From NCBI RefSeq assembly GCF_009914755.1, contig NC_060947.1: 64,000 nt of DNA, one strand, 5' to 3'. Positions within the stretch are counted from its first letter, which is position 1, and the number at the start of each line of letters is the position of its first letter. A program made the translations under genes and the position numbers. The stretch is from the human T2T-CHM13v2.0 reference genome, Homo sapiens. Shown here piece after piece: positions 1 through 64,000 of the stretch. A model generated the notes under the pieces. That model did not search any database and was not told where the DNA came from. It saw only the letters and a list, made by a program, of their open reading frames with translations.

Positions 1-56
1 AGTTTTGAGTTGACTGGTGACAAATTTGCTTAGCTTTTGTTTGCATTAAAATGTCA

Positions 57-364
<308 letters not shown>

Positions 365-373
365 GTCACAAGT

Positions 374-579
374 AGCCTGGAAAACATGGCAAAACCCCGT
401 CTCGACAAACAAAAATTAGCCAGGCGTGGTGGTGCATGCCTGTAGTCCCAGCTACTCTAGAGGCTAAGGTGGGATATTGCTTGAGCCCAGGAGGCAGAGG
501 TTGCAGTGAGCCAACACCGTGTCACTGCACTCCAGCCTGGGCAGCGACAGAGTGAGACTTGTCTCAAAAAAAAAAAAAA
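374..579 (+). mobile_element. 5'-truncated Alu (older, AluJ-like)
   Basis: Begins mid left arm (agcctggaaaacatggc), has right arm and A-tail, followed by gtcacaagt at 580-588. Confidence 0.9.
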
Positions 580-587
580 GTCACAAG

Positions 588-1401
588 TGTGAAAAAAAAA
601 TCACTTAAAGTGCTTTTTTCTATTTTCTCACTCCACAACAACCATCAGCACAGAAGACTTCTGTGACCAAATGTGTGGGGGAGTTTTCCCCACCAACAAG
701 CAAGCAATCAGTTTTATAGTAAACACCTGCTGTGTGTCCTCTAATTTAATTTTGGTAGTGTCAAAATTAAATTAGGTTACCTGGAGATAGCATCAGATCC
801 CACAGGTTGGGGGCTCAGTTCCCAAGACTGGCCCCCTCCTTCAGACACCATCTGTCGGAAGTCTGGGGCTCCAGAGCTTCTGACTGATGGCCTTCAACTT
901 GGAGTTCCTACGACCCTCTTTTTGAATGTGATTAATTTGCTAGAATGGCTCACAGAACTCAGGGAAGCACTTACATTTACCAGCTTATTATAAAGAATAT
1001 TGCAAATAATACAGACAAATAGATGTATGGGGCAAGGTACAGGGAAGGGATGTGGGGCTTCTATGCCCTCTCCAGATGTGCCACCCTCCAGGAACTTTCA
1101 TGTGTTCATCCATCCAGAAGCTCTCTGAACTCTGTCCTTTGACTTTTTATGTAGGCTTTTTATGTATGCATGACTGATTAATCCATTGGACATTGGTGAC
1201 TGACTTACCCTTCAGCCCCTTGAAAGTGCCAGCGCTTTAATACTGCCTTGCTCTTTCCAGTGACCGTCTCCCATCCCGAAGCTACCTAGGGGCTGCCAGC
1301 CTAGCACACAAAAAGACTTCACTTTGGAGTTTATAAAAATTTTAGGAGCTGTATGCCAGAAAACAGGGTTGAAGATCTAATATATGTTTTGCAATATCAC
1401 A
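588..1401 (-). mobile_element. Solo LTR, MER21 family
   Basis: Reverse complement starts TGTGATATTGCAAAACATATA and contains GGCTGGCAGCCCCTAGGTAGCTTC, matching recalled MER21 consensus; TG..CA ends. Confidence 0.8.
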
Positions 1402-2870
1402 GATGTTTATTTAACTTCCATTTTTGTATCTTTCAAAAAATGGAAGTTAAATAAACACACAATTCTAGGCCTACAGCTATTATACTTTAGCACTCTGGGT
1501 ATATAACATTACTTTCTTCAAGCTACGTTATTTCTGTTTAAAAATTATATATCGATCCAGTCTTATTTTTGCTCATTTGAAGATAACCCATTGTTTTTAT
1601 TTTACTTTGAATATTTGCTTTTTTCTTTGGATTTCAACAGCTTTACTATGATGGACCTGGGTTTGGTTTTCCTCATGCCCCGCTGGACTTGAAATATACA
1701 TTGCTTCTTGCATCTGTGACTTGGTATCTTTTGTTACTTTTTGAAACTGCTCAAAAATTCTACCGTGAAATACTGCTTTTGCACTACTTTCTTTTCTTTC
1801 TTCTAGAACTCCAATTAAACATGCTTGGTGTATTTACTGTATCTCCTTTAATTTTGCCCCGTGTCTTTTTGTATTCTTCATCATTTTGTGTCTTCATACT
1901 TCATTCTGGATATTTTCTTCAGATCCTTCTTTCCAAACCTCCTTGTTGTTCAAGGAGATGTAAAAGAACTAATATGCATTAGACTGTGATAAGGCAAGAA
2001 TGTACATTGTAATGTGAAGGGTAAAGACCACAAAAGTATATCTGTTATTTTATGCTGCTAATCACAAAGTTGTTCTTAATTACAGTTATTGCATTTATGA
2101 ATTCTAGAAATTCTATTCATTTTAATATATTTTCCAATTCTTGGCTGAAATGCTTAATCTTTTATATTCTTGACAATAATGCCATTATCTGATTATCTGG
2201 ATTTTATGTTTTTTATTGTCCTTTTTTTGTTTGTTTGCTTGGTTTTTAATCATGTCATTTTATCTCCTTCTAGATTTTTTTTCAGAGAACTATATATAAT
2301 AAATTGTAGATTTATTTATTTCAGTCTTAGAATGAAGTTGTCTTGCTCCAGGGAAGATTTTTTTCTGTCAACTTGCTACGTTGCAAGGAAAACCCCAAAT
2401 CTCTTTAATCCCATTGATGATTGAGATGATTAATTTGGACTTCAGTCCCTTGGAGGGCTGGTCTATTTCCAGTTTACCCATATTTACCTGATGTAGCTCT
2501 TAGAGGTTCCTATCTAAGCCTGAGTGGTTTGCCAAGATCCCCTCTCCTTAACATACCCAACTTCAAATTTTATGCTCTTAGATCTATAACTCTGGGAATT
2601 TGGCACAAATTCACAGTATTTTAGCATCGTACCTATATCCTTAGGCATCACCAACTGCTGCTAGAAAAAAATCAGCCCCAAGGATTGGGATTACATTCTG
2701 AGTTTCCTTTTTTCCCCTGGTATTTCCCCCATAACATCTTATTGTATCATTAGCTTTTTGATGCCTTTAAACAACCTTTTATTTTAAATTATTTTCCACA
2801 CTTTTCTAGTTGTTCTCAGTTGAAAGTTTGGTGCAATGTAACTAGTCTCTCTTTGCTGGAAGAAAAACTC
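1402..2870 (-). mobile_element. Highly degenerate ancient L1 (L1M) fragments
   Basis: T-rich sequence with the character of antisense L1M; boundaries approximate. Confidence 0.5.
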
Positions 2871-3606
2871 TAAATTTATTTTTTCAAATGCTGAGTTTGG
2901 TATAGTCCTTATTATCCTCATTATTATCTTCTTTACTGTGTCTTCTCTCTAATGTTTGGAAGATAATGTCACAGGAATGGGAAAACACATGTAATATGCT
3001 TTCCATGAAGTTTTCCAGATGGACATATATGGCTAGCATGGATTCGGTATATCAGAAGTTTTTCTCATTTTATTGTATTGCCATTGCTCATCCTCATCTT
3101 GTGCTTCCATCCTTGAGTGTTTGCCTCTTGTTTATGAGACTGTCAGGTCTCTTTCAGCCTTCAACTACTCTCTGATATCTCAGCCACTCCCCTGATAATA
3201 AATTCTGGATCCTTCTCTTCCCACCGTCCTCCTGACTAATTATGAATATATACATTGAGGGAATGTTTTTCAAAATATAAACTTTAAAAAGGGCAATTGT
3301 TTTATCAACATATACAAATTTTCAAAATGGTTGGTGAACTGGTAAGCTCATTCACTCACTCTTGATTAACATGCAAATAAGTATAAATGTATATTTTAAA
3401 TGCCACTTCTAAAAATCTCTTAAATTTGAAAGCATTCATGTTTTGACCAAAGTAATCCACTTGTAGAATTATTGCAGGAAAAACTGTAAACAAATAATAG
3501 AATGTATATATAATCCTATTCTTCGCAGCATTGTTTATAGTAGCAAAAATTTGGAAAGATTTATTAAAATTTGAAATTTTATTAGTAGATTAAAGTTTGT
3601 GGCAGA

Positions 3607-3892
3607 TTTTTTTTTTTTTTTTTGAGATGGAGTTTCGCTCTTGTTGCCCAAGCTGTGATCTTGGCTCACCACAACCTCCGCCTCCTGGGTTCAAGCGATT
3701 CTCCTGCCTTAGCCTCCCGTGTAGCTGGGATTACACCCATGGGCCACCACGCCAGTCTAATTTTGTATTTTTAGTAGAGACGGGGTTTCTCCATGTTGGC
3801 CAGACTGCTCTTGAACTCCCGACCTCAGGTGATCCACCCGCCTCGGCCTCCTAAAATGCTGGGATTACAGGCGTGAGCTACCGCGCCCGACC
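3607..3892 (-). mobile_element. Alu (Sp/Sq-like) with a small internal deletion
   Basis: Poly-T then gagatggagtttcgctcttgttgccc; degenerate TSD tgtggcagatttt / tgtgacaaatttt. Confidence 0.93.
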
Positions 3893-4869
3893 TGTGACAA
3901 ATTTTAACTATAATAATAATCTATTGTATAAATTACATTAAAGTCAGAAATTGTTATTTAGGTATTTTAGAAAATATGAAAAAGGTAAATTTTGGACTAA
4001 TCATATTTATTCTTTCCTGAGCTTCCAGCTCAATGAGATTCAGCCATCAGTTCTTGCTCTGGTAAACAGGTGACCTTAGCTTTAATTTCCACAGTGTCTT
4101 TAAAGGAAAGCATATTAATTTGATAGATAATAAAAATCAATTAAATATCATTTCTGAACATGCAATGATATAAAATGTTAACTGAAATAGTAGGTTACAG
4201 ATATTTTTACAATATGATTGCAGTTTGAAAATATATCTGTGTATATATAACATATTCAATAGCACACAAGCATACAGCAGCAAACATATTCACTTATCAC
4301 CTCTCTGTTTCTCTCAGTCTCTCTGTCTTTCTCCCTCTCTCTCAAATTATTTGTTAAAGAAACTGGATCTTTTGTCATGCATTTGGTTCATTGCCTATCC
4401 ACAATGATGAAGCCCTGAATTGCTGCTGAGGCCTGATCAGATTCAGGTTTAATGTTTGGCAAGAATATTTCATAGGTGGTACCCATAACAAAGTACCTTA
4501 TATCTGGTTGTTTCCCTTTTTGTGATTTTTGCAAGGCATTAATGATCATTGTATAAATTCTTTATTTAATTAGAAGTTTTTGAATGATGATAGTCAAATT
4601 CTATCTTGCCTTCTTCATATATTAGCTAGAATATTCCTATAAAAATAAAATTTCATCAACAATTTGGCTATCTTTATGTACAGCTTGCACAGGGAAGGCA
4701 GAATAAATATTTGATTCTTCCCTTTTATTTACAAATTTTTATAAATATAAGTTGGTTTCCTGGCATTCTACAAATGTCATCAATAAGGTTCTTCTTGGTT
4801 GTTGTTTTTGAGTATCATTATGAACTCACAGCTTTTTAACATATTGATGGGATTCAAACCCTTGTTATA

Positions 4870-5175
4870 AGATTTTTGAGCAGAGGAATGAGAAGATTTG
4901 ACTTATGCTTCAAGAAAATCACTCTCCCTGCTATGATGAAAATGCATGGTGAGGGAGCAAGTGTAAAAGCAGAGGGACAAGTTGGAAGGCAATGTAATCC
5001 AGGAGATAGATGTTGGTGACCTTGCCAGGGTAGTAGCAATGGAGGGAATGAAAAGGGGCCAGACTCTGGATATATTTTAAAGGTAGAGTCAAGAGACTTT
5101 CCTGATCAGTTGGATGTGAAGTATGAGAAAAAGAGAGCACTCCAAGCTATCATCAAATTTTGGGGACTGAACATT
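4870..5175 (-). mobile_element. L2 fragment
   Basis: Antisense L2 3' motifs (atcactctccctgct; tctggatatattttaaaggtagag; ttggatgtg). Confidence 0.65.
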
Positions 5176-5435
5176 TCTGGATCAAATGCTCTAACCCATA
5201 TTTAATTTCACTTCCAGTGCCATACAGGGAAAGTCCCAAAGGTTATGAGTAACAAGACTCTCTTGACCATGGGTCACATGGTGAAAGCATTGACTTTCCA
5301 GAGGAGTTCATCTGAGGCCTGGTCATAATAAGTATATTGTAAAGTGATCAGGAGTGAATAGAACGTTTACTCACAAGTATGTCCTGAGGTAACATGGAGT
5401 AATTAATATACAATATGTATAAAATACAAACCTAT

Positions 5436-5717
5436 GGACAGGCACTGTGGCTCATGTCTGTAATCCCAGCAATTTGGGAGACCGAGGCAGGTAAATTTCT
5501 TGAGCTCAGGAGTTCGAAACCAGCCTGGGCAACATAGTGAGACCCCATGTCTACCAAAAATTTTAAAAAAATAGCCTGGCATGGGGTGTGGTCTCAGCTA
5601 CTTGGGAGGCTGAGGTGGGAGGATTCAGTGGAGCCCAGGGGGTGAAGGTTGTAGTGAGCCAAGATCATGCCTCTGCACTGCAGCCTAGGTGACAGTGTGA
5701 GACCCTGTCTCAAAAAA
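5436..5717 (+). mobile_element. Alu (AluJ-like)
   Basis: Diverged dimeric Alu; TSD taaaatacaaaccta at 5420-5434 and 6916-6930. Confidence 0.9.
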
Positions 5718-6922
5718 TATATATTTTTATATAAATATATATTTATAAAAATATATATTTTTATAAATATATATTTATATAATTATATATTTTATAAAAT
5801 ATATATTTTTATATAAATATATATTATATAAATATATATTTTATATAATATATAATTTATATAATATATATTTTTATATAATATATATTATATAATATAT
5901 ATTTTTATATAATATATATTATATAATATATATTTTTATATAATATATATTATATAATATATATTTTTATATAATATATATTATATAATATATATTTTTA
6001 TATAATATATATTATATAATATATATTTTATATAATATATATTATATAATATATATTTTATATAATATATATTTTTATATAAATATATTTTTATATAATA
6101 TATATTTTATAAATATATTTATATTTTATAAATATATATTTTTATATAATATATATTTATAAATATATATTTTTATATAATATATATTTATAAATATATA
6201 TTTTTATATAATATATATTTATAAATATATATTTTTATATAATATATATTTATAAATATATATTTTTATATAATATATATTTATAAATATATATTTTTAT
6301 ATAATATATATTTATAAATATATATTTTTATATAATATATATTTATAAATATATATTTTTATATAATATATATTTATAAATATATATTTTTATAAAATAT
6401 ATATTTATAAATATATATTATATATTTATAAATATATATTTTTATATAATATATATTTATAAATATATTTTTATATAATATATATTTATAAATATATTTT
6501 TATATAATATATATTTATAAATATATATTTTTATATAATATATATTTATAAATATATATTTTTATATAATATATAATATATAAATATATATTTTTATATA
6601 TTATATAAATATATATTTTTATATATTATATAAATATATATTTTATATATTATATAAATATATATTTTTATATATTATATAAATATATATTTTATATAAT
6701 ATATAAATATATATTTTTATATATTATATAAATATATATTATATAATATATAAATATATATTTTTATATATTATATAATATATATTTTATATATTATATA
6801 ATATATATTTTTATATATTATATAAATATATATTATATATTATATAATATATATTTTTATATATTATATAAATATATATTTTTATATATTATATAAATAT
6901 ATATTTTATATAAAATAAAATA
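5712..6922. repeat. Pure A/T minisatellite, units of about 31 bp
   Basis: About 1211 bp in which I see no G or C; units such as atatatatttttatataatatatatttataa. Confidence 0.97.
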
Positions 6923-7249
6923 CAAACCTAGAGAACCTTAAATTTAGATGCTAAAAGGAAGCTGGCTTCGGATAGTCTAATTTCCTTAATCCCCACCTCC
7001 AAAACCACTAGTATTACCATTGTTTCAGTTGAATGTGATAAAAATAAAATATCCTTTGTGAATATGCTTATGGGAAAGAGAATTGATACTATCTTTTAGA
7101 TGTAAATTAAACTTCCAAATCTTGTCACATGGTGAATTGAACATGTTGGTGGGGAATACAGAGGGTGAACAAGGAAATTTCTAGGAGTAAATACAGTGTG
7201 AAATATAACTGAAACACTTTATAAGCATTCCTGAGTCCACAATTATTTG

Positions 7250-7770
7250 ATAAAGTAGACTTGCTAGCAAAGAAAACCAATAGAAACAAAAAGAATATTA
7301 CATAATGATAAAAGGATCAATCCACCAGGAAGACAGAATGATCCTACCTGTATACACACCCAAACAGCAGAGGCTCAAAATACGTGAAAGAAAAACTGAC
7401 GGAGCTGAAATAGCCAAGTCCAAAGTTGTCACTGGGGCCTTCAACATCCCACTCTTAGCAATTGATAGAATTACTATATAGAAAATCTACAAGGCTATAG
7501 AAGATCTGAATAGTATAATCAGTATAATAGTATGATAGTATAATACAGTAGTATAATCAATACAGATCTACATGACATATATAGAACATTTTACCCAACA
7601 ACAGCAGAGTACACTATTTTCCCACATATCTTATAACGTTCATGATAGACCATGTTCACAGACATAGACCATGTCCTGGGCCATCAAAAAACCTCAATAA
7701 ATTTAAAAGAATGAAAGTCATACAGAGTATTCTCTCTGACCACAGAAAAATCTCTAAACACTTGGAAATT
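7250..7770 (+). mobile_element. Old L1 ORF2 endonuclease-region fragment
   Basis: tacataatgataaaaggatcaatccaccaggaagac ... tctctctgaccac resembles the L1M endonuclease region. Confidence 0.7.
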
Positions 7771-10700
7771 GTAGTTGACACCTGTCATTTCTGATCATTG
7801 TTCAGCTCCTTGTTATAGAAGAGTAGCGGTTAGAAGCATTGCCTTCTCAACTGAAAGGCATTTCAGGCTTAGCAAAAAGAAAGCTCACTCTGTATTTCCA
7901 AAAGAGTATTGTTGAGGGCAAGGCTGGAGGCAGAGAGACAGTTCAGCAGGATGATGCATCAATCCATCCTGTCATGAAAGCTTGCACTAGAAAAGACAGT
8001 ACAGCTTGCTGATTGTTAATAAAATCAATTTGGTGGCTGATTGCATTTGGGAGGTGTGAGAGAGGTTGCCTATCAGGTTTTGGTGAGGTTGTTAGACTAT
8101 AGTGGCATAAGAGAAGGCAACATTTGGAGCCTTCCTGGGGTATGGTTGATGTGCAGTCTAATCCATGAACATTCACACTTCTGTTCTCTATAAATCCTGC
8201 TCCATTTTCCAAATGGTTCCACACAGTTACCTCCTCCTTTAAGATCTCTTCCCTAACTATGTCATCTGTGAGAAAAGGCTCTCCTATCTGGACGGGTAGA
8301 GGAGTTTGCTTTCTGGGGCTTGTGTGACTGCTCTATTAGGGCGGGTTGGCACTTTGCTTGCCTTACTATGGTGTTAGGCCAAGAAATGGTACATGGTATA
8401 TGACCACTGATGTGTCTTCAAACTTGTATTTTTGTTCCAAATTTCAGAACACAGTGATGGTAGCAGCTCTCCTCAAGGAGAAAATAAAGGTGGAGATTCT
8501 TCCCAGGGGAATTTTGGAAAGGAGAACCTTCATGATGAACATGATGGGTATGAGCTCCCACCTCCCCATCTTCAGAAGGTAGATGAAAATGTGGAGGTGG
8601 GGGATGTCCACGAGGATCCCCAAATAAGAAAGTAAGTGACCAGGCAGGCTGGTTTGCACATAGCAGCCCCTGGGACTTTGTAATTCTTTCACTCTCTGTA
8701 GTCTTTTTTTCCTCTCCCTGAAAAACTGAAGAATGCTAGAAGTGAAGTAATGGCTGAGAAATCCTAATTGCAGACCTGGTTTTCAGTGAGTTGAGGGTGT
8801 ATGAAAAACTGTGTCACATTTCTATGCATTTCTATACATTTATAGACATATCTTTTTATCCATTTCCCTACAGCAACCCCTCTACCTTACAACCCGATAG
8901 TAGGAGTGTGAAATGCCATAGTGAATACCAAGATAGAATTCCTCCAGAGAGAGAAGTGGAGAAGAACACACAGAATGGAGACCCAGGGACCTGGTTCAAG
9001 GTCACAGTGAGTGTCCTGAGAAAATGCAAAAAATGTGCAGGAAAGGTGGGTCAGGGAGAGTTGTGTTAATCACACGTAGAAATACTAGATATTTTTCTGA
9101 GGACAGGGAAGTTAACATCTAAGCACAGGTTCAGAAAAACAATGTAAAGGGAACAGGCTGACTGCAAGAGGACCCAAGAGTCTGTCTAAACGCAAAGGTG
9201 GAAACTACTGCCAAGAAGATGTGGCAGCTCTCCACAAGATGCCTCATGGCTCAAGCTGAGTGTAGCAGTGTTGAGTTTCTGGAGTTCTTGTCAGAGGTGC
9301 AGGCTGGGTCTTCAATAGGTAGAATCTCCTAGCACCTTAAAAAAAAGATCATTTAGAACATCTGAATTTTATTATCTGAGAGTTATATTTGGAATAGAGA
9401 GAAAGGACAACTAGGAAACCCATGTCTGGCAAAAAAAAAAAAAAAAAAAAAAAGTTGAAATCATGTTAATGGTCCCTATCTTAGAAGTCTTTTAAAGCTC
9501 CATTAGAAGGTTAGAATAAAACACTTAGTTGGGTTATTTTCCAGACTTAATTCCATGTTGTCTCTCTTCTATCCTATCCCTTCTTTTCACCATTAGATTC
9601 CTTATGGGATAAAGTATGATAAGAGTTGGATAGTGAATTCAATCCAGAGCCATTGCAGTGTCCCCTTCACTCCAGTCGCTGTAAGAGAAGATGGTGAAGC
9701 CAGATGAGTAGGCACAAGGGAGGGGGAGACGCCTGACTCAGCAGGGGCCACTGACCTCTGACACTATTGCTCTTGCCTTTACTCCCTGTAGTTCCACTAC
9801 AACAAAAATCGGGCCCATTTCTTTATTCAGGATGCTAGTGCTGCCTGTGCATTAAAGAAAGTCAACTGCAAGATTCATGATGAGGAAAACCAAAAGGTAT
9901 ATGTCAACAACATTCCCTATATACAGTCTCTGGGAAAGAGGACAGGCCAGGGTCTAGTCATTGTCTTTTTTGAGATTGAGGTCCTCGTGCTCAACTTGCC
10001 TCACCTTCTTGCAGGTATTTGTTTTTGTCAATCTTTCTACTAAACCCCAGTCTATCCAGAAAATGTTGAAACCAAAAGAGATGGCATAGCTAAAGGTAAT
10101 ACAGACTCAAGGCACCACTTCTTCCCCCACCCCTATATTTCCCTGTCACCACTACCACCACCACCAGAGCCTCAGAGCTGCTCTCTTCATCTGTCTCTGC
10201 AGCTGACCCTGAACAAATGATATGATGTCTCCCAGCAAGCTCTTGATCTCCAGAGGCTCCGCTTTGACCCAGGTATGGCTGACAGCAGCAATTCTAGGGC
10301 AAGTAGGGGCAGAGCAGTCTGCCTGGAAAGGAGACTTATATGGACGGCAACTTTGGGAGGGTTGGTGCTGGTGCTGGTCCAGTCAGGCCCCTTACAGCCT
10401 TCTGATGCCCTTCTCTCGGCTTCCTGGAGACTTGGTGAAACATCATATTGATATAATCCTGAATCAAAGAAACTACATGGCTGCCACTCTGAAGATCATT
10501 GAAAGGAATTTCCCTGAGGTGAGGCCTTAGGCCCAGTGCTAGTATTTAATTAGAGGGGTGGAAGAAATGGAGTGAAAGGCAGATTTGTTTCCAAGGCTCG
10601 AGATAGTATCCGTCACTCTAACTGTTCTTACCTGATAGCTATTATCTTTGAACTTGTGCGACAACAAACTGTACCACCTGGATGGCCTGCCTGACATTAT

Positions 10701-12333
10701 AGAGAAGGCTCCCAAAGTCAAGACCCTGAATCTCTCCAAAAATAAGGTGAGAAGGGGGAACCAGATCAACTTTGGATGGAGGGTGGATGGCAGTACATAT
10801 CAGAATAATGGCAACAAGCAGGCAGAGGTACCTGTGGGTGACTGTGAGGACTGGGGGAATTCGGGACCCAGGGTCCCGGGTGTTTCTCTTTCCCTGGCCC
10901 TCCTTCTCCAGTTTCCTCCCCATCTTTCTTAGCTGAAGTCGGCTTGGGAGTTGGGCAAGGTGAAAGGGTTGAAGCTCGAAGAGCTATGGCTGGAAGGGAA
11001 CTCATTGTGCAGCACCTTCTCTGACCAGTCCGCCTATGTAAGGTCAGTGGCAAACCCTGTCACCCTTCCTGGGCACCTTTGCTCCCTGGGTGACTGAGCT
11101 GTGTCTGAAGGTGCCCTTCTGCAGGAAGAAGCAGCCTTGGTCCTCTGGGAGGACCACAGACCTCCCCTCCTACTCTCTCTCTCTCTCTCCTGTCTCTCTG
11201 TCACTCACTCATCTGTGGTTAGAGGTCTCCTTTCCTTCCTCTGACATGGTCCCCTTTTCACCTGCTCTGGTGTGTGTTTCCCGCCTGTCTCCACCAAGCC
11301 TCCTCCAGTGTGCCCTCTGTGAGTGTGCTCCAGGAAGTGGGGCTCCCCACCTCCCCAGGACCAGCAGTATTCAGATGCTGGTGCCCTGAACCGAGAAGAG
11401 TCCTTTAGTCCGGGACCTCATGCTGAGACAGGCCTTCCTGCCTCCATGCTGAGATGGGGCTTCCCTCCCCTGTCCCGAGAGGGGTTCTCCTTCTCTTGCT
11501 CCAAAAAGGTCCCCCCACCTGTCCTGGGCTGGCATAGGGGCTTCCCTGCCCCATACTGAGGGCTGGGGCCCCGGGTGGCTGCTGTCATGCCATCTCTTCC
11601 TCTGGCCCAATGCCAGGAGCTGGGCCCTCCTTGGGGAGAAACCTGGGTTTCCTACGTCAAGGGGCCAGAAGCGGGCCACGTTCCTGAGGCGGGAGTGGAA
11701 GGCAGAGGGCAGAGGAGGTTGAGGAGACAGAAGGACAGGCCTCTCAGGGCACTGCCCCACCTTCCCTCCTTCCCCACCTCACATCGTCCTGCCTGGGCCC
11801 TCAGAGGAGCCCTGGGTAGCCCGAGATGGGTAGCATTCCTCGGTCAAGGCGTCAGCACAGAGGGGCACAGGAGTCAGGGACCATCAGAAGAGAATGCAGT
11901 GGTCTGGAGAGGGGGTCCCCAGACTCTGAACCCCATGCTGAGCTGGGGCCTGACTCTTCACTCCTCCCGGGAGAAGGTCTCCTGTCCCCGTGGCTGCTCT
12001 GTTTCCCATGCCCAGCTCAGACTGAGCTCACACAGGTGAGGAAGGCTCCAGCTGCATCCAGTGGGCCCCAGCCCAACAGGTGCATGTTTTCCTTTCCTGC
12101 CTCAGTCCCCAGGGACAACCGGGAGCGATGAGGGAAAGGGCTGCAGCAGGGGAGCCCTTTTCTCCTCTATACCTCCCTGAACTCCACCTCCACAGTAGAG
12201 CATCTTTCCCTTCCCTTTGCTTTGCATCCTGTTTCTCCCTTGCGTCTCCTCTCCTATGTCTCACCCGTCTCTCCCTCCCCTACCTTCACCCCATTTCTGT
12301 TGTCATCACCCTGCCTTCCCCTTCCTGCCTCCT

Positions 12334-12458
12334 GAGCCCAGCCTCACTCACCTACCTATCCCAGCATCCTCAGCATCCCTAAGACCTGACCTGGTCTTGG
12401 CCAGGGGCAGGCCAGGCAGATTGACGGACAGCCAGTGGGGTAGCAGAGCCCTGGGCTC
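12334..12458 (+). promoter_or_regulatory. CTE-like RNA hairpin in the intron between the 110-nt and 37-nt exons
   Basis: CCCTAAGAC ... ATTGACGGA internal loop closed by CTG/CAG and CCTGGTCT/AGGCCAGG; basal GAGCCCAG/CTGGGCTC stem. Confidence 0.65.
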
Positions 12459-12599
12459 CCACTCCATTTCCTGCTCCCTGCATAGCCTTCCGTGGGGATT
12501 TGGACAAAGGGGAGGGAGGGAGGGGGAAGAAACCCTGGAGCTCCCAATGCTGCTTCTTGTGGCACTGGAGAAGAGAGTCGGGGCAATCTAGGTGGAAGC

Positions 12600-12672
12600 T
12601 AACCAGGAGGAAGGAGAGGGAGGAGAGTGAGAGGGGGAGAGGGAGGGGCAGGGGGAGGGAGAGGGAGAGAGG
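12600..12672 (+). repeat. GA-rich purine tract
   Basis: ggaggaaggagagggaggagagtgagagggggagagggagggggcagggggagggagagggagaga-type low-complexity run. Confidence 0.8.
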
Positions 12673-14454
12673 CTGTGCAACCCTGAATTGTCAATCACTT
12701 CATTCTATTTTTTGTTATGGACAGTATCATCCGGGAATATTTCCCCAAGTTGTTATGCCTGGTAAGTATTTACTGTCATCATTGTCTCTTACTCAAGTAC
12801 ATGACCTCCATGCCTGCCCTCAAGTCCTTTGGCTCTTGCCTGGATTACATGTTTGTATCCAGCCCTCATCCATTTTAGAGGCATAGATTCCTGAAAAAGA
12901 CAAGAATATTCTCCCTGGAATAAAATGTCCATAAACACACACACGCACCCACACTCACTAATTCACACAAAAGTTGCATCTAATAATAGATGCTTCCAAG
13001 ACCCACTGTTGAAGACTCCATCTGCTGTCTTGCTGATAGAATTTTGAGGGGGCCATTTCATGCCTCACCTCTGACCCTTTTTCCCTCCAGGCCTGTTCAT
13101 CTCCTTACTCATCCAGCTCTACCTCCCTGGTATGCACTGCTGACTGCCTCTTTCCTTTCTCAGGATGGCCAGGAGTTAGCATCTCCAATTATAATTGGCA
13201 TTGAAGCCCCTGAGATAATAAAACCTTGTAAGGTAAGGAGGGACCAGATTTCAGATACTGTAAGGGACGTTTTTTAAACCACATAGTTTCAAGATGTCTT
13301 TTGATTCCAGGAAAGCTATAAAGGATCTGAGACCATAAAGAGTCTGGTGCTTCAGTTCCTGCTTCAGTAAGTACCCCAGAATCCTGAGGCTGTGGAAGGC
13401 TGAGACAAGACAGGCCACCCAAGCAAATGTCTATTCATGGATTTAGGAAGTCTTCAAGTCTCCTTTGGGGCCCAGGCCACAGAGATAGCCTTTCCCCACT
13501 GCTCTTTCACAGGTATTACTTGATCTATGACTCTGAAGATCGAACGGGTCTCCTCAGTGTTTACCATGACAAGGCCTGCTTCTCCCTGACCATTACCCTC
13601 AACCCTGAGGACCCAGAACCGTGAGTATCACGGCTCTGACTCTGGTCTGGGGCCATGTGGTCCCCAGCAAAGGCCAGTTCCTGGAAATGTCTGCACTAGC
13701 TGGACCACCCACTCCTGTTCCTCTTCTTCTCCTAGGAGCAGCTTGGAAAAATACTTCAAGGATAGCAGGAATATAAAGAATATCAAGGACCCTTGTGAGT
13801 GTGTGATGGGTGAAGATCAGCATGGGAAATGGGGTGGAGAGTCAATAATAGGGTACAGGGTACAGGGTGTGGCAGCCCTCAATGCTTCTCTTTCTCACAC
13901 AGGCCTGAGGATTCAGCTGCTGAAGCACACAAAACGTGAGATTGTGGACTCCCTCAGTGTATTGCCCAGAACTCAGCATGACCTTAACTCCTATGTGGTA
14001 GACTTGTGCATCCAAACGGTGAGCACCTGCTTCCTCCCTCAGTCAGGCCCAGAGAGCTGAAGTAGGTAGGAAGTAGGTAGGTGGGTAGGAGGATCATGAA
14101 GGCTCTAGTTTTTTCTTCTTCCCTTTCAGGAAAGGATGCTCGTCTTTTCTGTCAATGGAGTATTTAAGGAAGGTGAGTGTCTATAGATTCTTCTCTCCAG
14201 ATCACTCATTACTCCCTTCCCCAGGCTGGGCTTACTCCAAGAACTCTCTCAGCTTCCCAAGTTGCTCTTCTCCCCTTCCCTTGCATTCTTCCTCTCCGTT
14301 TGTGTTCTTCCTCTCCTGGCAACTTTCTGTTATCTTTGTGTTCTTTCCTTTTTGTTCCCTTCCCTTTGTGTTCTTCCTCTCCCCCAATTTTGTTCCCAAA
14401 CATCATTACTTCCTGACCTACATCCATGCCTGTCTGCACCTGCACCACTCAGGC

Positions 14455-14650
14455 GTTAGGGACACAGCCTGTAGAGTTTGATGGCTCTCATCCCAGGTTG
14501 TTACTTTGCGAACTTGGGACATTGTCCTGTTACCTAACCCCTCAGTTTCCTCATTTGCAAAATGGGGTTGGTAAGCTCATCTCTTGGGTGACTGTGTAAA
14601 ATGAATCAAGCGAACTCATGTTTGTCAAGAGACCTGACACATGTTAGGGG
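14455..14650 (+). mobile_element. MIR fragment
   Basis: MIR core cctcagtttcctcatttgcaaaatgggg. Confidence 0.7.
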
Positions 14651-15779
14651 GTTCTATCCCTGGGTGCCGCTTGTTCCTATTTTTGCCCTCTCAGTCCCTG
14701 AAACTCCCTCCTGACTCTCACTGAAAAGTTGTCCCAGCCTGGCTCCCTTCAGGGTGCCAAAAGATTATCTCCCTGACTGGAGAACCCTGTATGAATGTGT
14801 AAAGCATGTGCAACTGTAAGGAGGTATCATTGTTTGTTGTTTCTAAAGTGGAAAGAGAGTCTCCAGGTTCTGTTCTTGCCTTCACCCGAACCTTCATCTT
14901 GACTTCTGTCGGCAATTCCAAGTAAGTGCTGTGCTGTGGGTGGGAGCACCCATCCTGTCCTGGAGCCAATGGTGTGGTAATGTGGTGGTGCAGTCCTCGG
15001 GATGTTCTCAGTACCATAGAAAGCCAACTGGTAGATCCAAGGAGAGGTCTAGATTATGAGAATACCAGATTCTCTTTTTGGCCACAATAGTTACTAATTA
15101 GCTGTGTATCTTTTTGTCCAGTTGTAAGATTTCTCTGTGAAACAGTCCTTTTCTGAAAATGGGATGTCTACTTCTTTTGTAAAGTGTAAATGCATTGGGG
15201 TTAAATCTACAAATCTAAGGAAACTGGTAGGCAATCTCTCCAAAAGTGGACTCTGCAGCAGGGGTAAAGCCTACCAGCCAAGGAATCCGAAAGGTGGGCA
15301 GAGCAGGGGCTTGGAAGGAATCTGGTTCCTCAGTGGCAGTGGAAGCAGGATCATTGTTGAAAGTGTGGGGTTGTCCATTTTTCCAGTTGTCTGAGAGCTT
15401 GTCTTTCCTTCAGTCTGTATATTGTGAATGACAAGCTGATTGTGAGGAATGCCAGCACGAAGGAGACCCAGAGTGCCTTCTCCATCCCAGTGCCTGCACC
15501 CTCCTCCAGCTCCTTGCCTACCCTCTCCCAGAAGCAGCAGGAAATGGTGGAGACTGTCTCCACCCAGTCTGGGATGAAACTTGAGCAGTCTCAGAAGTGA
15601 GTGCTGGGAGTCTTTCAGGATAGATGTGAGCTGGGAAGAGTGGGGAGTGAAAAATGGAAACTCTCAGTTAATTTGTAAAAATAACTATTTAGATGTGGTG
15701 CTTCCAAAAATGAGTGGCCTCATAAAGTATATATATTAATTGATTGTGATAAAGAAATTAATTTTTAAACAATATAGCG

Positions 15780-17920
15780 TTCAGATCACATGACATGATC
15801 TTGTATATATAAAATCCTATGGAAACCACTTAAAAACACGTTAAAATTAATAAATAAGTTCTGCCTTGTTTCAGGATACAAAATCAATGTACAAAAACCA
15901 ATTGTATTACTATATACCTGTAATGAACAATAAGAAAATAAAATTAAGAAAACAATTCCATGTACAAAAGCATACAAATAACACAGGAACAAATTTAATG
16001 ACAAAGAAAAATCCAAAACATTTACTTTGAAATCTGCAGTACATTATAGAAAGAAATTAAGGAAGACCTAAATAAATGGAATGACATCCCATGTCCCTGG
16101 ATTGGAAGACTTAATATTGTTAAAATGGCAATACTCCCCAAATTTGTATATAGATTCAATGCAAATGCAATCCATATCAAAATCCCAGCTGGCTTCTTTG
16201 TAGAAATTAAGAGGTTAACCCTAACATTTAAATGAAAATACAATGAATGCAGAATAAAAAATAATTTTGAAAAAGAACAAAGTTGGAGGACCCACTACAA
16301 AGTTACTGCAGTCTTACTACAAAGCTACAGTAATCAGTCCATACTGAGTGATACAGACCTAAGAATAGACATATAGATCAATGTAATAAAGTGAGAGTCC
16401 AAAATAAACCAAAATCCTTACCTTTATGGTCAATAGCTTTTCTACCAGAGCGCCAAGAAAAAAAGCCAGTGGGTAAAGAAAGAATAGCCTTTTCAACAAC
16501 TGGCCCAGGCAGAACTGGATATCCACTCACAAACAATGAATTTGTACCCCATCATATGCCATATACAATAATAAATCAAAATAGCCCAAGGCCTAAAAGT
16601 TAGAGCTAAAACTATAAAAATCTTAGAAGGAAACAAAAGAGTGAATCTTTGTGACCTTGAATTAGACAGTGGTTTCTGATATATAACAAAACACACATAC
16701 ACACACAAAATTAGATAAAGTGGATTTCTTCAAAATTTAAAACTTGTTTTGCATTAAAAGGTACTATCAATGAAGTAAAAAGACAACCCAAGAATCAGAG
16801 AAAATATGTGCATTATTATACATCTGATAAGGGACTTGTATTCAGAATATATAAAGAACTCTTGGAACTCAACCATAAAAATGAAAATAACCCAATTAAA
16901 ATGTAAACCACACTGAGGTATCACTTCACACACAGCAGGATGGCTACCATTTTTTGAGATCGAAATAACAAGTGTTGATAGGAGGAAAGCAATAGGGAGA
17001 GCTGTGTTAAAAGATACAAAATTACAGCTACATAGGAGGAATAAGTTCTAGTGTTTTACAGCATTGTGGGATGACTATAGCTAACAATAATATGTAGTTT
17101 CAAATAGCTAGAAGGAGGATATTAAATGTTCCCAACACAAAGATAAATATTTAAGATGATGGATATGCTAGTTACATTCATCTGCTCACTGTACATTGCA
17201 TGTATCGAAACATCATTATGTACCCCATAAATATGTACAATTATTATATGTCAATTAAAAATAATTTTTTAATGTTGACAAAGCTATGGATAAATTGGAA
17301 CCCTCATACATTGCTGGTAAGAATGGAAAATGATGCAGCTACTGTGGAAAATAGTTTGGCAGTTCTTCAAAATGGTAAATATGGAATTACTATATGACAC
17401 AGCGATTACACAAAGAGTGATGAAAACTTATGTTCACACAAAAACTTGAAAATGAGTGTTTATTGCAGCATTATTCGTAATAGTCAAAAAGTGGAAACAA
17501 TCCAAATATTCATCCATTTATGAAGATAAATCAAATGTGATATGTCTATATAATGAAATATTACTTGGCAATAAAATAGAATTAAGTTGTGATACATGTT
17601 ATAACATGGATGACCCTTGAAAATATTATGCTAAGTGAAAACAGCCAATCACAAAAGACTACATATTATATGAGTTTGTTTATATAAAATGCCCCAAATA
17701 GGCAAATCCATAGAGACAGATAACAGATTAATGGTAACTAGGGTCTGGGCAAAAAGGGGAATGAAGAGTGACTGCTAACAGGTAAGGAGTATTTTTTTAA
17801 GGTGGTGGAAATGTTTTGGGTAGATAAAATTGTAATGGTTGCACAATTTTGTAAATATACCAGAAAAATCACTGAATTGTACACCTTAAAATGGTGAATC
17901 CTGTCTTACACCACAATTTT
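15780..17920 (+). mobile_element. Old L1 (L1MA/MB-like) 3' part in an NXF4 intron, with a nested L1MA 3' end at about 16981-17265
   Basis: ORF2-like text (caggatacaaaatcaatgtacaaaaacc) and L1MB-type 3'UTR; the nested piece is bracketed by gtgttgata / atgttgaca. Confidence 0.85.
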
Positions 17921-18665
17921 AAAATTAGTGGATAATTTTTAGTTTTGAATTTCTATTTGTTATTTCTTGAACATCTTTTTTCGTCAATATATATTAAGCT
18001 CTTGTTCATTTGAACAACCCTATTTTCCTACTTTGTATTCTAGTGGGCATGAATGTCAGCGATAGGCATTTTGGTTTTCCCTAGGCCTTTAGTCATCGTT
18101 ACAATAGCGCTCATATTGGTACATGGGTCCCAGCAAAAAGTAGCATAGATTAAGGGGTGGCATTGCATAGTCAGCGTGTTGGAAATCACCTGTTCTTCTC
18201 CCACCCCAGGTGCCTTCAGGACAGTGAGTAGAACTACACCAAAGCTGACCAGGTTTTCACTATTCTCCAGGTGAGATCTGGGAATCAAGTGGGTAAAATG
18301 TGGATGTTTCCTGTCTTTCAGAAAGGCCAGAAAATTGTAGGCCAGGTGGTCTGGGTATGGAACCCAGGGCATCTGGCTCTTTGGACGTCCCAACTCCTTT
18401 TCTTTACTTCCTCTAGACCGAAGGCAAGATCTCAGTGGAGGCCTTCAAGCAAATCCCCTAAAAGGAGCCCTTCGATGTCTTCTTTGTCTTCATTCACATC
18501 CTCTTTGTTTCCTCTTTTTACCAGCCTAAGGCCGTGCCCAGGACTGGGGTTGGCAGCCTGGCTCACCGGAAAGCCAAAGTTAACTTGCAGGCCGGGTAAC
18601 ATAACCACTTGAAGAACCAGTTGTTCTGTGTATTCGCCCCACTCATGATCACCATTTATTTTCAT

Positions 18666-18671
18666 AATAAA
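18666..18671 (+). terminator. NXF4 polyadenylation signal
   Basis: AATAAA about 205 nt after the terminal TAA, followed by GT-rich sequence. Confidence 0.75.
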
Positions 18672-21287
18672 GAGTGATGTTACATGTTGTACATTGTATA
18701 TCCTGGATTGCTCTTCCCCTGCCCCAACCATGAGCCAGCAGGGCCAGGACTGAAAGACCCTGCATCCCTATTCATCCCTGGCTGGCTGCAGGAGATACAT
18801 TGATTGGGCTTGCATTCATAGGTAATTTGTCAATAAATCCTGATGAGAAAGGGCACACGCTCCTTCCAGAGATTGGCCTTGGCCTTAAGAGACAGTGGGA
18901 CTCTGTCAGATGCTCAACCTGGAGCCAAACAGAAGCGGGCATGTTACCTGGCACAACAGGGGCTTCCATCCACCGTCCCGACCCCTCCCTTTCCCAAAGG
19001 TGCACTTTGCGAGGAGTCTCAGGTTAGCATCTGCAGGGGCGGGGAGACTCAGCCCATCTGCCCAGCTCATTCCTCAGAGAGCCGACACCAGGTGCTCCAT
19101 GTCCATGTTCTTGAATGGGTTCAGCCATTTATTTTCACTTCTAAGCAAACAACAGCAGCACAGAATCTCAGGTTATGGTCATTTCTGTAGGAACTTTCTC
19201 AACAACTGGCATTTAGCATTTCCGAATTGCAGGCAAGAGTTGAATGGGACATTTGCAGAATTTATTTTCCACACTTCTGTAATGCTTGCATGTTAGACAA
19301 TCAGCAGGCACACTTTTTGAAATTAGAATAATAGTGGTATGACGTTTTCAAGTCACAATCCTATAAATGATTACATAGGAGAGGTACCACCAGTTTACAA
19401 ATTATGCCTCCACTTTCGTGTTTGGCATATGTTATTTCCTACCAGTTGCCACTTTCCTACCACTTGCCACTTTTCAATTCTTTATGTACATGTACATTTG
19501 GGAGCCATATGTTGGAGTGTTAATCTCTTAAAACTAGGAACTAAGGGGATAGTTGCAATCACATAAAGAATAATGCCAACTTTGTTCGTCCCTGTAGTGC
19601 CTCAATAGTCAAAGACAAGCTCCTGTACCTCTCTAAGCCTTGGTCCTCTCACCTAGGGAGCAGAGACCACACCGTGCGCTTCTCAGCCTCATCGCGGGGA
19701 CTACAGATGGTCTCACATGTTACTTATCAACCATGGTGTCTGTTCAGGCACTCAGAGCTCAGAGATGCCTGGGTTCCTTTGTGTGCAGGAATCATGGAAC
19801 CCATCACATGGCCCCTCTACTTCCCCTCTGTACATCATCAGGCTTCCACAACCTTGACCTCCTTTTCTACCCAGCTCAGACACCATGGTCTTCCAGTCTC
19901 TCATCCTCCTGCCAGTTCCCACAATTCCTTGTGGTCTCATGCTCCCGAGCAAATGCTAACCCTAAAGTTGTCTTCATCACATACGTCTGTATACCCAAAG
20001 TCACAGTTTCTAAGTAGCAGAATTGAGATGTGAAACTAGACAGTGGGGCCTCAAAGTCTTGAGTATGGAATGGCTGCACACTCATTAAACCTCCAGTCTT
20101 TTATTTTAATCTCCAAAACAGCATGTTGCATGAGCATTAGTGCTACTCTCATTTAAAAGAAGATAAAAATTAGGCCCAGAGGAGTGACATAGTTAATACA
20201 ACTCAGGATTTTGGTATGCAGTCACTCACCTGTGCCACCCTCAACTATAACATAGATTCATACTCGATGTAAAAATATAGCTAGACTTGAAGTCAGCACA
20301 AGGGAAATGACTCAACCATTTTCCTCTGGTCATGGGTAGATGTGCTCTTGGAACACCCCTTTCCATACTCCAATCTTTAGTTCCTGTGTACACTCTCCCC
20401 ATTCTTAGACACAATAAGAAAACTGTGGCTTTGATGTTCAACTATAGGGTGGGGCAGCAGAGACAAGAAAGAACATAGAATGAAATGAAGGTTTCCAGCA
20501 AGACAGATACCAATTTACAAGATTATGTTCCTATGGTTTTACACATTTTATTTAAGTATCAATGCTCTCTCTCTCTCTCTCACTAACATCCCATTCCTTG
20601 ATCTCTCTAATTTTCTCCCACTTTCAGACCTTCTAGCACTTTCTTTCCCTTCCAAACTTGATTGCAGGCTCCATAATTTCATGCACAATTGAGGCAAAAT
20701 CCTCAACTTCCTTGCAGTGTCAGCAGGGTCACTAAATTTTATTCATGATAATAACCTGGGAATCAGAAATTAGTAAATGGACACTGGTGCCAGGGTCAGT
20801 TTTTCTATAGTTAACTGCTTTCCGTTGAATTGAAAATATTAAAGTTCAAAATATATATTCTATCCCCTCTGCCAAAAACAACCAAAAATTAATGGCAAGT
20901 GAAAAATTGGAAAAGTATTTGCAACATATTTTAGTGAGAGAAGATTAATATACTGGACATATAAATAAATCTGACTTAGCTAAAAGAGTGATGTCTATGG
21001 CCAGCTATTATATATTTCAAAGAAATATTAAACTAATTCAAATATATACACAATTTTAAAGTACATATAAAAACGAGATAAATACATGAAAAAGAAAATT
21101 TCAGAATATACATATAATAAGATCCAACTGATTAAAAAGAATATATATTTACATATTAACATACATGTATGAGTTTCATTGTTTGGAAATCATAGTAATA
21201 ATAGATATTTACTTCTAGTGCTTTGTTCATGGTTTCTACAACTCTTCAGTAATACCTCTTACTTTCCTCTATTAGAAAGTATTTTCC

Positions 21288-27465
<6,178 letters not shown>

Positions 27466-27549
27466 TTAAATATGGTACTGAAGCAAATAAACCACTAATA
27501 GTTGAAAAAAATAAATAAATAAATTGTTGATGTATTGAAAAAAAAAAAA

Positions 27550-27935
27550 GAAATCCACCTAAAATCAGATTCAGATGTCAAGACTGATAATGCCACACAC
27601 ACAGCAAGAGGGTATGAGAAGCTTTATTACTAACATAATGAGGCTTCTCAGGAGGGCACAGTGGGCCTTCCAAGCTGGTCCAAAAATGGCTTGAGAGACC
27701 AAGAATAGGAGACTGACTTGAGATTTGTGTGTTGTTTAAGGGGTAGGGCCAGGGTGAGAGTTCCTGTGCACAATCAGGGGCTTGCGTGATTTGAATCTCT
27801 TACTGGTGCTAAAGGACAGAGCACCTAGACTTTCTTATAAGCTTACCTGGTGTGGGGCAGAAGGGAAAGATGCATGAGTGAGACTTAAAAGTTGTCAGCA
27901 AACATTAAAAAAAAGAGTTAGACTCTTTATTATAT
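27550..27935 (-). mobile_element. Probable old LTR fragment
   Basis: Antisense LTR-like sequence with tttatt; family not recognised. Confidence 0.4.
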
Positions 27936-28280
27936 ACTTCCACGTGGACATTTACTTTAGAAAACTTCATTCATGACAAGCTTCTCCTGTAGAAATCCCA
28001 GGCATGTGTAATAGTGCTTTACATAAGTGCAAAGAGCCAAGCCTCACTTAGAGCAACCCTGTCTTCAGCCTTATCTCACTACCACAGTCTAGTGTCTGTG
28101 GTTTCCTCTGGATCAATATGGTTTCCTCTGGATCTTCACTGGTTCCTGGTGGAAGATTAACACTCTAGACATCTCTCTGAACTGGTGACTACTGAGGTAC
28201 AACTGGTCTTGTTTTTGTTTTTGTTTTTGTTTTCTGTGCAGGTAACTGCTTGGGCCTGTTGACCAGACCATTCACCTCTG

Positions 28281-28499
28281 TGTATACATATGTATATACA
28301 CAATTATATACATATATAGTTTGCCGATAGTAAGTTTTATATATATATACACATATACGTATATATATACATATATATACACATATACGTATATATATAC
28401 ATATATATACACATATATATACACATATACGTATATATATACATATATATATACATATATATACACATATACGTATATATATACATATATATATATACA
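28281..28499. repeat. (TA/CA)n compound microsatellite
   Basis: Repeated tatatatacacatatacg units. Confidence 0.95.
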
Positions 28500-30867
28500 G
28501 AAATGAGTTATCTCTCACTAGAAAGATTAAGAATAATATCTAACAGAATTACAGTAAGGAGAAAATAAACAGAGAAAGTTTGTTTTGACACATAGTAGGC
28601 CTTCAATACATGTTTGTTTTTTACTCCTCTCTTCTGAAAATGAGGTGATGCTCACATAAATAGCATAACACTCAGGGACCACAGGGAAATGTAAACACAA
28701 AAAGTGAAGTGTACATACTATTATATATTGTAAGAATTTTGGTGCTCTTTTGGAGTGCTATGATATGTTACCTGATGGAGGTGAGAAGAGGGATAGATAT
28801 TTGCACCATTTATTTTTATTCTTTCATAAACATTCCCGTCTATTATTCTGTCTTTATATTTAACATCAGAAGTGCACATTTCCATTGAAGTTGAAAAATA
28901 ACGGTTCACAATCCCTGAATATGCAAAATTTAGTCAAAATGTCTGTGCCATTGCATACAAGAAATAGTAAGTTATCGGTTAATAGTTTGCCGATAGTAAG
29001 TTATTGGCAAAACTGTTGCATGTGTCTATTATATGATAAAACAGAAGTCAGTTTATAGTTTACATTGGGATTCCGAAGTGGCATTGGCATAAATCTGTAT
29101 TTAACTGGCCTTTTAAAATTGTCATAACTTTCCGTGTAATAAAAGGTGTCTAGCACCACCATGAGTGTACTGAAGCTGGAAAAAAGTGGTGAGAAGGCGA
29201 AAGGTTTCAATTTATAGAGACCATCCTTGGGTATAAACAGAGGCCTGTAATGGAAAGCCTACTAGGTAATCAGAGGAAGCCTGAGACAAAGACTGTGGCT
29301 GAACTCTGCAGTAAAGGACAGTCTATTGGAAACAATTCATTTCAATATCCACAGGGCTACCTGTGTAGACAAAAGACCAAGGAACAAGAGGGATTTGAGA
29401 TGTCTCAGAAGATTTCTGTTTTGACAAATGATTCAAGGACCAAAAAGCACCTGCATGCCTTGAATCTATAAAAGACCTATGGGAACTTTACTCAGTCACA
29501 TCCCCAGAAAATGAGAGCAATGTGACCAGAACATATCTGTGATATCTGCCTTACTCCACGTGGAGAATGTGATCAGACTGGTCAATGGAGACACAAGACA
29601 CTTACAGGACTTCTTTTAGGAAGCAGAACACGTAAAGCAAAAAGTCACTCCATAGGGTTTAAGGTAAATTTAAGATGTTCTTCCTCACACCTTCTCCTAA
29701 GATGTTTACAATCAAATCATTCTTCAAGTGTTTTAACAATTAATAACTGTTTGTAGATATGGACCATTGTGTTTAGACCAAAGAGATGAGATTACCCATG
29801 CATATATTTGGGCCATTAAGTAGAATGTTGAAATAGGTGAAAGAAAATATTTTGGTTTGTTTGTGTTATTTAAGCTCATTCCTGGCCACTGCAGCAGGAG
29901 CCAAGAGAAATGGAGAAAGCAGAAGAGGCTTTCCCTTTATTCTTGAGTTAATCTATACACCACAGATATCCTTTGCCAGGTGTTCCAGACGGTCCCAGGA
30001 ATATCTGTCAATGTTGAGTAGGACTGCTTTACTTTTATTGAAGGTCTTGACATAAAGGTTCTGGGATTCAAAACTGCTATGGAAGTATGATTTCTCCTAT
30101 ATATATAAGCCTATGTTTATTGACAAGGACCTGGATTTAGCAAACAAGGGAAAAACTACAAGAGTGCAGCCATGAAGTACACAAAGCTGGAAGAATTGCA
30201 CATTCACATGTGTATGCATACACACAAACACACAGTCAACCAATTTTACATTTGAAAATTGATAAAGTGATAATGAAAAGTGATTATTCAAATTTACACT
30301 GAAAACCAACATTATATGCCAGAGAGTGTTTACCTGTATCAGGCACATATAATGTTTTCAAAATTCTGTCTCAGTTGCTTCTCATGATTACAAAATATTT
30401 ATATCTGTTCCACAAAATACCTTCCAAAATAAATTTTTTTGAGTAAGAAACTATATTGCATTTTGTTCTCTCTCTCTGTTCAACCACAAGATATCCAATA
30501 TTAACAGTTTGATGTATATGCTCATGACAAATCTATAAATCTATATTTTATTCATATCTATAGCTACATCTATATCTATTATAGATAAATATATAATGCA
30601 TATGTAAGTATATTCACATACTACTCTGCATCTTTATATTTTCAACTCTATGTCATTTTTCTTATTTGCATTTCTTTAATCACTAGGACATTTGGATATA
30701 TTTTCATATGTTTGATTATAATTTAAGGTTCTTTTGTAAGTAATATACATATGATCTTTTATTCTCTCCATTGGAATTATTAATACAAGTATTAGGTTGA
30801 TGCAAAAGTAATTGTGGTTTTTGCCATTAAAGGTAATATATTAGCCACATACCTATAGTATACATTA

Positions 30868-31414
<547 letters not shown>

Positions 31415-33042
31415 CTAGTTTAAGATTGGATTAGTTTCACTTACCGTGTTCTTGAGGTTCATCCATGTTGCAGCATGTACACATATTTTTACTGCTAAAT
31501 AGCATTTCATTATGTGGACATACCACATTTGTTTATTCATTTACCAGTTAATAGATATTTGGATTGTTTCCAATGTGGAAGCATAATTATGCTGTTGTAA
31601 ACTTTCATGTAAGAGTCTTTGGGTGGACATAAGTTTTCATTTTTCTTGGGTAGATTCATAATAGTGGTATTGTTGGAACATATAATAAATTTATATTTAA
31701 ATTTTATCTTTTCAAAATTTCTATTTTTAAGTATAAAAACTTTCATAATAAAACTAGTATCTAGTTATCTTTGGATTTTTGAAAATTTTCTAATGAAGTT
31801 ATGGTTATTCACATTTGTTAACTTGTTATAATTTCTCTTTGCTAAATTGTCTTTTCACATCCTTTCTCTAGTGCAGACTTCATATTTTAATTATCAATCT
31901 ATATTAGCTGTTTATGTTGATCATTTTTATTGTTTTTCTCAGTTTTTTTGCCTTTTAAATTTGCTTCTATTTATGACATTACAGAAGAATTTTAAAGAAA
32001 TGAGAATATTTACATTTGTGGAGTTTTTTCACTTCTTTTTATCTTAGAAATTTTTCGTTCCTGTAAACATTTATGTTAATCATAGATTTTTATCAATTAC
32101 ATTATAAAATTTTAACTCTTAAATTTAATTGGTATGTGTTTAGTGAAATGTCATAAGCCAAGGGTTATAAGCAGAAGTCCTCATCTCCTAAAAATAATTG
32201 CCCAGAATCATTTATGGAATAATTATATATTTTAATATTTGAATATGATAAGTCTCTTCAAATAATTTTTTTACATTTTACTTCTTAAGCTGTTTTCCAA
32301 AGTGGCTGCATAAATTTGTATGCCATCCAGTAATATATAAAGTTTCTAGTTTCTCCATAACCTCATATTTGTTATTGTCTGTCTTAAGGTTATAGCCATT
32401 TTAGTGGGCAGGGAGTTAAATCTCATTTTTGTTTTAATTTGCATTTCCCTAATGTTTAATGATCTTGAATATCTTTTCACCATATCTTCTTTCATTAAAT
32501 GCTTATTCAAATCTTTTGCCTTTTTTATCTGGATTATTTGCATTCATGTTATTCAGCTGTAGACAATCTTTTAATATTATTAATATTTCATTAGATATAT
32601 GATTTGCAAACATTTTATCCCAATGTGGGGTATGTCTTTCATTTTCTTAATAGTATTTTTGGGGTTGGGAAGGTGGGGCAGGAAATGCAGTTTTTCATTA
32701 TAAATGTAATGACTCCCATGTCCTAACTTCAATTCTTTAACCTCATGTATACAAATTAAATTTAAAAATTACTCTAACTTATGTAAACAAAAAAAATAGT
32801 ATTTTTGAAGTGTAAAAGTTTTTTATTTTGATTAAGTACAATTTATCATATTCTTAAATGGATTATGCTTTTGGTGTTATTCCTAAGAAATCTTTGCTTA
32901 TCTCAAGGTTACAAAGATTTTCTCCTATATTTTATTCTAAAAGTTTTATACTTTTAGCTTGTACTTTAGGTCTATGATCCATTTTGAGGTCATTATTGTG
33001 CATAATTTGCAAGGGAAGGGTGTAAGTTTATCTTTTTTTTTT

Positions 33043-33556
33043 CTTTCATAATTGAGATTTTATTGGATGTGGATCAGTAAGACACTTAAACTTGTACACA
33101 ATTCTTAACATACATACCGAAAATCTAAAAAGCCATGTATTGTAATTCTTTTTTAAAGTTATTCCAGCGACTTTCCAGCTTAAAATTTGGAAGCAAATTT
33201 TCCTTAAGAGGCTATCAATATCTTCACATGTTGATAAGCTGTTACATACATTTCACCAATTCACAACTGAATAGCATATACACTACATATTCAAATTTTT
33301 AATCTTTCACAGCATAACAAAGTTATTAGGAAAACAGGACTACCACAACCACAGATCTTACAGAGTGCACACAATTCTGACAGGGAGAAGCCAGGATCAA
33401 GGAGTGGTTTTCTTTAGAAAACAATTCTACTAAAAAACAGCAAGGGAATAGAAGTAATTTAAAATGTTCAAGACATTAAATGCAGGACTGACTTCATATT
33501 TCCATTTAATATGCTTTGTTTTATAGGATATAAAAACTAACCCCTCATCTATGGAA
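33043..33556 (-). pseudogene. HMGN1-like 3'UTR fragment carried by the adjacent L1
   Basis: Reverse complement TTCCATAGATGAGGGGTTAGTTTTTATATCCTATAA ... CCAATAAAATCTCAATTATGAAA matches my recall of the distal HMGN1 3'UTR; poly-T at 33033-33042. Confidence 0.75.
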
Positions 33557-35661
<2,105 letters not shown>

Positions 35662-36659
35662 TAAATGTCCTGGCAGTATTATTAAAATTAATTGACCATA
35701 AATGCAGAAGTTTATTTGTGAACTTTCAATTCTGACCCACTGATATACATATCTGTGCTTATGCTAGTATCATACTGACATAACTATAGCATTATAGTAA
35801 GTTTTAAAATAAGGAAGTGTAAGTCCTTCAACTTTGCTCTTCTTTTTCAAGATCGTTTTGGCTATTTTGGGACCTTTGCCCTGCCATATAAATTTTAGTA
35901 TCAGCTTGTCAGATTTTCTTTTCTTTTTTTTTTTTTTCAGAAACACCTGCTGAAATTTTGATAGGGATTGTATTGGATCTGTAAATCAATTTGGGGAATA
36001 TTGCCATGCCTTTTGATTCATGAGCATGAGCTGTCTGTATTCACCTGTCTCTCCAGTTTTGGGGCCAAGCAGTTTGTCCTGTGACCTAAATTCTCTTATG
36101 GATATGAGCAAAGTTTTTCATTTTTCAGTTTTTTTCACGCCTTTTCCTTGTTATAAGGACAACAGTGATGACTTTCAAGCTCTTTATCTGTCAGACCAGA
36201 GAACAGAAGTCTAAACTAACACTAACGTAGTTCCCGGAAAATATAAAAACTTTGCTTCAATATATATCCATTCTTCTGTCCCCCTTTGTGTTATTATTAT
36301 CATATATATTACATTGATGTGTATTATAAGCCCCCAAAATACAGTGTTATAATGATTGCCCTGTGTAATCTTGCATCTGTAAAGAAGTTAAGAGAAGTTG
36401 AGAGTAAAAATATCTTTATCTTTTTTTACATTAACCTACATGTTTACTCTTTTCATTAATCTTCATTTCTTCCTGTAGATCCTAACTACCATCTGGTGTC
36501 ATTTCTTTTTTCCAATATAGTGCCATTACTCCCCCTTCCTTTGTGTTATCATTGTAATAAATATAACATCTTTCATGTTATGAAGCTATCAATACAGTTT
36601 TATAATTATTATTTTATGCAATTGTGTGTTAAGTCATTTAAAAGGAAAGAAATAGGTTG

Positions 36660-37570
36660 AATCCAGATTTTTGGCTATTGTGAATAGTGCTGTAATAAAC
36701 GTGGGAATGCAGATATCTTTTTGATATATTGATTTCCTTTCTTTTGGATATATATCAAGTAGTGGGATTGCTGGATCATATGGAATTTTCATTTTTAGTT
36801 ATTTGAGGAACTTCTATACTGTTCTCCATAGTAGCTACATTAATTTACATTCCCACCAACAATGTGTGAGGGTCCTCCTTTCTCCACATCATCACCAGCA
36901 CCTGTTATTGTCTGTCTTTTTGATAAAATACATTTTACCTAGAGTGAAATGACATCTCATTGTAGTTTTTATTTTAATTTCTCTGATGATTAGAGATGTT
37001 GAACATTTTGTATACCTGTTGGCCATTTGTACCTATCAAAGGAAGAATGGGTTAAAACATGTGGTTTGCATATCCAATGGAATATTCTTCAGTCATAAAA
37101 AAAAGAATGAAATACTGTCATTTCCAGAAACATGGATGGAACTGGAGGTCATTATGTTAAGTGAAACAAGCCAAGCACAGAAAAACACATTGATTGTTCT
37201 CACTCATATGTGGAAGCTAAAAAATGATCTCATGAAGATAGAGAGTAGATTGGTGGTTACCAGAGACAGGGAAGGATAGGAAGGAAGGGAGATGAAGAGA
37301 ACTTGATCAATGGATGCAAATACATATTTGATACATGTAATAAGACCTAGGGTTTGATCAGTAGGGTAACTACAGTTTTCAATAATCTATTGTACATTCC
37401 AAAATAGCTAGAAGAAAGTAATTCAAATGTTTTTAACGTAAAGAAAAGACAAATATTTAAGGTGATGGATATCCCAAGTACACTGATTTGATCTTTGCAA
37501 ATTATATGAATGTATTGTTATCACATGTACCTTCAAACTATGTATATCTATTAGCATCAATGAAAATATT
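36660..37570 (+). mobile_element. L1MA 3' end with 5' inversion
   Basis: Antisense L1 to about 37031, then sense L1MA 3'UTR (acatggatggaactggaggtcattatgttaagtgaa). Confidence 0.7.
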
Positions 37571-37818
37571 TTTAAGAAGAAGAGAGAAATAATACATATA
37601 TATATACTGTTACATTTACCTATGTAATTATCTTTACCAGTGCTCATTATTTCATTGTATAGATTCATATTAGCATTTGGTGTTATTTCATTTTAGCCTG
37701 CAAAAATTTCCTTAGTATTTCTTGTAAAGACAGGACTACTAGCAATGAATTCTTTCAGTCTTTGTTTACCTGAGAATATCTTTTTTCACACTCTCACTTT
37801 TGAAGTATGGTTTTACTA

Positions 37819-37909
37819 TTAGGTTGGTGCAAAAGTAATTGCAGTTTTTTACTTTTAATGTTCATTACTTATAATGGCAAAAAACTCAATTACTTTTGCA
37901 CCAGCCTAA
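37819..37909. mobile_element. MADE1 (Hsmar1 MITE); partial copies also at about 30791-30835 and 53688-53718
   Basis: Terminal inverted repeats ttaggttggtgcaaaagtaattg / caattacttttgcaccagcctaa flanked by TA. Confidence 0.92.
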
Positions 37910-39377
37910 TAGATATGCAATTTTGGCTTGACATTTTTTTCTTTCTTTCTACGCCTTGACAGTCATCCCTTTGTTTTCTGGCCTCCATTGTTTCTGATGA
38001 CAAATCAGCTATAATATTATTGTGACTTTCTTGTATTTGATGATTCCATTTTGTCTTAGTGCCTTCCAGGTTTGCTGTCTTTGGTTTTCAACAGTTTGTG
38101 ATGTGCTAACATCTCTTACTCTTTATTCTATTTACAGTTAGTTGAGATTCTTAGATATTTAGATTAGCATTTTTCATCCAATTTGGGATGTTTGGGGACA
38201 TCATTTCTTCAAATATGTTTTAACAGGTTTATTTCAATATAACTCACATATCATACAACTCATCCATTTAAAATGTATAATGCAGTGGGTTTTAGTATTT
38301 TCACAGAATTGTGCATTAGTCACCACAACCAATTCTACAACATTTTAGTCACCTCTAAAAGAAACCATACTTCTCTTAACTGTCACCCCAATCTCCCCAT
38401 ACCTCTGAGCTCTAGGCAATCACTAATATACATTTTGTTTGTATAGATTTGCCTATTATGGACATTTCACATAAGTGAAATTATATAAAATATGTCATTA
38501 TTTGTGACTGGGTTCTTAAAGTTAGCATGTTTTCAAGATTCATCCATGTTGGAGCATGTATCAGTACTTCATTTATTTTTATGCTGAATGATAGTCCATT
38601 GTATGAATATACCACCTTTATCCATTCATAAGTTGGTGGACATTCAAGTTGTTTTACCTTTTTGGCTATTATGAATAATGTTGCTATGAAAATTCATGCA
38701 CAAGTTTTTGTGTGGATATATGTTTTCATTTCTGTGTACATGACTAGGAGTGGAATTTGCTGGATTATATGATAACACTATGTTTAACAATGTGAATACC
38801 TGCTAGACCATTTTCAAAAGTGGCTGCACCATTTTATATCCCCACCAGCAAAGTATAAAGTTTGCAGTTTCTCCACATCCTTGCCAACACTTACTATTTT
38901 TATTATAGACATCCTAGTGGGTGTGAAGTGGTATCTTATTGTGGTATTGATTTGTATTTCTCTAATGGCTAATGATGTTGAGTATCTTCATCTGCTTATT
39001 GGCCATTTGTATATCTCCTTTGGAAAAATGTCTCTATCCAGTTCCTTTGCCCATTTTAAGTTCAGGTGTCTTATAACTTTTGAGTTGTAAGCATTTATTT
39101 ATATATTCCATATACAATTTCCTTTTAATACATATGATTTGCAAAAATGTTCTCTAATTCTGTGGGTTGCCTTTTCACCTTGATGGTATCCTTTGAAGCA
39201 TAAAAGCTTTTATTTTGATAAATCCAATTTATGTACTTTTTATTTTGTTACTTACATTTTTGTTGTCATAAAAAATAAACCATTTCTTAATTCAAAGTCA
39301 CAAAGACGACTTTTGTTTCCTTCTAAGACTTTTAGAGTTTATCTCTTACTTTTAGATCTTTGATCATTTTGAATTAA

Positions 39378-39803
<426 letters not shown>

Positions 39804-42800
39804 TAGGTTTATTTCTGGATTCTCAACTGTACTCCAACAGACATCTATATGTCTATCTTTTTACCAATACCACCATTGTGATAAATGTAGCTTTGTAGTA
39901 AGTTTTAAAATTGGGAAATTGAATTCCTCCAACTTTTTATTTTCCACGATTGTTTGGCTATTCTGAATCCATGCATTTTATTTGGATTTTAGAATGAACT
40001 TGTCATTTTCAGAAAAGAAGTGAAGTGGTATTTTGATACGGGTTGTGTGGAATCTGTAGATAAAATTGGGGCATAATGCCATCTTAATAATATTCTGTCT
40101 TCAGATCCATGAACAGGAAATTTTCTCTCATTTGTTTAGATTTCATTTTATTTCTTTCAATGATAGTTTATAGTTTTAAGTATACAAGTTATCTATTATT
40201 GGTTAAATTTATCTCCAAATGTTTTATTCTTAATGGTATTATAAATGGAATTGTTTTATAAATTGTATTTTCAGATTGTTCATCACAAGTGTATAGAAAT
40301 GAATTGATGTTTGCATATTTATCTTGTATATTACCACCCTGTTGAACTTGTTTAATAGTTCCAACCATCCTATGGGGCCTGTTTATGGATTCTAATGGGG
40401 AAGGAATGGCTGAAACCTCTTGAATGATAATGCTGTTTATCTCTTGAGTGTATGGCCTCCAGTGCCCAGAGAACGGAAGTACTCAGACCCTGCTTACTTG
40501 CAGCTGCCCACATCCCATGAGGATGTGGGTACTCACTCACAGACTAAACCCAGCAGTCACCTTCATTCATTAATAACCACATGCTGAAAGACAAGAATGT
40601 GCCATGCTGTGTGCCAGGCAGCATGACAATGCCTACATTAGCTCTAAGGCTCAGCCAGCCCCTATTTCTCTGTCTCATATTTAAACGGTTGTGAAGAGGA
40701 CTTACTCCAGCCACAGAGATTTCCTTCCTAGGAAAGCTGCCCCATTGGGGCCACACCAATATGGGTGACCTGCTTCCATCTCTGCTCATCAAGGTCTGTT
40801 GATAAGTTCAAACTGTAGAGAGGGCCCCTCAGAGAGGATACTTCCCAGTATGACATCCCCATAATGGCTGGCCAAAACTTCTCCTCAGCTTCTTTGTGTG
40901 ATCCTCTCTCCCATACTCTCTGCACACTCCTCTCCCTGGGTCTAATACATCACCCAAGATCCCCTATATTAATTTACCCTCAGAGAATGTAAACATAATT
41001 TATGTACACAGCCACGTGTGTGATTACACATTGAAGCAGAGATTCCAAAGAATTATGTATTTTGGGCAAAATAAATAAGACCTCGAAAAGCATGGAAGGA
41101 GAAAATAACATAATACTTTTTCTTCCCATATTACTTGAAATAATATTGCTCTTTATGACATTCCTATATTAATTTTGCCCCACCACATACATACATTTTC
41201 CAGACCATGGGAATTTTTGAGACATTTTTTGTAAAGCTACAGTTTTTTTTTTTTAAAAAAAGAAGAAAAACAGAAAGAATTATTCAATGTTTTGGTGTCT
41301 TAAACCTCTTGTTTTGTGAGAGGATAATGATTCCTGTCTTCAAGAGGGGGCAAGTTCTTGGAGTGATTCTCAATCACCAGTAGAACTTGATAGCCTTGTC
41401 AATGGAAACAGTCAAACAATCATAATTTTTTCACAGGGATAAGTGAATGAATGGATAGATATTATCCCAGGCGTCCCAGTTTGAAAACATCATTTCTAAA
41501 TGGCTTGGTAGCATCTGAATAGCAAATTCTGTGTGGATAGAACATGATTGAGCTTGGTCAAGCACTCTGAATAATAGCAAAATGAATACCTAGAAAAAGT
41601 AGCAAAACTCTCATTCACAGATATGTGTCTATGGCATCAGGGAATTATCTCCACAATGTCTTTGGCCAGCAACCACAGTTCTATCTGGTAGTCAGATCTA
41701 AACTCTGAAGAAATAATAAGTGCAAAAAAGAAATATGTAAAAGATATTGATAGTGAGTGTTAAATTTTGCCTAAGCTTGTCAAAGCAGTCTGTGTTGTAA
41801 TACAACTCACTGAGCTGATGAAAGGAGTTGAGGCTACAAAGGAGGGGAAAAGCCTCTGAATAATCTCTGATAGGATACAGAGATAAAACAAATGAAAGAG
41901 CAAGTATTAACACATGAGGAGAGTGCTCTGATTGAGAATATGACCCCAGAATGCAGGCAAAAACTCGCTGGTAGATTGGAGTCCATGAAACTTAGAGTCA
42001 GAGAAAATTTAAGGGGAGTATATAATTTTCAGACGGACAGGTTTGATTAATTATAAACAATTTCCTTTGAAATCCACTTCCTACTAATGAAGGCTTAGGA
42101 AACTGAACAGCAATTTATCTTTACTACTCTCAGTGCTCCTGGTTCTTCTCTGCCGCCATGAATGACTGGCAGATACATGGGCACTTTTCTTCTTACTAAC
42201 ATTTGTGCCAATTCATTGTATAAAGGAACTATGTAGCATCCTGTAGAAACCAATGTGTTCTTTCCTTAATTGGTCCTACACCAGGATGACCTCAGACCCC
42301 TGTAGTGTCCAGTCAGTTATCTCTGAGCCCTGTCTATTCACCTGAGAGGACCCCAGTCTTCACTCCAGTCATACTAGACTCCCTCTCCCTTCTACCCATC
42401 CAGCCTCCATAAGTCCTGCCCATTGTTCTGGGTACAGCTCCTCTTCAAGGAGACTCTGACATCTCCAGTGAGGCTTCCCTTCTCTTTTATACATTAATGC
42501 AGTTTTACAGAGGTCATCATAACTTCCACACAGACCTAGACCTTGTTCAGTGGTTATCTTGATATTTCACAGCACATAGGCCACAGGGGATGTTGAGAGT
42601 GACCACATAAATGCTCACTGATTCTGGCGATCATGGTATCTCTGGGACAGAGGTTCTGTGGTGCAGTGGTTAAGAGTACTGGCCCTAAAGCCATGTCATA
42701 CTGTTCATATCATCATGTTCACATCCAAGATGTGGCCCTCACTAACTTAACAACTCTATTGATGATGAAAATAATGATGGTGTAGGTGAAATCCTGCTCC

Positions 42801-44269
42801 CTGTACCAAGAGGCCTAGGTGTTGGGGGTCATGGGTAATGACTAGTCCCTGAGGTGCTGTGTCATTCAGGCAGAAACACAGGTTGTTGACATAGAAAAAC
42901 TGAAGTAAGGGGTAGGGTATTAAAACTTTTAGAAATACTATATTCCAGGTATTATACATTTTTTATCTCCCTTGATCCTACCATTTTTATTACCATGACT
43001 CATATCAAGTGTTACGAGAAGTGACTTTCCCCAGAGAAAAAATACTGTGAATTACTTTTCAGGGACTCAAGCCCTGGAAATACTAAACATCCCAATATTT
43101 TTCTATCCCATCATGTGGACTTTCAATAGACTTTCAATGTCCTCACGTATATTGTTTGTATTTGCTCTTAAATAGCGAACTATACTACATTTTAAAATTA
43201 AAAAAACTATAAAATTTGAAATGTCTTATGTATAGAGATATATGTATATATACATATGGCTTTATATACATATAACTACATATCAATGTCTTTGGTATAG
43301 CTTTCTCCATATATAGCATACACAAGTTGTGCATAAATAGAATATAAATTATTTATAAGTGCATATATATATGCACACATATATACATACATACATACAC
43401 ACAAAAAAGGTGTAGGAAAATATTTATGATCTATATTGAAGACATGGGGTTAGTATGCTTGGCATACAAAGATCTCTTAACAAATAGAGAAATTGGCAAA
43501 TAATAACAGAATGCACAAAGAACTATGTAAATATACAATAAATATTTGAAAATATGCTCAACCAAATGAAATGGCAAATAAAAATCCAGAGATATCATAA
43601 TAAGGAAAAGAGGTAAGGTAATATATTACTCAGAGGGTAATCACGATTTTGCAAAGAAATGTATTTTACATGTTTATACATTGGAGTGTTTTGATATCTG
43701 AGAATACATTACAGAAAGAGAAACAATCTGAAGAATATGCACCAAGTGATTAATAGTGAATGGATAATTAAGTACCTAAAATTGCTACTAACAATTGCTA
43801 ACATGTGTTGGATCTTTCAGCTCTCAAGCAATGCCGTGAGGTGTACTTAGAGAAAGCATTAAGTCACTTTTCTTTTTGGTAGAATGTAAGATTAGAAGTA
43901 TGAGTATTCCTTTAACAATAAAAATCAACTTGAATCTCCAATGGGCTTTCTGGCTAAAAGTTGAAGGCCAAGTAAAAATCTTGGAGCAAGGGCATTTTTT
44001 TTTCTCCTTGCTTCAACTTACTGTTCATAGCGCCTGCCACCCAAAAAAGAGAAATGAAGCCTGGCGCTAATAATATACTTAGGTTATTCTCTGATATCCT
44101 CATTTTTTAAGGTGTATATAAGATACCTTTTCTGCTTTGGATCTTTCAAATGTCTGAAATGTTCCTAAGATAATTACATAAGTCATAAAACAGCAGTTAT
44201 TATGAAAATGAATGATGATTTTAAAATTTTATCAGTTGATAGACATACTTTAGCAGTAAGATCATTACT

Positions 44270-45957
44270 CAAGGGGAACTACAAACCACTGCTCAAGGAA
44301 ATCAAAGAGGAAACAAGCAGATAGAAAAACATTCCATGCTCATGGATAGGAAGAATCAATATCGTGAAAATGGCCATACTGCCCAAAGTAATTTATAGAT
44401 TCAATGCTATTCCCATCAAACTACCATTGACATTTCTCACCGAATTAGAAGAAACTATTTTAAAATTCACGCAGAGCCAAAAAAGAGCTCGTATAGCCAA
44501 GACAATCCTAAGTAAAAAGAACAAAGCTGGAGGCATCACACTACCTGACTTCAAACTATACTACAAGGCTACAGTAACCTTGTAGAACAGCATGGTTCTG
44601 GTACAAAAACAGACACATAGACCAGTCGAACAGAATAGAGAACTCAGAAATAAGACTGCACATATACAGCTATTTGATCTTCGACAAACCTGACAAAAAC
44701 AAGCAATGGGGAAAGGATTACCTATTTAATAAATGGTGCTGGGAAAACTGGCTAGCCATATGTAGAAAACTGAAACTTGACCCCTTGCTTACACCTTATA
44801 CAAAATTTAACTCAAGATGGATTAAAGACTTAAATGTCAAACTCAAAACTATAAAAACCCTGGAAGAAAATTTAGGCAATACCATTCAGGACACAGGCAC
44901 AGGCAAATTGCCAAAAGCAATTGCAACAAAAGCAAAATTTGACAAATGGGATCTAATTAAACTAAAGAGCTTCTGCACAGAAAAAGAAACTATCATCGGA
45001 GTGAACAGGTAACCTACAGAAGAGAAAATTTTTGCAGTCTATCTATCTGACAAAGGTCTAATATCCAGAATCTACAAGGAACTTACATTTACGAGAAAAA
45101 AACAAACAACCCCATTAAAAAGTGGGCAAAGGACATGAACAGACACTTCTCAAAAGAAGACATTTATGTGGCCAACAAACACATGGAAAAAAGCTCAACA
45201 TCACTGATCATTAGAGAAATGCAAATCAAAATCACAATGAGATACCATCTCACACCAGTCATAACGGCAATTAATACAAAGTTAAGAAACAAGAGATGCT
45301 GGCAAAGTTGCGGAGAAATGGGAACGCTTTTACATTGGTGGGAATGTAAATTAGTTCAACCATTGTGGAAGACGGTGTGGCAATTCCTCAAATATCTAGA
45401 ACCAGAAATACCATTTGACCCAGCAATCCCATTACTGGGTATATACCCAAAGGAATATAAATCATTCTATTACAAAGATACACGCACACGTATATTCATT
45501 GCCGCACTATTCACAATAGCAAAGACGTGGCATCAACCCAAATGCCCATCAGTGATAACATTAAGAAAATGTGGTGCATATACACCATGAAATACCATGC
45601 AGCCATAATAAAGAATGAGATCATGTCCTTTGTAGGGACATGGATCGAGCTGGAAGCCATTATCCTCAGCAAACTAATGCAGCAACAGAAAACAAATACT
45701 GCATGTTCTCCCTTATAAGTGGAAGCTGAACAATGAGAACACATGTACACAGGGAGGGGAAAAACACGCACTGGGACCTGTCAGGGGTTGTGGGGGGCGG
45801 TGAGGGAAAGCCTTAGGAAAAATAGCTAATGCATGCCAGGCTTAATACCTAGGTCATAGGTTGATTGGTGCAGCAAGCCACCACGGCACACGTTTGCCTA
45901 TTTAACAAACACGCACATCCTGCACATGTATCCTAGAACTTAAAAAAAAAAAAAAGA
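44270..45957 (+). mobile_element. 5'-truncated L1PA7/8-like element
   Basis: ORF2 C-terminal fragments ([20 protein letters not shown]; HFSKEDIY), 3'UTR and A-tail. Confidence 0.92.
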
Positions 45958-46049
45958 AAATGAAAATTAAGGGCTGGGAGGGAGGACTCGAAGGAACACA
46001 AAGTTTGTGGAATCGATTAGTATGTATCCTCCTATCTCAGTCTTGACTC

Positions 46050-46900
46050 TCTTTGCTGACTTTCCTACCCTGGGCCCCACCCCGAGACCGCCCATTTCAG
46101 TGGGCCTCTGTGTTTGGAGAACGAACTTCGAAAGACTGGAACACTTCCGCCTGTCAGGCCAGAAGAGATTTCCTGACACCACAGCTGGAAACCCATGTGC
46201 ATTTCAGTTCAGGAAAGAATGGTAGGCTTGGTGGGGGGAGCTCCCGCAAAAGGGGAACTAATACAGAAACACTCTGGTATTTGTCTGCCTCTCTTGTTCC
46301 AGCGCCGTTTTCCCTATATCCGGAATTCGTCCCTGCGCATTCCAATACCTGAAGCGGCCACAGGGTACAGGACAGGGAGCCCTCCGACAGAAAAGAGTCG
46401 CGGCGCTAAACAAAGCCTGATATCACTCCGCTTCCATAAGCCGGATCCCCATAAACTACGCTCTAGCTCCTCCCACTGCCGTTGTGGGTAACGCGGACGT
46501 GGAAGAACCTCGTCTGCGGAGGAAAAGGTAGATGTTAAATGGTAACTACGCGCGAGGTTCTGAGGAGCCCTGGGAACAGGAAGGAGAAAAGAATACCAAA
46601 AGTGACAACAGTTTGCCAATCGCAGTCTTTAATCTGATAAAGCGGTTATCTCGTCTTGAGTCCCAGGTGCCGAGTCAATCCCCATACACAGCCGCCGCCA
46701 TTGCCTCGAGTCCTTGTGTCTGACTGTCTGTTCCTGCTGCTGTATGACACAGCACCTCGAGGCAAGGAAATAAGAAAACTGCCTCTGATCCAAGCAGAGA
46801 AGGTCAGTGAGAAGGTGCGCATCGCTTGGGGGTGGATGTGGGTATCAGAGGTGAACACTGGATACGCGACCTGGTCATGGGAGGCGGGCGGTGAGAAGGA
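46050..46900 (+). promoter_or_regulatory. CpG-enriched promoter and first exon of ARMCX5
   Basis: Clear local rise in CpG; ETS-like acttccg near 46143; YY1-like gccgccatt near 46694; donors at 46802/46803 and 46814/46815. Confidence 0.8.
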
Positions 46901-47890
46901 GAGAGAGATGGGTAATTGGAATGGCACACAACAATTAAAAAAAAATGATCTACCTTTTGCTAGCTTGATTTCCATACACTCGGTTCACCTCAGACCATGC
47001 TTGGGAAGAAAAAGGTTGCAGCTTCTAGCAGGGAAAAGGCAGACTAGATGAGGAAGAGAGGGCTACTTCCACAGGCGAGGACAGTTGTCTGGGGAGCCCT
47101 GAGAGGGAGAGAATGTAAAAAGAGGTTGTAAATGTTTGATAATCAAGGCTCTGGATTTGAAAAGGGTCTCATGTCTTGGTTACTGGTCTGACCATTAATA
47201 ACCACGTCTCTCTCTCTGTCTTTTCATTTGTTCTTTGGGTGTGTATCACGCGTTTTTATGTGTAAATCTGTTCCTAAGTTTGCAGCACTCCATGTTTCTG
47301 TAAAGATCTGTAGGGGACAGCAGACCTCAAGGGGAGAGGAGAAGGAAAAGAAAATTGGCCTGGTTTGTACAGAGTGGGCAGTACTTGGGAGGCAGTACTT
47401 GGAGGTGGTAGATGGCTAAGATTAGAGTAGGCAGGAGTGTAAGGGAGCCTCCAGAACTCTCTGCCAGCTTTCCTAACATGTCCTCCCTTACCCGCATTAT
47501 GTTGCAGAAAATGATAGGCTTTGGGAGAGAGGAAGGAAACATAGGAACCCAGATGAAATATGGAAATAAATACTTTTCATTTTTTCCCCAGCCTCCGTGG
47601 TTTGTCTAGGCATTTCGTCCCTACTAACACCACTACTACTACCTTGTAGGGATGTTTGAGTTGTCTCTGTATAGGAATTGTCAGACTTTGAGAATAGAGC
47701 AGAGGGGCTTGGAGATTTAGGAGTGGGAGAAAAAGGGGAGATAGAAAATGTTTGCCAAACAGGTACTTATATCCAGAAAGAAACTGTGCCCTAGGTGCTG
47801 GTCTCTACCAAAAACAGCCTCAACTGTCTCCTGTGTCTTCATTTATTGGTCTCTGTTTTTGTGAATCCCTGTAGGTAGATCTGTCCCCAG

Positions 47891-48464
47891 GTCTGTGGAA
47901 CTGTCAGTTGTGAAGTTTTGTAAAATGGTCACCCAACTTAAAACTAGGAAATTACGAAGAAGAGAAAATTGCCCTGTATCTGTTAAGGTTGGTGTAAAGG
48001 TACAGGGACAGGGGGGCAACTTCGACTAGAGAATTCCATCTCTTCTGTTTTGTCATTTTACCAATTATTCCCATCTGCCCCACCCCCTGCTGCTGCTGAT
48101 TTAGTTGGGAGTCTTGGTAAGTTGTGGGGGTACAGAATGCTAAGCTGCCTTTCCCACTCTCCACTGCTTGTCCTGCTCTCACGCTTGAACCTAGTCTAAT
48201 CTGAACGAGGGACATTCTAGGGCAATCACTGAAGAGGAAGATGGTGGGCAATAGGAAGGAGGAGGAGGAGTAGCCCTGAAACAAAGCAGTGGGGGAGAGG
48301 GGATAGGAGGAGGGAAACACTAGACAAAATCTGGAAAGGCAAGAATAAGGGCAAGGGACCAAGGTCTGTCACCAGGAGATCAGTTTCCACATTCTCCTGT
48401 TTGTTTATTTGTCCATAGGTCTGCCTGTAGATCTGCTGTAGGGCTTGTCACCATTGGAAGCAAG
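47891..48464 (+). other. ARMCX5: ARMCX5 5'UTR exons 47891-47999 and 48419-48464; last exon acceptor at 48834/48835
   Basis: ccccag|GTC..AAAG|gtacag; tccatag|GTC..CAAG|gtaagg; ccctag|GTCC, each acceptor preceded by a pyrimidine tract. Confidence 0.65.
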
Positions 48465-49096
48465 GTAAGGAGGAGAAAGTTACTCCAGATCAGTGCAGGT
48501 TGGTATGAGTGTGGGGATTGCCTGGGTAGACCTGTAGGATGGAGTAGTGGAGAGCTGCTTGGCTCCAGCAGGGGTCAAGAACCACTAAAGGGATTCCTCA
48601 GCTTCTCATCCAGTTTTCCTACTCCTTATGCTCCTGTTTGGTGACTGGAAAGAAGGCTGATGGCACTTGGAAGTGTAGGGAGTGGGTGAAATGAAGGGAG
48701 AGAGAGTTTGCTAATTATCTACCTCTCTCACCTAGCACTGAATCTCCATATTCTCCTGTCTCCCTGTGCTGATCAGCATGAGGAGAAAAAAGTTGGAAGA
48801 GACTCAAAGCCCCATTTCCTTCCTCCACCCCTAGGTCCTACTTCAGTGGCAGATCTGGTGGCCTTGGAGTGGCTGAAGACCACCACCCTCCACAGGGCTG
48901 GGCCCATGCACAGCCATCCTTCCCTACCTTGAGTGAGCTTCCTCTGCATGTTTTCTATATCACTGGCAGAGCCTGTAGTTGGAAAGGGGACAGAGTGACT
49001 ACTGGACTTTGTGTGAAAACACCAACCGGGACAAAACTTCAGTCAAGGCTGAGACGGGTGGGGGTATATAACTTGTCCTTACGTTAAACTTGGAAC

Positions 49097-50773
49097 ATGG
49101 TTGACTCTGGGACAGAAGCAAGGGCTAGAGGAAAGGCTGAGGCTGGCCTGCAAGATGGAATCAGTGGTCCTGCCACTGCTAGAGTGAATGGTAAAACCCA
49201 GGCCGAGGCAGTGGCTGAGGCAGAACTGAAAACAGAATCAGTGACCCAGGCCAAAGCTGGTGATGGAGCAATGACCAGGACACATACAGTGACCTACAGG
49301 GAGGCTATGGCTGTGACAAGGGAAGTGATCAAGGTGGAAGATACAACTAAGACTAGAGTCATGGTTGAGACTAAGACAAAACCCCTGGCAGAACGCAGTA
49401 TAGTGCCACAAACCAAGTCAAAGGCCATGCCTATGTCTAGGGTCAGTACTGTAACCAAGTCTGAAGTCAAGGTTGTTGCTGTCATTGAGGCAAATATTAG
49501 GTCCTATGCCAAGTCACATGATAAGGCCAATACTGGGTCCAGACCTGACAGAAGGGAAGAGACCAGCATTGGGATGAAATCCAGTGATGAGGATGAAGAA
49601 AATATATGCTCCTGGTTCTGGACTGGAGAAGAGCCTAGTGTAGGGTCCTGGTTCTGGCCTGAAGAAGAGACCTCTCTTCAAGTTTATAAGCCCCTACCTA
49701 AGATCCAGGAAAAGCCCAAGCCCACACACAAACCCACACTTACTATAAAACAAAAGGTAATAGCATGGTCAAGGGCCAGGTATATTGTCCTAGTTCCAGT
49801 TGAAGGAGGGGAGCAATCCTTGCCTCCAGAAGGAAACTGGACCCTGGTTGAGACCTTGATTGAAACTCCTCTGGGGATTCGACCTTTGACCAAGATCCCA
49901 CCTTATCATGGGCCTTATTACCAGACCTTAGCTGAGATCAAAAAACAGATTAGGCAAAGGGAAAAGTATGGGCCTAATCCGAAGGCCTGCCACTGCAAAT
50001 CACGTGGCTTTAGTTTAGAGCCTAAAGAGTTTGATAAACTTGTTGCCCTCCTTAAGTTAACTAAGGATCCTTTCATTCATGAAATAGCTACAATGATAAT
50101 GGGCATCAGTCCTGCTTATCCATTTACTCAAGATATAATTCATGATGTAGGTATTACTGTTATGATTGAAAACTTGGTCAATAATCCCAATGTTAAAGAA
50201 CACCCTGGAGCTTTAAGTATGGTGGATGACAGCTCTGAGTCTTCCGAAGAACCAAAATCAGGGGAGTCATATATACATCAAGTTTGTAAAGGCATAATCT
50301 CTTGCCCCTTGAACTCCCCTGTGCAGCTGGCTGGGCTGAAATTACTAGGGCACTTGAGTATAAAATTTGAAGATCACTATGTGATTACCAGTTATATTCC
50401 AGATTTCCTCACCTTGTTAAACAAGGGAAGTGTCAAAACCAAGTTTTATGTTTTAAAAGTGTTTTCGTGTTTGTCTAAAAATCACGCCAATACAAGAGAA
50501 TTGATCAGTGCCAAAGTACTGTCATCATTGGTTGCACCCTTTAACAAGAATGAGTCAAAGGCCAATATTCTTAATATTATTGAAATATTTGAGAATATAA
50601 ATTTTCAGTTCAAAACAAAGGCAAAGCTATTTACCAAGGAAAAGTTCACTAAATCTGAGCTTATTTCAATATTCCAGGAAGCAAAACAGTTTGGTCAGAA
50701 ACTCCAAGACTTAGCAGAGCACAGTGATCCCGAAGTGAGAGATAAAGTCATACGATTAATACTAAAACTCTGA
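49097..50773 (+). CDS. ARMCX5: Armadillo repeat-containing X-linked protein 5 (GASP family), 558 aa, single coding exon
   Basis: Intact ORF with strong Kozak (AACATGG); two SWFW GASP motifs; C-terminal Arm_2 domain (CHCKSRGFSLEPKEFDKLVALL ... HSDPEVRDKV). Confidence 0.97.
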   Translation: MVDSGTEARARGKAEAGLQDGISGPATARVNGKTQAEAVAEAELKTESVTQAKAGDGAMTRTHTVTYREAMAVTREVIKVEDTTKTRVMVETKTKPLAERSIVPQTKSKAMPMSRVSTVTKSEVKVVAVIEANIRSYAKSHDKANTGSRPDRREETSIGMKSSDEDEENICSWFWTGEEPSVGSWFWPEEETSLQVYKPLPKIQEKPKPTHKPTLTIKQKVIAWSRARYIVLVPVEGGEQSLPPEGNWTLVETLIETPLGIRPLTKIPPYHGPYYQTLAEIKKQIRQREKYGPNPKACHCKSRGFSLEPKEFDKLVALLKLTKDPFIHEIATMIMGISPAYPFTQDIIHDVGITVMIENLVNNPNVKEHPGALSMVDDSSESSEEPKSGESYIHQVCKGIISCPLNSPVQLAGLKLLGHLSIKFEDHYVITSYIPDFLTLLNKGSVKTKFYVLKVFSCLSKNHANTRELISAKVLSSLVAPFNKNESKANILNIIEIFENINFQFKTKAKLFTKEKFTKSELISIFQEAKQFGQKLQDLAEHSDPEVRDKVIRLILKL

Positions 50774-51084
50774 ATACCCCTCTGTTCTCATAAAGCCTCA
50801 AACAGTTTTTTGGAGTTGCAATATGAAACCAATGCATATTGTAATTATAAATTCAATACTTATGTTTTCCATGTTGATTGAGGGAGGCAATTTTATGGAT
50901 ACCAATTAATCTTGAGATCCTGAACATGTGCTGATTTTTATTGTGCTATATAGTATATAAATTGAGATATTTTTGGTATTTCTGCAACGTGACCTGATAA
51001 TGAATCTATTCATCCTGAGTAAGCTATACTTCTGTGCTTTATATTGATATGTGTATTCTTTTGAGATTTTATTTACATGTTGTT

Positions 51085-51090
51085 AATAAA
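51085..51090 (+). terminator. ARMCX5 polyadenylation signal
   Basis: AATAAA about 310 nt after the stop codon in an AT-rich 3'UTR. Confidence 0.75.
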
Positions 51091-52714
51091 GTTGCATGCT
51101 AAAACTGGTGAAAATATTGTCCTAGTTCTTCAGCTGAAATCTAGTCTGGGGGGATAAAGCACAGAGAGCATAAAGATGGTGAAGAACACTGCCTGTGTGT
51201 CTGTAGTGGGGCACAAACAAAACAAGTTCACATTGACAGATTATTTAGTTTCGACATACTTAAAAAGTAGAATCACTCTATGCAAGAAGGCAGGACTGTG
51301 CTATTAGTTGTCTGTAGGCTCCTACTGATAGGGCTTCAAATGAGGAATGAAGCCCTATCTGGGCAGCTCTGGGGAAGGGAGTAAGGAGGAAGGGAATACA
51401 GATGCTTTCATTGTAGTCTCAGTTCCGGAACTTGTGCTCAGCTTTTCACATAAAATGTCTCATCAGGATGCCTTGAAGCTTTTTAACCCCAAGAGGATTC
51501 CTGGTTCTCACCCCTATTCAGTAAGCCATGGACAGCTGCACAGGAAGTGTGGTTCTGAAGGGACCCAGCCCCACTGTGCCTTCAACAGCTCCCTCCCTAT
51601 CCAGGGGTATCAGATTTACTGCTTCATCTGTGATTCTCTCCCCCAGAAGTCCTGGGCCTCAGAGGAGAGTCTTTCTGGGGATTACCTACTGAAACTGCTT
51701 CATAGATAATCTCGTCTGTCTCATCTGGTGACTGTTTACTCCTTACCTTTGTTTTCTGGCCAATGTTTGGACTTGGTGATTTGTACCACAGTTGGTAGCA
51801 GCCCCTTGTTTGTGCTGATTCTTTTTGGTCAGAGCTCAGCTCTATGTATGGCATAGCCACAGGATACCAAATTCCTTTAGAAGTGCGTAGTTAGGAAGAA
51901 ATTAATTCCCATAAAACCCACTGTTCTGTCTATTCGCATAGTTTATAGAGCTGAAGCCATGTTGTCTATACTAAGCTTGTCCTGTTTATTCTTAACAAAA
52001 GCTAGGTTCTCTGCAAGGATTTGTGGAATAGAATGACAATGTATAGTTTAGGATTTTGGGGTCACCTCTGCCTCTCCTACCCCCTGCCTCTTTTACTGTT
52101 AATTTACTGCCCAGAATTGGGAAATATAAATATTAGGATCAGTATACAAATGGTCTTTCTGTTGACCTTCCTCTCCTAACTTTTTATACATTTAGGGGAA
52201 GGTCTAAAGTGGAAAATCTCAATATGGTGTAATGGATCCCTACTTTTAATAGCTATCTGTAGTTTAATTTCTACTAGGATCAGTTGTGAATCTATTGTGG
52301 TACATCTAAAAGTTTAAATGAAGCACAGTTAGCTACACTTGTGCATTAAGGGAAACAAGCAAGGTAGTTTTTTTGCAATGTGAAACTTCAATTTAGATGA
52401 TTTTTGAAGTTCTTTATAACATTTTTTAATCCACAGAACTCCTGTAGCCTGTAATACCAGCTGTGGGTACTACTCTCAGTGTTGGAGATCATCAAAATAC
52501 AATTGGACCAGACCCTTTGGAAATAATTCTGTGTCTCAAATGCCCTGTGGAGCACACACTTAATCAGTTGATGGCTATGGAATTTTCCAACATCAGCTAA
52601 AGAGAAGGGTGAGTGTGGGGTGTGTACGTATTTGTGTCAAAGCACAAAGTTGATGGTCTCTCCTTGGATGGGAATTGTGGGATGCGAAGTCATCTCCTAG
52701 ATTGTTCATGAGGT

Positions 52715-55700
52715 GTCATCTGTTGATGGACACTTAGGTTGTTTCCATCTTTTGGCTCTTATGAATATTGCTGCAGTGAACATTGGAGTACAAGTATCTG
52801 TTTGAGTCCCTGATTTAAATTCTTTTGGGTATATACCTAGACGTGGAATTGCTGGGTTGTATGATTTGTTTAGCTTTTTGAGGAATTACCAGCTGTTTTC
52901 CACAGTGCCTGTACCATTTTACATTCCCGTCAGCAATATGCAAGGGTTCCAATTTATCCACATTCTTGGTGACACTTGTTATTTTCCATTATTATTTAAA
53001 TAGCCATCTTAGGAGGTGTGAAGTAGTATATCATTGTGGTTTTAATTTGCATTTCCCGAAAGTCTTATGATGTTGAGCATCTTTTCATGTGCTTATTGGC
53101 CATTTGAGTATATTTTTTAGAGAATGTATGTTTACGTTCTTTGCTCATTTTTAATTGTGTTTTTGGTTATTGTTGCATTGTAGGAGTTTTAAAATATATA
53201 TATTCTGGATACATGCCCCTTATTAGCTATGTGATTTGCAAATATTTTCTCCTGTTCTGTAGGTTTTTTCACTTTTGATGATGTCATTTGATGTGCAAAA
53301 GTTTTTAATTTCAATGAAGCCCAATTTATCTATTTTTTTCTTTTGTTGCTGGTGCTTTTGGTGTCATATCTAAGAATTCATCACCAAATTCAAGGTCACA
53401 AAGATACCCATATGTTTTCTTCTAAAAGTTGTATAGTTTTAAACATCAGAGTAATTAGTGTTTCTATCACCTCAAACATTTATCATTTCTTTGTTTTGGG
53501 AACATTCGAAATCTTTTCTTGCTATTTGAAAATATATAATTATTTATTGTTAACTGTAGTCACCCTACATTGCTATATAGATCATTAGAACTTATTCCTC
53601 CTATCTTGCTGTAATTTTGTATCTGTTAACCAACCTTTCCCACCCCATTCCTTTCCCTATATTCTCTTAACTTTTAATTGAAAAAAAAAAACCACAATAA
53701 CTTTTGCACCATCCTAATAGTAACCACTATTCTACACTCTACTTCTATGAGATGAGCTTTTATAGCTTCCACATGTGAATGATAATATGTGGTATTTATC
53801 TTTCTGTGCCTGGCTTATTTCATATAATGTCCTCCAGGTTCATCCATGTTTCCACCAATGACAGGATTTCTTTCATTGTTATGGCTGAATAGTGGTCTGT
53901 TGTGTATATATACCACATTTTTTTATCCTTGCATCTGTTTATGGGTACTTATATTGATTCCATATCTTGGCTGTTGTGAATAGTGCTGTGATAAACATGA
54001 GAGTGCAGATATCTCTTTGATATACTGATATCCTTTCTTTTTGATACATACCCAGCAGTAAGATTGCTGGATCATATGGTAGTTCTATTTTTAGTTTATT
54101 GAGAAATCTCCATGCTGTTTTTCATAATGGCTGTACTAATTTACATTCCCACCTACAATGTATAAGAGTTCCATTTTCTCTGCATCCGTACCACCATTTG
54201 TTATTTTTTTTTGTCTTTTTGACAATAGCCATTCTAACTGGGGTGTGATGATATCTCACTGTGGTTTTGATTTGCATTTCCCTGATGATTAGTGATGTTG
54301 AGTGTTTTTTCATATAATTTTTGGCCACTTGTATGTCTTCTTTTGAGAAATGCCTATTCAGATCATTTGCCAATTTTTAAATTGAATTATTTGTGTTTTT
54401 GTTGTTTAGCTGTTTGAGCTCCTTGTGTAGTCGTGTTCTACACAATGTTTCAGTCAATGATGGACTGCATGTATGACAGTGGTCCCATAAGAATATAATA
54501 CCAAATTTTTGCTGTACCTTTTATATGATTAGATACATGAATACTTACCACTGTCTTACAATTGCCTGCATTATTCAATACAATAACATTCTATACAGGT
54601 GTGTAGCCTAGGAGCAGTAGGCTATACTATGCAGCCTAGGTATGTAGTAGGCTATACCATCTAGGTATTTGTAAGTAGTACTTTTCTTCTTCTAAGTAGA
54701 AGAGCTTTTTTGCCCTTCTTCTTTTAGAAGATCTTAAGAAAATCTGAATCTATGATAGTCTTACAATGGTGAAAATGCCTAAGGACACATTTCTCAGAAT
54801 GTATCCACATGGTTAAGCAATACATGACTATATATTCTGGATATTAGTCCCTTGTCAGATGAATAGTTTGCAAGTATTTTCTCCCATTCTGTAGATTATC
54901 TCTTCACTCTCTGATTGTTTCTTTTGCTGTGCAGAAGCTTTTTAGTTTGATATCCCATTTGTCTATTTTTGCTATTTTGCCTGTGCTTTTGAGGTCTTAT
55001 CCATAAAATCATTGCCCAGACCAATGTATTTCTCCTATGTTTTCTTTTTCTAGTAGTTTCATAGTTACATTTAGGTCTATAATCCATTTTGAGTTGTGCT
55101 AGGAAACCTGGATATCCATATACAGACGAATGAAACTAGACCTCTGTATCTCATCAAGTACTGCAGAATTTTGATTACAGTAGTTTTGTAGTACATTTTG
55201 AAATCAGGAAGTGTATGTGCTCCAACTTTGTTCTTCTGCTTCAAGATTGTTTTTGTTATTCTAAGTCCCTTTCCATTCCATGTCAATTTTAGAGTCAGCT
55301 TTTCCACTTATACAAAAAAGTCTTTGGAATTTTCACATTGAAATTTTGCTTGGGGGTATTGCCCTCTTTATAATATTTAGTTTCCAATCTATAAAGACAT
55401 AATGCCCTTCCATTTATTTTGGTCTTTAACTTCTTTTAGCAATAGTTTATAGTTTTAGGTATGTAAGTTGTTCACCTCCTTAGTTAAATTTATTCCTGGG
55501 TATTTCATTCTTTTATATGCTATTGTAAATGGAATTATTTTCTTTCTTTTTCATATTGTTCATTGCTGGTATATAGAAACATAACTGATATGTGTTGATT
55601 CTGTCACTTGCAACTTTGCTGAATTTATTCACTCTAGTAGTTTTTTTGTGGATTCTTTTGAAATTTCTATCTATAGGGTCATGTCATCCATGATAGAAAT

Positions 55701-57345
55701 ACTTTTATCTTCTTTTTTCTTATATGGTTACCATGTATTTCTTTTTCCGGTCTAATTGCTCTGGCTGTAACTTGAATAACAGTGCAGAAAACGGGCATGC
55801 TTGTCTTGTTGCTGATCTTCCCAGTGAAAGCTTTCAGTCTTTTACTATTGAATGTGACATTAGCTGTGGGATTTTCATAAATGTCTTTTATCATGGTAAG
55901 GAAGTTCCTTTCTGTGCCTAACTTTATGAGTGTTTTTTTAAAGGATATCAGGTTTTATCAAATATCTTTTTTGTATCAACAGAGATGATCATGTGCAGAT
56001 TTTTTTGTTCTATTCAACTGGTATATTACATCGTTTGACTCTCTTATGCTGACCACCCTTGCATTTCTAGGATAAATCCCACTTGGTCATGGTATATAAT
56101 CTTTTTAATATGCTGTTGGATTTGTTGTGCTGGGATTTTGTTGATAATTTTTGCATCTATATTCATAAGGAATATTGGTACGTAATGTTTCCTTGTGATG
56201 TCTTCATCTGGTTTTGGTATCAGAGTAATGCTGGCTCCGTAGAATTAGTTAGAAGATATTCCCCCTTCTACTTTTTAGAAGAGCTTGAGAAGGATTGTTG
56301 TTGACTCTTCTTTATGTTTGTTGGAATTGTCTAGTGAAACCGTCTGGTCCTGGAATTCTCTTTTTGGGGAAGTTTTTGATTACTGGTCTAATTTCCTCAC
56401 TCTTTATGGGTCAGTTGAGATTTTCTATTCAGTTCAGTGTCTTTTCTATTCAGATTTGGAGTCCGTTTATATAATTTACATATGTTTTTAAGAATTTGTT
56501 GATTTCATCTAAGTTATCTAATTTTTGGTGTATAAATGTTCATTGTGTACTTTTAATCTTTTAAAATTTCTGTGTGGCTGGTAATAATGTTCCCCCTTTC
56601 TGGTTTTAGATATTTGTGTCTTCTTTTTTTGTCTCTAGCTAAAAGATTGTCAATTTTCTTTATCTTTTTGAAGAACCAACTTTTGGTTTCATTGGTTCTC
56701 TCTGCTGTTTTTCCGTTCTCTATTTTGTTTATTTCTACTCGAATCTTTATTATTTCCTTCCTTCAGTTAGCTATGGGTTTCATTTGCTCTTCTTTTTCTC
56801 GTTCCTCAAGGTGTAAAGTTAGGTAATTGATTTGAGATCTTTCTTATTTTTTAATGTAGGTGTTTATAGTATAAACTTCTCTCTGACCACTGCTTTTGCT
56901 GCATCCCATAAGTTTAGTTATGCTGTTTTTGTTTTTATTCATTTCTGAGTATTTTCTGATTTTCCTTGTGATTTCTTCTTTGACCCATTGGTTATTTAAG
57001 AGTGTGTTGTTTAATCTCCATATATATGTGAATTTTTTATTTTTCTTTCTGGCGTTGATTCCTAGCTTCATCCATTGTCAATGAAGATAATTTCACATGA
57101 TATTAGTCTTACAAAGTTCATTGAGACTTATTTTAGAAGAATGTGTTTTTGCTATTGTTTGGTGCAGAGTTCTATATATGTCTGTTAGGTCTAGTTGATG
57201 TATACCACTGTTCAAGTCCTGTATCTCTTTATTGATCTCGAGTCTAGATGCTCTGTTCATTATTAAGTATGGGGTTTGAAGTTTCCTACTATTATTATAA
57301 AACTGTATTTTTTCTCTTCAGTTCTGTCAGTGTTTGCTTCTTCTT
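52715..57345 (-). mobile_element. Nested old antisense L1MA/L1MB elements
   Basis: Minus-strand ORFs with L1 ORF2 motifs ([35 protein letters not shown]). Confidence 0.85.
54428..54830. mobile_element. Tigger3a/MER7-like DNA transposon remnant
   Basis: gacagtggtcccataag, tagcctaggagcagtaggctatac, and terminal gttaagcaatacatgacta. Confidence 0.75.
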
Positions 57346-57621
57346 AGGGACTTTCGCTTTCCTACTTATTTAATTCTCCTGTATTTTAACCCCACTATTT
57401 TTATAGGTTTCCCCATATCTGCATGGAACATATAATCATTTTTCCCTTGGGAGGAAAAAAATCCTTTTCCTAACACTAAACTCACACTTTTCCAGCTATC
57501 TTTCTCTTCACCCTTTCAGAATAATCAAGTTTTCCGCATTTGTTGTTTCTGCTTTCTCATTTCCTACTCAGTCCTCACACAATTGCAATCTAGTTTCTTT
57601 CTCCACTACTCAACTAAACTC

Positions 57622-58512
57622 TGCCTCAGAACTTGGTGCCCTGTGTCCTAGCTACTTCAACTCCAGCTGTGGCTAAAAGGGGCCAAGGTACAGCTCAGGC
57701 TGTTGCTTCAGAGGATGCAAGCCCCAAGCCTTGGTGGCTTCCACATGGTGTTGGGCCTGTGGGTGCACAGAAGTCAAGAACTGCAGTTTGGGAACCTCTG
57801 CCTAGATTTCAGAAGATGTATGGAAATGCCTGGATGTCTAAGCAAAAGTCTGCTGGAGGGGTGGAACCCTCATGGATAACCTCTGCTAGGGCAGTGTGGA
57901 AGGGAAATGTGGGATTGGAGCCCACAGAGTCCCCACTGGGGTACTGCCTTATGGAGCTGTGAGGAGAGGGCCACCATCCTCCAGACCCCAGAATGGTAGA
58001 TCCACTGACACCTTGCACTGTGCACCTGGAAAAGTCACAGACACTCAACAACAAGCCTGTGAAAGCAGCTGGGAGTGGGGCTGTACTCTGCAAAGCCACA
58101 GGGTCAGAACTGCCCAGGGCCGTTGGAGCCCACCTCTTGCATCAGCATAATCCAGGTGTGAGACATTAAGTCAAAGGAGATCGTTTTGGAGCTTTAAGAT
58201 TTAATGACTGCCCTGCTGGATTTCGGACTTGGATGGGGCCTGTAGCCCCTTCGTTTTGGCCAATTTCTCCCCTTTGGAACAGGAGCATTTACCCAATGCC
58301 TATACCTCCATTGTATCTAGGAAGTAACTAACTTACTTTTGATTTTAACAACTCATTGACAGAAGGGTCTTGCCTTGTCTCAAATGAGACTTTGGACTGT
58401 GGACTTCTGAGTTAATGCCTAAATGAGTTAAGACTTTGGGGGACTGTTGTGAAGACATGATTGTGTTTTGAAGTGTGAAAAGTCATGAGATTTAGGAGGG
58501 GTTGGGATGGAA
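57622..58512 (+). mobile_element. THE1/MST (MaLR) internal sequence, 3' part with polypurine tract
   Basis: ccagctgtggctaaaaggggccaaggtacagctcaggc; purine tract directly before the LTR. Confidence 0.88.
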
Positions 58513-58889
58513 TGATATGGTTTGGCTCTGTGTCCCCACCCAAATCTCATCTCAAATTGTAATCCCCACGTGTTGAGGGAGGGACCTGTAATCCCCACCT
58601 GTTGAGGGAGGGAAGTGATTGGATTATGGGGGCGGTTCCCCAGTGCTGTTCTCATAATAGTGAGTGAATTCTCATAAGATCTGATGGTTTTATAAATGGT
58701 GGTTTTTCCTGCACTCTCTCTCTCACCTGCTGCCATGTGAGATGTGCTTGCTTCCCCTACCACCATGATTGTAAGTTTCCTAAGGCCTCCTCAGCCATGC
58801 AGAGCTGTGGGTCAATTAAACCTCTTTCCTTTATAAATTACCCAGTCTCAGGTAGTATCTTTATAGCAGTGTGAGAACGGACTAATGCA
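58513..58889 (+). mobile_element. THE1 LTR (THE1C/D-like)
   Basis: tgatatggtttggctctgtgtccccacccaaatctcatc ... attaaacctctttcc ... gactaatgca. Confidence 0.92.
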
Positions 58890-59602
58890 GCCATGGAGTA
58901 TAATTTTTCAAATATGCTGCTGAATTTGGTTTGCTAGTATATTCTTGAGAATTTTGCATAAGTATTCATAATAGATATTGGTTTATGGTTGTTAGTTTTT
59001 TCTTATAGTACCTTTGACTTTGGTACCAAGCTAATAGGAAGTAGCCCCTCTTCTTTCATTATTTTTTAAAGAGCTTGAAAAGGATTCCTGTTAATTCTCC
59101 TTTAAATGTTTAGTAAAATTTACTAGTGAAACGATCTGGTCCAGTGTTTTTCTTTGTTGGGAGGTTTTTTGATTACTGATTTGATATCCTCACTAGTTAT
59201 AGGTGTATTCAGATTTTCTATTACTTAATTATTCAGTTTTGCTAAATTGTATGTTTCTAGGAATGCATCCATTTCATCTAGGTTATCCAGTTTTTTGGCA
59301 TGCTGTTGTTCATAGTACTCATACTCTTTTTTTGTTTCTATAAAGTGGTAATAATATTTCTGCTTTCATTTCTGATTTTATTAATTTGAGTTCTCCGTCA
59401 TTTAAAGTCAATCTAGCTAAAGGTTTGTCATTAAAAAATATTTTCAAGTGCTGACTTTTGATCTTACTGATTTTCCTTGTTGTTTTCTACTCCATATTTA
59501 TCTCCATTCTAGTGTTTATTATCTTCTTTCTGCTGGCTCTAGGCCTAGTTTGTTATTCTCTTTCGGATTCCTTAAGATGTATAGTTTAGTTGTTGATTTG
59601 AA

Positions 59603-59923
59603 TTTTTCTTTTTCTTTCTTTTTTTTTTTTTTTTTGAGATGGAGTCTTGCTCTGTCGCCCAGGCTAAAGTGCAATGGCACGATCTCGGCTCACTACAACC
59701 TCCATCTCCTGGGTTTAAGCCATTCTCCTGCCTCAGCCTCCTAAGTTGCTGGGACTACAGGCATGGGCATGCGCCACCACACCAGGCTAATTTTTGTATT
59801 TTTAGTAGAGATGGGGTTTCACCATGTTGGCCAGGCTGGTCTCAAACTCCTGACCTCAAGTGATCTGCCTACCTCGGCCCCCCAAAGTGCTGGGATTACA
59901 GGCGTAAGTCACCACGCCCAGCC
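59603..59923 (-). mobile_element. Alu (AluS)
   Basis: Poly-T then antisense dimeric Alu. Confidence 0.95.
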
Positions 59924-61088
59924 TGAAATTTTGTTATCTTTTAAGTCTAATGCTTATTATCTCCTTATTGCCTTCAATTTCACTGAATTCTGCTCTTTTA
60001 TGATTTCTTTGTTCTGCTCAATTTGGATTTAATATCCTCTTCTTGTTTTAGTTTTTAAAGGTGGCATGCTAGATAATTAATGTTATTGATACTTCTTTTT
60101 TCTGATATATCTATTCAATTCTACAAATTTACTGTTAAGCACTGCTTTATTTGCATGCCGTAAATTTTAATGTTATATTTTCATTTTGATTTATTTTAAA
60201 CTATTTTAAAAATTTTCTCTTGGTAGTTCTTCTTTGATTTATTTGTTATTCAGAAATGTGTTGTTTAATTTTCAAATATTTTGGATTTGACAGCTACATT
60301 TCTATTATTTTCTTGTTTAATTCCATTATGGTCCAAGAACATACACTGACTAATTTGCTCTTTTAAGTTTGTTAAGGTATTTTTTGTGGCTCACAATATG
60401 GTCCATCTTGGTGTCTGTTCCATGTGATCTTTAGAAGAATGTATATTCTGGTTTTAGATGAAATATTCTACAGATGTCAATTAGAACCAGTTAATTATTG
60501 GTGCTATTCAGTACAACTGTGTCCTTACTGCTTTTCTGCCTAGTGGATCTTTCAATTACTGAGAGTGTTGAAATCTCTAATTATCATAGTGGATTTGCCT
60601 GCTTTTTTTTTGCAATGCTATCACATTTTGCCTCCCATATTTTGATACTCTGTCTTTAGGAACATATATAGTAAGAGCTGTTATGTCTTCTTTGACATTT
60701 GACCCATTCATTATTGTTGAAGTCTGCTTTTTTCTTTTGATTCTTTTGATTAGTGCTTGCATCTTATGTCTTAGTCTCCTTTACTTTCAAGCTATCTGTG
60801 TCTTTATATATATATAGTGGATTGTTATTGACAACATATAGTTGGGTCTTGATTTTTTTCATTCACCCCTAAAGTCTGTCTTTTAATAGGAGTATTCGGA
60901 CAATTCGTATTTAAAGTGATTATTGACATATTTGGATAAATGTTTAACACATTTGTAACTATTTTATGTTTGTTGCCATGTTCTTAGTGTTGTATTTTGT
61001 AATCCACTTTGTTTCCGTCTTCTCTGGTTTTAATTGAGCATTTAAAAAATTATTCCATTTATTTTGTTCTCTTAGTGCATTAATTATA

Positions 61089-61317
61089 CAAGCTGAGTAT
61101 CCCTGTTTTGAAAATTTGAACTCTAAAATGCTCCAAACTCTGAAACTTTTTGAGCACCAATGGGACTTTAAAAGAAAATTCTCATTGGATTTTGGATCTC
61201 AAATTTTTTGTATTAGGGATGCTGAACTGATATAATAAGTATAATGCAGATATTCCAAAATCTGAAAGGAAAAAAAAAGCTGGAATCTTAAACTTTTCTG
61301 GCCCCAAGCATTTCGGA
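61089..61317. mobile_element. Tigger4/MER46-like remnant
   Basis: caagctgagtatccct ... aaatgctccaaactctgaaactttttgagcacc ... cccaagcatttcgga. Confidence 0.7.
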
Positions 61318-61590
61318 GAAGTATTTCTTTTTACAATTTTCTTAGTGATTGCTCTAGGTTTGTCATATACATTAGCAACTACTCTAAATTCAGTTTCACA
61401 TAACACTATACTGATTCATGGGTAGTTCACATACCTCATGACAAGGTGTTACCAATTCTTCTCTCTCATCCTTTCTAACATTGTTATCATTATTTCAAAT
61501 ATCAATAAGCTGTAATCACTGAATACATTGTTTCTATTGTTATTTTGAACAAATTATTGTCTATTAGATCAATTAGAAATAAGAAAAATA

Positions 61591-62019
61591 TGGTTGACTG
61601 TTGAACAACACAGGTTTGAACTGCACAGGTCCACTTATATGCAGATTTTCTTCTGCCTCTGCCACCCCAAGACAGCAAGACCAGCCCCTCTTCTTCCTCC
61701 TCCTTGGCCTACTCAATGCGTAGATGATAAGGATGAAGAACTTCATGATGGTCCACCTCCACTTAGCGAATAGTAAATATACTTTGTCTTCCTTATGATT
61801 TTCTTAATAGCATTTTCTTTTCTCTAGCTTACTTTGTTGTAAGAATATAATATATAATACATCTAAGATACAAATATGTGTTAATAAGCTGTTTATCAGT
61901 AAGATTTCTGATCAACAGTAGGCTATTAATAGTTTGGGAAGTCAAAAATTATATATGGATTTTTGACTGTGCAGTGGGGTCAGCACCCCTAACCCCTGTG
62001 TTGTTCAAGGGTCAACTGT
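61591..62019. mobile_element. Tigger2a/MER28-like remnant
   Basis: Inverted termini gttgactgttgaacaacacagg / cctgtgttgttcaagggtcaactg followed by TA. Confidence 0.85.
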
Positions 62020-62372
62020 AAAATATTTGTAAATTTCATTTATCCCTTCTTCAACAATCTTTTTTTCCTATGTAGATCTGACTTTCTTACCTGTATAATT
62101 TTCCTTCTCTCTGAACTACTTTTAACATTTCTGGCAAGAGAGGTCTACTGGCAATAAATTCTCTTAATTTTTTAAAGCACTTCTAGGAGACTGTCAGGAA
62201 ACAAATCCAGCAAGCTTATTGTTTTATTTATGAAAACAAATCCTCATTTGAATGTCCCAAATCAAATGGTCTTTAAATACAAAGACTCACAACCAGAGTT
62301 AAAAATTTTTACATAGAACTTATTGAAGTAGTTAATCATGGAAGTTAATCATAATTATGTTTTCAGATAAAG

Positions 62373-62766
62373 TGGGTGGCTCTTAAAAGTGACTTTGAGT
62401 TGGGTAGAATTATTGCTGAGGAAGCTTTATGCTTTCTGTCTACGAATGTGGCATGTAAGCTCGATGTTCTTGAGCATGATAGTCACTCAGAGTGGATGGC
62501 GCACAGATTGATGTTCTCAAAGAGCCCCACCAGGTAGGCCTCTCACACTTCCTGCAGCTGCTGAGCTTTGGAAGTGCAGGTTGGTCTTGAAGTTCTGTGC
62601 GATCTTGTGCACCAGATCATGGAATGGCAGCTTGCGGATCAGCAGCTCAGTTGATTTCTGGTAGCAGCGGATCTTACGCAGGGCCACTGTGCCAAGCTAG
62701 TAGCTGCTAGGGCTTATTTATGCTTCTGGTGCTGGAGCACTCTTGCGGGCTACCTTGGTGGCCAGA
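62373..62766 (-). pseudogene. Histone H3 (replication-dependent, H3.1/H3.2-type) pseudogene fragment
   Basis: Reverse complement reads [62 protein letters not shown] with indels and stops; TAA at 62427-62429; degenerate 3' stem-loop plus ACCCA at 62373-62393. Confidence 0.92.
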
Positions 62767-63024
62767 TTTTTTTTTTGTTTGTTTTATAATTTTTATATAA
62801 CATTTTAATGTTTTATAATTTTTTATATAACATTTTAATGTCTTATAAAAACAAAATTATATAACATTTTTCTAGGTGAACTTATTCTTTGTGTTCCTGG
62901 GATGTCTATAGACAATGTTACAGTAACTTTTGACTACAGATCATTTTTTTTCAAATGATATAATATTGATAAAGTATTGTAGGGCTCCCAAAATAAAATG
63001 AGTTGGTTTTGAGCCTATGGATGA

Positions 63025-64000
<976 letters not shown>

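What the first reader, a model, noticed from the sequence alone, without database searches (positions are those of the whole stretch)
11041..11097. Intron read-through encodes an 18-aa tail resembling the short NXF1 isoform
If the intron after the 110-nt exon is retained, the frame continues [18 protein letters not shown] then TGA (11095-11097). As I recall it, the NXF1 intron-10-retained isoform ends RSVVACVSPPGDLHPLGG: same length, 9 of 18 identical. Such conservation in intronic sequence of an old paralog implies the X-linked NXF lineage also made a short intron-retained protein. In this copy the upstream stops would block it.
Basis: partly seen in the sequence, partly recalled or inferred. 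Interest (0 to 1): 0.7.

Follow-up and report, generated by a model that had tools for sequence, protein, structure and literature searches.

The report
Fossil of the short-NXF1 tail
The start of this NXF4 pseudogene intron still spells a tail like that of the short NXF1 protein, but it looks like an inherited leftover of gene duplication and not a sign that the X-linked copies make such a protein.

Summary
In the frame of the 110-nt exon, window 11041-11097 reads [18 protein letters not shown] + TGA. The human NXF1 locus reads RSVVACVSPPGDLHPLGG + TGA at the same place. That is 9/18 residues and 43/57 bases identical, with no indel and the same stop.

The inference is only partly supported. 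The whole 1682-nt intron is collinear with NXF1 intron 10 at 60-63% identity, so intronic likeness by itself is just common descent. The first 57 nt are better kept than the intron average. They are the best of 13 intron starts, and neutral simulation keeps the 18 codons plus stop in only 1-4% of runs. But the changes are not coding-like: they fall 6/6/2 by codon position with dN/dS about 2.9, against 9/4/15 and 0.10 in the adjoining exon.

The NXF1-binding loop of the export element (CTE) is altered at 5 of 12 bases in all X-linked copies. NXF3 and several mammals have lost the frame or the stop. NXF4 has upstream stops.

Verdict: an inherited relic of the NXF1 arrangement, perhaps held by splicing signals. 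Low interest.

The parts
10933..11042 (+). 110-nt NXF4 exon, homologous to NXF1 exon 10 (end of the leucine-rich-repeat region)
   Evidence: It matches NXF1 gene positions 10122-10231 at 82/110 bases with no gap. Differences fall 9/4/15 by codon position and dN/dS is 0.10.
11043..11048 (+). Donor site GTCAGT, with C at intron position +3
   Evidence: It is identical in NXF1, NXF4 and the four other X-linked loci. It is the only GTC donor among the 13 donors compared in each gene. That C at +3 is a weak, rare donor is recalled knowledge.
11041..11094 (+). 18 read-through codons, [18 protein letters not shown]
   Evidence: Against the NXF1 tail, 9/18 residues and 40/54 bases are identical.
11095..11097 (+). 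In-frame TGA at the same place as the stop of the short NXF1 isoform
   Evidence: The surrounding CTGAGCT is identical in NXF1 and NXF4, and the first alignment gap comes right after it.
11071..11090 (+). Two G triplets, at intron +29-31 and +46-48, inside CCTGGG / CCCTGGG. They supply the conserved Pro-Gly and Leu-Gly codons and may be intronic splicing enhancers (inferred).
   Evidence: Both are kept in NXF1 and NXF4/2/2B/5, and one is kept in NXF3. The enhancer role is inferred from recalled literature and was not tested.
11043..12724 (+). Whole intron (1682 nt), collinear homologue of NXF1 intron 10 (1801 nt)
   Evidence: blastn aligns 1-1496 with 1-1534 at 61.7%, E 1.65e-99. The global alignment has 1128/1573 identical non-gap columns and 337 gap columns, z = 34.5 against shuffles. 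MAFFT gives 919/1520.
11789..11883 (+). Decayed homologue of the 94-nt NXF1 CTE region
   Evidence: It aligns to NXF1 intron positions 775-868 at 63/93 identical. The inner loop AGAGAC/AAGACA reads CGAGAT/CAGAGG here, the NXF1-like fold is not recovered, and the energy z-score is -0.24. There is no AAGACA anywhere in the NXF4 intron.
12725..12761 (+). 37-nt exon homologous to NXF1 exon 11; it supplies the normal continuation (S)IIREYFPKLLCL
   Evidence: 25/37 identical.
10204..10212 (+). Nearest upstream in-frame stops of the spliced NXF4 transcript (TGA at 10204-10206 and at 10210-10212)
   Evidence: 9 in-frame stops between 8909 and 10212.

Best explanation
Window 11041-11097 is the first stretch of the NXF4 counterpart of NXF1 intron 10. 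Its likeness to the 18-residue tail of the short NXF1 isoform is inherited.

The X-linked NXF genes arose by DNA-level duplication of an NXF1-like gene. That gene already had the retained-intron arrangement: an unusual GTCAGT donor, an 18-codon in-frame extension ending in TGA, and a constitutive transport element (CTE) about 800 nt into the intron.

Since then the whole intron has drifted to about 60% identity but stays collinear. The CTE's NXF1-binding loop has decayed. The first ~58 nt have changed more slowly than the rest, but with no regard to codon position. So whatever holds them is at the DNA/RNA level. The most likely cause is splicing signals, namely the G triplets that help an intrinsically weak donor. 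It is not selection on the encoded peptide.

In NXF4, a transcribed pseudogene with upstream stops, nothing is translated from it.

Shown: homology, collinearity, loss of the CTE loop, the non-coding substitution pattern, loss of frame in NXF3, and the upstream stops. Inferred: that the ancestor made a short isoform, and that splicing signals explain the slower change.
For: - **Positional homology.** The tail has the same length and the same TGA as in NXF1.
- **Whole-intron homology.** blastn aligns 1-1496 with 1-1534 at 61.7%, E 1.65e-99. The global alignment scores z = 34.5 against shuffles, and MAFFT gives 60.5%. The equal-sized neighbouring introns with the strongest z-scores (3 of the 10 other intron pairs) also align, at 69-76% of non-gap columns, and exons are 63-75% identical.
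- **Substitution pattern.** The tail shows differences of 6/6/2 by codon position, 9/18 residues replaced and dN/dS 2.9 (2.0-2.7 with NXF2 or NXF5 in place of NXF4). The adjoining exon shows 9/4/15, 9/36 and 0.10. Fisher p = 0.020.
- **CTE.** NXF1 intron positions 775-868 fold with an inner loop at nt 32-37 and 68-73 (AGAGAC/AAGACA), as the Figure 1 legend of PMC4338338 states. That paper reports no change in this loop across 36 mammals. All five X-linked copies read CGAGAT/CAGAGG there. AAGACA is the NXF1-binding motif, and mutating it disrupts binding (PMC4174252 passages; PMC4330393 passage). The intron-10 mRNA is not exported without a working CTE (PMC5170612 discussion passage).
- **Frame lost elsewhere.** NXF3 reads KSVVPSVTTWDPDLCLIAPFCRRRQH* because of a 19-nt gap.
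- **Other mammals.** Of 12 X-linked read-through models from other species, 3 end after 18 residues (P0003, P0004, P0005). Six lose the stop or frame (P0002, P0019, P0033, P0034, P0037, and P0039, which leaves the tail after 16 residues). Two read 18 residues and then continue (P0006, P0007). One (P0045) is normally spliced.
- **Upstream stops in NXF4**.
- **No human X-linked read-through protein** among the 79 database hits, while human NXF1 read-through forms were found (P0082, P0083).
Against: - The start of this intron is better kept than background. It has 43/57 identical against an intron-wide 60-63%: binomial p = 0.013-0.028, or 0.05-0.09 once the GTCAGT is left out.
- Only 6% of 57-column windows in the intron reach 43 identities, and only one other place does so without a gap.
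- It ranks first of 13 intron starts.
- A neutral simulation with intron-wide rates keeps '18 codons + same stop' in only 1-4% of runs. Some constraint is therefore likely, and I cannot show that it is splicing and not a short protein.
- Tails of X-linked genes in lemur (P0006, RSVVTSVTLPGPLHPLGG) are 13/18 identical to the human NXF1 tail. The frame and stop survive in several orders.
- The codon-position test rests on only 14 differences.
- NXF4 is a pseudogene, so its own recent changes are uninformative (NXF2 and NXF5 give the same picture).
- No RNA-seq data could be examined.
Confidence: 0.68

Rival explanations
1. The X-linked NXF genes with an intact frame (NXF2, NXF2B, NXF5) still make, or were long selected to make, a short protein ending in this tail by retaining the intron, as NXF1 does. 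NXF4 carries the same sequence as a dead copy.
For: - The same 18 codons plus TGA stand in the NXF2, NXF2B and NXF5 loci.
- This is the best-kept intron start of 13 and has no indel.
- Neutral simulation keeps the frame and stop in only 1-4% of runs.
- The unusual GTCAGT donor is kept in all copies, and the R-S-V start in most mammalian models implies C at +3 there too.
- The 18-residue frame ends at the same place in tamarin P0003, lemur P0005 and the unnamed record P0004.
- Short NXF1 has a known cofactor role (PMC5170612 abstract).
Against: - The substitution pattern is not coding-like, while the adjoining exon's is (Fisher p = 0.02).
- The CTE inner loop is changed at 5 of 12 bases and the AAGACA motif is lost at the homologous place in all X-linked copies.
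- NXF3 lost the frame.
- The stop or frame is lost in tarsier, elephant, pangolin, orangutan and one pig model.
- NXF2/2B/5/4 are 95-100% identical here, so they count as one lineage.
- No human X-linked read-through protein is among the 79 hits.
- No paper found reports such an isoform (listings read; passages of PMC3652825, PMC12111617 and PMC12234887 read).
Confidence: 0.12
2. Pure neutral relic. The first 57 nt are under no constraint at all, and their higher identity, lack of indels and kept stop are luck within a slowly evolving, still alignable intron.
For: - The whole intron is alignable.
- Other islands are as well kept: NXF4 intron positions 527-591 at 45/57 ungapped and about 916-975 at 48/59.
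- With a gap-generous alignment the background identity is 71.7%, and the binomial p for 43/57 is then 0.32.
- Once the donor hexamer is left out, p = 0.05-0.09.
- There is no significant RNA fold at the donor: z = -0.98, -0.81, -1.46 and 0.01.
Against: - It ranks first of 13 intron starts on both ungapped and gapped counts and is the only one without a gap.
- Simulation gives 1-4%.
- Third codon positions, which are simply every third base, are kept at 16/18 against 12/18 for each of the other two positions, so the conservation is patchy and centred on the CCTGGG motifs.
Confidence: 0.18

Closest known systems
NXF1 (TAP) intron 10 with its CTE, and the 356-aa short NXF1 isoform (Li et al. 2006, recalled; PMC5170612 and PMC4338338, passages and sections read)
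   Same: - It follows the homologous 110-nt exon.
- It has the same GTCAGT donor.
- It has the same 18-codon read-through ending in TGA, with 9/18 residues and 43/57 bases identical.
- The whole intron is collinear, including the stretch homologous to the CTE.
   Different: - The CTE inner loop is changed at 5 of 12 bases and the AAGACA motif is gone.
- The upstream frame of NXF4 is broken.
- There is no evidence of a retained-intron mRNA or protein.
- The tail shows no protein-level constraint.
NXF4 transcribed pseudogene and the X-linked NXF cluster NXF2/NXF2B/NXF5/NXF3 (RefSeq NR_002216.1 in the hub annotation; PMC3652825, passages read)
   Same: The finding lies in the annotated NXF4 intron between exons 10933-11042 and 12725-12761. 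The same sequence stands in the paralogs at 95-96% identity.
   Different: I found nothing in print about this intron start in the X-linked genes. NXF5's described isoforms arise by other splicing events (PMC12111617 passage).
Detained or retained introns with weak splice sites, regulated by bound factors (for example SRSF3 on Nxf1 intron 10; PMC5963917, passages read)
   Same: An unusual donor and conserved intron-proximal sequence, which would fit regulated or assisted splicing.
   Different: No retention data for the X-linked genes. The splicing-signal role of the G triplets is inferred only.

Membership tests
NXF1-type retained intron 10 / short-NXF isoform system | The intron lies after the exon homologous to NXF1 exon 10 and is homologous to intron 10 along its length | tested here: met
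   Exon mapping. The introns are collinear: 61.7% over about 1500 nt, E 1.65e-99, z = 34.5.
NXF1-type retained intron 10 / short-NXF isoform system | Unusual donor GTCAGT shared with NXF1 | tested here: met
   It is identical in all six human loci and is the only GTC donor among the 13 donors compared per gene.
NXF1-type retained intron 10 / short-NXF isoform system | In-frame read-through of 18 codons ending at a stop | tested here: met
   Met in NXF4 and in the NXF2, NXF2B and NXF5 loci. Not met in the NXF3 locus, which reads 26 unrelated residues.
NXF1-type retained intron 10 / short-NXF isoform system | Functional CTE: a stem-loop with the invariant inner loop AGAGAC/AAGACA that binds NXF1 | tested here: not met
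   The homologous place (window 11789-11883) reads CGAGAT/CAGAGG, the NXF1-like fold is not recovered, and there is no AAGACA in the NXF4 intron. Function itself was not assayed.
NXF1-type retained intron 10 / short-NXF isoform system | Open upstream reading frame, so that the tail can be translated | tested here: not met
   The spliced upstream exons of NXF4 hold 9 in-frame stops. PMC3652825 says NXF4 lacks an ORF. The frame is intact in NXF2 and NXF5, which are named protein-coding in the database hits.
NXF1-type retained intron 10 / short-NXF isoform system | Protein-level purifying selection on the tail | tested here: not met
   Differences fall 6/6/2 by codon position and dN/dS is 2.0-2.9, against 0.10-0.15 in the exon. 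Fisher p = 0.02. The sample is small, 14 differences.
NXF1-type retained intron 10 / short-NXF isoform system | Intron-retaining mRNA in the cytoplasm and a detectable short protein | not testable with these tools
   No RNA-seq or proteome access. The only indirect point is that no human X-linked read-through protein is among the 79 hits, while NXF1 read-through forms are.

The most novel reading that the evidence does not exclude
NXF2, NXF2B and NXF5 carry the same 57 nt behind an intact frame. They may still make a short protein truncated after the leucine-rich repeats by retaining this intron in testis or brain, exported by a route that needs no canonical CTE. The above-average conservation of the intron start would then reflect that isoform, an X-linked counterpart of the short NXF1 cofactor.
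Probability: 0.1. Interest if true: 0.55.

Novelty: new member of a known kind. Interest (0 to 1): 0.22.

Why it matters
If the relic reading holds, the finding is a tidy example of how an alternative-isoform arrangement (weak donor, in-frame tail, export element) decays unevenly after gene duplication. The export element's binding loop went first, while the donor and the read-through frame linger. That is of modest interest to people who work on NXF1 autoregulation and on the Xq22 NXF cluster. It would matter more only if NXF2 or NXF5 proved to make a short isoform, because short NXF1 acts as a cofactor of NXF1 in neurons and NXF5 is a candidate intellectual-disability gene.

Tried and rejected
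- **Rfam scans.** I scanned the NXF4 intron region (14 matches, all far below their gathering scores, E 0.5-10) and NXF1 intron 10 (3 matches below gathering). No Rfam model picked up even the known NXF1 CTE, so Rfam could not be used to ask about a CTE here.
- **A conserved hairpin at the donor.** I tested for one that might control splice-site access. The folds of the NXF4, NXF1, NXF2 and NXF3 donor regions differ from each other and are not significant (z = -0.98, -0.81, -1.46, 0.01). Rejected.
- **A chromosome-14 protein hit (L012, E 7.3).** It has no nucleotide similarity to the NXF1 gene. Chance.
- **The single AAGACA in the NXF2/2B/5 introns (positions 685-691).** It arises from one G>A change in a purine-rich stretch and does not sit in a CTE-like internal loop in minimum-energy folds. 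Not taken as a CTE.
- **Other-strand and other-frame ORFs over the site.** These are short stop-to-stop frames with nothing to support them.
- **Literature searches.** I looked for retention of this intron in X-linked NXF genes and found nothing relevant. One search was too loose to be useful. Work by the Mamon group on nxf1 'cassette' introns, which I recall, was not in the library.
- **Nucleotide sequences of other mammals.** These could not be fetched, so cross-species tests rest on protein models only. Those models are an ascertained sample, since the search favours tails that resemble the query.

Full report
**1. The observation.** Window 10933-11097, read in the frame of the annotated 110-nt NXF4 exon, gives ...[22 protein letters not shown] and then TGA at 11095-11097. 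The arginine codon AG|G spans the exon end at 11042, and the intron begins GTCAGT. The other two frames hold stops. The window's own genome could be searched. A protein search with this 54-residue read-through found the NXF1 locus on contig C11 (62789721-62789879, minus strand), aligned over residues 1-53 without a gap, E 1.3e-14. Reading that DNA gives ...STYI RSVVACVSPPGDLHPLGG and then TGA. A 356-aa database protein (P0083) ends in those 18 residues. PMC5170612 (passages read) describes a 356-residue short Nxf1 with 18 novel C-terminal residues coded by intron 10. Identity is 9/18 residues and 43/57 bases, with no indel and the same stop codon at the same place.

**2. The paralogs.** A DNA search of the genome found three further X-linked copies at 96% identity and one at 67%. 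I take these to be NXF2 (L003, +), NXF2B (L002, -), NXF5 (L004, -) and NXF3 (L005, -). The labels rest on position and orientation, compared with the account in PMC3652825 (passages), and are inferred, not read from an annotation. The first three read [18 protein letters not shown] and share the GTCAGT donor. The NXF3 locus has the donor but a 19-nt gap, and reads KSVVPSVTTWDPDLCLIAPFCRRRQH*. Across the intron, NXF4 is 95.2% identical to NXF2, NXF2B and NXF5; NXF2 and NXF2B are identical to each other and 99.4% identical to NXF5. For questions of selection these four copies therefore count as one lineage.

**3. Is the likeness more than background?** I fetched the NXF1 gene and mapped the NXF4 exons onto it.
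- NXF1 intron 10 comes out at 1801 nt, as in PMC4338338 (paper).
- The whole 1682-nt NXF4 intron is collinear with it. blastn aligns 1-1496 with 1-1534 at 61.7%, E 1.65e-99. A global alignment gives 1128 identical of 1573 non-gap columns plus 337 gap columns, with z = 34.5 against shuffles. A six-sequence MAFFT alignment gives 919/1520 = 60.5%.
- Exons are 63-75% identical, and the 110-nt exon is 82/110.

So intronic likeness between these paralogs is the rule, and 75% is exon-like, not exceptional. Even so, the first 57 nt stand above the intron average:
- Binomial p = 0.013-0.028 against 60.5-62.6%, but 0.32 against the gap-generous 71.7%. With the donor hexamer left out, p = 0.05-0.09.
- About 6% of 57-column windows reach 43 identities, and only one other place (intron positions 527-591) does so without a gap.
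- Among 13 homologous intron starts this one is the best. Ungapped it has 43/57 against 19-36. Gapped it has 43/57 with no gap, against 27-41 with 1-4 gap events.
- A neutral simulation with intron-wide substitution and gap rates keeps '18 codons and the same stop' in 1-4% of runs.

I conclude that the start of the intron has changed more slowly than its surroundings, at modest significance.

**4. Is the constraint on a peptide?** The adjoining exon gives an internal control at the same base identity.
- Exon: 28 differences, falling 9/4/15 by codon position; 9 of 36 residues replaced; dN/dS 0.10.
- Tail: 14 differences, falling 6/6/2; 9 of 18 residues replaced; nominal dN/dS 2.9. With NXF2 or NXF5 in place of NXF4 it is 2.0-2.7.
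- The contrast in third-position share gives Fisher p = 0.020.

The first three residues, R-S-V, are simply the donor site AG|GTCAGT read as codons. The conserved Pro-Gly and Leu-Gly are the repeated CCTGGG / CCCTGGG. So the pattern is that of conserved nucleotides, not of a conserved peptide. The sample is small.

**5. The export element.** In NXF1 the retained-intron mRNA reaches the cytoplasm through a CTE in intron 10, and without a working CTE it is not exported (PMC5170612 passages).
- NXF1 intron positions 775-868 fold into a stem-loop whose inner loop is nt 32-37 AGAGAC and nt 68-73 AAGACA. These are exactly the loop positions given in the Figure 1 legend of PMC4338338, which reports no change in this loop in 36 mammals.
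- AAGACA is the NXF1-binding motif, and mutating it disrupts binding (PMC4174252 passages; PMC4330393 passage).
- At the homologous place (window 11789-11883; 63/93 identical) all five X-linked copies read CGAGAT / CAGAGG, that is 5 of 12 loop bases changed. The GGTAAG next to the loop is GGTAGC. The NXF1-like fold is not recovered, and the folding energy is no better than shuffles, z = -0.24.
- The NXF4 intron has no AAGACA at all. NXF2/2B/5 have one, about 100 nt upstream, made by a single G>A and not in a CTE-like loop.

The element was thus inherited and has since decayed. Function was not assayed.

**6. Other species (protein models only; an ascertained sample).** The search with the NXF4 read-through returned 79 proteins, and I fetched 16 of them: 15 from other species and one human (P0009). 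Of these 16, 12 are X-linked-type models from other species that read into the intron.
- Three end after 18 residues: tamarin P0003 RSVATPVARPGLLCSLHD, lemur P0005 RSVETSVTFPGPLRPLGG, and the unnamed record P0004 RLVRTTVTLPGDLLPLGA.
- Two read 18 residues and then continue (lemur P0006, pig P0007).
- Six lose the stop or frame: tarsier P0002, orangutan P0019, pig P0033, elephant P0034, pangolin P0037, and elephant P0039, which leaves the tail after 16 residues.
- One, elephant P0045, is normally spliced.
- The other four fetched models (P0009, P0063, P0067, P0068) do not read into the intron.
- Lemur P0006 (RSVVTSVTLPGPLHPLGG) is 13/18 identical to human NXF1, which fits a near-identical ancestor.

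The search with the NXF1 read-through returned 214 proteins, of which 120 were listed and 30 fetched.
- Of 23 mammal-type NXF1 read-through forms, 16 end after 18 residues, most as RSVVASVSPPGD[LI]HPLGG.
- Seven do not. Among them is mouse isoform 2 (P0104, 418 aa), which leaves the frame at residue 16.
- Bird forms share only RSV.ALG.

So even in NXF1 the last residues and the stop are not fixed, and the X-linked tails are kept less often. No human NXF2, NXF5 or NXF4 read-through protein appeared among the 79 hits, whereas human NXF1 read-through forms did (P0082, P0083). This is weak negative evidence.

**7. NXF4 itself.** The annotated upstream exons, spliced and read in this frame, hold 9 stops, the nearest at 10210-10212. 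The exons 10015-10095 and 10203-10518 have stops in every frame. The annotated transcript removes this intron. Nothing can be translated from the tail here.

**8. Most likely explanation.** The site is a molecular fossil. The X-linked NXF genes were copied, introns included, from an NXF1-like gene that already had the retained-intron arrangement. The CTE is shared by fish and mammal NXF1 (PMC4338338), so it predates the copy. In the X-linked lineage the export element's binding loop decayed, NXF3 lost the frame, and several mammals lost the stop. The unusual donor and the next ~50 nt changed slowly. Because the changes ignore codon position, I attribute the slower change to RNA-level signals. 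The most plausible are the G triplets at +29-31 and +46-48, which would assist a donor with C at +3. That reading rests on recalled literature on G-triplet intronic enhancers and donor consensus, and it was not tested here. SRSF3 sites are known to lie somewhere in Nxf1 intron 10 (PMC5963917 passages).

Rivals:
- A short X-linked isoform that is still made or was long selected for (about 0.12).
- Pure luck without any constraint (about 0.18).

**9. Comparison with what is known, and novelty.** The thing works like, and descends from, NXF1 intron 10. As a member of that system it meets the positional, donor and read-through features. It fails the CTE, the open upstream frame and the peptide-constraint features. 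Expression could not be tested. I found no paper that mentions this tail in X-linked NXF genes (searches; passages of PMC3652825, PMC12111617 and PMC12234887 read). Supplements were not consulted. It is a new, minor member of a known kind. Interest is low: it is a correct and careful observation with an ordinary explanation.

Noticed in passing
L005 (NXF3 locus by position) against window 11043-12724: The NXF3 intron is a mosaic. It is 93-97% identical to NXF4 from intron position ~154 to ~1490, but only ~67-75% identical in the first ~150 nt and in the 110-nt exon. This looks like a gene-conversion tract. Its left border lies near the (CT)n run at window ~11180-11200.
   Followed up: partly
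L002/L003/L004 against the window intron: The NXF2B and NXF5 loci are 99.4% identical over 1612 intron bases, and NXF4 is 95.2% identical to both. Yet PMC3652825 places the split of the X-linked genes before the human-mouse divergence. This points to concerted evolution in the Xq22 NXF cluster.
   Followed up: no
window ~11569-11633 and ~11958-12017: Two islands inside the intron are as well kept against NXF1 intron 10 as the intron start: 45/57 ungapped and 48/59. The second lies just downstream of the CTE homologue. Their function is unknown.
   Followed up: no
window 10933-11042 against NXF1 exon 10: The synonymous difference in the exon (pS 0.60-0.67 on about 24 sites) is larger than the intron-wide mismatch of 0.37-0.40. 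The numbers are small and this is unexplained.
   Followed up: no
P0104 (mouse NXF1 isoform 2) and P0037 (pangolin X-linked model): The mouse NXF1 read-through leaves the human tail at residue 16 (..HPWEAELMHPDQ..) and runs on to 418 aa. A pangolin X-linked model shows the same ..LPWEPERP switch. This fits a recurrent 1-nt loss in the C run before CTGGG (inferred from the protein sequences only).
   Followed up: no
P0007 (pig) and P0039 (elephant): These gene models join the intron-coded tail directly to exon-12-like sequence (DG.EL.PP...), skipping the 37-nt exon. This is either an alternative donor just before the stop or an annotation artefact.
   Followed up: no
L002/L003 intron position 691; L004 position 685: NXF2, NXF2B and NXF5 have one AAGACA created by a single G>A relative to NXF4, NXF3 and NXF1. 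It lies about 100 nt upstream of the CTE homologue and is not in a CTE-like internal loop in minimum-energy folds.
   Followed up: partly
window 13903-15596: The 1694-nt 'exon' of the NXF4 transcript aligns to NXF1 gene stretches that hold both exons and introns: 63% over 390 nt and 59% over 850 nt. So the pseudogene transcript retains several ancestral introns.
   Followed up: no
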